Shown: in pieces, positions 1 to 64,000 of the stretch | Numbering within the stretch: the stretch's first letter is position 1 | Layout: every line of letters begins with the position of its first letter | IMG/VR virus record: IMGVR_UViG_3300021168_000013 | Strand: one strand, 5' to 3' | Length of the DNA stretch: 64,000 nt | From: a virus | Translations under genes and position numbers: made by a program | Notes under the pieces: generated by a model | The model's input: the letters and a program-made list of their open reading frames with translations, nothing else | What the model was told of the DNA's origin: nothing | The model's database searches: none

Positions 1-333
1 AGCTGTCTTTACAATGCAATTGTTACTTCGGCTCAACCAATGTATGTTGTAAAATCGGAATTAATTCCTACAACACAATATTACGTAAGAGTACAAAATT
101 CAAACTTCAATTACACAAACAATCCAACATTTGTTTCGACTGGCAATGATGGCACTGGATTGACTAAAGGAACTATAAAAATTCCAGCATTGAGAAACAA
201 TCCTACCACATATATAACAACTGTTGGATTATATGATAATAATAATGAGTTGGTTGCCGTTGCTAAATTAAGTCAACCGTCGGCCAAAAGTTTTGATAAT
301 GAGTATTTAATCAAAGTTTCACTGGGATATTAA
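1..333 (+). CDS. Baseplate/tail structural protein, C-terminal part (5' truncated by window)
   Basis: Frame is open from base 1 (SCLYNAIVTSAQPM...). C-terminus YITTVGLYDNNNELVAVAKLSQP resembles the tail-collar-fibre (DUF3751-like) motif and is paralogous to the end of 2706..7247. Confidence 0.7.
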   Translation, partial: SCLYNAIVTSAQPMYVVKSELIPTTQYYVRVQNSNFNYTNNPTFVSTGNDGTGLTKGTIKIPALRNNPTTYITTVGLYDNNNELVAVAKLSQPSAKSFDNEYLIKVSLGY

Positions 334-390
334 AATAAGTACGTAATTCAGTAATTACCGCTTTGTTTGATTATATTCCAACAAATTTGC

Positions 391-397
391 TATTTAT
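391..397 (+). promoter_or_regulatory. Candidate late promoter TATTTAT
   Basis: First T is 18 nt before ATG 409. Confidence 0.5.
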
Positions 398-408
398 TTA
401 GTAAAGCA

Positions 409-2694
409 ATGATTAAATCTTTAGACAAAACTGATGTATTAAATACACCGTTTCAAGCAATAAAAAACTGGGAGGTTAATAATATTGATCCTTCTGATTT
501 GATATTGTGGATGTCTCAGTCCATAGATTTGAATTCTGGTATAACCTCTTCGTTAACTGGGGATATATCATTGACTTACATTGACTATGGTGATAATAGT
601 CCGGGATATCCCATCACAAACAGTAATTGTAATATTGCATTACAACAACAAACTGAAGGATATGTTACTTACCGAAAAGGTACAGTAAATCCAAATGTAT
701 TGTATCCTACCTCAAGTTTTTATACTTCTAATTTACCTAATTATGATGCGAAAACCAATCCGCAAAATATCGATAGGACGTATACAAATTTGATTTATAT
801 TGAAAATCAGCATTTGTTTTACAATAATTATAACAATTTCACTCAAACTTTTGGTATGGAATCTGCGGATTTGTCAACTACCAATAGATTGTTGACTAAT
901 ACTATGGACGTTTTTACGGTTCCTCAAAATAAATTTGGAAATAAGATTGTGCCACGAACTGTATTTATTGTTGATGATAGTCTGGATAAACCATATACTA
1001 TAATAGACGATGGAAACTGCAATTTAATTTTTTCAGGAAGCGTGTTCTCAACAATTGAGATAGATACGTTGTTGAATAGTATACAAAAGAGTTTGAATGC
1101 TTCTATATATTCATACGATGTGACTGGAAGTATAAGTGACACAATTTCTAATTTAGTTTTCAATACATTCGGTGCATTATCCAGAGTTAGTTCCTCTGTG
1201 ATATCCTCAACCATTTTAGGAGGAATAGCTCCGTATGATATAAACTGGTATGTTGTGGGAGATTATAGTGGATTATGGACTTTAACCTCTACCACTGGCC
1301 CCAACACTCGGGTAACTTATAACAACGTAGTATCGGCGACAAGTCCAGTATACTACACAAATACATATATTGTTTGTTTAGTAACTGATACCGCAGACAA
1401 CCAAATATTCTCAAATTTGATATATTTATCATCTGGAAGTATTCCATTTGTGCCTACTCCAATAACAGGAAGTCCAATCCCAACTAGTAGTGCATTCAAT
1501 CCTCCTCCTGCTCCACCCACAAACGAATTTCTACATATAGTAAATACTGGAATAAATACAGGAACTGATAACTCGGGAAATAAATACGATGAGAGTTATT
1601 TATTGTATAATTATGTGCCCGATCCAAATGTTGTGGTAAGTATTGCTGGACAATTAACTGATCTTACCCCATCTAGCAGTTATACAGGAATAAGAAACGG
1701 TTTATGGTATACTCCAGACACCTCAATCGCCAATTGGATAAGTCCTATTAGTCCATTGATTTCTGGTTTTTATGGAAACGAATATGCTGGAAATTTCACT
1801 TATAGAATTTATTTTGATCTAGTCACTCCTAATAATGTGGCGATAAATCCAAGTGGATTTGTATTAAACGGTAATTGGACAGTTGACGACACCGGCTCAA
1901 TATTGATAAATGGATCAGATACAGGAATAAGATTGACATCAGGAAGTGTTCCTGATTTCGAGTCCTTGTATTCATTTAGTATAACTGGCGGATTTGTTTC
2001 TGGAAGAAATTATATCGATTTTAATTTATGGAATATCTGGCCATCTGGATCAACTATATATGGCACATTTGCAAATTCAACCGGTCTATTAGTGGAATTT
2101 GATCCAACAAATGCTTTGATTTTAACAGGAACACCACCTTCTGAAATAAATCAGAGTAGTGATACTACTGTGGTAGTCGGTAGCCCAATTAGCTTGTATG
2201 GAAATTTTGCTGGTAGCCAACCTATATCATATCAATGGTATTTTGATGACAATATAATAGCTAATGCAAATTCATCTACATATACAAAACCGTTCAGTCA
2301 ATTTTCTGATGTCGGGAGTTATACCTTGAGTGCATCAAATGCTTTCGGAAATGCATCAACGGCTCCAATTAATCTATCTGTTATAAACCCACAATTACCA
2401 CAAGTCACGTTTGCTCCACCATCAGGAACAACTATTAACACAGCAAGTGTATATATTAATTGTCCAAGTTATCCATTTGTGACTATTTATTATTCATATA
2501 CGGTGTTTTATTCAAATGGATTTGTATTTAATTCAGATATAATTACAGGTTCAGTTGGGGCAGTTACTTTTGGTGGAATATCATCTGTAAATGTATCACA
2601 ATATCAGATAGCAAATGCATACGCATCATATAATGGGTATATCAATAGCGTGCCTGTTTTTGGATATTGGCCCGGAGGAAATATTTTAGGATAA
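409..2694 (+). CDS. Virion adhesion/baseplate protein with jelly-roll (lectin-like), Ig I-set and Fn3/chitobiase-like C-terminal domains
   Basis: ATG 409 preferred over the track TTG 367. Ig motif SQPISYQWYF...GSYTLSASNAFG; C-terminal LPQVTFAPPSG...TIYYS; WISP...FTYRIYFDL...WTVDD...ILING jelly-roll-like segment. Confidence 0.65.
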   Translation: MIKSLDKTDVLNTPFQAIKNWEVNNIDPSDLILWMSQSIDLNSGITSSLTGDISLTYIDYGDNSPGYPITNSNCNIALQQQTEGYVTYRKGTVNPNVLYPTSSFYTSNLPNYDAKTNPQNIDRTYTNLIYIENQHLFYNNYNNFTQTFGMESADLSTTNRLLTNTMDVFTVPQNKFGNKIVPRTVFIVDDSLDKPYTIIDDGNCNLIFSGSVFSTIEIDTLLNSIQKSLNASIYSYDVTGSISDTISNLVFNTFGALSRVSSSVISSTILGGIAPYDINWYVVGDYSGLWTLTSTTGPNTRVTYNNVVSATSPVYYTNTYIVCLVTDTADNQIFSNLIYLSSGSIPFVPTPITGSPIPTSSAFNPPPAPPTNEFLHIVNTGINTGTDNSGNKYDESYLLYNYVPDPNVVVSIAGQLTDLTPSSSYTGIRNGLWYTPDTSIANWISPISPLISGFYGNEYAGNFTYRIYFDLVTPNNVAINPSGFVLNGNWTVDDTGSILINGSDTGIRLTSGSVPDFESLYSFSITGGFVSGRNYIDFNLWNIWPSGSTIYGTFANSTGLLVEFDPTNALILTGTPPSEINQSSDTTVVVGSPISLYGNFAGSQPISYQWYFDDNIIANANSSTYTKPFSQFSDVGSYTLSASNAFGNASTAPINLSVINPQLPQVTFAPPSGTTINTASVYINCPSYPFVTIYYSYTVFYSNGFVFNSDIITGSVGAVTFGGISSVNVSQYQIANAYASYNGYINSVPVFGYWPGGNILG

Positions 2695-2705
2695 GATTAC
2701 AATAA

Positions 2706-5700
2706 ATGAACACATTTAATGTTTTAATAGTTGGCAATTTCGACAACGACATACGAGGAGATAGCGCACTATACTTACTTAGTGAGGTTGCTCCATATAC
2801 ATGCAATGTGTACTTTACTGGAACTGGAAGTACCAGTCCTTCTGCTTCATACACTACTCCAGTTGATATACATTTATCTGGTGTTGTTGCAGCCAGTGGT
2901 AGTATATCATCGGGATCACAATTGTTTTATTCAGGATCGGGATCTACAGTATATAGGAATCCTAGTTTTTATGGAAAATCTTTTAACCAATTCAATCCAA
3001 CATTCCCCTCGGTGGACATATCATATGTTAGTGCTTGGACGAATATTCCGACACAAAGTGTATGGTCATATACATCTCCAACATATTTAATAACTCCTAG
3101 ACACGTATTAACATCTACTCAGTTTGCTACTGGTATAGGTCAATCAGGAAGTGTTAAACCAACGGATCGACGAACAATTACGTTTGTTGGGCCTGATAAT
3201 GTAGTGTATACAAAAACCGTGGTATCGGCATCTACGGTGTGGACAAATAATCCTATAACATGGGATAATGCCAGTGGATTGGGGAATAATGGAGTGTCCG
3301 GCTCAACTGATTATACCGTATATCTATTGGATTCAGCAGTAACAGCTTCCATTTCTCCAGTTAAAATTTTACCAGTAAACGTAGACCCAAATATTATAAC
3401 GGCGTTGGGAACAGGCGCAATCCCTATATATAAATCAAATCAAGATTTAAGACAAATGTCGGTTGGAGTATCATACTTATTAAATTTAAATACCAATTTT
3501 GAGTATCAAAATATTGTCCATGATTCATCGAATGTTAATAGGAATTCCACATGGCAGGGAGTTACTACGGGTGATGCAGGTAACCCAATATTTATACAGA
3601 CTCAATCGGGTTCAGTTGCCTTGGGTCACATAACGTATTTGTCTGGGGTTGGTGATGGAACAGGAGGAATGGGAAAACCTTTATTTAGAATTCAAAACGA
3701 AATAAACGGGGTAATCAATTTGTTGTCACCAAGTCAGGGATATTCGGTAACGACATCCTCATTAGCATATCAAGATTTATTAAATGAGGGGTATATTAGT
3801 TTAAATCAGCACATAACATCTCTTGGATGGAGTGGTAATCATAGTGCATTGTTATATACCGCAAGTATTTCAACTGCTCCAAGTATAGACTGTATTATAT
3901 TACATGCATTAAATGGTGATTGGAATAATCATATTGATGGAGTGTTGAGTGCCAGTAACGTTGGTATACCAGTATTTACACAACATTATAATGATGTATC
4001 ACAATCGGTACGAGTTGGTGAATTTTATGGATTTGCTCCATCCATGAACATTGGATGGGGTGGATTTACATCTAATAATAGTGGGTCTTATGGACCTGAA
4101 TTGGAATTTTTTGACACTGCTATCGAGGGATCAAATTTGTCAGCATCTATCTTATTATATGGAGATTCTTCTGGGTTACTAGAAACTGAAAATTTTATAT
4201 ATCTAGACAATAATGATGTAGGAACGAATGAACTTAATGCGGTGGCCTCAACTACTGGAAAATATTTGAATTTAATTCAAGCGTTAAGCTCTAGTTTTTC
4301 TACCAATGTAGGTGGACAAAACTACAATCTATATACAAACTATAATAATTATTTAATCACTAATAATACACAATTAAGAAAACAATTTAATTTTGACATT
4401 AGACAGTATTTAAGACAGGCATCGTCATTTTATTCAAGTAGCTGGACTCCTACAGAGGGATATGGAATGATTCAAATTAGGAATTTGGCGGGAAGTTCAC
4501 AAATAATGCCAAATTTAACATCCAGTTTCAATTATACTAATTTGGGAGTGGGAACTCCATTGTATATAAATGTTACCGGGTCAAATGCTGAAGGAATTTT
4601 TATTTTCTCATGGGTAAATTTTGCTCAATCCGGATATCAAAGCACTAAGATATCAATAAATGGCATAACTATATATGAAGGAAGCGATTCCACATTTACG
4701 TGGACACCCAATATTACTACAACCAATGCGGTGGTTACATTTCAGACCACGTTAATAAATGGATTACAATCTTATCCGGAGTTAAATTCAATAATAACAT
4801 TGGGGCCATTAAATTCTGAATCAGGAGTATTTTCAAAACTCTGGTATGGATATAGTTGTGCAACCAACGGAACATATGTTGCAATCAGTAGTGTAAACAA
4901 TAAATTCGGGTTTGAGTCTGGTATAGTTGATATATTAGTTTATAATCCGGTAACCAATACATATGAAAACAGTTTCTTGATTAAAAAACTAATTAACCCA
5001 TCTAATTACTCATTGATATTAACCGCTGAGGATAATACCATAGATGTAACTGGCAGTTCTGATAGTGGGTCTTTTATAACAACGGAAACTTCATCTTCAT
5101 ATAGTGTGTACACTCAATTAGTTGTGGGTACTGAACAGTCTGGGTCAACAGAACCTCACCAAGAATTGCAGACCGAATCTGGTATAGATTTATATGCTGA
5201 TACACAATTTTTACCAATATCGGATGATCCTCTTGATTTGGAAGTAGAATCTGTATTGAATTTGATAACATTTTATTCCGATAATTTCGGTAAATCGCTA
5301 TCATTGTTTAATAATTTACTTGCTGTTGGTTGTCCAGAAACGGAAGTTATTTTCACAAACGGACAACTATATGTTGGTGGAAGTGTGGAAATTTTTGATT
5401 TATCCATGTGGGTGGCTGGCCAACCTTATTATTCCACTGCTTCATTGTCTATAGATAATGATGTTAATTTTGGAGAGAGTGTTTCGTTTTCTCAATTAAC
5501 ATCCGTTACAAGTTCATTATTCTTGGCTGTTGGATCGAGTACGGCTTTTGCTGGATATGGTGCTGTGTATATTTATATGAGAAGCGGTGGAGATAGTACT
5601 GCATGGGATTTGAAACAAACCATATATGGGCCTACCAGTGGAAGTTTCTTTGGTGGCAGTGTTAAGTTTGAACAAAGTGGTATGGATTATACATTAGTTG

Positions 5701-7247
5701 TAGGGAACTCGAATAAAGTCAATAATCAGACTGGTGTGTATATTTATAATTATTACAATGGAACTTGGACATTAAGTACCACGTTATATCCAAATGATGC
5801 TATTCCACAAACATTGCCATACTTAAATAATGCAGTTCCAATAATATTACCTAATAACTGTGATGGATTTGGTAATTCTGTGGCAATATATGGAAACAAT
5901 ATTGTGGTTGGTGCTCCAACAGATACCGTTTATTTGGAGTTCTTGGGGGGGAATTCAATAACACGCGGTGCAGTATATTTCTACAATAGATGTTCACCCA
6001 CAAACAATTACTGGCAGTTTGTACAAAAATCTTGGGGTGATCATGAAACTCTAGTGAACAACAATTTTGGATTTTCAGTTGACATGTATAATGATATGGC
6101 TATCGTTGCTGTACCTAAAAATAATGTTAATTTGACGGCTAATTATATAGTCAATACTCTGTATAAGAAATTTGATTGTAATCCTAATGATTCATATTTT
6201 AACACATTGGGTCAAGTTATATTATATGAATATGACACCTCATCCAGTTTATGGGACGTATATTATACCCAACAAAAGATCAAAGACTATGGATATCCTT
6301 ATCTAAATTATGGTTATTGTGTTGCCATTTACAATCAGATATTCGTGGTTGGTGCCCCGTGCTTTATATCCGATTATCAATTATTGACTGTCAATTTCAA
6401 TACTAATATACAAGGCTACTCGTATATTTACAACCTAAATAATCTGGTGTCAAATATCCCAGTGGGTAATGTATTTTATAGAGACGGTGTAATTATTCTA
6501 TCAAATAGTGGATCAATATTTGATAGTCTTATGAAAAACAAATATGACAATAGATATTCATATTATGATTTATCATATAACAGCGCAATGACATTACATG
6601 AAAAGCAAATAGTTTGCACAATCAATCCGGGAGAATTCAATTACAGTACTAATCCAACTTCATTGGTGAATAATAGTTATTTCAATTTTCAAAACATTGA
6701 TTTGATGTTGAAATATATCAGTTCAAAGGTAAATAACGGTGATGTCGATTGGTGGAATTATCTCAACTTTAATGTAGTAGAGCAATCGTTGTTTAATATG
6801 TACACGGAGAACTATAACATATACAATAACACCATTAATCCCTATATCACTTCTCTATCAAGTTCTTATGCTAGTTGGGATGTTGATGGTAATAGTAAAA
6901 TCAATAAAAACGACATGACATTGATTTGGAAGTATTTTACCAATACATTGACTCAAAACGATGTATTTGCCTGTGTCGAACCAAAATCAACGAGAAAAAC
7001 GTTGACTGCTATTCAGAATTACATTGAAACTGTTGTTATCGTACAACAATACGGTCAGATTAATCCATTATTCTTCCAATATGATTATAGCAGTTCTATT
7101 GATAGGACTGGTAGTTATTTGGCTCCATACATAACTGCTATTGGACTATATAACGGTTCAGATATGGTTGGTGTGGCTAAGTTAGCCAAGCCAATTAAAA
7201 ATGGTGGTGAGTTTCCTTTAAATATTTTAGTAAAATGGGATTTCTAA
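2706..7247 (+). CDS. Large baseplate-associated protein: trypsin-like and subtilase-like remnants, FG-GAP beta-propeller, dockerin/EF-hand-like loop, tail-collar-like C-terminus
   Basis: ITPRHVLT and GDAGNP; SGSYGPELEF and EGYGMIQ; repeated FGxSV/AVG/GAVY blades; WDVDGNSKINKND; YITAIGLYNGSDMVGVAKLAKP. Confidence 0.7.
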   Translation: MNTFNVLIVGNFDNDIRGDSALYLLSEVAPYTCNVYFTGTGSTSPSASYTTPVDIHLSGVVAASGSISSGSQLFYSGSGSTVYRNPSFYGKSFNQFNPTFPSVDISYVSAWTNIPTQSVWSYTSPTYLITPRHVLTSTQFATGIGQSGSVKPTDRRTITFVGPDNVVYTKTVVSASTVWTNNPITWDNASGLGNNGVSGSTDYTVYLLDSAVTASISPVKILPVNVDPNIITALGTGAIPIYKSNQDLRQMSVGVSYLLNLNTNFEYQNIVHDSSNVNRNSTWQGVTTGDAGNPIFIQTQSGSVALGHITYLSGVGDGTGGMGKPLFRIQNEINGVINLLSPSQGYSVTTSSLAYQDLLNEGYISLNQHITSLGWSGNHSALLYTASISTAPSIDCIILHALNGDWNNHIDGVLSASNVGIPVFTQHYNDVSQSVRVGEFYGFAPSMNIGWGGFTSNNSGSYGPELEFFDTAIEGSNLSASILLYGDSSGLLETENFIYLDNNDVGTNELNAVASTTGKYLNLIQALSSSFSTNVGGQNYNLYTNYNNYLITNNTQLRKQFNFDIRQYLRQASSFYSSSWTPTEGYGMIQIRNLAGSSQIMPNLTSSFNYTNLGVGTPLYINVTGSNAEGIFIFSWVNFAQSGYQSTKISINGITIYEGSDSTFTWTPNITTTNAVVTFQTTLINGLQSYPELNSIITLGPLNSESGVFSKLWYGYSCATNGTYVAISSVNNKFGFESGIVDILVYNPVTNTYENSFLIKKLINPSNYSLILTAEDNTIDVTGSSDSGSFITTETSSSYSVYTQLVVGTEQSGSTEPHQELQTESGIDLYADTQFLPISDDPLDLEVESVLNLITFYSDNFGKSLSLFNNLLAVGCPETEVIFTNGQLYVGGSVEIFDLSMWVAGQPYYSTASLSIDNDVNFGESVSFSQLTSVTSSLFLAVGSSTAFAGYGAVYIYMRSGGDSTAWDLKQTIYGPTSGSFFGGSVKFEQSGMDYTLVVGNSNKVNNQTGVYIYNYYNGTWTLSTTLYPNDAIPQTLPYLNNAVPIILPNNCDGFGNSVAIYGNNIVVGAPTDTVYLEFLGGNSITRGAVYFYNRCSPTNNYWQFVQKSWGDHETLVNNNFGFSVDMYNDMAIVAVPKNNVNLTANYIVNTLYKKFDCNPNDSYFNTLGQVILYEYDTSSSLWDVYYTQQKIKDYGYPYLNYGYCVAIYNQIFVVGAPCFISDYQLLTVNFNTNIQGYSYIYNLNNLVSNIPVGNVFYRDGVIILSNSGSIFDSLMKNKYDNRYSYYDLSYNSAMTLHEKQIVCTINPGEFNYSTNPTSLVNNSYFNFQNIDLMLKYISSKVNNGDVDWWNYLNFNVVEQSLFNMYTENYNIYNNTINPYITSLSSSYASWDVDGNSKINKNDMTLIWKYFTNTLTQNDVFACVEPKSTRKTLTAIQNYIETVVIVQQYGQINPLFFQYDYSSSIDRTGSYLAPYITAIGLYNGSDMVGVAKLAKPIKNGGEFPLNILVKWDF

Positions 7248-7250
7248 TCA

Positions 7251-7258
7251 TATTTATA
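7251..7258 (+). promoter_or_regulatory. Candidate late promoter TATTTATA
   Basis: 27 nt before ATG 7278, with AAGGA RBS in between. Confidence 0.6.
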
Positions 7259-7277
7259 ATAAAGGATAACTAATATT

Positions 7278-7559
7278 ATGGCAGACCCAAAAAGACCCTC
7301 AACTACAATATCATTGGCCGACAGATACGCCTCACAGAAGGTTGGAGGAGCGTATAATGCCAAATTGGCAGGAACATCTACTGATTTTTCGCCACAAGCA
7401 TCACGGTACGACACTACGGGTAATTTCGTGGTAGATCAGCAATTAGGAGTTTCTAATTTCAAAGGAACAACCAATCAGAATTACAAAGAAATATCCTTAT
7501 TGGCTCAAGGTTTAAGTAATTATAAATACGATCCAAGTGGCGGACCACTTAATTATTAA
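7278..7559 (+). CDS. Hypothetical late protein (93 aa)
   Basis: Late motif plus AAGGA RBS; no recognisable domain. Confidence 0.75.
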   Translation: MADPKRPSTTISLADRYASQKVGGAYNAKLAGTSTDFSPQASRYDTTGNFVVDQQLGVSNFKGTTNQNYKEISLLAQGLSNYKYDPSGGPLNY

Positions 7560-7956
7560 TAGTTTTTCGGATTCTTACTCTTCCTCCTACATACTCATTA
7601 TAATAGCTATTGTCATATAAGGCATTAGCTATTATTATTTGTTTCATTTCTTCGTAACTTAATTCGGATTTACTATTACACCACGATAATATTTCAAATT
7701 TGAAGTTTTCTTTACCAATCTTAGTGATATCATCATTCAACTGATTACAAGACCCTGTATACGTTTTCCAATCAGATTCTTTAGTTCCACGGCGTTTATT
7801 AGTTCTTCCCTTAAGTGGCTTTTTTGATGTTTTGAACTTTAAGAGCTTCTTTCCAATGTACTTCCTGTCATTAACTAAATTATGGATTTCATATATAAAT
7901 CCAATACATTCAGTTGGTGGTTCACCGATAACATTCGTCCAATGGCCATAATTCAT
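7549..7956 (-). CDS. GIY-YIG family endonuclease (short, Seg-like)
   Basis: GFIYEIHNLVNDRKYIGKK...WKTYTGS...GKENFKFEIL...YYN. Confidence 0.85.
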   Translation of the reverse strand: MNYGHWTNVIGEPPTECIGFIYEIHNLVNDRKYIGKKLLKFKTSKKPLKGRTNKRRGTKESDWKTYTGSCNQLNDDITKIGKENFKFEILSWCNSKSELSYEEMKQIIIANALYDNSYYNEYVGGRVRIRKTINN

Positions 7957-7967
7957 ATTATAATAAC

Positions 7968-7996
7968 TTTACATTTAAGCGTTTTTAATATATAGT
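7968..7996 (+). promoter_or_regulatory. Sigma70-type promoter of the primase gene
   Basis: TTTACA (7968-73), 17-nt spacer, TATAGT (7991-96). Confidence 0.65.
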
Positions 7997-8003
7997 ATTT
8001 TAA

Positions 8004-8951
8004 ATGTCATTGCAGCAAGAAAACACGTTATCGATTTTAAATAAAGTATTGAAGCAAACACCCAAATTAAGAAAAGGTGGAACTCAGGCCATATACTATT
8101 GTGTAAAATGCCATCATTATAAACGGAAACTTGAGATCAATTTGGTTACGGGTCAATATCATTGTTGGATTTGCAATTTCGCTGGAAAAAGCATTAAATC
8201 AATTTTACGCAACCTCAATGCACCAAAAGAATATTATAATAAGGTCGTGGAAGAACGTAAGGCATGTTCCGATGAAACATTAAACGCCTTGTTTGATACA
8301 CAAAAAAAAGAACATATAATCAATGTTTTACCGAACGACTTTCAATCTTTGACAGAATATAATAAGTCCATTGAATATACCCATGCGATGCATTATCTTA
8401 AAAAACGCAATGTAACTGAATATGACATTTATCGATATAATATAGGATATTGCACCGAAGGTAAATATAAAAACCGAGTAATTATACCATCGTATGATAT
8501 TGACGGGAACTTGAACTTTTTTTCAGGTAGAGATTTCTTCGGTACATCTTGGTTAAAATATGTAAACTGTGAATTTAATAAGAATATAATCGGCTTTGAA
8601 TTGACTGTTGACTTTGATAATCCGATTATATTGGTGGAATCCCCATTTAATGCGATTACGATTAAACGAAATACAATTCCATTGTTTGGGAAGACGGTAT
8701 CCAAAAAATTATATACAAGAATGATGGAAAAGAGAACCAAAGATGTTTACATATGTCTTGACAGTGATGCGGGAAAAGATGCTATAAGAATCGCTGAGAG
8801 ATTGATTAAGTTAGGAATCACTCCATATATAGTTGATCTCGATGGTGGGAAAGATCCAAATGAAATTGGTTATGATGCTACATGGAAATGTATTAATAAA
8901 GCTAAACTGGTGGATTTCTCATATTTAATGAACATAAAATTAAATATATAA
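8004..8951 (+). CDS. DNA primase (Zn-binding domain + TOPRIM)
   Basis: CVKC...HCWIC zinc motif; RVIIP...FFSGR; TOPRIM ESPFNA...LFG...CLDSDA...KDPNE. Confidence 0.9.
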   Translation: MSLQQENTLSILNKVLKQTPKLRKGGTQAIYYCVKCHHYKRKLEINLVTGQYHCWICNFAGKSIKSILRNLNAPKEYYNKVVEERKACSDETLNALFDTQKKEHIINVLPNDFQSLTEYNKSIEYTHAMHYLKKRNVTEYDIYRYNIGYCTEGKYKNRVIIPSYDIDGNLNFFSGRDFFGTSWLKYVNCEFNKNIIGFELTVDFDNPIILVESPFNAITIKRNTIPLFGKTVSKKLYTRMMEKRTKDVYICLDSDAGKDAIRIAERLIKLGITPYIVDLDGGKDPNEIGYDATWKCINKAKLVDFSYLMNIKLNI

Positions 8952-8953
8952 AC

Positions 8954-8982
8954 TAGACAACGTGAGGAATTTGTGTTACAAT
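8954..8982 (+). promoter_or_regulatory. Sigma70-type promoter with extended -10
   Basis: TAGACA (8954-59), 17 nt, TACAAT (8977-82), preceded by TGn. Confidence 0.7.
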
Positions 8983-9001
8983 AAGTTGACATACTAGACT
9001 C

Positions 9002-12000
9002 ATGATTAAATTAGAATCCGACATTACAAATTTTACAAATGTATTACACATTGGTGATATACATATAAGACTTGTTCAACGGCATCAGGAATATACCGAG
9101 GTATTTAATTCTCTTTACAATGCCATTGATAAAACTCCTGATACCACATTGGTATTAATAGCGGGAGATATTTTTCATAATAAATCCGATTTAAGTCCTG
9201 AATCAGTAAAACTTGCCACGGATTTTTTGAAGAATATCGCAGATCGGCGTCCAACCATATTAATAGCGGGAAATCATGATGCCACTCTAGCAAATAAAAA
9301 TCGATTGGATAGTTTGAGTCCAGTTATAGACGCGATACAACATAAGAACCTATTTTATTTAAAGGATAGCGATACATATATCATAGGCGATGTATTATTT
9401 AATAACTATTCAGTATTTACGGAATCGGATAAATATATAAAATACAAAGATATTCCAAGTATTTATAGAAACCAAGTAAATTACAATATTGCTCTATATC
9501 ATGGCCCTGTTAATAATGCTATAACAGATGTGGGATATGTTGTCAGTAACAGAACCATCATGGCCGAATTGTTTGATGGGCATCAAATGGTGATGCTAGG
9601 TGATATTCATAAACATCAGGTATTACAGGAATACGATGCCAATTTGGATAAACCAGCTATTGTCTATGTTGGAAGTTTAATCCAACAAGATCATGGCGAA
9701 CATTTGTCGGGTCACGGATTTGTTTATTGGGAGTTAAAATCCAAGAAATTTAAACATGTTGAGATTCCTAATGATTATGGGTTTTTTACGGTGGAAGTAA
9801 ACAAAGGACAACTTACCACTGATGTAAAATCTATACCAAAAAAAGCCAAACTTAGAATTAAGTGTATAGAAAGTATTCAAACCGAGATTAAGTCTATATT
9901 ATCCGATCTAAGAAAAGTATCAGAAATAACTGATGTGAGTTACGTTAGAGTAGAAGAGGGCGATGGTTCAAATAACATCATAAATGCAACTAATTTCAAT
10001 CTACAAAATGTTTCGGATGTTGATTACCAAAATAATCTAATCAAGGAATATCTTACTAATAAAAAAATCAGTATATCGGAGGATACATTAAAATGTATAT
10101 TCACCTTAAACAAGACTCTCAATGATGAATTGAAGAAGGAATATGTAGTCAGAAATATCAGGTGGAAACCTAAAATTTTTGAATTTGACAACATGTTCAG
10201 TTATGGGGAGGGAAATATTATAGATTTCTCAAAAATGAATGGAGTAATGGGATTATTCGCCAATAATGCTAGCGGTAAAAGCAGTATTCTATCGGCTTTA
10301 AGCTTTTGTTTATTTGATAAATGTGATAGAGCCTTTAAAGCCTCTCATATATTAAACAGTCAGAAAATGACATTTCGATGCAAATTCAACTTTGAAATCA
10401 ATGGGGTTGATTATTATATTGAGAGAAAGGCTAATTCCGATAAGAAAGGAAACGTCAAGGTTGATGTTAAATTTTGGAAAGTTGTTAGTGGAGCAGACGT
10501 TGAATTGAACGGAGAGGCAAGACGAAGTACCAATGATATTATCAGAGATTATATCGGAGAATATGAGGATTTTGTTTTAACTGTATTGTCTATCCAAAAT
10601 GGAAAAGACGGGAGTTTTGTTGATATGGGCCAAACAGAAAGAAAAGATTTGCTTGCCCAATTCATGGGACTTACTATTTTTGATAAACTTAGTAATCTCG
10701 TGGTAGAAAAATATAGAGAGAGTTCTATATTACTAAAAAATCTCAATCAGGAAGATTATACCATTAAATTGAATGATATTGAGAATAATATACTCACTAT
10801 TACAAAATCAATTCAAGATGAGACGGCTCAGGTTGACAAACTTCATCACGATAAAGATGAAAAGAGTAATGAACTTATTGAGTTGACTAAAAAATTAATC
10901 AATGTTGATTCAGATACGGAAGATATCACTATATTGGAAACTCAGAAGGTTGACATAACCAAGAATATCGAATCCATAACAATTCAGATTAATTCTCTTA
11001 AACAAGAGATACTGCGTAAAGAGGACGGTCTTAAATTGGAACAAAGTAAATTTGATGAATTTACCAAAAATAAAGTATCGCAAACATTTGAATCTTTCAA
11101 TCTTCAAAAGAAAGAATTGGTTAAATTAGAATCAACCATTGAGCGTAAGAGGGTCGAGATTAGAAATAAACTTGACAAACTAGCAAAGCTTGAGGAACAT
11201 AAGTACGATCCGAATTGTAATTTCTGTATAAACAACGTGTTTGTGAAAGACGCAATTAAAACCAAGGCAGAATTAGAGAAAGATAGACAGGATGTTATTC
11301 CTTTAATGGAATCATTTAAAAAACTCAAACAGGATGTTGCATCCCTTGAATGGGTTGTGGATACACATCACAGTTATAAATTTTGTCAAGAGTGTATTGG
11401 ATTAATAGGTATTGCTATTTCCACGGTCAGAAATGATCTATTGAAGTCCGAGAATAAGTTGGCGCAACTTACAGCTAAATTATTATCATTAAACACCAAG
11501 ATTGATTTATTCTATCAACAAAAAGAAACCATTGAGAATAACAAGGTAATAAACCAAGAAATTCGTGTGGTTAAAGACTCTGTTAAAAGATTGGATTCTG
11601 AATATAAATCTATAAATAAGCATCTTATTGACTTGACAAGTGACCTAAGATCATTTTCTAACGATAAAAGGCAGATCGAAATTAATATTTTGAAATTGAA
11701 AGAATTGGAGTCTCAAAACGATTGTTATAAGTACTACACTCAAGCCATTAGTCGAGATGGTATTCCATATGATTTGATAACTCAAACGTTGCCAGCCGTA
11801 GAAAAAGAAGTAAATGATATATTACATCAAATAGTTGAGTTTACGGTTGCTTTAAAGACAGATGGTAAAAACATAAGCACTTGGATTGTTTATAGTGATA
11901 AAACTTGGCCTTTGGAAATGTCAAGTGGAATGGAGAAATTCATAAGTTCTTTGGCTATAAGAGTGGCATTAATCAATATTAGTAATCTACCAAGACCCAA

Positions 12001-12196
12001 TTTTATTATTTTCGATGAAGGATGGGGTACATTAGACGCTGATCACATTTCCGAAGTAAAGCTGTTATTTGATTATCTTAAGACGAATTTTGATTTTATA
12101 TTGATTATATCACACATTGACTCAATCAAAGATTTGGTTGACAAATTGCTGGAAATCAGTAAAGACAAGGGATTTTCTCAAATTAAATATACTTAA
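9002..12196 (+). CDS. Fused Mre11/SbcD nuclease - Rad50/SbcC SMC ATPase (T4 gp47+gp46-like)
   Basis: Phosphoesterase motifs GDIH, GD, GNHD, GDIHKH; Walker A NASGKSS; coiled coil with CNFC zinc hook; signature SSGME; Walker B IIFDEG; ISH. Confidence 0.93.
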   Translation: MIKLESDITNFTNVLHIGDIHIRLVQRHQEYTEVFNSLYNAIDKTPDTTLVLIAGDIFHNKSDLSPESVKLATDFLKNIADRRPTILIAGNHDATLANKNRLDSLSPVIDAIQHKNLFYLKDSDTYIIGDVLFNNYSVFTESDKYIKYKDIPSIYRNQVNYNIALYHGPVNNAITDVGYVVSNRTIMAELFDGHQMVMLGDIHKHQVLQEYDANLDKPAIVYVGSLIQQDHGEHLSGHGFVYWELKSKKFKHVEIPNDYGFFTVEVNKGQLTTDVKSIPKKAKLRIKCIESIQTEIKSILSDLRKVSEITDVSYVRVEEGDGSNNIINATNFNLQNVSDVDYQNNLIKEYLTNKKISISEDTLKCIFTLNKTLNDELKKEYVVRNIRWKPKIFEFDNMFSYGEGNIIDFSKMNGVMGLFANNASGKSSILSALSFCLFDKCDRAFKASHILNSQKMTFRCKFNFEINGVDYYIERKANSDKKGNVKVDVKFWKVVSGADVELNGEARRSTNDIIRDYIGEYEDFVLTVLSIQNGKDGSFVDMGQTERKDLLAQFMGLTIFDKLSNLVVEKYRESSILLKNLNQEDYTIKLNDIENNILTITKSIQDETAQVDKLHHDKDEKSNELIELTKKLINVDSDTEDITILETQKVDITKNIESITIQINSLKQEILRKEDGLKLEQSKFDEFTKNKVSQTFESFNLQKKELVKLESTIERKRVEIRNKLDKLAKLEEHKYDPNCNFCINNVFVKDAIKTKAELEKDRQDVIPLMESFKKLKQDVASLEWVVDTHHSYKFCQECIGLIGIAISTVRNDLLKSENKLAQLTAKLLSLNTKIDLFYQQKETIENNKVINQEIRVVKDSVKRLDSEYKSINKHLIDLTSDLRSFSNDKRQIEINILKLKELESQNDCYKYYTQAISRDGIPYDLITQTLPAVEKEVNDILHQIVEFTVALKTDGKNISTWIVYSDKTWPLEMSSGMEKFISSLAIRVALINISNLPRPNFIIFDEGWGTLDADHISEVKLLFDYLKTNFDFILIISHIDSIKDLVDKLLEISKDKGFSQIKYT

Positions 12197-12213
12197 TATC
12201 CATTAGCTATATA

Positions 12214-12221
12214 TATTTATA
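12214..12221 (+). promoter_or_regulatory. Candidate late promoter TATTTATA
   Basis: 23 nt before ATG 12237. Confidence 0.55.
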
Positions 12222-12236
12222 TGGAACACAACATAT

Positions 12237-14837
12237 ATGGCTACGATTTTGACTGGAACCAACTTAGGATTAAATAACATAACAGTTGGTATTGAGGATA
12301 CGGCTTATTTATCGGAATATTTCAATATTACCGAATTTAATCCCGTATTCGGTGCTGGAAAAAATCTATTGATCGTAAATACCACCTCGTTACTATCAAC
12401 TTCTCCAAATATACATGTTCAAGCAAGTGATAGTGCTGGAAATTTCCTATACGTTGAGTCGGCCATCATTCAAAATACAGTATCCGATCAACAGGCTTAT
12501 TATTATTCATTTCATGTATATGATAACTTAGTGTCGGGTCCCGGAAAATTGACCATAGTTGGTAAAACTATTAGCGGAACCGTAGTAAGATGGACATCAA
12601 ACATAGTGATATCCACAACCACAGAAACAAAATCAAAAGTTGTATTCTATAATAAACCTCAGTTATTAGTATATCCTTTAATAACTAATGTGTTGAGTGG
12701 ATTCACAGATATTAATCCAACAGTTCTATCAGGCAGTTTTTATTCTATGGCGGTGAATCCACCAAAAGATTTTGATATAACCAATAATTATGATAAGACT
12801 TTGTTGGATTATAGAATAATTGATCCAAGTGCCAGTTTTTCTATCGGTCAATTGAATTTCCCAATTACATTGAACGTGTCTTCAGTAAAGATGTATAACA
12901 CATCAATAACGCAATCAGTATCTAATACATCATCTCTTTTAATAAGTAATATCTTAAATAAACACACACTTCAATTGGCCGATCCATATGTGTATCAAGG
13001 TAATAAAATTGCTGAAATTTCTTCAGGAACATATCAATGTTCTTTTAATAATATAAATTATGATTCATCATCATTTCTAACATCAAGTTATGCCACGCAA
13101 TCTATTGATTTTGCTGGAGATTATCGTTTTGTAAAGAACTCATATGCACTGATTGGGTATACTAATTTAGATACATTTTCAGGTAAAATAAATAGACATA
13201 AACTATACAAGCAAGATTTATCTACGGCCGGAGGATATCAATTGGTTACAGATGAATCTTTCAATAATTATGAGTTATTGGTTGATATAACCACACCAAA
13301 TAAAACGTTTGAAAATTTGGGAACATTTTATTCACAATTTCATATAGACAATTTCTGGTTTACTAGCTCAAACTCCTTTAATTTATATAATGATAATACC
13401 AATTTTATTAATGGTATGATTATATCAGGTAGCGTAAACAATAATTACATCATAGCAAAACCAAATTCATCATATACCAACAGAAATGCTGGATATATAC
13501 CATATGATTCAATTCAGAATTTTAATTTTCAAGGTTCCGCATTCGATTCTAATTATTTACACTTTTATCCCAATAGTTCGTATACCCTAGGTTTAAACGC
13601 GGCATTCTTAAACAAAGCATTGACTAATTCCGCTTCTTTGGATTTTTATATAACAAGTAGTTCGCCATTTATACAAAACGAAGTTGGTTATACAGCATCA
13701 TTGGGAGTTAAGGTGGGATCATTATCGTTCTCAGACTATTCAACGTCAACGATATACGATTCATTGCAAACATTTGATTTTAGTTTCTTAAATGAGACTT
13801 TTGGGGCATTGGTTATTCGCACCAACAATTTCAATTCAGCGGAGATAGCAAATTTATCAATATCTCCAACTAACACATTTGGGTTTTCAAAGGACGTGTA
13901 TTTCTCTAAATACCCATTTGATGTGACTAAGCCAAATGATATATTTAGTATAGATGCTGAATTATATGATAATGACAGTATTCTGGCATATAATGATTTA
14001 TACACCGTTCAGTATTTTGATCCATCTGGAAGCACTACTCCAATATCCATATCATCATTAGGTAACACAATTACAGCCACAACCCTAAGTGCATCATCAT
14101 TAATTGTGAATGGCACGTCGTTTTTGAATGGTAACGTCGGTGGCATTAATGTTTTAAGTGCTGCCCAAATAACAGGTAGCTTGGATGGAACGGCAACCAA
14201 CGCGATATCATCAAGTTATGCATTTTTCTCAACTTTCGCACTTTCCTCGGTATTTGCTGTTACAGCTAGCTATATTAGTGGATCAATTAGCAACGCCTTA
14301 TCAAGTTCATATGCGTTATCAGCAAGTTATGCATCAAATGGTGGTTCTGTTGGATTAACCACTGGATCGACATACCCAATAACATCATCTTGGAGTAATA
14401 ACAGTTCAACCGCTTCATATTTACTGGGATCAGTTACGAGTGCTTCGTATGCACAAACCGCATCTTATATATTAAATGCTATAAGTTCATCATATGCCTT
14501 AAATTCAAATTCATCAAGTTATGCATTAAATGGAAGCATTTCAAATAACGTACTGGTATCATCAACTCAAAGTATAGTGGTTCAATCACCTACCCAATCG
14601 TATAATTCCGCATTTTTTGATTATGTTGCCTTTAGTGCAAGTAATATGAGAGCGGGAACGGTAAAGTCATGTTTTTTAGGAAACGCTATAACATTTAATG
14701 AATTTACAACTACTGATATTGGGTCAACTTCACAAGTAACAATGTCCGTAGCAATTTCATCTTCATATGTTCAATTGGTTTCAACTGTGCCGATAAATCA
14801 AACATGGGATATCAAAACTTTGTCCAGATATATATAA
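12237..14837 (+). CDS. Virion structural (baseplate/fibre-associated) protein with C-terminal S-A-S-Y-A repeats
   Basis: S/T/N-rich; repeats SSSYA/TASYA; segment LTTGSTYPITSSWSNNS shared with 37558..41967. Confidence 0.65.
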   Translation: MATILTGTNLGLNNITVGIEDTAYLSEYFNITEFNPVFGAGKNLLIVNTTSLLSTSPNIHVQASDSAGNFLYVESAIIQNTVSDQQAYYYSFHVYDNLVSGPGKLTIVGKTISGTVVRWTSNIVISTTTETKSKVVFYNKPQLLVYPLITNVLSGFTDINPTVLSGSFYSMAVNPPKDFDITNNYDKTLLDYRIIDPSASFSIGQLNFPITLNVSSVKMYNTSITQSVSNTSSLLISNILNKHTLQLADPYVYQGNKIAEISSGTYQCSFNNINYDSSSFLTSSYATQSIDFAGDYRFVKNSYALIGYTNLDTFSGKINRHKLYKQDLSTAGGYQLVTDESFNNYELLVDITTPNKTFENLGTFYSQFHIDNFWFTSSNSFNLYNDNTNFINGMIISGSVNNNYIIAKPNSSYTNRNAGYIPYDSIQNFNFQGSAFDSNYLHFYPNSSYTLGLNAAFLNKALTNSASLDFYITSSSPFIQNEVGYTASLGVKVGSLSFSDYSTSTIYDSLQTFDFSFLNETFGALVIRTNNFNSAEIANLSISPTNTFGFSKDVYFSKYPFDVTKPNDIFSIDAELYDNDSILAYNDLYTVQYFDPSGSTTPISISSLGNTITATTLSASSLIVNGTSFLNGNVGGINVLSAAQITGSLDGTATNAISSSYAFFSTFALSSVFAVTASYISGSISNALSSSYALSASYASNGGSVGLTTGSTYPITSSWSNNSSTASYLLGSVTSASYAQTASYILNAISSSYALNSNSSSYALNGSISNNVLVSSTQSIVVQSPTQSYNSAFFDYVAFSASNMRAGTVKSCFLGNAITFNEFTTTDIGSTSQVTMSVAISSSYVQLVSTVPINQTWDIKTLSRYI

Positions 14838-14876
14838 AAATTTCCATAAATATAACATCTTTGAGTTTTTGGATTA

Positions 14877-14884
14877 TATTTATA
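14877..14884 (+). promoter_or_regulatory. Candidate late promoter TATTTATA
   Basis: 52 nt before the sheath ATG; AAAGGA RBS in the leader. Confidence 0.55.
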
Positions 14885-14928
14885 TTTAGATTTTTATATC
14901 TAGTTTAATTTTGAAAGGAATATAATAT

Positions 14929-17900
14929 ATGCCAATAACCGAAGGTGGAACATTTACACCAGACAGAAGAATCGTTAGTCCGGGTGTTTTTACCAGAGAG
15001 AACGATTTAACAGGAATTACACAAGGAATATCGGACATAGGTGCCGTTGTCGTTGCTCCGTTTGCCAAGGGTCCCGGATTCAGTCCAACATTGATTACAA
15101 GTACCAATGATTTACAGCAGATATTTGGTGTACCTGATGGAACTTATTATGGTCCATATACAGCTAATGAATATTTGACACAAAAGGGGTTTGTAACAGT
15201 ATGTCGTGTTGGTGGATTAACTGGCTACAATCAAGCACATCCATTGGTTGTGTATGCTCAAGCTGGTAGATGGGAAAGAAATTATGATATTGGTTCCTTG
15301 AATGGCAATTTATCATTTATTACACCAAATGGAGCATTTGCTACGGGATATTCAGGTAGCTTGACATTGGTTACTTCTAGCCTATCAAACGGTTGGTATA
15401 CTGGTTCGTTATATTTCAGTTCGCCTACTTTCGCCGTGACGTTCCAATCAATTTCAGGAACAGCAACGGCAAGTGTAAGTCCATTATCATCTAGTTTCGG
15501 AAGTTTGCTTTTCAATGGACAATCAACTCAATTTGTCACTACTACAAATTATACCGCAAGCGTGTTTTTCACTGGTTCTGGTTTAACAACTGCTTCATGG
15601 CCATTGACTGGATCAGCACTAACTTCGTTTTTGGCATCGAGTGGTGCTCAATTGACTGGAAGTTTGGCTGGTGCAACAAATTTAGCTCCATATGGCAATG
15701 ATCCATTTGATGGTAAAAGTGATCCAAACTCTCCAAATGGGCCAATTAGTTTAACTACGGCATCATTTACATTGAATAATAATGCGGGTTGTTCTAATCC
15801 AACATTTAACCTTACTGGTTATTTAAGTGGGTCATTTGGTCAATACAATGGAACATTCCGTAATAACTCAGTGGCTCCATATTTGAATAATTGCGGAGTA
15901 TTGGTAACTGGCAGTGGTTCTAACGTTCTTTTGGCTGTTCTTAATGATACCTTGGCTGGAGGAATTAATACATCAACATTGACGGCTCCGGGATTCAGTG
16001 GATCATATGTATTGACAAGCAGTATATTGAACAGTAACTCCTCTAGTATAACTCAAGAATATTCCTTGGTATTATCATCAAGTAACGGATTCGGTTGGGG
16101 AATTTATAATTTCAATATAAGTGCTGCCAACAACGATTATATTCTTAACTCCTTTGGTAATGTTCCTACTGTTGGAAATCCCGCAACACAAGTTTCTGGT
16201 CAAAAGATTCCAGCGGCATATCTATATTCTACATTCCCTGATAGTATGGCACAAATTGTTGCTTCTCCGGATGATTGGATTATACAAGTGGCGGCACCAC
16301 TTCAATTTGGAACTCCATTCAGTGGTTCAGTTCAAGCATTGACCTTCACAGATCAATATTCGTTTAATCCAACAGCCGGAGATAGTGTATTCTCATTGAC
16401 CAACGCAACTACTCCATGGGTATCATCCCAAGCCGTAGCTGGTGTCAATGGAAATAAATACCGTTATCAATTATTCCAGATTGCGACTATTGGAGATGGA
16501 ACATACAATAATACTCAATACAAAATTGAGATAAGTAATGTTAAATTGGCAGGAACCGTTCCCGGATCGAATTGGGGAACGTTTACACTAAGTGTAAGAG
16601 CGTTCGGTGATACAGAAAACCGTCCACAATATATCGAGTCTTATACCAATTTAACTCTTGATCCTACGTCTGATAATTTCGTTGCTAGAGCAATTGGTGA
16701 TCAATACAGCTTTATCACCGCTGGCGGAAAAGTAATTGAATATGGATTGTTCAGAAATGTTAGTAGTGTTATTCGTGTTATAATGAGCACAAATAACTAT
16801 CCAGTAAGTGCGGTTCCTTTTGGATTTGCAGCATATCAAGTTCCGTTTGGTGGTTTGGTTGCTGACAACATGACTCCTGTAATGTTGTACTCAAAGGCTT
16901 CTACATCAACTAACACTCCGGGAAAATTTGCTTCGGGAATTGTGTTGGCACAAACGTTGACTTCTGATCCAGAAATTTCTGGATTGTATCCAACTAGTTC
17001 CGCTGGAACATTTATATATAATGATAATTTGGCATATTTTGCTCCATTACCAGCTAATACCACAATTGGCAATAATATTGGTTTCTATCTTGATACCGAT
17101 TATACAGCTAGCGGAGTTGGTGTTTCTGCATATATTAGTTCTTCAACAGGAGCTATTAATGCAATTCCGGCAACTATCACATCAAACGAATCTACATATG
17201 CTAAAATGCGTAAGTTTGTATTTGGATTCCAAGGTGGATTTGACGGTCAGTCGCCAGCCACCGTAATAAACACTGGTGTAAATATAACAGCAGGTAATAC
17301 ACAGGGACTTAACTGTGCCACAATTTCAAATGCTGGAAGTGTTGGATACAATCAATGTATCGGTGCTTTGAGTAATTCCGATGTATTCGATATTAACATG
17401 ATTGTTACTCCGGGCATATTTTACAGTTTACATTCTTATGTTGCACAAACAGTGATTGATATGTGCACAAACCGTGGGGACTGTTTCTATATAATGGATA
17501 ATACTATCCCACCAGCAATAACTCCGGTTGCAAGTCAGGTTGATGGAGTTGTTAATAGTGTGTCAACAATTGATAGCAATTACGTCGCAACATATTACCC
17601 ATGGGTGACTATATTGGATACAAACATCAATCAAATTGTGAGTGTGCCACCATCCGTTGTTCTTCCAGCAGTATATGCTGCTAGTGATAATGCTTCGGCT
17701 GAATGGTTTGCTCCAGCGGGATTAAACCGTGGTGGTATTCCACAAGCAACCGGTGTATTGGATAGATTAACTCACGGTGAAAGAGACACTCTATACATTG
17801 GACGCATCAATCCAATCGCGACATTTGCTGGAACAGGAATCGCGGTCTGGGGTCAAAAAACCCTTCAAGTAGCTGATAGTGCTCTTAACAGAGTAAGTGT

Positions 17901-18204
17901 TCGTAGATTATTGATAAACTTGAAGAAGTTTATTGCGAGTACCAGTCAATATTTGGTATTCGAACAGAATACATCTACAACCCAAAACAGATTCTTGAGT
18001 GTGGTCAATCCATACCTTGAGAGTGTTCAACAGAGAAGTGGTTTATATGCATTCAAAGTAGTGTGTGCTGGAAGCAATAATACACCAGATGTTGTTGATG
18101 AAAACATACTCTACGGACAAATTTACATACAACCTACCAAGACGGCTGAATATATCGTCATTGACTTTAATATATTACCGACTGGAGCAAGTTTTTCTAG
18201 CTAA
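14929..18204 (+). CDS. gp18: Tail sheath protein (T4 gp18-like) with large inserted domains
   Basis: SPGVFTREND...GAVVVAPFAKGP N-terminus; WFAPAG.NRG, RINPI, VWGQKT, RVSVRRLL, FEQN, PTKTAEYI C-terminal core. Confidence 0.95.
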   Translation: MPITEGGTFTPDRRIVSPGVFTRENDLTGITQGISDIGAVVVAPFAKGPGFSPTLITSTNDLQQIFGVPDGTYYGPYTANEYLTQKGFVTVCRVGGLTGYNQAHPLVVYAQAGRWERNYDIGSLNGNLSFITPNGAFATGYSGSLTLVTSSLSNGWYTGSLYFSSPTFAVTFQSISGTATASVSPLSSSFGSLLFNGQSTQFVTTTNYTASVFFTGSGLTTASWPLTGSALTSFLASSGAQLTGSLAGATNLAPYGNDPFDGKSDPNSPNGPISLTTASFTLNNNAGCSNPTFNLTGYLSGSFGQYNGTFRNNSVAPYLNNCGVLVTGSGSNVLLAVLNDTLAGGINTSTLTAPGFSGSYVLTSSILNSNSSSITQEYSLVLSSSNGFGWGIYNFNISAANNDYILNSFGNVPTVGNPATQVSGQKIPAAYLYSTFPDSMAQIVASPDDWIIQVAAPLQFGTPFSGSVQALTFTDQYSFNPTAGDSVFSLTNATTPWVSSQAVAGVNGNKYRYQLFQIATIGDGTYNNTQYKIEISNVKLAGTVPGSNWGTFTLSVRAFGDTENRPQYIESYTNLTLDPTSDNFVARAIGDQYSFITAGGKVIEYGLFRNVSSVIRVIMSTNNYPVSAVPFGFAAYQVPFGGLVADNMTPVMLYSKASTSTNTPGKFASGIVLAQTLTSDPEISGLYPTSSAGTFIYNDNLAYFAPLPANTTIGNNIGFYLDTDYTASGVGVSAYISSSTGAINAIPATITSNESTYAKMRKFVFGFQGGFDGQSPATVINTGVNITAGNTQGLNCATISNAGSVGYNQCIGALSNSDVFDINMIVTPGIFYSLHSYVAQTVIDMCTNRGDCFYIMDNTIPPAITPVASQVDGVVNSVSTIDSNYVATYYPWVTILDTNINQIVSVPPSVVLPAVYAASDNASAEWFAPAGLNRGGIPQATGVLDRLTHGERDTLYIGRINPIATFAGTGIAVWGQKTLQVADSALNRVSVRRLLINLKKFIASTSQYLVFEQNTSTTQNRFLSVVNPYLESVQQRSGLYAFKVVCAGSNNTPDVVDENILYGQIYIQPTKTAEYIVIDFNILPTGASFSS

Positions 18205-18230
18205 GTAAGTTAGGATATAAAAATCAAAAG

Positions 18231-18259
18231 AACCCGTGATGTCAAAATCACGGGTTTTT
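18231..18259 (+). terminator. Intrinsic terminator after the sheath gene
   Basis: 10-bp stem AACCCGTGAT/ATCACGGGTT, loop GTCAAA, T-run. Confidence 0.9.
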
Positions 18260-18274
18260 CATTTAAATGTTACA

Positions 18275-18281
18275 TATTTAT
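18275..18281 (+). promoter_or_regulatory. Candidate late promoter TATTTAT
   Basis: 12 nt before ATG 18287, just downstream of the terminator. Confidence 0.6.
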
Positions 18282-18286
18282 GTATA

Positions 18287-21200
18287 ATGAATAGTTTATC
18301 CAAATACCTTGTGGACTCATTAAGACCCAGTGTTTCTCATAGTTTATATAAAATGTATGAGTTCAAAGGCGCACTAAATGAAGATGCTAGAATTCAACAT
18401 GCTGAAGATGTTATATTTTGGGAAGGTTCGGTTGGGGCAAAAAGAGTATTACAAAGCTTCTTGGAGATTCAAAAACAAGGATATAAAAACATCACTATAA
18501 AATGGGATGGGTCACCAGCAATTGTATTCGGGAGAAACCCTTCTGGACAATTTGTATTAACTGATAAAAATGGTTTTTTTGCCAAAGGCTATAACGGAAA
18601 AGCTACGTCAGGAGATGAACTTGAGAAGATGTTTTTAGCAAGAGGTGGTGGTGGAGAAAAGAGCGAAGAATTTAAAGCATTTGCTGGACAAATGAAGTCG
18701 ATATTTAGTATATTTGAGAGTGCTATTCCAGTCAATTTTCGTGGATATTTTAAGGGAGATTTATTATACTCAAAGACTCCTCCAATAAAAGACGGTAACT
18801 ATGTTTTCAAACCAAATATTGTCACATATTATGTGGATATAAATTCGGAATTAGGAAAGAAAATATCACACAGTGTATCAGCAGTAGTTATTCATAGATT
18901 CATGGATGAAACTGGAAAGGAAACTGCCATAACAGATTTCAGTATTTTTCAAGGAGAAAAATTATTAGTTATTCCTCCTATAACTATTCAGAAAGCACCT
19001 AAAGTAGATAACAATAAAATAAAAGAGACATTGTCAGATATCGCTAAATACGGAAAAGCTATTGACAAAATGTTAGATGAGAAAACTTTAATTTCACTGA
19101 AATTGGTTGATTTCCCTGATACGTTGTATAGATACATAAATTCCAAAGTTGATACTGGGTTGACTAATTTAGGTAAAGATTTTGAGGCGTGGGTGGTTAC
19201 TGGGTCTAAGTTAACCGAAGTAAAAAGAAAAAGAATGTTGGAATACATCAAGGCCAATCAATCAGCATTTGATGGACTGTGGTTAATTGTTGGTAATATA
19301 ATGAGTATCAAAGATTCTGTGGTAAATGATATCGACCAACAGAGTTTACCTATCAAAGCCTTTATTGGTAATGTTCCTAGTGGAGAGGGTTATGTATTAT
19401 CCCATCCAAAGGGTGATATAAAATTTGTGTCTAGACCGATTTTTACTGCGGCCAACCGAGCAGTTCAACGGGAAACTATCGCAAATTATGATTTTGATAT
19501 ACCCGATTATCAACGGGAATTAAAAGAAGGCGGCTTTTTAAAACCTGAATTAACTGCTAAAACCAAAATAACACCACAAGTAGTTAATGCTGTGTTCGAT
19601 AATGCTAAGAAGTTTCTCAGGGAGTTTAATGAATATCTTAAAGCCAAAGGCCATTCCATGATAATGGATATTAAGATATTGGGTTCGGCCAGATATTTCC
19701 AACAAGATTTACAAACAAACCCAAATGAACAATATGGTGATATAGATATAATGTTCGTTTTGCCGGAAGCTGATAGTGATGAAAATGAGGCAAAAGTCAA
19801 GACTCTATATTCCAAATTAATAGTTGATTTCGTTAAGACATCCAATCAAAATTACATTGATAAAGAAAGTGCGGAAAGAAGTGGTGGCACTCAATTAGTA
19901 GTTAAGATAGATGATAAAGAATGGGTTCAATTTGATTTGCTATTCACGTTTAAAAAGTATGGAGATTGGTTTTCCACTAGATTCAGTCCACAAAGAGGAG
20001 TTAAAGGATTTGTGACTGGTAAATTATATTCGGCATTGGCAGAGACTTTAAATATTAGAATAGGAGATAGAGGAGTTCGTGCTAAGTTACAGAATGGGCA
20101 AATTACAAATCCTTTATTGAGGAAAGGTGTAATAGACAAATTAATATCAACTAGTCCTACAGATTTCTTGTTTGAGTTATTTCATTTCCTAACCGAATTA
20201 TTTGATATAAAGTACACCAGTGATCAAATTGATTCCCGATTGAATTCCCATAAAGGGTTGAATCCTGAAAATATTCAATTTACTGATTTGGCGGAAGGTA
20301 TAGCGGGACTTGTTCAGAGTTTAGATAATGTTGGGGTATTGCGTAAAATGAATACATCTCATGCTGCATTTATAGATTCTATAAAAACTAAATATGAAGA
20401 GAAAATTGCTGAAGATATCGCTTTTAAATCAAAAAAGGCCACGGATGTCGATACTCAACATAGATTGATTAAAATAAAAAGGGATGCGGAAACTGGTAAA
20501 GAATTGGTTAATAGACTGATTAGAGAGTTTACCGAGCAATTTAATGAGTATATCAACGAGAGCGGGAATGCTGTAGCCACGAATTCAAAGGTTCCTAGAC
20601 AATATCTGGAGTCTACAGTATCTAATGGATTAAATATGTATAAACTAGGTACATTAAAATATGAAATCGTAGGCAATAAACAGAAGGAATACCTAGGTGA
20701 CATAGATGTGGCTACTTCCGTAATTGGTTTAGAAAAGATATTGGGTGTTTCTTATGAAGCAGATAAGAAGGAATTCTATAAAAAGTTAGATGATTATATA
20801 AAAAGCAAGGTTCCTAGTAATGTTCCTCAACCAGCTTACAAAGTTATGGCTGGATTGGATCAATTAAGTATAAATGTTCCAATAGTTGATTCAACTGGTA
20901 AAATAATGAAATCAACTGAAACCAATGAAGAAGAGGGGTATGCTCAATTAGATTTAATGATTGGTGATGTGGATTTCATGAATAAAGCTTTAAGTGGTGC
21001 TCCTGATAGCAAATACAAAGCCGCTCTTAGAAATTTGTTACTGATGTCTATAACAAGATATAGTTATGCTCCTACAGCCGTTCCTAATATAAAAACTCGT
21101 TATCAATTTAATTGGAAAAAGGGGATGCAAAAGTTGGATGTTATTACAAATGATAAAGGAAAAGAAGAAAAGCATAATATAAAAACAGTTACTAATAATA

Positions 21201-29688: not shown

Positions 29689-30642
29689 TTAATGATTTTT
29701 AATTATAATTTCGGGGCTGGTTTTTTTAGATTTTTTGAATACTATATAAAGTATATTATATCCAATATTGAATGCTGTTGATATTTTTGCTAGATTTTTT
29801 TCTTTTTGTGCTTTGTGAGTATATATTGATTTAATTTCAACAATTGTATTGGTGGATTTTATAAAAATATCAGGAAAATAATTATGAGTTCTTCCATTAA
29901 AAGTATATTCTATGATAGGACATTCCTTTTCCGATGATGTTACAATATCATCTTCTTTGATATTATATTTTGTTAATAAATAATCAATTCCTCTGTCTTC
30001 ATAACCTTGTATTACTGTTCGTTTCCCCGATGGAAATATATATTCTTTCTTTTTATATCTTGCAATAAATCGCGCTTTTATCCAATCCAGTGTTTGTGGT
30101 CTGTTTACATTATTGGTTGCACATTTTATACACTTAATGTTATTTTTTCTCTGAAGACTTTGGATTTTATTTCTTACGACTACTTTTCCACAACATGGAT
30201 AAGTAATTGTGTATTCTTTTGTTATATTATTGTATATTATCCATTCTGGTAATGATTTATATGGTCCGCATTTTCTGTTTTTAATATTAATCCTATTTGC
30301 ACAACTATTGCATACACTATTCTTTTTAAAAAGTTCGGTTGCAGTGTATTTATTTATATAAGATAATATATTATTACATTGTGGACATTTTCTTTCATAT
30401 TTTTTGTTGATGACATTATAACAAACACCTTTAATGGTTTTACAAATAACACATTTATCCCCCAATGTTTTCGATGAATGATATGAAACAAACGAATGTA
30501 TATTACCGCACGTTTTACATGTTTTAATCCATACATTATTTTCTCTTTTTATATTGTCTGGATAAATCTTTTTAAATATGTCAGGATTAATTCTATATTG
30601 TTTTTGATATTCTTGTAATGTCATAATTCTCCTATTATACAT
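29689..30642 (-). CDS. Free-standing PD-(D/E)XK endonuclease with N-terminal zinc ribbons
   Basis: Several CxxC pairs; C-terminal QGYE...YFPDIFIKSTNTIVEIKS. Confidence 0.8.
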   Translation of the reverse strand: MYNRRIMTLQEYQKQYRINPDIFKKIYPDNIKRENNVWIKTCKTCGNIHSFVSYHSSKTLGDKCVICKTIKGVCYNVINKKYERKCPQCNNILSYINKYTATELFKKNSVCNSCANRINIKNRKCGPYKSLPEWIIYNNITKEYTITYPCCGKVVVRNKIQSLQRKNNIKCIKCATNNVNRPQTLDWIKARFIARYKKKEYIFPSGKRTVIQGYEDRGIDYLLTKYNIKEDDIVTSSEKECPIIEYTFNGRTHNYFPDIFIKSTNTIVEIKSIYTHKAQKEKNLAKISTAFNIGYNILYIVFKKSKKTSPEIIIKNH

Positions 30643-30818
30643 ATAATCAAAAACATAAAATATTTAAAAATATTTTATTTTAATAAATCATTTTATATTT
30701 TTCGGTGATTTTTATATATGTATTGTTACTAAAGAATACAATATACTCTATATTGTCCAATAAAATAATCTACTATTGGAGTTCATAAATAACTTCAGAA
30801 AATTAAGGAATTTAAAAT

Positions 30819-31979
30819 ATGTCAACATTATTTGAAGAAGCTATCGCTGATGCTAAAGCTGTTAGAGCAAGTGCTCTCGCTAATGCAAAAGCCGCATTAG
30901 AAGAGGCGTTTAAGCCACAAGTCGAAGCTATGCTTTCACAAAAATTAAAAGAAGAAGCTGGTATGGAAGAAGAAGGTGTGTTTGATAAAATCGCTGCCGG
31001 AACCTCAACCAGTGCTACTACATCTGCTCAGACTCATTATAAGTCTGCTGGTGGAAAAGAAGCTAATAAAGGTCAAGAAACTGACGTTTGGAAAGAAGGC
31101 GAAACTCAAGCTGTTGCTCCAACCGCTACTGCTCCAGCCCCAGTCCCAACGGGTCAAGGTGGACAAGGTGCTCCAGTTGCTGAAATGGCAAATGACGAGA
31201 CAGTGTCTGACAAAGAATTAGAAGAAATTTTGGCTGAATTAGGTCAAGAAATGTCCGAAGAAGGCGAAGTTCCTGCTCCTGCTGCTCCTGTAGCACCCGC
31301 TCCAGAAGCTCCTGCCGCTGTGGCACCAGAAGCTCCTGCTGCTCCTGTGGCTCCTGCTCCAGTTGCTGAACATGCTGAAGATCAAGAAGAAGTTGACTTA
31401 AATGAACTTCTCGCATCTTTGAATGAATCTGAAAAAGAGGAAGAGAAGAAAGACAAGGAAGAAGAAACTGTTGATGAGAATTACATTGATGGCAAGGCTG
31501 GTAAAGAGAAAGACCAAGAATATGGCAAAGCTGGCAAGAAAGTCAGTGGCGACCAAGATTATAAGAAAGTCTCTAAGGAATGCTATGAGAACGTTATTAA
31601 AGAACGTGATGATGCAGTTGCCGCAGTCGGTCATTATAAGAAACAGATCAATGAAGTTAATTTGTTAAATGCAAAACTTCTTTATACAAACAAATTGTTC
31701 AAGAACTATCCATTGTCCAATGAACAAAAGATGAAAATCGTCGAGACTTTCGACTTGACCCAGACGTTGCGTGAGGTCAAGATCGCATACACAAGTTTAG
31801 CTGAATCGTTTAATTTTGGTAAATCAGCGGTTAAAAAAACCAATACTGCTGCAAAAACTATTACCGAAGGATTAGCAAGTAAAACAGTAGCATCAACGAA
31901 GCCCGCTCCTAGCGTAATTGTTGAAAATACTAGCGCACAAGCAAAGAGATTCCAACTTCTTGCCGGAATCAAAGCTTAA
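30819..31979 (+). CDS. Prohead scaffold protein (T4 gp22-like)
   Basis: Acidic, coiled-coil, Ala/Pro-rich; directly upstream of the capsid gene; many (I/L)-x-E sites; AAGGA RBS. Confidence 0.85.
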   Translation: MSTLFEEAIADAKAVRASALANAKAALEEAFKPQVEAMLSQKLKEEAGMEEEGVFDKIAAGTSTSATTSAQTHYKSAGGKEANKGQETDVWKEGETQAVAPTATAPAPVPTGQGGQGAPVAEMANDETVSDKELEEILAELGQEMSEEGEVPAPAAPVAPAPEAPAAVAPEAPAAPVAPAPVAEHAEDQEEVDLNELLASLNESEKEEEKKDKEEETVDENYIDGKAGKEKDQEYGKAGKKVSGDQDYKKVSKECYENVIKERDDAVAAVGHYKKQINEVNLLNAKLLYTNKLFKNYPLSNEQKMKIVETFDLTQTLREVKIAYTSLAESFNFGKSAVKKTNTAAKTITEGLASKTVASTKPAPSVIVENTSAQAKRFQLLAGIKA

Positions 31980-32024
31980 TAAAATAGTAATGGTGAGAAA
32001 AATTAAACTATAAAGGAAAAATAT

Positions 32025-33770
32025 ATGAGTGATATTAAGTCATTATTGACAAATAATCAAAACCCTCAGACCCGTTTGATGGAAGAAACCCGTCAATTGC
32101 GTGGTAAGTGGGAAAAGACTGGCTTGCTTGAAGGTCTTAAAGGGATTGATCAAGCTAACATGTCTATCTTGCTTGAAAATCAAGCACAACAACTATTAGG
32201 TGAATCTACCGCTACCGGTACTTCCGCAAACAGTGAACAATGGGCTGGCGTAGCTCTCCCACTCGTTCGTCGTGTGTTTGCTGAAATCGCTGCGAAGGAA
32301 TTCGTCAGTGTTCAGCCTATGAACCTCCCATCTGGTCTTATTTTCTACTTGGATTTCAAGTATGGTAATACCGTTGAAGGTAAAGTATCGAACAACTCGT
32401 TGTTCGGTGGTAACGGCATCAAATATGGTTCTACCGACGCAGCCGTTGGTGGTCTTTATGGTGCTGGTTCTGGTTACTACACAGTTAACCAATACACAAG
32501 TTCTGCTTACAGTGTAACTTCTTCTGCTGCTATCGCCACAACGGTAACACCAGATGCATATTATTCTGCTAGTGCCAATGACTTGCAATATGACAGTACC
32601 TACACAAGTGGTAGTGTTGTCACAACGGCAAATCTTTGGAGAATCGACGTGAATCTTAGTGCGAACTTCTCAAGTTCTGATTTCGCAATCAATGATTCGT
32701 CCCTCCCATTAAGTAACATCTTCAATGCTGACTTAAACAGTGTTCGTGGATGGTTCTTGTCAGGCAGTTCTTATACAACTCTCGGACAATTCAATCAAGC
32801 TAGAAACATTGGAACGCTCTCCGCTCCACAATATGTTGCTACCTTAGTTGTTTCTGGTGCTATCAATGGTGGTACTGGTTCAAATGCCTTCGGTTACATC
32901 GCTTATCAGAAGCAGCCGAATGACAATAGTCGTGGTGATTTCGAAGATGCAAATCCAGCGTCATCCAACGTATTGAACAGTATTGGTATTCCTGAAGTCA
33001 ATTTGCAACTCAATAGTGAACCTATTGTTGCTAAGACTCGTAAGTTGAAAGCCGTTTGGACACCTGAATTGGCCCAAGACTTGAACGCCTATCACAGTAT
33101 TGATGCAGAAGCTGAATTGACTGCATTATTGAGTGAATATGTATCGATGGAAATCGACCTCGAAATCCTCGACATGTTAATCACTGCTGCTCCAGCTTCC
33201 ACAACGGATGCATGGTCTGCATTTATCGGACGTGAACTTGTTAAGAACCCTGTCGTTACTGGACAACCAGCTAACTTCACTGTTCAGCAAGATAACAGTT
33301 ACAAGACTGCTTACGTCAAATCCACATGGTTCCAAACTCTTGGTAACAAGATTCAAAAAGTAAGTAACACTATTCACCAGTTGACTCTCCGTGGTGGTGC
33401 TAACTTCTTAGTTTGTTCTCCATCTGTCGCAACGGTCTTGGAATCGATCCCGGGCTATGTTGTTAACACTGACGGTGATAGTGCCAAGTTCGCAATGGGC
33501 GTGTCTCGTGTTGGTAGCTTCGCAAGTCGCTTCCAAGTCTACAAGAACCCATACATGACTGAAAACGTCATCTTGGTTGGTTTCCGTGGAAATAACTTCC
33601 TCGAAACTGGTGCAGTATATGCTCCATACATCCCACTCGTTCAGACTCCATTGGTGTACGATCCAATTAACTTCACGCCAAGACGTGGTGTATTGACCCG
33701 TTATGCTAAAAAGGTGGTCCGCCCCGAATTTTACGGAAAAATCTATGTTGCGGACTTGAACCAAGTCTAA
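32025..33770 (+). CDS. gp23: Major capsid protein (T4 gp23-like)
   Basis: KWEKTGLLEGL, PLVRRVF, VSVQPMNLPSGLIF, AKTRKLKAVWTPELAQDL, YAPYIPL, PRRGVLTRY; AAGGA RBS. Confidence 0.98.
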   Translation: MSDIKSLLTNNQNPQTRLMEETRQLRGKWEKTGLLEGLKGIDQANMSILLENQAQQLLGESTATGTSANSEQWAGVALPLVRRVFAEIAAKEFVSVQPMNLPSGLIFYLDFKYGNTVEGKVSNNSLFGGNGIKYGSTDAAVGGLYGAGSGYYTVNQYTSSAYSVTSSAAIATTVTPDAYYSASANDLQYDSTYTSGSVVTTANLWRIDVNLSANFSSSDFAINDSSLPLSNIFNADLNSVRGWFLSGSSYTTLGQFNQARNIGTLSAPQYVATLVVSGAINGGTGSNAFGYIAYQKQPNDNSRGDFEDANPASSNVLNSIGIPEVNLQLNSEPIVAKTRKLKAVWTPELAQDLNAYHSIDAEAELTALLSEYVSMEIDLEILDMLITAAPASTTDAWSAFIGRELVKNPVVTGQPANFTVQQDNSYKTAYVKSTWFQTLGNKIQKVSNTIHQLTLRGGANFLVCSPSVATVLESIPGYVVNTDGDSAKFAMGVSRVGSFASRFQVYKNPYMTENVILVGFRGNNFLETGAVYAPYIPLVQTPLVYDPINFTPRRGVLTRYAKKVVRPEFYGKIYVADLNQV

Positions 33771-33795
33771 TCATAAACGTAAATATAATAATCAC

Positions 33796-33825
33796 AAAAC
33801 CCCTGTAAACACAGGGGTTTTTCTT
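33796..33825 (+). terminator. Intrinsic terminator after the capsid gene
   Basis: Stem AAAACCCCTGT/ACAGGGGTTTT, loop AAAC, T-rich tail. Confidence 0.9.
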
Positions 33826-33875
33826 TGTCTTAAAATAAAATTAAACTTTACCATAAATGTCCAATATGTATATAC

Positions 33876-34640
33876 ATGAGCACGAATATTGGGATATATA
33901 AAATAACAAACAAACAAAATGGAAAGTTCTATATCGGTTCATCTAAACAGATTGATCGTCGATGGTGGGAACACAAAAATGATTTAATTAAAAATAAACA
34001 TCATAATATTAAACTACAACATGCGTGGAATTATTATGGGTCAGATGCGTTCGATTTTATAATAATTGAAGAGGTAACTGCTGATAAATTATTAGAGCGG
34101 GAAGATTTCTATTTAAACACATTTAGACCATATATACGAGATATAGGTTATAATATAAATGATGTCGCTTCCGGTGGTGATTGGTTCACTAATCATCCAG
34201 ATAAAGAAAAATATAGATTAATATATTCACAAATGTCTTCGGGTAAGAACAATGCAATGTATGGCAAATCTCATTCAGAAGAATCGATTAATTTACAGAA
34301 GACACAGGCAATTGGTAGATATACATTGGAATGGTTTAAGAAGAAATGTGGTGATATTGATGGTGAGATTAAATATAAAGAACGAAACGAGAAATTAAAA
34401 AATAGGAAAATGAATTATAGTTACGACAATGGTTTGACTGGAACAACTAGAGAACCAATGTCACAAGATAACAAAAATAAAATATCAAGTAATAAAGCTA
34501 GATTAAAGTTATTAAAGCCTCAAATATTTGATGATATTAGGAGTGAATTATATACAATCAGTTTTTTGGCTGATAAGTATAAAACATCAACCACAATGAT
34601 AAAATACTATAAAAAACAAATTAAAAAGGGTATTGTTTAA
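33876..34640 (+). CDS. Free-standing GIY-YIG homing endonuclease (NUMOD3-type repeat)
   Basis: GIYKITN...FYIGSS...R..EH...HHN..LQ.AW..YG...GYN; NAMYGKSHSEES. Variant motif TATGTATA 11 nt upstream. Confidence 0.92.
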   Translation: MSTNIGIYKITNKQNGKFYIGSSKQIDRRWWEHKNDLIKNKHHNIKLQHAWNYYGSDAFDFIIIEEVTADKLLEREDFYLNTFRPYIRDIGYNINDVASGGDWFTNHPDKEKYRLIYSQMSSGKNNAMYGKSHSEESINLQKTQAIGRYTLEWFKKKCGDIDGEIKYKERNEKLKNRKMNYSYDNGLTGTTREPMSQDNKNKISSNKARLKLLKPQIFDDIRSELYTISFLADKYKTSTTMIKYYKKQIKKGIV

Positions 34641-34649
34641 ATTACGTAA

Positions 34650-34657
34650 TATTTATA
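34650..34657 (+). promoter_or_regulatory. Candidate late promoter TATTTATA
   Basis: 12 nt before ATG 34662. Confidence 0.6.
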
Positions 34658-34661
34658 CTAT

Positions 34662-35876
34662 ATGCCACAACAACAATTTAACAATTCATTGATTAGATGG
34701 CCGGGCAGCGGCAGTGCAGTAAACCTATCAACTGTGCCATATGGATACTACCTTAACGAATCTGGCGTCAATACGTCTAGTTTGGGGTCATTTGAGTACG
34801 ATTGCTATACATCAGCGATTTGGGCGGGCAAACGACTAGGCTATCCTATTGTTGATATAGAAATGATAGATGTTAATTTTTACAGTTGTTTTGAAGAAGC
34901 CGTCAACGAATATGGTTCTCAAGTAAATCAATTTAACATAATAAACAATCTATTAAATCTTCAAGGAATGAACATCAGTCAGAATCCTAACATTAGTGGA
35001 TTAAACGTTGTTGGTTCAGGATTGCCACAAATAGTTAGAATTGCCCAAGATTATGGTAGTTTAATTGGGGTTGGTGGTAATGTTGATGTGAAAAGAGTTC
35101 CTGTCCCAGTTAATCCTGCTCAACAAGAATATGATCTACAAGCATTAATCGGTGACGTTTATGAATCGGGGAGTGCAATTGAATTACGTAGATTGTTCCA
35201 TACAGACTTTTCTCCGGCATTTGCTCGTATTTATGACCCATTTTCCATGACGGGAATGAGTTATAGTAACGTATTGAATGAAATGGGTTTTGCTGGATAT
35301 TCTCCTGCAACACAATTCTTGATGACTCCGTTATTTGAGGACTTATTAAGAGGACAAGCTATTCAATTTAATGATTTAATAAGAAAGAGTGCCTTTACAT
35401 TTGAGTTGGTCAACAATAAATTAAGGTTATTCCCTATCCCAACATATCCCATGAATATATATGTTGATTACGTGGTAGTAAGTGATTATGTGAGTAGTGC
35501 TAATTTGTTTACATCTGGAAGCAATTATGCCGTAGTTAGTGATTACAGTAATGTGCCTTATCAAGAAGTTAAATATAGCAAATTAAACTCAGTTGCTAGA
35601 CAGTGGATTAGAAAGTTTTTCTTGGCATTATGTAAAGAGAATCTTGGAAGAATATTACAGAAATACAGTACCGTTCCTATTCCGGGAGGTGAAGTAACCT
35701 TAGATGGTAGTGAATTAAGAAGTGAAGCTACTGCTGAAAAAGAAGTTTTAATGTCACAATTGAGAGAAAATTTGGAAGCCAGTGGGCGTTCAGCATTAAT
35801 GGATGCAAAAGCCAACGAAGCTGAAAAGATGCAGGATACCTTAAAAATGGTTCCTCTTGGGATCTATATATATTAA
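34662..35876 (+). CDS. Neck / head-tail adaptor protein (gp13-like)
   Basis: RLGYPIVDIEM...FEEAV...Y; W....ALCKE.LG....KY..VPIPGG.VTLDG; first gene after the capsid block. Confidence 0.8.
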   Translation: MPQQQFNNSLIRWPGSGSAVNLSTVPYGYYLNESGVNTSSLGSFEYDCYTSAIWAGKRLGYPIVDIEMIDVNFYSCFEEAVNEYGSQVNQFNIINNLLNLQGMNISQNPNISGLNVVGSGLPQIVRIAQDYGSLIGVGGNVDVKRVPVPVNPAQQEYDLQALIGDVYESGSAIELRRLFHTDFSPAFARIYDPFSMTGMSYSNVLNEMGFAGYSPATQFLMTPLFEDLLRGQAIQFNDLIRKSAFTFELVNNKLRLFPIPTYPMNIYVDYVVVSDYVSSANLFTSGSNYAVVSDYSNVPYQEVKYSKLNSVARQWIRKFFLALCKENLGRILQKYSTVPIPGGEVTLDGSELRSEATAEKEVLMSQLRENLEASGRSALMDAKANEAEKMQDTLKMVPLGIYIY

Positions 35877-35879
35877 ATT

Positions 35880-36359
35880 ATGAGTGATTATTTTGGTAGA
35901 TATTTCAGTGATCGTGATAGGAATCTTGTTAGTGCATTAAATAATGAACTAAAGAATAATATAGTTGAGGTATATATTACCGCATTCACTATTGCTCCTA
36001 ATCAGACAAAGACGAATATCTATGGTGAATCGGTTGCTGCCACAGGTAAGAGTTTTTATCCCGGTATTGATATTTATTGTTGGATCGAACGTGCTGATTT
36101 AACTAATAGAAATGAAGGTTTCGGTAGCGACAAAACTCAAGATTTAGAGTTTAGATTTACCGAAGAAGATTTGCGTAATGCAAGTTATTATCCACAAAGC
36201 GGTGATGTATTTTTCTTCAATCAGCGTTATTATGAGATAGAGAATATTTTTAATGATAAACAATTATTGGGTGGGCAACCAGACAAAAACCTATCAATTA
36301 TAGCCAAATCTCATTACACCAAGATATCTTCGCTCAATGTTATATCCAGACAAGTGTAA
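35880..36359 (+). CDS. Neck / head-closure protein (gp14-like)
   Basis: NIYGE...GD.F.FN.RYYEI..I; position between adaptor and terminator. Confidence 0.7.
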   Translation: MSDYFGRYFSDRDRNLVSALNNELKNNIVEVYITAFTIAPNQTKTNIYGESVAATGKSFYPGIDIYCWIERADLTNRNEGFGSDKTQDLEFRFTEEDLRNASYYPQSGDVFFFNQRYYEIENIFNDKQLLGGQPDKNLSIIAKSHYTKISSLNVISRQV

Positions 36360-36389
36360 TAAAAATTGTATAATGATATCACTTATGCA

Positions 36390-36396
36390 TATTTAT
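36390..36396 (+). promoter_or_regulatory. Candidate late promoter TATTTAT
   Basis: 12 nt before ATG 36402. Confidence 0.6.
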
Positions 36397-36401
36397 TATA
36401 T

Positions 36402-37556
36402 ATGAGTTGGCAAGGAAATCCTAATAATAATCCACCTAATAATGTAGAATTACCTGACAGTGTCAGTGAATTAAACATAGGTGAAAATCGCGCTTTTAAT
36501 ACAAGACGTGATACCGATACTGTAAAAAACCCAACGGTTACATTGGAGGATATAGATTCCACAATCATAACACATCTCAGAGATTACATAAGTCCAACGG
36601 TCGTTACTAATGGTGACACTCGTGTAAAAGTTCCTGTAATATACGGTAGTCCAGAAAGATGGAAATCTGCCCAAATCGATGGGGTTTTCAAGGATTATAA
36701 CGGAAAAATTCAAGCACCAGTGATTGTTATAAAAAGAAGTAGTTTTACAAAAAATGAAAATTTAATGACTTTGAATAGACATCTACAATTCCCTGTGATG
36801 ACCAGATATACAGAGAAAAATAAATATGATAAGTTCAGCTTACTAACAAAAGCGGTGGTACCTGTCAATTCTATTTACATGGTTACGTTGCCAGATCATA
36901 TTAAAATCACTTACGATATCATGGTGTGGACAGATTTAGTTGAACAATTAAATGGAATCATTGAAAAGATTAACTTTGCTACGGAAGATTATTGGGGAGA
37001 TAAGAAACGTTATCAATTCCGTGTATATGCTAATGATTATTCAACTCCTATTGAGGTTGAGGATGGTGATGATAGATTAGTTCGTTGTGAATTATCATTA
37101 ACTGTTATGGGATATCTATTACCAGATAGTTTCGAAGATAGAAAACTTACAACACAAAAGATGTTGACTCCTAGACAGGTTATAGTTACTAGCGAGGTTG
37201 ATAGTAAAAATCCAAATGGGAATGGTAATGATAAGAAAAACAAAACTGTGTATAAAGATAATTTTATTGAGTTAGCTGAAGAAGCTCCACATTTAAATCC
37301 TCCTAAGATATCTTTTGGTGGAGATGTTGCTCCTGTTGTTACATTACAGAAGATACAGAATGCATATTCTAATTTGATTTCGGTGACAGATATAGGAAAC
37401 AGCGGTGGAACTTCTACCGTATGGCATTTTCCTCCTCCTGTGAACGCAACTGACCCGGGACAGGAAGGATGGATGTCGTATGATTCAAATTTTCATTATA
37501 TTTATGTTAACGGAGTTTGGAAGAGACAAGCTTTAACTGGATTTACACAATTTTAA
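36402..37556 (+). CDS. Tail terminator / sheath stabiliser (gp15-like)
   Basis: ATG 36402 preferred over TTG 36366. KVPVIYGSPERW, PDHIKITYDIMVWT...QLN.IIE. Confidence 0.75.
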   Translation: MSWQGNPNNNPPNNVELPDSVSELNIGENRAFNTRRDTDTVKNPTVTLEDIDSTIITHLRDYISPTVVTNGDTRVKVPVIYGSPERWKSAQIDGVFKDYNGKIQAPVIVIKRSSFTKNENLMTLNRHLQFPVMTRYTEKNKYDKFSLLTKAVVPVNSIYMVTLPDHIKITYDIMVWTDLVEQLNGIIEKINFATEDYWGDKKRYQFRVYANDYSTPIEVEDGDDRLVRCELSLTVMGYLLPDSFEDRKLTTQKMLTPRQVIVTSEVDSKNPNGNGNDKKNKTVYKDNFIELAEEAPHLNPPKISFGGDVAPVVTLQKIQNAYSNLISVTDIGNSGGTSTVWHFPPPVNATDPGQEGWMSYDSNFHYIYVNGVWKRQALTGFTQF

Positions 37557-37557
37557 A

Positions 37558-40500
37558 ATGATTCTTACACCATATACAATTCTTGTGGCACAAGTTGATG
37601 ATTCCGGCAGCCAGATCAATGAAGTTCATATATCTGGAAGCAATTTAACATTGCAGACAGACAACACTGGATTATTAATCGGATCAACAGTTTCTGGAAT
37701 ATCAAGTTCATACGCGTTGTCAGCAAGTTATACGCCAAACTCTGATACAGCGAGTTATTATAATGGGAATATAATAAATAATCAATTACCAATTGAAATC
37801 AATATATTGGGTGTTACTGCATCATTTCTAGGCAATTTGATCGGAACTAGTAGTTTAAGTAATAATTCAATAAATAGTATATCAGCATCATATGTACCTA
37901 ATTTATATCCAGTAACTAGTGTTCCTACTGCATCATTTTCATCAGCTAGTATAAGTTCCAGCTATGCGACAACTGCTGGTATATCTATTTCCTTTACTAG
38001 TAGTATTTTAAACAATCAATTACCAAATCAGATAAATGTCACAGGAATAACTGCATCATTTTCTGGTTCTATGTTAGGTACGTCTAGTTGGTCTAATAAT
38101 AGTTCGACATCTTCTTATATAAATGCAAGCGGTGTAAATGGAACTATATTGAGTGCGAGTTATTCCATAAGTTCGTCATATTCATCAACACAATTACCTG
38201 ATATTACAGATAATACATCCATTCACTACATTGGGGTTAATCAACCAAATCCACAATATCAATTGGATGTTAATGGTATAATAGGAAATAGTCATAATTC
38301 TACATGGCTGGCATTGGGAGGGAATAAAACACTATCTATCGGAGACGTATTAAACGTTTCAAATGATGCTACATTAAATACTGATGGTACGAATTTTTGG
38401 TTTAGTCCAAGTGGAATAAGAGTTGGTGTGGGTGGAATAACAGCTCCAGTAAATACTTTGGATGTAGTAGGTAACATTTCATGTTCTGTATTAACTGCAA
38501 GTTTACTTTATGGTACGGCTAGTTTGAGTAATAATTCTTTAACGGCTTCATATGTATCCTCTGGAAATGTCGTCGGAACAGTAACAAGTGCATCATACTC
38601 ATTGAGTGCATCTTATGTGCCAAATTTATATCCCGTGATCAATGTTCCTACTGCTTCTTTTGCATCATCCAGTATAAGTTCCAGTTACTCAACGTTGGCC
38701 GGAACAGCTACTATATACAATGGAAATATAATAAATAGTCAATTACCTACACAAATTAATGTAATCGGAATAACAGCATCATTTACAGGAAGTTTACTTG
38801 GTACGTCAAGTTGGAGTAGTAATAGTTTAACAGCGTCATATATATTAGCATCAAATATTGTAGGAACTGTAAATAGTGCATCATATAGTCTAAGTTCATC
38901 ATATACTATAAATACACTATCAGCATCTCATGCATTAATATCAGATTCAGCAAGTTATATCGATGCAAGTGGCATTAACACTGGAACATTAAATAATTTA
39001 AGATTGCCATCACAAATAAATGTTACAGGAATAACATCTAGTCAGTATGGTACATCGAGTTGGAGCAATAATAGTTTGACTTCTTCTTATATGAATGCTG
39101 GAGGAATTTTCGGCACAGTTAATAGCGCATCATACTCTTTAAGTTCTAGTTATTCAATAGTTGCTGGTACAGCTAATTTATTTAACGGAAATATAACAAA
39201 TGGCCAGCTTCCATCTCAAATTAACGTTACTGGTATAACAGCCAGTCATCTTGGTACTTCTAGCTGGAGTAGTAATTCTATATCAGCATCATATGCTCCA
39301 GTAACGTTGATATCTGGAAATACCTATACAATTACATCCTCATGGAGTAATAATAGTTTGACTTCCTCATATTTAATAGGATCTGTGACAAGTGCATCAT
39401 ATGCATTAAACTCCACGACTGCATCTGTATATATAGGTAATATAATTAACGGACAATTACCATCCCAAATCAGTGTTACTGGTATTACTGCATCATTCAC
39501 TGGAAGTTTAGTGGGATCGTTAACTGGTACATCCAGTTGGAGTAATAACTCTTTGACATCTTCATATTTGATAGGATCAATTACCAGTGCATCATATGCA
39601 TTAAGTTCATCTTATTCTACAACGGCTGGAACTGCTAGTAATTTTCTTGGGGCTATAACGAATGGTCAATTACCGTCACAAATAAATATTACTGGAATCA
39701 CTGCATCGGTCGTTGGTACATCTAGTTGGAGTAGTAATTCATTAACGGCTTCATATGTGTCCTCTGCAAACATCATTGGGACAGTAACGAGTGCATCATA
39801 TTCATTGAGCGCATCATATGCGCCAACCATATTAATTACAGGAAACACATATCCAATAACTTCTAGTTGGTCAAACAACACTATTTCATCAAGTTATATT
39901 GATGGAGGTAATATAGGTACTGGTACAATAAATAACTCAAGACTTCCTTCTCAGATAAATGTGACTGGTGTAACAGCTTCACTTTTAGGAACTTCTAGTT
40001 GGAGTAGTAATTCAATTTCATCTAGTTACATAGATGCGGGTAATATCAGTACAGGAACATTAAGTAATTCAAGATTACCGTCCCAAATTAATGTCACTGG
40101 TATCACATCAAGTCATTTTGGTACATCCAGTTGGAGCAATAACTCTATTTCATCCAGTTATTTGAGTGGTGGCGCGGTTGTTCCATTTATAAATGTATCT
40201 CCTATATTAATTCCTACTGGTTCGTTTGTTAATAGCGCGGCTGCCATATTCAATATAACAAGTAGTGTTGGTTCGGGATCAAATATATTTGGTAATATCA
40301 ATGTATTGGTTGCAACTGGCAGTGCTTATGGATTAGTTATAGCCGCTAGTGGAAGTGTTACATCATATGCTATTAGTGCTAGTAATGGATCAATAATAGC
40401 TAATGGTTTTTCTGGTAGTCTTTTAGGAACAGCAAGTTTATCAACAAATTCTGTTACGGCATCATATGGAGTAAGTTCAAGTTATTCAACCAACGCTTTT

Positions 40501-41967
40501 TCTGCATCTTATGCGCCGACAATACTAATCACTGGAAACACTTATACTGTCACATCAAGTTGGGCTAATAACTCAATATCGACAAGTTATATTGATGCAG
40601 GAAATATAAGCACAGGAACTTTGAATAATTCAAGGTTACCATCACAGATCAATGTTACTGGTGTTACTGCATCATTTGTTGGCAACTTAACAGGAACATC
40701 TAGTTGGAGTAGTAATTCTATAAATAGTACATCTGCATCATATGTATCCGCTGGAAACGTTGTTGGTACAGTATCAAGTGCATCTTATTCGTTAAATTCG
40801 ACTACAGCCGCAATTTATAATGGAAATATAATAAATGGTCAGTTGCCGTCACAAATTAATATTACTGGTATTACAGCTTCCTTGGTTGGAACATCTAGTT
40901 GGAGTAGTAATTGTTTAACCTCGAACACAGCCTCATATGTATTGGCATCAAATATCACAGGTACTGTAACTAGTGCGTCATATAGTATAAGTTCAAGTTA
41001 TGCCTCAATTGCTGGAACGGCAAATAATTTTAATGGTAATATAACTAACGGACAACTACCATCACAGATCAATGTCACAGGAATTACTGCATCATTATTG
41101 GGGACTTCAAGCTGGAGTACAAACTCAATTAACAGTACATCTGCTTCATATGCTCCAGCTATTTTAATTACTGGAAATACTTATAATATAACATCAAGCT
41201 GGAGCAATAATAGTTTAACGGCATCATATTTAAATGGATTTATTACTAGTGCATCATATGCTCTCACTGCATCGTATGCTTCAAATGGTGGAAGTGGCGG
41301 AACCAATTTAACAACTGGATCAACGTATCCAATAACATCATCTTGGAGTAATTACTCAATAACATCCAGTTATGTGACTGGAAGTAATGCGCTAGTTACA
41401 ACTTACAGTGGATCATATGTGTCACTTACAGGAAACAAATATAATTCATTTGAGAGTTATCAAAGTTTTGAGGGATACACTGAGTTTAATATAATCAACA
41501 CGACCAGCAGTGTATCGGCTTCCAGTGATTTAATTGCGACTAATAATTCAGGATCATCAACCACATACTATATTGATGTTGGTATAAATGGAACTAATTA
41601 TAACCAAGGATTTATAGGAAGCAATAATGATTCATATGTATATAACACCGGCAGCAATTTATATATTGGTACAATAACTCCTAATACTAGTCTTTATTTG
41701 TTTGCAGGTGGATACATTAACACTAGTTCAGTGGTATTAACTTCTACTGGGAAATTTGGTATTGGTTTAATAAACCCCGCAAATTCTTTAGACGTTATCG
41801 GTAATATAAGTTGTTCAACGATTACAGCAAGTATGTTTGGCACATCAAGTTACGCAAATACTTCATCGTTTTTAAGACTGTTTAATCAACAGACTGGTAA
41901 ATGGTATGCCATAATAATTTCTGGTTCTTTAGGCAATGAAACGTTGCAGATAAGTGGATCAATGTAA
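37558..41967 (+). CDS. Long tail-fibre-like protein with Ser/Thr/Asn/Gly-rich repeats
   Basis: 12 copies of LPx(Q/E)I(N/S).-G.TAS..GTSS.S.NS; fibre motifs LDV.GNISCS and FGIGLINP.NSLDV. Confidence 0.8.
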   Translation: MILTPYTILVAQVDDSGSQINEVHISGSNLTLQTDNTGLLIGSTVSGISSSYALSASYTPNSDTASYYNGNIINNQLPIEINILGVTASFLGNLIGTSSLSNNSINSISASYVPNLYPVTSVPTASFSSASISSSYATTAGISISFTSSILNNQLPNQINVTGITASFSGSMLGTSSWSNNSSTSSYINASGVNGTILSASYSISSSYSSTQLPDITDNTSIHYIGVNQPNPQYQLDVNGIIGNSHNSTWLALGGNKTLSIGDVLNVSNDATLNTDGTNFWFSPSGIRVGVGGITAPVNTLDVVGNISCSVLTASLLYGTASLSNNSLTASYVSSGNVVGTVTSASYSLSASYVPNLYPVINVPTASFASSSISSSYSTLAGTATIYNGNIINSQLPTQINVIGITASFTGSLLGTSSWSSNSLTASYILASNIVGTVNSASYSLSSSYTINTLSASHALISDSASYIDASGINTGTLNNLRLPSQINVTGITSSQYGTSSWSNNSLTSSYMNAGGIFGTVNSASYSLSSSYSIVAGTANLFNGNITNGQLPSQINVTGITASHLGTSSWSSNSISASYAPVTLISGNTYTITSSWSNNSLTSSYLIGSVTSASYALNSTTASVYIGNIINGQLPSQISVTGITASFTGSLVGSLTGTSSWSNNSLTSSYLIGSITSASYALSSSYSTTAGTASNFLGAITNGQLPSQINITGITASVVGTSSWSSNSLTASYVSSANIIGTVTSASYSLSASYAPTILITGNTYPITSSWSNNTISSSYIDGGNIGTGTINNSRLPSQINVTGVTASLLGTSSWSSNSISSSYIDAGNISTGTLSNSRLPSQINVTGITSSHFGTSSWSNNSISSSYLSGGAVVPFINVSPILIPTGSFVNSAAAIFNITSSVGSGSNIFGNINVLVATGSAYGLVIAASGSVTSYAISASNGSIIANGFSGSLLGTASLSTNSVTASYGVSSSYSTNAFSASYAPTILITGNTYTVTSSWANNSISTSYIDAGNISTGTLNNSRLPSQINVTGVTASFVGNLTGTSSWSSNSINSTSASYVSAGNVVGTVSSASYSLNSTTAAIYNGNIINGQLPSQINITGITASLVGTSSWSSNCLTSNTASYVLASNITGTVTSASYSISSSYASIAGTANNFNGNITNGQLPSQINVTGITASLLGTSSWSTNSINSTSASYAPAILITGNTYNITSSWSNNSLTASYLNGFITSASYALTASYASNGGSGGTNLTTGSTYPITSSWSNYSITSSYVTGSNALVTTYSGSYVSLTGNKYNSFESYQSFEGYTEFNIINTTSSVSASSDLIATNNSGSSTTYYIDVGINGTNYNQGFIGSNNDSYVYNTGSNLYIGTITPNTSLYLFAGGYINTSSVVLTSTGKFGIGLINPANSLDVIGNISCSTITASMFGTSSYANTSSFLRLFNQQTGKWYAIIISGSLGNETLQISGSM
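37760..41370 (+). repeat. Intragenic degenerate tandem repeats of the fibre shaft
   Basis: Recurring DNA such as caattaccatcccaaatc and ggtacatccagttggagtaataa; synonymous sites diverged. Confidence 0.85.
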
Positions 41968-41980
41968 TATGTATATGTGT

Positions 41981-44161
41981 ATGAAAAATAAACTAATAAG
42001 TGTAATATTGACGATTTTTGTTATGGTCTGCCTTAATGTATCGGCGGGATCAAGTTCGGTCATGGTTGATAATAACAATAATATAACTTATCCAACGTCT
42101 CCACTTATAGGTAGTGGGGCGGGATTTACGAATTTAAATATACCTGCGACTCCTATCCCCGTTTTAGTATTAGAATCTCAAGGTGGTGATATTGGACAGG
42201 CAATGAATGCACAATTCGCTGCTGGTATGGCATTAAAAGGTTATATTAATATTATTGGCTATGAAAATATTGAGGGACCTAATGCTCCATATAGTACTCC
42301 AGTATTAGATTCGATATTGAATTATATGGGAATTAGTCCAGAAATAGGATCATCCACAAATCAGTCAGTCAATTATGCAATTTCGTACACCAATTATAGC
42401 CAATATATTTCTCGTTATCAAAATAATGCATCATATCCCAATATGACCCTTTCTATGCGAAAATTATTGGCACAGCAACAGACTAATAGCGTTGTTCTAT
42501 ATATAGCTGGTCCGTCAGCGGCATTAAGTGATTTCCTAAATAGTCCAGCAGATCAATACTATAATGGAACGGGAACTCAAGAAATAAGTAATTTTTGTTC
42601 ATATGCAGTTATAATGGCAGGTGGGTATCCTAGTAACTTTTTTGAGTTTAACTTGACCACTTCACCATCTACAGATAATTCATATGGTGCTCCACTATGG
42701 CCAACCAATGTTCCTCAATTTTGGGTTGATTATCAGGAAGGAACGAACATATATCTAATGACCACTAATTTCTCTCAATATCTTGAGGCACAGAGTCCTT
42801 TGGTTACATATGTGACTCAGGCTGGACAAACATATGTACAAAACGGAAGATGGAGTTGGGATTCTATGGCATTTTTGGCAACTGTTCCGCAGTTCATGAC
42901 AAACTATTATGGGATACCATTAGGTCACATTGATACTGGTCTTACTAATAATATTAGTTTATCAACAGGAACTAATTGGTGGTTACCAAGTGCTACTTGT
43001 AAGTTCCAGAATCACGTATCTTATACCAATTTTAACGCGTTGACTCTCATTCTTAACACGCTGTGTTTAGTGTCTCCAAACTCGGCTGCGGCAGATCATG
43101 TGATGTTTTCAAGTGGTATTACTAACCAAAATGAATGGCCTAAAACTTATCAAATGATGCCTGAAATAAATCCAGCTACTGGAACCATAATGACAAATCT
43201 TATTCATGAGGAATTTGAGACTGGTTGTCAGCCATGGAACAATAATTACGGATATTGGACAAATAACTTTGGTGGGTATCCTCAGAATTTTAATTTTTTA
43301 CTAAGCACAATAAATTGGGATGTGACTGGAAACAATGCCATTGCTGGCAATTCATCATCTGAGTTTTTTGGAACTGCTGGAACAGTATATGAAGGATTTT
43401 GTTTCACAAATGCCACAGTGACAAATACATATGTTCACATAAAATTATCAATGACGGCATTACCGGGAGGAACTGATAGTGCATTTCAATTATGTGCACA
43501 ACCATTCATTTTAGGTAATTCTGGACAAGCTGCCAATGTTAACATTACTACTGGTGGTAATATACAATTATATAACGGATCAACTACAGCATCGTCGGTG
43601 GGAACAATGGCTATAAACACAGTATACGATATATGGATGTTTTATTCTACATCGGCTACTTGTTGGGCCGCATTTTCCACAGATGGAACAATTCCGGTGG
43701 CTGGTAATAATTTCGTTAGTGAGGCGGCTAACCATAATTTGGGAATATCAGGATTCAACTTAACATCACCATTTAATGCCAATTTTATAATTGATAATAT
43801 AATTGTGTCAACGAATCCAATACCAGTACAATTTCCGGGAAATAAGTATCCATATTTTAAATTATTAAATCCTTTAACCATAACCACTCCATATGTAAAT
43901 CTAACTGGTCGTAATTTGGACTTTACAGCGGTTATGACAGTTACTAACATAGCTGGGTCGAAATCAGCATGTTATATAACAAACATTGGGACAGCCGATT
44001 CCCGCACATATAGTTTTTCCGTTAATACCGCTGTGACAAATTTCTTATATACACTAGGACCTTTAACAGTAGCAACGAATGAATCTGTAGAAGTAATAGC
44101 ACCAAATGGAACATGGACAATTGTTTCTAGTTATGCGGTTAGTTCCACAAGACAACGTTAA
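41981..44161 (+). CDS. Signal-peptide protein with a degenerate nucleoside-hydrolase-like domain and a beta-rich C-terminus
   Basis: ATG 41981 (MKNKLISVILTIFVMVCLNVSA) lies 13 nt after TATGTATA. MRKLLAQQ..SVVLYIAG...IMAGGYP..FEFN...WPT...GRWSWD. Confidence 0.65.
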   Translation: MKNKLISVILTIFVMVCLNVSAGSSSVMVDNNNNITYPTSPLIGSGAGFTNLNIPATPIPVLVLESQGGDIGQAMNAQFAAGMALKGYINIIGYENIEGPNAPYSTPVLDSILNYMGISPEIGSSTNQSVNYAISYTNYSQYISRYQNNASYPNMTLSMRKLLAQQQTNSVVLYIAGPSAALSDFLNSPADQYYNGTGTQEISNFCSYAVIMAGGYPSNFFEFNLTTSPSTDNSYGAPLWPTNVPQFWVDYQEGTNIYLMTTNFSQYLEAQSPLVTYVTQAGQTYVQNGRWSWDSMAFLATVPQFMTNYYGIPLGHIDTGLTNNISLSTGTNWWLPSATCKFQNHVSYTNFNALTLILNTLCLVSPNSAAADHVMFSSGITNQNEWPKTYQMMPEINPATGTIMTNLIHEEFETGCQPWNNNYGYWTNNFGGYPQNFNFLLSTINWDVTGNNAIAGNSSSEFFGTAGTVYEGFCFTNATVTNTYVHIKLSMTALPGGTDSAFQLCAQPFILGNSGQAANVNITTGGNIQLYNGSTTASSVGTMAINTVYDIWMFYSTSATCWAAFSTDGTIPVAGNNFVSEAANHNLGISGFNLTSPFNANFIIDNIIVSTNPIPVQFPGNKYPYFKLLNPLTITTPYVNLTGRNLDFTAVMTVTNIAGSKSACYITNIGTADSRTYSFSVNTAVTNFLYTLGPLTVATNESVEVIAPNGTWTIVSSYAVSSTRQR

Positions 44162-44167
44162 TTTAAT

Positions 44168-44875
44168 ATGAGTAATGAGTTAACTGTAAAAAACGGATTA
44201 ATATCACAAGGAAATGTTTCTATATTTGGGAATATTTCATGTTCCGTAATTACCGCTAGTAGTGTGACAGCATCATTATTGGGAACAAGTAGTTACGCCA
44301 ATAATTCAATGATGGCAAATACGGCATCATATATTACAGCAAATAACATTACAGGAGTTATTTCAAGTGCTTCATATAGTGTGAGTGCCAGTTACTACCC
44401 AATTCAATTGTCTGATATAACTGATAACACATCTGTACATTATATTGGTATCAATCAGACGAATCCACAGTATACTTTAGATGTTAATGGCACAATAGGT
44501 AATAGTCACAATTCTACATGGATTTCCATTGGCGGTAACAACATATTATCTATAGGTGATGTATTAAATGTTGCAAATAATGCAATTTTAAATTGTGATG
44601 GAACTAATTTTTGGTTTAGTCCAAACACAGTAAGAGTAGGTATTGGTGGTATAACATCACCGCGTAATGCGTTGGATATAATTGGTAACATTTCATGTTC
44701 AATCATCACTGCAAGTATATTCAATCCAACATTTATAGATTTACCATATTCAAGTAGCGGACATTCAATTACACCAACTATAAATACAGGAAGTTCATAT
44801 TTATATACAACTGGTTCCACCAATTTACTATATATATATAATGGAAATGTATGGTGTTCTTCCAGTTTATCATAA
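44168..44875 (+). CDS. Short fibre-like protein, paralog of a module in 37558..41967
   Basis: A 104-aa block (44405-44716) aligns without gaps to 38191-38502. Confidence 0.8.
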   Translation: MSNELTVKNGLISQGNVSIFGNISCSVITASSVTASLLGTSSYANNSMMANTASYITANNITGVISSASYSVSASYYPIQLSDITDNTSVHYIGINQTNPQYTLDVNGTIGNSHNSTWISIGGNNILSIGDVLNVANNAILNCDGTNFWFSPNTVRVGIGGITSPRNALDIIGNISCSIITASIFNPTFIDLPYSSSGHSITPTINTGSSYLYTTGSTNLLYIYNGNVWCSSSLS

Positions 44876-44903
44876 AGATAGGTAATATAAAAAAAGAATA
44901 AAT

Positions 44904-47900
44904 ATGGCAATAATATTAAAACGTCAAGAACTTTTTGATCCAAAGTATAATGGAGGAATTACAACTTATTCTGGAAGCAATTCTGGTAGTTTTGATTGGG
45001 TTAGCGGATCATTGTATTTGGGGTGTGTCGGGCCACAAAGTAGTGTAACCGCATCTTCAAGTGGTTCTTATGGATGGAGCGCAAAAAATTTGAGCGGTAG
45101 TGGTAATCCGAATATTGCTTATTTTAAAAATTTTGATAGTAATACTCAAGCGTGTGGTATGATTTCAGCATGGATTAATACCACTGGTGAGCTAGTTTAT
45201 CCAAGTGGTCTACAGGATGAATTAATTACATTGAGCAGTAATGGTGGACCTTATGGTATTAATTTTTATAATTATGCAAATGGAGGTCCTGATTTATTGA
45301 ATTGGGTTGCACAACAGGGAGATGTAATGTCACAAAATTTACATACACCACATAATCAATGGTTTTGGGTTGGAATAGCTTGGTATCATACTGGTGGAAA
45401 TTATGATTATGCGAAAGTGTTCATGATGACTGGTAGTCAAGCCACACCAAGTCTAATATTTGATGGACAGTATCAAGCATATGGTAATAGTATAAATTAT
45501 GTTTCTTTTGGTGATAACGTAATATTGGGGCCAAGTAATCTTCTTTCAAGATTTGGAATTCCGTCTGTATATTCAGTGGATTCCGCATCATACTCAGCAT
45601 TAGGATATACATTAAGCGCCTATCAACCTGATCAAATTGCACCATCAACAGGGTCTAACACATGGTATGTTAATACAGTTAGTGGAAGTGATACAAATAA
45701 TGGTTTAAGTACATCCACAGCATGGTCGTCTTCTGCCAAATTATTGCAGGAATTAATAGACATGAATGGTATATTAGGAAATGCTAATACTTCATCAAAT
45801 TATCCTGCTGGTATGGGAGACAAAATAGTATTAAACACTACTGGTGCGCCGTTGGATGTATATAGATCATTTAATATCTATAAGCCGGGCATATATATAA
45901 CATCAGCACAAAGTTCTAGTTTTGTATTTGGTTCTACTGCAAGTTATGCGGAAATAAAAATGTGGGAAGCAATTCCATCTTCATCATGGGCCTTGGTTCC
46001 GGGAAGAAGTTTTACATATTTCACAACAGCATCGGGGACTATAACAGCAAGTCAAACGGCTTATGCTGATCCGGGACAATGTGCCTTATGGGAAAATGAT
46101 AAATGGACAAATTGGGTGTATGGAGCAACATATAATTCAGTTTCAGCAAGTATTGATTCAGTCGCAGGTTCTTTTTATTATGGTAATGGGTCAATTTATT
46201 ATCATCCATTTGGTAATACCAATCCTATAACCGATGGAAAAATATATACAAGAAGTAGAGTTCCTGCTGATGGTGTTGGCTCTTATGTTATAAATGTCAA
46301 TGCAGATAAGTTGATGATAGATCAATTAAAAATAAGAAAATCTTCATGTAAATATACGAACACATCTACAGATACACCAGCAAGTTTAGCAATAAATATT
46401 GGGGATGTTTATCCAGTGACATATCCTAGTTTAACAGGACCTATTATAGTCAAAAATTGTTATTGTGATTATGCTGGTAAACATGTGGTAGGGGCTATAA
46501 TGTCTGGAAATGCTAACAATTTACCTGTTACATTTAGTAATGTGCAAGCAGAACAATGCTCTCCGGGATCATGGGGGGCAAATGGATTTATTGTATTTAA
46601 TGGTGGTAGTGTGACCGGAAATTCAATATTATTTGATTCATGTACATGTATATCTGCATCTGGATTGGTTGGTAGTACAACTGGTCAATCTAATAACAGT
46701 TATTTTTCACATAATTCTAGTGGTCAAAATCAATTTTCATCTGTCACTATTCATAATTGTAATTTGGGTTATAACACAGTCATTCCCGGATTTTCGACGA
46801 AAATATTTAATGTAATTAGTTCATCTGTGGGACAAATACAATCTATTTATAGCACGGCTTCGATTGATATGAGTATATTACAAAATATATTTACAAGCAA
46901 TGCGGGGGCTTCTGTTAACGTAAAGAATTCCATTATTACACTTCCAACTCAATTTTATGTAGATGGAAACTTTATTAACGGACAAGTATCCATGTCAAAT
47001 TGTACAGTGGATTTTAGAAATAATTTAGCAACCAGTTTTCCAACAACGATTCCGCCAATATTTTCTATCACACCTAATTCAACTTCATCATTGTATTTTT
47101 ATAATAATATTGTGGCATTAAATCAGCCATTTACAATTTTTGGTGGATACTCTGCAAGTTTATTAAGTGATTATAATTTATATGTTACTACTGCATCATA
47201 TATTGGTAGTTCTTCGTTTGGTCTATCAGGAACTCAAAGTTTTGTGACATTCCAATCAAATGGAAGAGATTTACATTCACAAGTTATTTCTTCATACAAT
47301 TCATTATTATTAAATCCAAATTATTCATTAATATCTGGTTCTCCTGCAATTAATGCTGGTATAACCCAAAATTACTATTATGACATTACTGGTCAATTAT
47401 TTCCATATCGTAATTCTATTGGGGCATATGATTTTTATATTCTAAGAAATACTCCATCTGGAGAAATACAATGTTGGGGAGCAATAATATCAAGTGATAA
47501 TGGTGGTAGTGGAAATGTACCATCTAATGTATTTGATGGTAATTTCGGTACATTTTTCGATTCAACTAACTCTCAAGGTGGTTGGGTTGGATTGGATTTT
47601 GGAATAGGTAATAATGTAACATTAACCTCTTATAAATTGGCACCCAGAGCTAGTGATTCCAATGGATTTTATGAAAATAGAGTAAATGGGTCGCAGATAC
47701 AAGGTTGTGGTGATCCATCATTTAGTGCCTCGGTAGTTATTATTGATACAATACCAAATCCTGCAACATCATCTAATCAACCATCATTTCCAATGTTTGG
47801 TAGAGGATATTATACTGAACGATTTGTTCCAAATAATACAAGTAGTTTTAGATGTTTAAGATATTATGCATCAGCAAGTAATTCATATTGTGATATTAGT

Positions 47901-49205
47901 GAATTGCGGTTTATAGCATCAGCTTCAGGATTTGGTGGATCAAATTGTCAACCAGTAACTCCAACATTGAGTTTTGCAGGAGGATTATATCCTAATCAAG
48001 CCGCATTAATTTCTATTACCAGCCGAACAACTTCTGCGACCATTTATTACACAATTAACGGAACAACTCCCACAACTAGTTCATTAATATATGGAGGACC
48101 GTTTACATTAAATTGTTCAAACATGGTTACAATGTCTGCTATTGCGTATGATACCACATGTGCTACGGCATCCTCTGAAATATCAGCACCAGCATATTTT
48201 CAAGGAACTGGATTTGTTCAAGGGACTAGATTTTATGATAATAGGGGTATAGTAATGAATAACTACAGTGGCCATATTTATGATAATACATCCATTGATG
48301 GTAAATATTATTGGTTTGGTATGTTTGTAGATGTGTATCAAAATCCAGCCAATTCTGAACCACCATACACAGAGGGATTATGGTTATATTCATCACACAA
48401 TCTTTATAACTGGACATTAGTTGGTAATATTCTCGGTAATGGTGTTAGCAATGAATGGGCATATCTTGAAAGGCCGCATGTAATTTATAATAACAGTACA
48501 AATAAATATGTTTTATGGGCACATGCTGCGAATGGTGCAGGAAATGCTAATAGTGCATCGATTGCTACAGCTTCTGCGATAATTGGTCCTTGGGGATGGG
48601 CAAATGACATTTATAATCCTCTGGGAAATACTGGATTTCTTGATTGTAATTTATTTAAAGACACAAATAATATTGGCTATGCAATTTATTCATTTGGAAC
48701 AACAGGAAGTGGTTTATCAGCAGGAGTAAAAATTGTACAATTGACAAATGATTATCTTAGTATGACAACCGCCAGTTTTACACATTCTATTGGAAATAGA
48801 GAATCACCAGTAATGTTTAAATATAATAATCTATATTATGTTATCACATCACAGGGTAATTTTTACGATTCAACTAATACGTTTGCTGTAACATCAAGTT
48901 GGGCAACTTCACCTACAGGTTCTTATACAAGTCAAAGTTTATATAAAGGACAAGCATTTGGTGATCCAATAGGTACTGTATATAATGCACAACCATCATT
49001 TGCATTACCAATAAATAATGGTGTATTACTTGGGATGGACTTCTGGTACTCTTCATCACTAAGTTCATCAAAACAAGTATGGATGCCATTACAATTTAAT
49101 GCTGATAATTCAGTATCTTTACCAGTACCTTTACCAGCAACATGGTCATTTGCACAATATTTCCAATCCAATGTTTGGAGTAACTTAAACAACAATACAA
49201 TATAA
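44904..49205 (+). CDS. Multidomain tailspike/depolymerase: beta-helix + F5/8 (CBM32-like) + Fn3/chitobiase-like + GH43 (subfamily 24-like) propeller
   Basis: WYVNTVSGSDTNNG...IGAYD; VFDGNFGTFFD...WVGLDFG...ISELRF; ATIYYTINGTTPT; LERP...LDCNLFKD...RESP...AQPS. Confidence 0.75.
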   Translation: MAIILKRQELFDPKYNGGITTYSGSNSGSFDWVSGSLYLGCVGPQSSVTASSSGSYGWSAKNLSGSGNPNIAYFKNFDSNTQACGMISAWINTTGELVYPSGLQDELITLSSNGGPYGINFYNYANGGPDLLNWVAQQGDVMSQNLHTPHNQWFWVGIAWYHTGGNYDYAKVFMMTGSQATPSLIFDGQYQAYGNSINYVSFGDNVILGPSNLLSRFGIPSVYSVDSASYSALGYTLSAYQPDQIAPSTGSNTWYVNTVSGSDTNNGLSTSTAWSSSAKLLQELIDMNGILGNANTSSNYPAGMGDKIVLNTTGAPLDVYRSFNIYKPGIYITSAQSSSFVFGSTASYAEIKMWEAIPSSSWALVPGRSFTYFTTASGTITASQTAYADPGQCALWENDKWTNWVYGATYNSVSASIDSVAGSFYYGNGSIYYHPFGNTNPITDGKIYTRSRVPADGVGSYVINVNADKLMIDQLKIRKSSCKYTNTSTDTPASLAINIGDVYPVTYPSLTGPIIVKNCYCDYAGKHVVGAIMSGNANNLPVTFSNVQAEQCSPGSWGANGFIVFNGGSVTGNSILFDSCTCISASGLVGSTTGQSNNSYFSHNSSGQNQFSSVTIHNCNLGYNTVIPGFSTKIFNVISSSVGQIQSIYSTASIDMSILQNIFTSNAGASVNVKNSIITLPTQFYVDGNFINGQVSMSNCTVDFRNNLATSFPTTIPPIFSITPNSTSSLYFYNNIVALNQPFTIFGGYSASLLSDYNLYVTTASYIGSSSFGLSGTQSFVTFQSNGRDLHSQVISSYNSLLLNPNYSLISGSPAINAGITQNYYYDITGQLFPYRNSIGAYDFYILRNTPSGEIQCWGAIISSDNGGSGNVPSNVFDGNFGTFFDSTNSQGGWVGLDFGIGNNVTLTSYKLAPRASDSNGFYENRVNGSQIQGCGDPSFSASVVIIDTIPNPATSSNQPSFPMFGRGYYTERFVPNNTSSFRCLRYYASASNSYCDISELRFIASASGFGGSNCQPVTPTLSFAGGLYPNQAALISITSRTTSATIYYTINGTTPTTSSLIYGGPFTLNCSNMVTMSAIAYDTTCATASSEISAPAYFQGTGFVQGTRFYDNRGIVMNNYSGHIYDNTSIDGKYYWFGMFVDVYQNPANSEPPYTEGLWLYSSHNLYNWTLVGNILGNGVSNEWAYLERPHVIYNNSTNKYVLWAHAANGAGNANSASIATASAIIGPWGWANDIYNPLGNTGFLDCNLFKDTNNIGYAIYSFGTTGSGLSAGVKIVQLTNDYLSMTTASFTHSIGNRESPVMFKYNNLYYVITSQGNFYDSTNTFAVTSSWATSPTGSYTSQSLYKGQAFGDPIGTVYNAQPSFALPINNGVLLGMDFWYSSSLSSSKQVWMPLQFNADNSVSLPVPLPATWSFAQYFQSNVWSNLNNNTI

Positions 49206-49229
49206 TAAATCTAAACAAATATTGATACA

Positions 49230-49236
49230 TATTTAT
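49230..49236 (+). promoter_or_regulatory. Candidate late promoter TATTTAT
   Basis: 27 nt before ATG 49257. Confidence 0.5.
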
Positions 49237-49256
49237 TAACGAATACTAAAATTGTT

Positions 49257-49535
49257 ATGGCAGATACTATAAAACTCACAGTGGACGAATTAGGAGAATT
49301 GAGATCAATACAAACCTCTTATCAAGAAAAAACCTATTCATTTGGTCAATTATATATTGACAAATTAAATATTGATGAAAAACAGAAGGAAGTTGATTCA
49401 GCCGAAGTAAAGTTGAGACAAGAATTACTTGATGTTCAACAACGTGAACAGCAATGGATGGCAAAAATTAGTGAGAAATATGGAGAAGGTAATTTATCTC
49501 TAAAGGATGGAACTTTTACAAAAACCGTAAAATAA
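49257..49535 (+). CDS. Small coiled-coil protein after the fibre genes (possible fibre assembly chaperone)
   Basis: FGQLYI...coiled coil...EKYGEGNLSLKDG; function inferred from position only. Confidence 0.7.
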   Translation: MADTIKLTVDELGELRSIQTSYQEKTYSFGQLYIDKLNIDEKQKEVDSAEVKLRQELLDVQQREQQWMAKISEKYGEGNLSLKDGTFTKTVK

Positions 49536-49555
49536 TTTAATCCATTGAATATATT

Positions 49556-49586
49556 AACCGTAAAACAAAAATTTTACGGTTTTTTT
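49556..49586 (+). terminator. Intrinsic terminator ending the fibre operon
   Basis: Stem AACCGTAAAA/TTTTACGGTT, T-run to 49586. Confidence 0.85.
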
Positions 49587-49619
49587 ATTTATCATTTTCT
49601 GGTAATATATTTATAAGAA

Positions 49620-49799
49620 ATGAAAGAAACAAAACCGATTTTTGTAGAATATGATGATACAAATATACATCATACTCAATCAGTTTTTTCTGTTGAAAAC
49701 TTATCCTATAACAGTAAGTGGACCAACTGGACCTTAAGATGTTATTTACCGTTAAGTTTCATACATAAGACTTATAACATACTTAATATAAGTAATTAG
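49620..49799 (+). CDS. Candidate 59-aa small ORF (below the ORF-track cut-off)
   Basis: MKETKPIFVEYDD...NILNISN*; TATTTATA at 49608-15, 12 nt before ATG. Confidence 0.45.
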   Translation: MKETKPIFVEYDDTNIHHTQSVFSVENLSYNSKWTNWTLRCYLPLSFIHKTYNILNISN

Positions 49800-49809
49800 T
49801 AATATTGGT

Positions 49810-49837
49810 ATTATACTTTCTATATTAGAAATGTCAA
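49810..49837 (-). promoter_or_regulatory. Consensus sigma70-type promoter pointing left (no ORF downstream)
   Basis: Minus strand reads TTGACA, 16 nt, TATAAT. Confidence 0.4.
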
Positions 49838-49879
49838 GTATTTATATTTAAATTGTGTTATTTTGTTGTCTAAATACGA

Positions 49880-49887
49880 TATTTATA
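49880..49887 (+). promoter_or_regulatory. Candidate late promoter TATTTATA (second copy at 49839-46)
   Basis: 12 nt before ATG 49892. Confidence 0.6.
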
Positions 49888-49891
49888 TTAA

Positions 49892-50455
49892 ATGATAAAG
49901 CTTAAAACCATATTATCTGAAGTTTATGACATCAATCTCTTAGAGACTGGTGTTGAGAAATTTAAGTTATTCTGTGATTTAGATGGAGTATTGGTTGGTT
50001 TTGATGAGGCCGTTAAGAAATTAACGGGCGGTTTAACCTTCAAAGAATACGTTGAAAAATATGGACACTCGGCTATGTGGAAATTAATCAATGCTAAGGG
50101 TAGTGATTGGTGGGCAAATTTGACATGGAGTAATGATGGTAAGGTGTTATGGGAATTTATAAAACCATTTAATCCTACCATATTAACCGCTGGAAGTAAG
50201 AGAAATTCTGGTGAAATAGCAGTAATCGGTAAAAAAGAGTGGTGTGGTAAGAATTTGGGAACAAATATACCAGTTATAGTTACTGATAATTCAAGAGCTA
50301 AACAACAGTATTCTAAATTAAATAATATACTTATAGATGATTTACCATCTAATATCGATGAATGGAATGCTAAGGGTGGTATAGGTGTATTATATATAAA
50401 TTCTAATGATACTATAACTAAATTAAAATACATTTTCAACAATGCGAGTCTATAA
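49892..50455 (+). CDS. HAD-superfamily 5'(3')-nucleotidase-like phosphatase
   Basis: FCDLDGVL...ILTA...KKEW...ILIDD; N-terminal MIKLKTILSE tag. Confidence 0.88.
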   Translation: MIKLKTILSEVYDINLLETGVEKFKLFCDLDGVLVGFDEAVKKLTGGLTFKEYVEKYGHSAMWKLINAKGSDWWANLTWSNDGKVLWEFIKPFNPTILTAGSKRNSGEIAVIGKKEWCGKNLGTNIPVIVTDNSRAKQQYSKLNNILIDDLPSNIDEWNAKGGIGVLYINSNDTITKLKYIFNNASL

Positions 50456-51119
50456 TTCCATATTAAACCCCGATATTTGGGTAAATGAGAGTGAAATTAA
50501 CCCGAATATTAGAATAAAGCTACTTGAGGTTGCCAATGATTTTTATAAAAACAGCAAGCTTACTGCTCCAATTAAGGATGTTTTACTCTTAGGAAGCAAC
50601 GCTAATTACAACTGGACACCAACCAGTGATTTAGATACTCATATTTTAATTGACTTTTCAATGTTAGAAATGCCAATGGCTGCGGCTAAAGAGCTTACTG
50701 GATTAATAAAGAATCAATGGAATACTGAGCATGATATCCATATTAAGTCTTACAACGTTGAATTGTACATCCAAGATGCTACATCAGTTAATGCTGCTAC
50801 TGGCATATTTAGCCTATTAAACAACGTTTGGATCAAAAAACCAGCTAAAGAAAACATTGTATTGGATATGGAATTGATAAAACAGAAATATCAGGATTTT
50901 GTGTTGAAAATCAAGAATGCTATGGCCGATAACAACTTAGAGAGAATGAAGAATGTCTTAAAAGACGTGTATGATTTGAGACAGTCAGGGTTAGATAGGG
51001 CTGGGGAGTTTTCTACGGAAAATATAGTATTTAAGCTATTAAGAAACAAGAAATACATGGATGATCTTAGGGATGCCGTAAATCAGGAATACGACAAAGA
51101 AATTAGTGTAAATCAGTAA
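50442..51119 (+). CDS. Pol-beta-superfamily nucleotidyltransferase
   Basis: LLGSNANYNW...SDLDTH...VELY; C-terminal RQSGL...GEFSTEN..FK.LR. Confidence 0.8.
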   Translation: MRVYNSILNPDIWVNESEINPNIRIKLLEVANDFYKNSKLTAPIKDVLLLGSNANYNWTPTSDLDTHILIDFSMLEMPMAAAKELTGLIKNQWNTEHDIHIKSYNVELYIQDATSVNAATGIFSLLNNVWIKKPAKENIVLDMELIKQKYQDFVLKIKNAMADNNLERMKNVLKDVYDLRQSGLDRAGEFSTENIVFKLLRNKKYMDDLRDAVNQEYDKEISVNQ

Positions 51120-52605
51120 ATATAAATTTACTATTACCACAATCCCATATTCTATCATATCCATTATTTTTCATATTTTCCCATTCCGATAAATCACTCC
51201 GATATTCTTTCAATAATTTAAACAGTTTATGTTTTTGGAAACTCATTCTATGTTTTAAATCCTTATATTTATTTACTATGTAATAATAACTAACTGGAGT
51301 AAACCCCACGAATTTAAATCCAAGCTTATTATATATCTCTCCATTAAAATATCTACGATCACTATAGCTCACTATTTGTTTATATTTATAATTATTAATG
51401 AAGTAACTGAATAATTTACTGGCTCCTCCAATTACAACAGTGTTTAATTCATTGGAGAATCTCATTAGTTCCCAATCACTACTTTTATCAAACCTTGAAG
51501 TTTTTCGAAAAGACATTAATGATACCAATTTATTTTCATAATACAATCCCAATTTTATGGTGGATTTATCTTCGCCCTGTAAGTGGGTTCTATTTAAAAA
51601 AGCATTTTTATCCTTTATATCAACTTTTCTAATTTCACATTCTCTTGCATAAATTCTAGCAATACCTGTATTTATTCCTAATACGTTAGTTATTACAGAT
51701 TTAACTATTTCTTCCTTATCTCGCAATTCATTCTCAAATATATGAATCAGTCTAATTCCATGACAGGCACAAGACTTTGTTTTATTTAAATGGTATGTTT
51801 TATTAGTTCCTTTGCCATTTTCACTATGCCAATATAACCCATTCAATTCAATTGCAATATTTTTCGATGGTATATAAAAATCCAATTCTTTACCCACTAA
51901 TACTGTTCTATCACGTTGTTTAATTATTACATCTTTTGGTAATATATTCTGTAAGAATTTTAGAAATCTATCTTCCAATGTATTGCGTTTATCTGGATTA
52001 CAACTTTTACAGAAAACGTCGTTTGGTTTATATACATTATCCTCAAACTGCCTGTTACATATTAAACATTGAAACTTATAATCAATATCAAAATGATATC
52101 CTTTATATTCATCTAACGAGCATAACATCTTTATCTTATTATTAATAAATAAGTCATTGAGATATTCATAGTGTTTTTTGAACTTTGTAACTTTAGTTTT
52201 CTCAATGATGTCATCATTAAATGCTTTATTGCGACTTGATCTAGTAGATTTTATCTTATCAATATTATTGTAATGCTCAATTCCATGTTTTATTAAATTG
52301 TTATTTTTTACGGTATTAAACCATCCTTCTTTTTTACTTATCCAATCCACACCATATTTTGCCATTACGGAATTTTTTAGATTTTCTTTACCAGCAACAG
52401 TTTTCATCGGATGACATCCATATTTATCATCGAATGTTTTTTTTACTCCTTTTCGATTTTTATCTTTAATCTCATCATTATTACTACTACATTTCTTACC
52501 ACAAAATATTCTCTTATTTCTAAGATAATAACTTATATCAAATTCATTTTTACATGTCGGACAAGTCTTTTTTATTGTGTCAGGGTTTAATTTTGGTCTG
52601 GACAT
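51103..52605 (-). CDS. Hef-like free-standing endonuclease (Vsr/DUF559-type nuclease + C-terminal GNAT/Mom-like domain)
   Basis: CPTC...CGKKC; ELDFYIPSKNIAIELNGLYWHS...IRLIHIFE; HLQG...LVSLMSF...ELMRF...GGASKLF...SYSDRR...YDRIWDCG. Confidence 0.8.
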   Translation of the reverse strand: MSRPKLNPDTIKKTCPTCKNEFDISYYLRNKRIFCGKKCSSNNDEIKDKNRKGVKKTFDDKYGCHPMKTVAGKENLKNSVMAKYGVDWISKKEGWFNTVKNNNLIKHGIEHYNNIDKIKSTRSSRNKAFNDDIIEKTKVTKFKKHYEYLNDLFINNKIKMLCSLDEYKGYHFDIDYKFQCLICNRQFEDNVYKPNDVFCKSCNPDKRNTLEDRFLKFLQNILPKDVIIKQRDRTVLVGKELDFYIPSKNIAIELNGLYWHSENGKGTNKTYHLNKTKSCACHGIRLIHIFENELRDKEEIVKSVITNVLGINTGIARIYARECEIRKVDIKDKNAFLNRTHLQGEDKSTIKLGLYYENKLVSLMSFRKTSRFDKSSDWELMRFSNELNTVVIGGASKLFSYFINNYKYKQIVSYSDRRYFNGEIYNKLGFKFVGFTPVSYYYIVNKYKDLKHRMSFQKHKLFKLLKEYRSDLSEWENMKNNGYDRIWDCGNSKFIFTDLH

Positions 52606-52625
52606 AATTATGTATTGGTTCCTAT

Positions 52626-52654
52626 ATTGTATAAGTATTACTCAAATTTGTCAA
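52626..52654 (-). promoter_or_regulatory. Sigma70-type promoter of the Hef-like gene
   Basis: Minus strand reads TTGACA, 17 nt, TACAAT, ending 20 nt before ATG 52605. Confidence 0.7.
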
Positions 52655-52681
52655 ATTATATATAAAACTCAAGTTTTAAAA

Positions 52682-52688
52682 TATTTAT
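52682..52688 (+). promoter_or_regulatory. Candidate late promoter TATTTAT
   Basis: 83 nt before the tail tube ATG. Confidence 0.45.
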
Positions 52689-52764
52689 TATTAGTAACAT
52701 GATTTATATCATACTCCGTGTGATATTGATTGTGTCAAATTAACTAACAACAACATGTAAATTT

Positions 52765-53256
52765 ATGGCTGATTTATTAAACAGTAATGAAATATTCTAT
52801 ACGAATTGGGAACCCAAGACAAAGAATCGTATAATTCTCTATGCTGATGGTATCCCATCTTTCATCGTTAAGAAATGCAAGAGGCCAACAGTGAAAAGCG
52901 AAAAGAAGAACCTTGACTATATCAATACCCAAAGATATTACAAGGGAAAAACTACATGGGAAGATATTACCATGGAATTGTACGATCCAATTGTTCCTGC
53001 TGGCTCACAAGCTGTTATGGAATGGATTCGTTTATCTCACGAATCTGTCACAGGTCGTGATGGATATCAAGACTTTTATAAAAAAGATTTAACTCTTAAT
53101 ACCTTGGGACCAGTTGGTGATAAGGTAGAAGAATGGACACTTAAAGGTGCTTGGGTTAGTCAAGCTGATTTTGGTGAAGGTGATTGGTCAGACAGTGGGG
53201 AAGCATTTACGATTGCTCTTACCGTCAGTGTTGACTACTGTATACTTCAATATTAA
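52765..53256 (+). CDS. gp19: Tail tube protein (T4 gp19-like)
   Basis: EPKTKNR...KGKTTWEDITMELYDPI...VMEW...YKKD...GPVGD.VEEWTLKGAW. Confidence 0.93.
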   Translation: MADLLNSNEIFYTNWEPKTKNRIILYADGIPSFIVKKCKRPTVKSEKKNLDYINTQRYYKGKTTWEDITMELYDPIVPAGSQAVMEWIRLSHESVTGRDGYQDFYKKDLTLNTLGPVGDKVEEWTLKGAWVSQADFGEGDWSDSGEAFTIALTVSVDYCILQY

Positions 53257-53273
53257 AATTAAATTTTTTCACG

Positions 53274-53306
53274 ATCTCCTTCTATTTATTTAGTAGGAGA
53301 TTTTTT
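53274..53306 (+). terminator. Terminator hairpin containing the late motif in its loop and the next gene's RBS in its 3' arm
   Basis: ATCTCCT (53274-80) pairs with AGGAGAT (53295-301); TATTTAT at 53283-89; T6 tail. Confidence 0.8.
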
Positions 53307-53310
53307 ATTT

Positions 53311-53562
53311 ATGGACACAAATACACCAACACAGCCAAATACACCAGATTCAGTGAATACGGTGCCTACAAAAACTATATCAGAATCGTCAACCATATTC
53401 GGGGTAAGTCTTCGTGGTATCATCACTATTATGGTAATTGGTACTGTATGTATTATGTCAGTTATGAAAAACGATATAAAAGAACCATTATATACATTAG
53501 CTGGTATGGTTGTGGCATTCTATTTTGGTCACCAACAGGGATTGGTCAGTAATAAAAAATGA
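53311..53562 (+). CDS. Holin-like small membrane protein (2 TM)
   Basis: Hydrophobic GIITIMVIGTVCIMSVM and LYTLAGMVVAFYFG; basic C-terminus. Confidence 0.55.
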   Translation: MDTNTPTQPNTPDSVNTVPTKTISESSTIFGVSLRGIITIMVIGTVCIMSVMKNDIKEPLYTLAGMVVAFYFGHQQGLVSNKK

Positions 53563-53581
53563 GTTTAGACGTTTTTGAAAC

Positions 53582-53589
53582 TATTTATA
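53582..53589 (+). promoter_or_regulatory. Candidate late promoter TATTTATA
   Basis: 27 nt before ATG 53609; followed by GGAG. Confidence 0.5.
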
Positions 53590-53608
53590 GGAGTAACTCA
53601 GTTTAAAT

Positions 53609-54181
53609 ATGATTAAGAAATTAATGGCGGTAGTTTTGTTAGTTGGGTTTATGTGTATAGCACATGCCCAGACGAATGTTCCCGTATTTAAATTTTTACA
53701 TGATTACCGTGTTCAAAACTCAACTCCCACAAACTTTTACAATGCTGGCGAAACCGTTGCGGAATTTGCCCCAACCATTACATCGGATAGTCTTTTCAAT
53801 ACTAAATTACCTCATACCTATGGTTATTCACTTGAGTTAGAACATTGGACTGCCACTTATATGGGTACAGGATTGGAATTCGGAAGTTATAATTATCATG
53901 AAGCAAATTACGGAGCACTTATTGATCATATTGCTATCATGCAAGATTTTAGAATGGTGCCATTTCAGGGTAACCCACTTTTTAGTAGATTTGCTGTCGG
54001 AATTAAAACAGGAGCAGAAACATTCTTCCTAGATGGATCAAAGGATGTTGAACTCGGTGGTGAATTATATTGGACATTTACAGACAATTGCAGACTAGAA
54101 ACTGATATAGTTCAACATATAAGAACTAACTCAAATGAAGATGGGCAAACTGCAAGATTAGCATTACAATGGGTATTTTAA
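53609..54181 (+). CDS. Secreted protein, probable small outer-membrane beta-barrel
   Basis: Sec signal MIKKLMAVVLLVGFMCIAHA|Q; alternating-polarity strands (GYSLELEHW, LGGELYWTF); BAM-type terminal strand RLALQWVF. Confidence 0.6.
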   Translation: MIKKLMAVVLLVGFMCIAHAQTNVPVFKFLHDYRVQNSTPTNFYNAGETVAEFAPTITSDSLFNTKLPHTYGYSLELEHWTATYMGTGLEFGSYNYHEANYGALIDHIAIMQDFRMVPFQGNPLFSRFAVGIKTGAETFFLDGSKDVELGGELYWTFTDNCRLETDIVQHIRTNSNEDGQTARLALQWVF

Positions 54182-54205
54182 TCCAAAACTATAGAAAATA
54201 AAAAT

Positions 54206-54652
54206 ATGAAAAAACTTATCACAACATTATCAATCGCAACAGTATCAGCATTAATTTTAGCTGGATGTGCGAACACACCCCAAACTAATACTGCTGAATT
54301 AGCAGCAATTACGTTGGCCGCTACTACTGGTACGGAACTAGACCTTCAATCTAGACCACAAGACACAATTTATTTTGTCGGTGCCGAACAGGTATTAAAA
54401 ACTCTATCAACTGGAACCGATTCCGTTTCTATTAGCACAATTGAGGTTGCATTGCAATCCGCTGGCGTAACAAACGTAATTGTGGCATCGTCTATTTCGG
54501 AGGCAATTACACTTGGTGACAGTTTAATTGGGCAAAATACTACCAATACATCTGCTCAATTGATTGCATTTCAACAAGTTGATGGTGCTATTGCTACTGG
54601 TATCAGTAACGGTTTGTCGGCAATGGGCAAAGCAACATTGAAGAGAAAATAA
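54206..54652 (+). CDS. Lipoprotein
   Basis: MKKLITTLSIATVSALILAG|C lipobox. Confidence 0.8.
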   Translation: MKKLITTLSIATVSALILAGCANTPQTNTAELAAITLAATTGTELDLQSRPQDTIYFVGAEQVLKTLSTGTDSVSISTIEVALQSAGVTNVIVASSISEAITLGDSLIGQNTTNTSAQLIAFQQVDGAIATGISNGLSAMGKATLKRK

Positions 54653-54678
54653 TTTAACGATTCGTGTAAATCATAATT

Positions 54679-54709
54679 AAGCTCTTAATTTAATATTAAG
54701 GGCTTTTTT
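54679..54709 (+). terminator. Intrinsic terminator after the envelope cassette
   Basis: Stem AAGCTCTTAAT/ATTAAGGGCTT, T-run. Confidence 0.8.
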
Positions 54710-54723
54710 GTTTGTGTTTTATA

Positions 54724-54731
54724 TATTTATA
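54724..54731 (+). promoter_or_regulatory. Candidate late promoter TATTTATA
   Basis: 11 nt before ATG 54735. Confidence 0.6.
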
Positions 54732-54734
54732 TAC

Positions 54735-55634
54735 ATGAAAAAGAATACGAAAATTATACTAAGTTTGGATGGTGGTGGAATGAAAGGTTATATTACTTGT
54801 GTTATTTTAGCCGAATTAGAGAAGAAATCCCAGAAAAAATGTAGTGATATATTTGATTTAATTGCTGGAACAAGTATTGGTGGTATAGTAGCGGCTTTAT
54901 TGAGTTGTGGTGTATCCGCAACAGATGCATTGACATTCTTTACAGAAGATGGCCCTAATATATTCAAAAAAACATTTTTTAACACAATTGGAGGAGTATT
55001 TGGGCCAAAATATTCTTCATCGGTAATAGAGAAGGTATTGACTGATAAGTTTAATGGATTGTTTCCAAAAACTTATTTATTAATGACCTCATATGATTTG
55101 GTAACACAGACTCCACATTTCTTTAAATTTGATACCGAAAAGTACCCATGTCAATTATGGCAAGCATCCAGAGCAACAAGTTCTGCTCAAATATTCTTTC
55201 CCGGATTTAAAGTTAATATTGCTGGCACGGATTATGTATTTTGGGATGGTGGAAATGTAGCAAATAATCCAGCAATTTGTGCCTATGCAGAATGTTATAA
55301 TTTATGGAAGAGTGACCCTATAATCCTATCTATAGGGACAGGAATTTTTAAGACAAAACTTAATGCTGATTCCATGGTGAACAGTGGATTTATTAGCAAT
55401 GCTATCACAACTGTAAGTAGTTTATTTTCTGCTGGAAGTGAAGAAGTGGATTATCAATTAGAACAGTTTATTGGTAATAATTATATCAGAATCCAACCAC
55501 AATTAGATTCTGATTTGGCTATGGATGGTGTGAGTTCAGATGATCTCAAAAAATTATCCGATTTCTCAAATACATACGTTCAATCAAAAGAATGCCAAAC
55601 GATCTTAAACAATTTTGTAAAAAATTATGTCTAA
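54735..55634 (+). CDS. Patatin-like phospholipase
   Basis: ATG 54735 (track start is inside the terminator tail). LSLDGGGMKG, nucleophile GTSIGG, DGG.VANNP all intact. Confidence 0.93.
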   Translation: MKKNTKIILSLDGGGMKGYITCVILAELEKKSQKKCSDIFDLIAGTSIGGIVAALLSCGVSATDALTFFTEDGPNIFKKTFFNTIGGVFGPKYSSSVIEKVLTDKFNGLFPKTYLLMTSYDLVTQTPHFFKFDTEKYPCQLWQASRATSSAQIFFPGFKVNIAGTDYVFWDGGNVANNPAICAYAECYNLWKSDPIILSIGTGIFKTKLNADSMVNSGFISNAITTVSSLFSAGSEEVDYQLEQFIGNNYIRIQPQLDSDLAMDGVSSDDLKKLSDFSNTYVQSKECQTILNNFVKNYV

Positions 55635-56502
55635 ACATGTATCATTTGCTTTCGGTAGATTTCAACCACCAACGATTGGACATTCAGCTTTAATTAACAA
55701 GGTTGCAGAAACATCCAAAGGAGGAGATTATTATATCTTTACAAGTCAATCTCAAGATATTGAAAAAAATCCATTGGATTATGGAACCAAAGTAAGTTTC
55801 TTGCGATTACTATTTCCACAACAAGCTGGTCACATTGTACAAGACCCTAAAATTAAAACGGTATTAGATGCTGCTGATTTTCTTGAATCTAAGGGATTCA
55901 CTGACGCCACATTTGTATGCGGTGGTGATAGAATAAATGAATTTAAAAGATTATTGGAAAAATGGAATCAGATACATCATGCATCAGGAAAAGGTTTTAG
56001 AACTCTTAATATAGTAAGTTGTGGTGATCGTGAAGATGGTGCAGAAGGTCTTTCTGGAGTCAGTGCTAGTTTAGCAAGACAATATGCTGTCAAAAACGAT
56101 TTTGAGTCATTTAGGAAGATTATACCAAAAGACCCTAAATTAGCCCAACAGATTTTCATGGCAATACGTAAGGCTATGAACTTGAGTGAGATTAAAAGAC
56201 ATATTAGAAATATATTAAATGAAATGTTAGATTCAGACGCCACTGATCCAAATGACCAACGTAATATAGCTAATTCAGAAAGACGTATAGTAAAAGACAA
56301 ATATCAAGCAGCCAAGCTTAAATCTGATGTATCTAAAAAAGAATTAAAATCCGCTAAAGAGAGATTAAATACCCAAAAGAGTGTTATTAGTAAGAATCCT
56401 GACGACATCAAAGCTGCTAAAGATGCTGTAAAAACTGCCGAAGAGAAAGTTAAGACTGCTCGTAACATGGAAGATGCCGCTCGCCGAGAGTCAGGTATAT
56501 AA
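55627..56502 (+). CDS. HIGH-motif cytidylyltransferase-like nucleotidyltransferase with basic coiled-coil tail
   Basis: FAFGRFQPPTIGH...KNPL...VCGGDR...SGVSAS..R; then ILNE|MLD and a Lys/Ala-rich helix. Confidence 0.85.
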   Translation: MSKHVSFAFGRFQPPTIGHSALINKVAETSKGGDYYIFTSQSQDIEKNPLDYGTKVSFLRLLFPQQAGHIVQDPKIKTVLDAADFLESKGFTDATFVCGGDRINEFKRLLEKWNQIHHASGKGFRTLNIVSCGDREDGAEGLSGVSASLARQYAVKNDFESFRKIIPKDPKLAQQIFMAIRKAMNLSEIKRHIRNILNEMLDSDATDPNDQRNIANSERRIVKDKYQAAKLKSDVSKKELKSAKERLNTQKSVISKNPDDIKAAKDAVKTAEEKVKTARNMEDAARRESGI

Positions 56503-56557
56503 ATAAAATAAAGTAAAATTATGGTAATGATCTATATATTAATATAGATTAAACGTT

Positions 56558-57385
56558 ATGAATGATGAAACAATTGCAATAGTAAAACCACAACCTGTTA
56601 CCAAACCAGATATCAAAGTTGAGAGTAAATACCCAACTGAAGTAATCGATTTACCAAGTAATGGTTATTTTTATAATGAAGATAACATATTGAGTAATGG
56701 TAAGGTTGAGTTGAAGATGATGTCTGCAAGGGAAGAAGATATCTTAGCCAACGAAAATCTCATAAAAAAAGGTGAAGTATTAAACAAAATGTTGTCATCG
56801 TTGATTATTGATAAAACAATTGATGCTGATGATTTATTAGTTGGTGATAAAAATGCTTTGTTTATCGCGTCTCGTCGATTAGCTTACGGAGATGAGTATG
56901 GTCCAGTGAAGATTTCTTGTAAGAAATGTGGTGAAGAAAATAATACCAGTATAGATTTAAGCTCCATTAAAACACGTCCTTTTGATTTTAGCGGTCATGA
57001 AAAGGGAAAGAACCGTATTAAGTATACTTTACCATATAGTAAACGTGTATTAGAATACAAATTACCAACTGGTAAGGATGAAAGACTTATTGATGAAGAA
57101 TTGAAAGCATTGACCAAGATCAATAAAAATGCCAGTGGTGAAGTAACCACACGTTTGAGAAATATCATCATATCCGTAGATGGTAACACTGACAAAGGAT
57201 TCATTAGAAAATTTGTAGACAATGATTTACTATCAAGAGATAGTGTCTCATTGAGAAGTGATATAGCCAAAAATTCTCCAGACTTAGATTTAAGTTTTGA
57301 ATTTGTCTGCGAGCATTGCGATAATACGGAAAGGATGGGTGTGCCGATGACGGTCCAGTTTTTTTGGCCTAGTACCAGAGTATAA
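56558..57385 (+). CDS. Tail assembly chaperone / baseplate hub assembly protein (gp26-like)
   Basis: EVIDLPS.G..Y...MSAREEDIL...GDKNAL....R..AYG; two CxxC; ends FFWP; directly upstream of the tape measure. Confidence 0.8.
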   Translation: MNDETIAIVKPQPVTKPDIKVESKYPTEVIDLPSNGYFYNEDNILSNGKVELKMMSAREEDILANENLIKKGEVLNKMLSSLIIDKTIDADDLLVGDKNALFIASRRLAYGDEYGPVKISCKKCGEENNTSIDLSSIKTRPFDFSGHEKGKNRIKYTLPYSKRVLEYKLPTGKDERLIDEELKALTKINKNASGEVTTRLRNIIISVDGNTDKGFIRKFVDNDLLSRDSVSLRSDIAKNSPDLDLSFEFVCEHCDNTERMGVPMTVQFFWPSTRV

Positions 57386-57593
57386 GGTAGCACTCCATAA
57401 ACAAATTTTTGAATTATCTTATTACACTAATGGTGGATTTAACCAAGATATTGTGTATAGTTTACCTGTTCCACTTAGAAATTTCTATTATAACTGTTTA
57501 ATCGCAGCAAAGAAGCAAGAATCTGATGCATCTAAAGGTAATAACGCACAATCAGAAAAAAACTTAGTCGCTCATCCTCCAAAAGTCAAATAA
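57359..57593 (+). other. Probable +1 frameshift site (T7 at 57359-65) and 76-codon extension (gp51/gpT-like)
   Basis: The +1 frame is open 57351-57593 with no ATG/TTG and first GTG only at 57453. It reads FGLVPEYKVALHKQIFELSYYTNGGFNQDIVYSLPVPLRNFYY... Confidence 0.7.
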
Positions 57594-57598
57594 TTGTA

Positions 57599-57606
57599 TA
57601 TTTATA
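57599..57606 (+). promoter_or_regulatory. Candidate late promoter TATTTATA
   Basis: 27 nt before the tape measure ATG. Confidence 0.55.
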
Positions 57607-57625
57607 TATAAGAATATAAATTATT

Positions 57626-60112
57626 ATGGCTGTACCAACCACTGATGTAAAACAATTGGCTGAAAGTCTTAAGCTCGCTCAAGAATTGAATGAGGCTAAG
57701 ACTAAAGAAGTGTCAGAGTTAAATGAACAATTTAACATAGAGAAGCGCATCAATAATCTATTGGATATCAGGCTTGATAAAAATCAAAAACTTGAGTCGG
57801 AAATCAATAAAGCTCAGAAATTAGCTGCTGCATACCAAGACCAGTTAGCCAAATCAATAGTAAATAAAACAACACTTTCTCAAGTTATTAATCAAAAACA
57901 GCAATTACTCAATGTAATGCAGAAAGAAGGGATAGCAAATCAACAAGCTGGTATTGATCTAACTGAGAAGTTGATTAAATTAAGGAAGGAGTTGGGCAAA
58001 CAGGAAGGTAATATATCCGATATCACCGATTCAGCCAAGAAAGAATTGGTAATTGCTAAACAGAAGACTGAAGAACTACATAAACAAGGAAAGTTAACGA
58101 GATTGTATGAGACTGCTTTAGATGCATTACCCGGTTCTACTGGTAAACTACTAAAGTTAATGGTAGAAGAAGATGGAATATTATTATCATGGATCGCCAT
58201 AGTGGAACAGGCATTTCATTATTTCAATAAATTAGAAGAATCCGCTTTTTCCATGAGGAAGTCTCTTGGATTAATGAGAGAAGATGGTGATAAGGTAAAC
58301 GTTGCAGCAAATACGTTAAGAAACAATATATTATCAATTGTATCGGAAACTAGAAATTTGGGAGTAAACTTTGAGGATGTGCAGAAAACTATAACTGCCA
58401 TAAGTAATAAATTTAATTCGTTGGTAGCAATGGATAATAATTTGGTAAAAGTAACTACGTTGTTATCAACTCAATTAGGTATAGCTGGTGATGAAACCAC
58501 TGGATTTTTAAATGTAATGGCGGGAATTTCCAGAACTACAGCCGCTTCTAACATAAACATGATTGGATTCACTAAGACTTTGGCAAATGCTGCCGGAATT
58601 CCACTTGGGAAGGTTATGCATGATATAGCAAATGCCAGTGATAGTGTAAGACTTTATACGGATGGAACAGCAGCCTCTTTAGCTAAGGCTTCAGTATTTG
58701 CTTATGAAATGGGAACTTCTCTTGATAAGATAGCTGAAACATCCCACCAGTTATTAGATTTCCAAACCAGTATAGAAAATGAAATGGAAGCAAGTGTCCT
58801 TATTGGAAAGAATATAAATTTCCAAAGAGCGAGAGAGTTGGCTTTTCATAAAGATATCATCGGAGCAACTCAAGAAATATTGAGGATCACCAAGGAAACG
58901 GATTTCAATCGAATGAATCCTTTCCAGATGGAAGCGTTTGCTAAGGCTACTGGAAAATCTGTGGCTGAATTACAAGACATGTTGGTCGCCGATAAAAATA
59001 TCCAGTGGATTCGACAACATGGTACACAAGAACAACGTGAACAGTTATCCAATCTTCAGAAAATGAAGAGAATGAGGCAGGATGAAGCTAATGATATAGG
59101 AAAGAGAGCAATCCTTGATTTACAAACACAGGCAAATCAAGAAAGAATGGCAATATTACAAAACAAGTTCAATCAATTGATATTACAATTGGTAGACCCT
59201 TTAGTAGAAATACTTGATCCCTTATTATCCATTGCAACATATGTTTTACCTTTGATATTAAAAGATATATTACCGTTAATTGGAGTGTTTAAATTTATCT
59301 CTAGATTCGGAGTTGATATTATAAAGATAATTTCCTCTGTTGGTAAAATGGGAGCAAGCATTGGGTCAGCAATTTCTAAACTATCTGGAATATTTAAAAT
59401 TGGAAGAGTTGGATTGAAAGCCATTCCTGTACTGGGAGAAATGATAATTGCTCTTGAGGTTATTGGTTCATTATTTGGTACTGTGAAATCAGCAATAAAA
59501 GACTTTCAAACCGGACATTTTGGGTCTGGTATAGCAAAATTAATTTTCGGAGTTCCAAAGGCTATAATAGACGTAACACTTGGATCAATATATGATATAT
59601 TCCAAACTGTACTAGGTTGGTTTGGAGTTCAATTACCAAGAGGGATATGGAATGGTATAAAATCATTAGGTGATGTAATAGCTTCCGCAATAGGCGAACC
59701 ATTTAAAAAAGCTTGGAATTGGATTGAGGATTTGTTCGTAGGACATTCACCATCCAAACTAGCATTAGGTATTCTAAGAGGAATGGTATCGATAGGTGGA
59801 CTTTTATTGGATGCTATAACTTCTCCTTTTATCCATTCATTTAATTTTATTAGCGATTTGTTTGGAGGTACTAAAATACCTAAACCAAGTACATTAATTA
59901 GTGATATAGTTAATGGTAACACACCAACAACAACGGCCACAACCAAATCTACTAAAGCTGATGCAACGAATAATCAAATAGTACAGAAACTTGAAGAATT
60001 GATTGGATTGATGAAGGCTGGCGGAATTGCTGTTAATATTGATGGAAATAGGGCTAGTTATCTATTAGCTGAGAATACCAGAAAACGTGGGGGATTAGGA
60101 GCAACTACTTAA
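57626..60112 (+). CDS. Tape measure protein
   Basis: Helical coiled-coil N-half, hydrophobic Gly/Ile/Phe-rich periodic C-half, terminal GGIAVNIDG. About 120 nm tail if roughly 0.15 nm per residue. Confidence 0.85.
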   Translation: MAVPTTDVKQLAESLKLAQELNEAKTKEVSELNEQFNIEKRINNLLDIRLDKNQKLESEINKAQKLAAAYQDQLAKSIVNKTTLSQVINQKQQLLNVMQKEGIANQQAGIDLTEKLIKLRKELGKQEGNISDITDSAKKELVIAKQKTEELHKQGKLTRLYETALDALPGSTGKLLKLMVEEDGILLSWIAIVEQAFHYFNKLEESAFSMRKSLGLMREDGDKVNVAANTLRNNILSIVSETRNLGVNFEDVQKTITAISNKFNSLVAMDNNLVKVTTLLSTQLGIAGDETTGFLNVMAGISRTTAASNINMIGFTKTLANAAGIPLGKVMHDIANASDSVRLYTDGTAASLAKASVFAYEMGTSLDKIAETSHQLLDFQTSIENEMEASVLIGKNINFQRARELAFHKDIIGATQEILRITKETDFNRMNPFQMEAFAKATGKSVAELQDMLVADKNIQWIRQHGTQEQREQLSNLQKMKRMRQDEANDIGKRAILDLQTQANQERMAILQNKFNQLILQLVDPLVEILDPLLSIATYVLPLILKDILPLIGVFKFISRFGVDIIKIISSVGKMGASIGSAISKLSGIFKIGRVGLKAIPVLGEMIIALEVIGSLFGTVKSAIKDFQTGHFGSGIAKLIFGVPKAIIDVTLGSIYDIFQTVLGWFGVQLPRGIWNGIKSLGDVIASAIGEPFKKAWNWIEDLFVGHSPSKLALGILRGMVSIGGLLLDAITSPFIHSFNFISDLFGGTKIPKPSTLISDIVNGNTPTTTATTKSTKADATNNQIVQKLEELIGLMKAGGIAVNIDGNRASYLLAENTRKRGGLGATT

Positions 60113-60116
60113 CATT

Positions 60117-62246
60117 ATGGGAAATAGTAATAACATAGGAGGTCTTTTAAGAACATCAAACAGTCAGATATTGGCTGCTGGATTAAATATACCACCCAAT
60201 TTCAACAATTCACCTCAACCGGGTAAATTGGTTGTGTTATACAATAATAGCAATAACGCTAAGGTCATATATAATACAAATGCCTATAAGACATTACCAT
60301 ATAATCAACAGTTATTAGACCCATTGGCTATCGGCAGTCATGTCAACATAGTTCAGGATGGTATTCAAGATGTATCATTAATTAGTAAATGGTCTGTATC
60401 CAATGCTGGAATAAAATTTGCCATCAAACAAGCTGTACTCCAAGGATTGAATGTCTTTAATGAAACCAAAATTTATAATCCTGTTATGCCAATAGTGGGG
60501 GCATCAGCCGATGCAAGTTTTGGATTAATTGATCCACCTATACGATTCATTGAACCTGATTTGGGAGGAGTTCTTGGAGCAATTGGACTATCAAGTGTAT
60601 CGAGTTTATTTGGAGGAAACATTCCAGTTGCTCCCGCTGGAACCGTTGGTAGTAATGCTTTACCACAAATTGCTACGGATGGTGCGAAAGGATTAAGTCG
60701 TGGTCAGAGTGCCACAACCGCATTTAAAACATTTACAAATAAGTGGCCAGCAAATAGTACCTTTGGTGGTAGTTTTTTAAGTAATGCAATAACCGCTGGA
60801 GTCAATTTCTTAAAGGCTAATACTCCATTGGGAACATTCCTTCCAGTTGGTCAACCAGCAGGAACACGTTATAAAGCCGCCGATACTAAAATTTATGGAT
60901 TAATGCTTAATAACACCAGTAATGGATTGTTTAGCATGGCGGCATTGGATTTTAGTGATGGGGATTCATCTTATAATAATGGAGGAGTGTATGTCCAAAA
61001 ATACAGTGCTGGGTCGGGCATTGGAGGAAACGCATCAACCACTTATTCAGATGCAATAATCCATGATGAATTTAATAATACGGACACAAGTGCTTTAACC
61101 GCAGAGTTGGGAGCATTCACAACAAGTAGTGACGGTAGTTATCCAAGTAATTTTAATAATCCAAATAATCAGAACATAACTAGTAAGATAGCCCAACTTA
61201 CAAGTTTATTAAATGTTGCTCAAAAGAATGGATACACAACTACACCTGCTGATTATATAGCAACTGACTATCAAGAGTTAGTGGGGATAAAATCTCAACA
61301 AGATGGTGATGGAAATGTTTCCCCACAGAATTACAACAACTCTACTAGTGTAGTATCCTATGCCAAGTCATTGAAAAATAATAAAAATCTATTGACTAAT
61401 AAGGGGATAGACACCAACGTTGCTGATCTAATAAATTTAAAAGGCATTATCAGTGGAAGTTCTGATTTCTTTGGGGGAAAGAGTTTGGCTCCATCAACTG
61501 GATATCCTAATATATACAGTCCATATGCCGATGATATAATCGCATTCTATTTCCACGATTTAGTAAATAATAAGTATATTCCATTTAGAGCAACAGTAAA
61601 AGGCATACAAGAAAGTGCTCAGGCTGAATGGACTGATGTAAAATATATTAATAGAGCCGATAAACTTTATACATATGGTGGATTCACAAGAACCCTTAAT
61701 TTCTCATTCACCGTAAATATTTCATCTATAAAAGAATTGTTACCAACGTGGAGGCGTGTTAATTACTTCATGGGATTGGTAAAGCCAGCCAATTACACGG
61801 ATGGATCAATATTCTCAAGATTTATAATACCACCATTAATAAAATTCACCATCGGTGATATGTATAAAAATCAACCAGCCGTTATAACCCAAATAGGTAT
61901 GAGCATACCAGATGATGCAACATGGGAAACATTGTCTGAAACATATGCATTAGTAAGTAAAGAAGACTGGTCATATTTAAACGGAAGAATATCATTTTTA
62001 AAATCTAATAATCAATACGCACAATTTCCAAACCAGTGTGAAATAAGTGTTAATTTGAACTTGTTGGAAAAAGAATTACCAAAGACTGGTGGATCAAACT
62101 ACGGAGATTATTACTTTGATAAGAACTTTAACGCTATTGGGAGTTCTGGTCAGAATTCATTCTCGTCAAATATGTACACATCACAAGTTAGTCAAAATAT
62201 AACAGCGAGTAACACGACAATTTCATCAGTCGGTAACGTTAATTAA
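60117..62246 (+). CDS. Baseplate tube-initiator-like protein (gp48/gp54-type C-terminal domain)
   Basis: YIPFRATV.GI.ES..AEW..VKY..RA..LYTY.GFTR.LNFSF...PP..KFTIGDMY; follows the tape measure. Confidence 0.7.
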   Translation: MGNSNNIGGLLRTSNSQILAAGLNIPPNFNNSPQPGKLVVLYNNSNNAKVIYNTNAYKTLPYNQQLLDPLAIGSHVNIVQDGIQDVSLISKWSVSNAGIKFAIKQAVLQGLNVFNETKIYNPVMPIVGASADASFGLIDPPIRFIEPDLGGVLGAIGLSSVSSLFGGNIPVAPAGTVGSNALPQIATDGAKGLSRGQSATTAFKTFTNKWPANSTFGGSFLSNAITAGVNFLKANTPLGTFLPVGQPAGTRYKAADTKIYGLMLNNTSNGLFSMAALDFSDGDSSYNNGGVYVQKYSAGSGIGGNASTTYSDAIIHDEFNNTDTSALTAELGAFTTSSDGSYPSNFNNPNNQNITSKIAQLTSLLNVAQKNGYTTTPADYIATDYQELVGIKSQQDGDGNVSPQNYNNSTSVVSYAKSLKNNKNLLTNKGIDTNVADLINLKGIISGSSDFFGGKSLAPSTGYPNIYSPYADDIIAFYFHDLVNNKYIPFRATVKGIQESAQAEWTDVKYINRADKLYTYGGFTRTLNFSFTVNISSIKELLPTWRRVNYFMGLVKPANYTDGSIFSRFIIPPLIKFTIGDMYKNQPAVITQIGMSIPDDATWETLSETYALVSKEDWSYLNGRISFLKSNNQYAQFPNQCEISVNLNLLEKELPKTGGSNYGDYYFDKNFNAIGSSGQNSFSSNMYTSQVSQNITASNTTISSVGNVN

Positions 62247-62251
62247 AAGTT

Positions 62252-62548
62252 ATGAATCGATATAATTATACAGGAACAGAAGCTAGATGGGATGGAAAAC
62301 AGGTATATACCACGTTGACTATGCCGAGTATACCATATTTACCCAACGACATATATATAATAAGTCAGGATAATATGTATTTGGATCAATTGGCGTATAT
62401 ATACTATTCCGATCCAACACTTTGGTGGATTATTGCTCAAGCGAATAGTTTAGGTAAAGGACGACTTAGTGTACCAGCAGGTATCCAATTAAGAATACCA
62501 GCAAATCCAACAAATGTTATCAACAATTTAAAAACGGTAAATAGTTAA
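62252..62548 (+). CDS. LysM/gpX-like baseplate wedge protein
   Basis: LDQLAYIYYSDPTLWWIIAQAN...G.QLRIP. Confidence 0.85.
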   Translation: MNRYNYTGTEARWDGKQVYTTLTMPSIPYLPNDIYIISQDNMYLDQLAYIYYSDPTLWWIIAQANSLGKGRLSVPAGIQLRIPANPTNVINNLKTVNS

Positions 62549-62553
62549 TAGTT

Positions 62554-64000
62554 ATGTCGACAGATATTGCTCCATTAGACAATAGACCATGGATTCCTAG
62601 ACCATTCCCAAGTTGGCTTATAACTGAATTGGCCAGAAGGAAAAATGATCTTGGTATAGATTATGAATCCAATAAGAACTCTAGTTGGGATTCTAAAGGC
62701 AATTGGAATAAATACAAAGGTCCTATGACTCCATGGGCAAGAGTGTGTTCTAATGGAAACGGTATTAATACATTTTTACCTTCTTATAGAACTGGCAACA
62801 CTGAAAAGAATTTTCCAAAAAAAGGATTTGTTTTCACCACTGGGATGGGATTCATGGATTCTTATGGATTAAATCAAAACCAAACGGTGATGGGATATGA
62901 AGTTGATGGTACTCCTCACATAATACCAATGGATAAAGTTGGTATGTTCAATTATACCATAAATAACTCAAATAGTGGAAACAATGGTAGACCAACTCAG
63001 TTGTACCTTCCACCGCCCGGGATAGAGAGTATTGAAGCTATTATTCAGAAACAGTTTTTAAGGGAATTGACCATTAAATGGTCGTGTCATGGATTTGCTC
63101 AATTAGAGTATATGACTCCTTATTTTCTTACACCGAAAATAAGTGTCATAGTTGAGTATGGGTGGAATCACTTTAATCAGGACAGTCTATTGGATTTGAC
63201 AAATTCTCCTCATAGATATGAAGTATTACAAAGTGGTAGTTCCAATTTGATGGATTTTGAATATATCTCGGATAATGGTGTATCAACAACTGCATTGACA
63301 TTAAAGGAATTGTGGAATGATGGTCAACCATTGTATGACTGCAATATGAGAATATCAAGAGGAATGTATGATGTTGCATTTGGTATAATTAAGAATTTTG
63401 AATTCTCTACGTCAGATGGAATAAAGTACGAATGCACCACCACCATAGCTTCAAAAAATACAACATGGGGAGGAATAAATCTACATGATCCCGATGTTAA
63501 AAATAAAAATATAGGAAGTTCGGATGAAGTTAAATCACAGGCAATGTCGTTTTCTGATTTTCTAGAAAAACGTTTAAAGAAAATCAAGAATTGTATAGAT
63601 AAGGGGTTGAATTTCATGAGTCCCCTTGATGATACTGAAAAGAATTTGAATATTTTTAAAGATACATCAGTATCAAATTATTTCTATGGAGGAGCCGCAG
63701 AGAACAGAGTGTTTATTGGTAGAAATGAAGTGAGTCACACATATGGAGGAACTCCGGCAGATAATGACTGGGATAAATCAAATACGGACTCGATGTGGGT
63801 AAAAATGGATTTCTTGATTGAAGTATTCAATTTTTTTACAACAAAGCCTAGTAGTTTAAATGATTTTGATAACACAACTTTTCAATTTTATAAACTGACT
63901 ACAGGAGCTAAAACTATCATTGGGGCACATCCAAATTTAATATCCACGGATGGTACTACCATGTTAATACCAAATGCTCAATCACCAAAATATAATAATG
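62554..64000 (+). CDS. Baseplate hub-like protein (3' truncated; absent from the ORF track)
   Basis: Hand translation from ATG 62554 is open to the window end (MSTDIAPLDNRPW...PPPGIESI...RELTIKWSC...VEYGWN...FGIIKNFEF). Function from gene order. Confidence 0.7.
   Translation, partial: MSTDIAPLDNRPWIPRPFPSWLITELARRKNDLGIDYESNKNSSWDSKGNWNKYKGPMTPWARVCSNGNGINTFLPSYRTGNTEKNFPKKGFVFTTGMGFMDSYGLNQNQTVMGYEVDGTPHIIPMDKVGMFNYTINNSNSGNNGRPTQLYLPPPGIESIEAIIQKQFLRELTIKWSCHGFAQLEYMTPYFLTPKISVIVEYGWNHFNQDSLLDLTNSPHRYEVLQSGSSNLMDFEYISDNGVSTTALTLKELWNDGQPLYDCNMRISRGMYDVAFGIIKNFEFSTSDGIKYECTTTIASKNTTWGGINLHDPDVKNKNIGSSDEVKSQAMSFSDFLEKRLKKIKNCIDKGLNFMSPLDDTEKNLNIFKDTSVSNYFYGGAAENRVFIGRNEVSHTYGGTPADNDWDKSNTDSMWVKMDFLIEVFNFFTTKPSSLNDFDNTTFQFYKLTTGAKTIIGAHPNLISTDGTTMLIPNAQSPKYNN

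Follow-up and report, generated by a model that had tools for sequence, protein, structure and literature searches.

Probable programmed +1 ribosomal frameshifting at the 3′ end of a phage gene of the T4 gp26/gp51 family

A single gene of the T4 gp26/gp51 family lies in the window, that is, in the whole 64,000-nt stretch of DNA analysed here from an uncultured T4-related phage, and comparison of homologous loci makes it almost certain that some selected recoding event makes two products from it. The event is probably a programmed ribosomal +1 slip at the 3′ end of the gene. In the proposed mechanism, most ribosomes would read ...CAG UUU UUU UGG CCU... to the stop at 57383, giving a 275-aa short form that ends FFWPSTRV. 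In a minority, a one-base forward slip would occur while UGG occupies the A site and the P-site tRNA is paired with the second codon, which is UUU here and CUU in a sister clade. Once the tRNA had re-paired with UUU, translation would continue at GGC and add 75 residues, yielding a long form of 344 aa (...TVQFFGLVPEYK...). The two products would be the counterparts of the T4 hub assembly chaperones, gp26 consisting of the domain only and gp51 carrying a C-terminal helical tail in addition. By position and logic, they may serve the tape-measure protein of the following gene as gpG/gpGT do in lambda, and the long form is expected to be the minor product by analogy with gpG/gpGT. An earlier note on this DNA had predicted forms of 275 aa and approximately 344 aa arising by recoding into the +1 frame, and the comparative evidence described below supports that prediction.

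The zero-frame ORF (56558..57385, + strand) encodes the short form, with the C terminus QFFWPSTRV*. Its 3′ end reads CAG (57356) TTT TTT TGG CCT AGT ACC AGA GTA TAA, where the stop codon TAA (57383..57385, +) lies six codons past the second Phe codon. The shift site (57359..57370, +) consists of the T7 run TTT TTT T (57359-65) and the conserved 3′ context GG CCT. In the +1 frame, a TGA at 57348-50 precedes an open stretch that starts at 57351 and ends with TAA at 57591-93. The extension in this frame (57366..57593, +) comprises 75 codons (GLVPEYKVALHKQIFELSYY...) followed by TAA, and one forward step at T7 gives a trans-frame product of 344 aa (...TVQFFGLVPEYKVALHKQIFELSYY...). Neither ATG nor TTG is present in the +1 frame of the gene (57351-57593), and its first GTG is found at 57453, downstream of the conserved FFGL..YY core. 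The in-frame T7 is unique to this gene among the 15 window ORFs examined (14 long ORFs and this gene). When the frames, T7, the stops, and GTG were read again, all features described in the earlier note were found at the coordinates it gave. Its frame and ORF stand, and two of its counts, a tail of 76 residues and a GTG about 35 codons in, become 75 residues as counted from GGC at 57366 and 34 codons.

The window covers part of a phage virion module with head, tube, chaperone, and tape-measure-like genes; a search for DNA similarity of the window to phage records found none. The gene is situated between the tail tube gene (52765..53256, +; phrog_4542 tail tube protein, E 3.7e-24) and a tape-measure-like gene encoding 828 aa (57626..60112, +; a weak match to phrog_58, E 2e-7), the former setting the order tube, chaperone, tape measure. 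The same slot as that of the latter is annotated as a tape measure protein in Flavobacterium phage immuto, and a long ORF is present there in many relatives. Five unrelated ORFs lie between the tube and chaperone genes, three of them unassigned. The other two, a patatin-like phospholipase gene (PF01734, E 2.9e-22) and a cytidylyltransferase-like gene (phrog_3041/395), span 54708-56502 and are unusual cargo for a tail module. Two homing-endonuclease-like genes are also found in the window. One is of the GIY-YIG type and is located just 3′ of the major head gene (33876-34640, +), and the other, a 500-aa gene (phrog_3339/559; 51103-52605, −), runs in the opposite direction and immediately precedes the tail tube gene. 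The match of the major head protein (581 aa, 32025-33770) to phrog_138 is limited to residues 303-564, leaving an N-terminal part of about 300 aa unexplained.

The 275-aa protein matches Pfam PF12322 ‘T4_baseplate’ with 52.1 bits (cut-off 24.5), residues 45-270 being aligned with positions 9-219 of the 219 in the profile. The match stops at W270, the slip site. No known chaperone family was matched in the Pfam scan of the protein. The protein also matches phrog_150 ‘baseplate hub’ at positions 12-233 of 282. For the extension alone, no PHROG family was matched and no Pfam hit passed its cut-off, and a word-based search started from it yielded no candidate. The homologues listed (at least 120) are 246-303 aa long, and none reaches the length of the fused product; the 120 listed all stop after FFWP or FFYP. 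Judged by sequence, the gene belongs to the T4 gp26/gp51 family (PF12322) of ‘hub assembly chaperones’ and not to a recognised tail-assembly-chaperone sequence family. The name tail assembly chaperone given in the earlier note holds only in part: gene position, the two-product logic, and a weak fold match suggest a chaperone role for the window gene, but the sequence family is a different one. A zinc-ribbon-like CxxC...CxxC pair is found in the window protein, C121/C124 (56918-56927) and C250/C253 (57305-57314). The pair is also found in T4 gp26 and the long paralogues. Non-Cys residues occupy these positions in four loci (L012, L013, L015, and L016), indicating that metal binding is not universal in the family.

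Structure prediction is consistent with a chaperone-like N-terminal domain and with a folded long form. Window residues 20-115, which form the N-terminal domain, were folded with a pLDDT of 91 and compared with 48,161 chains. Only three chains reached a Z of at least 5, all of them below 8, and the next hit was at Z 3.5: 3fgx, an uncharacterised Bacillus protein (Z 6.3, rmsd 3.8, 81 aligned), 2ob9, the HK97 tail assembly chaperone (Z 5.8, rmsd 4.0, 82 aligned), and 3klu, YqbN (Z 5.4, rmsd 4.2, 88 aligned). The N-terminal 85-93 residues in the AF2 model of P0122, an in-frame long paralogue described below, likewise bear a weak likeness to YqbN (3klu), 3fgx, and 2ob9 in VIA-align. Foldseek against the PDB gave no match, and a sequence search of solved structures returned nothing. 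These models are suggestive of a chaperone fold in the N-terminal domain. The P0122 model has a pLDDT of 93.3, and the extension forms confident helices at 213-276, so the long form is, as far as a predicted model can tell, a real protein.

IMG/VR was scanned twice, which yielded 94 loci, L001-L014 (23-58% identical) and L018-L097 (42-58%); the alignment of divergent homologues was too variable for use in a locus search. After removal of duplicates, 89 distinct +1-type loci remained, the window included, with 42-58% protein identity; they are phylogenetically related, so that counts among them are not counts of independent events. The hexamer at the site is TTTTTT in 78 of these loci, TTTCTT in 10, and TTCTTT in one, and the next base is T in all. 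At the second Phe codon, every one of the 89 has [T/C]TT then T, and the sequence after the run is GGCC, ACCC, or ATCC. The zero frame ends 5-9 codons past the first Phe codon in all loci except one. The +1 ORF is about 61-116 codons long in the relatives, apart from three shorter ones that are probably cut by contig ends. The peptide encoded by it is conserved as FFGL.PEYK..H..IF.L.YY..G...VY..P..LR.FY. An extension HMM found its target in the +1 frame in 95 of 96 loci, the exceptions being L077 (−1 frame) and L014 (too divergent to score).

Positional information content places the switch of wobble variability, out of frame 0 and into frame +1, exactly at the run. Upstream of the run, the variable positions are the third positions of frame 0 (−1, −4, −7, and so on). 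Just after it, the variable positions are 12, 15, 18, and 21, the third positions of frame +1, while the frame-0 third positions 11, 14, 17, 20, and 23 are constrained. By this pattern, both frames are under purifying selection. Outside the site, 80% of the Phe codons in these genes are TTT, and TTTTTT would thus be expected in 60 of the 89 loci anyway, compared with 78 observed; this preference weakens the codon argument from the conservation of TTTTTT. The earlier note had raised the conservation of T7 together with dual coding. The site, the +1 ORF, and the peptide are kept in all 89 loci, but an uninterrupted T7 is found in 78 only. Recurrence of the arrangement in 89 distinct homologous loci is, on the sequence comparison, far beyond chance.

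Among cultured relatives, Flavobacterium phage immuto and Microcystis phage Mel-JY01 are the closest, with 41-45% identity. Their gene order is sheath, tube, gp26-like gene, small extension ORF, and tape measure. T7 is identical in cultured Mel-JY01, and the cultured immuto isolates, together with 10 metagenome loci, have the non-homopolymer TTTCTTT. No slip is annotated in the Mel-JY01 and immuto records, in which the extension frame appears as a separate small hypothetical protein with an arbitrary start. Small ORFs in the extension frame lie at L016:4770-5006 (PP395634) and L015:4845-4955 (MW353176), and neither record contains a joined CDS. The gene is present in a single copy in Mel-JY01, in immuto, in one 97%-complete IMG/VR genome, and in the window, as counted with a clade profile, the PF12322 model being too insensitive for the genomes of this clade. 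The long form is absent from every record examined; its tail is unannotated or appears as a tiny hypothetical protein or a ‘truncated gp51’.

Relatives that reach the extension by other routes serve as natural controls. In two loci, the homologous extension is accessed through the −1 frame at canonical heptamers, U_UUU_UUC in L014 and A_AAU_UUC in L077 (L014:3790-4046 and L077:3240-3480), indicating that the direction of the slip has changed within the family. A search with the extension against 1.84 billion cluster representatives gave 183 hits, mostly gene calls of 57-120 aa, and about 14 of the 183 are in-frame fusions to the PF12322 domain (271-318 aa). The closest fusion, P0122, is 30% identical to the window protein across residues 27-266 and continues without a slip through ..DHSFFGITPQYKPAIHKEIFNLAYY.., its junction DNA being TCG TTT TTC GGC. 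The fusion junction in the paralogues reads ..SFFGITPQYK... All four fusion loci examined (P0122, P0128, P0140, and P0185, in L098-L101) have a second PF12322 paralogue directly upstream, and these short paralogues end with FFWP..* and lack a +1 ORF. The tandem paralogues occupy L098:1595-3709, L099:474-2320, L100:603-2356, and L101:1-1720.

The Phe codons in the four short paralogues are TTC TTT, TTC TTC, TTC TTC, and TTT TTT, and the Pro codons are CCG, CCA, CCC, and CCG. This decay where no slip occurs suggests that the U-run and CCT are fixed only where the +1 ORF must be reached. The retention of FFWP in the same paralogues indicates that this tail is probably part of a functional short form, which would also explain why the rare GGC is kept in the +1 frame. 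The tandem arrangement of short and fused long paralogues looks, on this comparison, like a two-gene replacement of the frameshift, as in T4 genes 26 and 51.

Several other explanations of the second ORF have to be weighed against a ribosomal +1 slip. The ORF might be a separate small gene with its own start, the ‘truncated gp51’ as annotated, since gene callers report a stand-alone ORF of 57-120 aa and a hypothetical protein is annotated there in Mel-JY01 and immuto. This reading is very unlikely. In addition to the lack of ATG and TTG and the position of the first GTG after the FFGL..YY core in the window, the +1 frame is shut by a stop less than 5 codons upstream of the site in 56 of the 89 loci, and an upstream ATG is present in only 10. 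Among 37 cluster representatives called as stand-alone ORFs, the N-termini are unrelated and conservation starts exactly at FFGL, the very point at which the in-frame fusions join. The conserved independent start in homologues that the earlier note had named as contrary evidence was not found, and an independent start was rejected on all four grounds (start codons, upstream stops, N-termini, and fusion junctions). An assembly or sequencing error, or a pseudogene, would make the true gene a simple in-frame fusion (T6) or a decaying one; homopolymers are error-prone and distant relatives do have in-frame fusions. However, the same T7 recurs across dozens of independent assemblies as well as isolate genomes, the 120 homologues listed terminate without exception after FFWP or FFYP, and both frames are under purifying selection. 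T7 in Mel-JY01 and the non-homopolymer TTTCTTT in immuto, with the same frame offset, led us to reject an error, whose probability is negligible. Hardly more credible is a phage tRNA with an enlarged anticodon loop that reads UUUU (or UGGC) as a four-base codon. The window contains no tRNA of any kind, and complete relatives have tRNA-Leu(UAA) alone, the set Ser, Glu, and Gln, or none at all; none of these is unusual, and a dedicated tRNA was rejected. Obligatory quadruplet reading would, moreover, abolish the conserved FFWP short form.

The two remaining alternatives concern the kind of slip. In transcriptional slippage, RNA polymerase would drop one U or add two on T7, and part of the mRNAs would be fused in frame, as a seven-base homopolymer in 78 of the 89 loci might allow. 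The other 11 loci, including cultured immuto, have an interrupted run (TTTCTTT or TTCTTTT) and still retain the +1 ORF, which disfavours polymerase slippage as a general mechanism. Bacterial polymerases generally need more than seven identical bases to slip efficiently, and the usual outcome is one added base, which would give the wrong frame here. Overall, transcriptional slippage is unlikely. A −2 ribosomal slip, in which the P-site tRNA-Phe moves back two bases and one extra Phe is inserted, had been dismissed in the earlier note as unable to give this frame. That statement was wrong: −2 leads to the same frame as +1, and U7 permits perfect re-pairing. A −2 shift is reported for the tail chaperone of phage Mu. 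At the interrupted sites, however, the tRNA on the second Phe codon would land on UCU in the TTCTTTT locus (L029), and that on CUU would land on UUC in the TTTCTTT loci, where a first-position G:U pair would be needed. The +1 slip fits all 89 sites, and the interrupted variants make −2 less economical, so we consider it improbable. The predicted junctions differ, QFFGL (TVQFFGLVPEYK) for +1 and QFFFGL (TVQFFFGLVPEYK) for −2. We infer a +1 slip of the ribosome in preference to a −2 or a transcriptional one.

For the ribosomal +1 slip, the position of the slipping tRNA should be considered. The earlier note had pointed out that both Phe tRNAs can re-pair at +1 on U7. If the P-site tRNA slips on the second codon (from UUU or CUU to UUU, with UGG, UAC, or UAU in the A site), all 89 sites are accommodated, against 88 for the first codon (UUU_Y). 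UUU-pyrimidine sites are prone to +1 shifts in E. coli. No excess folding of downstream RNA was detected (mean z −0.49 over 88 loci), and neither a Shine-Dalgarno-like stimulator at a workable distance nor a conserved purine-rich element within 20 nt upstream was found. A GAGGAG-like stretch is present 25-30 nt upstream of the site and encodes conserved Glu residues. In this phage, GGC, the A-site codon in the +1 frame, is used 5.2 times per 1000 and UGG, that in the zero frame, 12.1 times. A simple hungry-codon model does not fit, since GGC is the rarer of the two.

The earlier note's remark that T4 has separate gp26 and gp51 proved to be the key to the finding, as the PF12322 matches point to these genes as the two-gene version of the pair in T4. 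T4 gp26 (208 aa) matches PF12322 with 215.6 bits over residues 1-206, and T4 gp51 (249 aa) matches with 177.5 bits over residues 1-201 and continues with a 48-aa tail. By sequence, gp26 and gp51 are paralogues, one the domain alone and the other the domain with a tail. The C terminus of gp26 is KEFFELL*, in which FF aligns with FF of the slip site and 3 residues follow; the window short form ends 8 residues beyond the aligned FF. No match was obtained in hhalign between the extension profile and gp51 or a gp51 profile. Nothing significant past the N-terminal domain was found when the extension or the long paralogues, as single sequences or profiles, were compared with T4 gp51 in hhalign, and the extension HMM found nothing in six frames of T4 113-123 kb. 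Along the 282 positions of phrog_150, coverage extends to 280 for gp51, to 273 for P0122, and to 250 for the window trans-frame product; it crosses the P0122 junction and extends 16 residues past the junction in the window product. Since similarity between the extension and the gp51 tail was not detected, their equivalence rests on architecture and on this coverage. Both T4 proteins are listed as hub assembly chaperones, and gp51 is described as essential, of unknown function, and absent from the particle (Leiman et al. 2010, PMC3004832, the former in Table 2).

Frameshifted tail chaperone genes are already known, as are +1 cases in actinobacteriophages. A frameshift conserved in tail assembly chaperone genes, including lambda gpG/gpGT, was reportedly described by Xu, Hendrix and Duda in 2004 (Mol Cell 16:11). 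The PRFect paper includes 350 annotated forward cases among actinobacteriophage joined genes, so that +1 is less unusual at this locus than the earlier note had held. In view of these known frameshifts, the newness here lies in the different protein family, the sense-codon +1 site, and the link to the two genes of T4; a full-text literature search found no paper reporting a frameshift in gp26/gp51-family genes. We offer, tentatively and with slightly less than even confidence, a broader proposal. The PF12322 proteins would be distantly related in structure to gpG/gpGT and would represent the long-missing tail assembly chaperone pair of T4-type myoviruses. An old and strict requirement for two forms, one short and one long, would have been satisfied in four interchangeable ways: a slip in the +1 direction, one in the −1 direction, tandem paralogues, or, in T4, separated genes. 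YUU_UGG_C would be akin to the prfB site but would lack a stop codon and a stimulator, and host tRNAs alone would suffice for it. What T4 gp26 and gp51 do in hub assembly has been obscure for decades. If they are the two-gene form of a frameshifted pair of short and long chaperones located ahead of the tape-measure gene, they would act on gp29 as gpG/gpGT act on gpH, which gives a testable model. Within the family, slips of +1 and −1, in-frame fusion, and duplication also form a natural series, each taking the place of another at one homologous junction, which is useful for studying what makes a sense-codon +1 site work.

The window gene and the T4 pair share the PF12322 family, and in both cases the short form stops at the conserved FF and the long form, predicted here, continues into a C-terminal tail. 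Hub and tape-measure genes are neighbours in each, and the tandem paralogues of L098-L101 mirror the T4 pair. T4, however, has two separate, divergently transcribed genes and no recoding, whereas one gene would give both forms here, and the similarity of the extension to the gp51 tail is not detectable by sequence. In marine phages, a ‘gp51’ has been noted that reaches only about 20% of the length of its T4 counterpart: roughly the first 200 residues are missing, and the similarity is confined to the C-terminal region (Sullivan et al. 2010, PMC3037559). Like the extension, this short ‘gp51’ of marine cyanophages is a tail ORF that follows a gp26-like gene and has no start of its own, and L014 has an ORF of this kind that would be reached by a −1 slip. 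The differences are that no frameshift was proposed in PMC3037559, that the clade is another one, and that the variant seen (L014) uses a −1 heptamer.

The site of E. coli prfB (RF2; CUU_UGA_C) is similar in that the P-site tRNA slips from YUU to UUU, and the sister-clade site CUU_UGG_C is one base off the prfB site. It differs in that the A site holds a stop codon in prfB but a sense codon (UGG, UAC, or UAU) here. The Shine-Dalgarno sequence 3 nt upstream is lacking here, and the outcome would be two products instead of autoregulation. Compared with lambda gpG/gpGT, the window gene has neither the X_XXY_YYZ heptamer nor the −1 shift on it, nor do the 89 +1-type loci, −1 being seen only in L014 and L077. 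It also belongs to another and much larger protein family (275 aa vs about 140 aa) that has the CxxC...CxxC pair. The likenesses are the slot between the tube and tape-measure genes, an N-terminus common to the two products, and an overlapping, start-less second ORF at a conserved slippery site, with the slip conserved across very divergent sequences. In the predicted model, the N-terminal domain may also resemble the HK97 chaperone 2ob9, one of its three best, though weak, fold matches.
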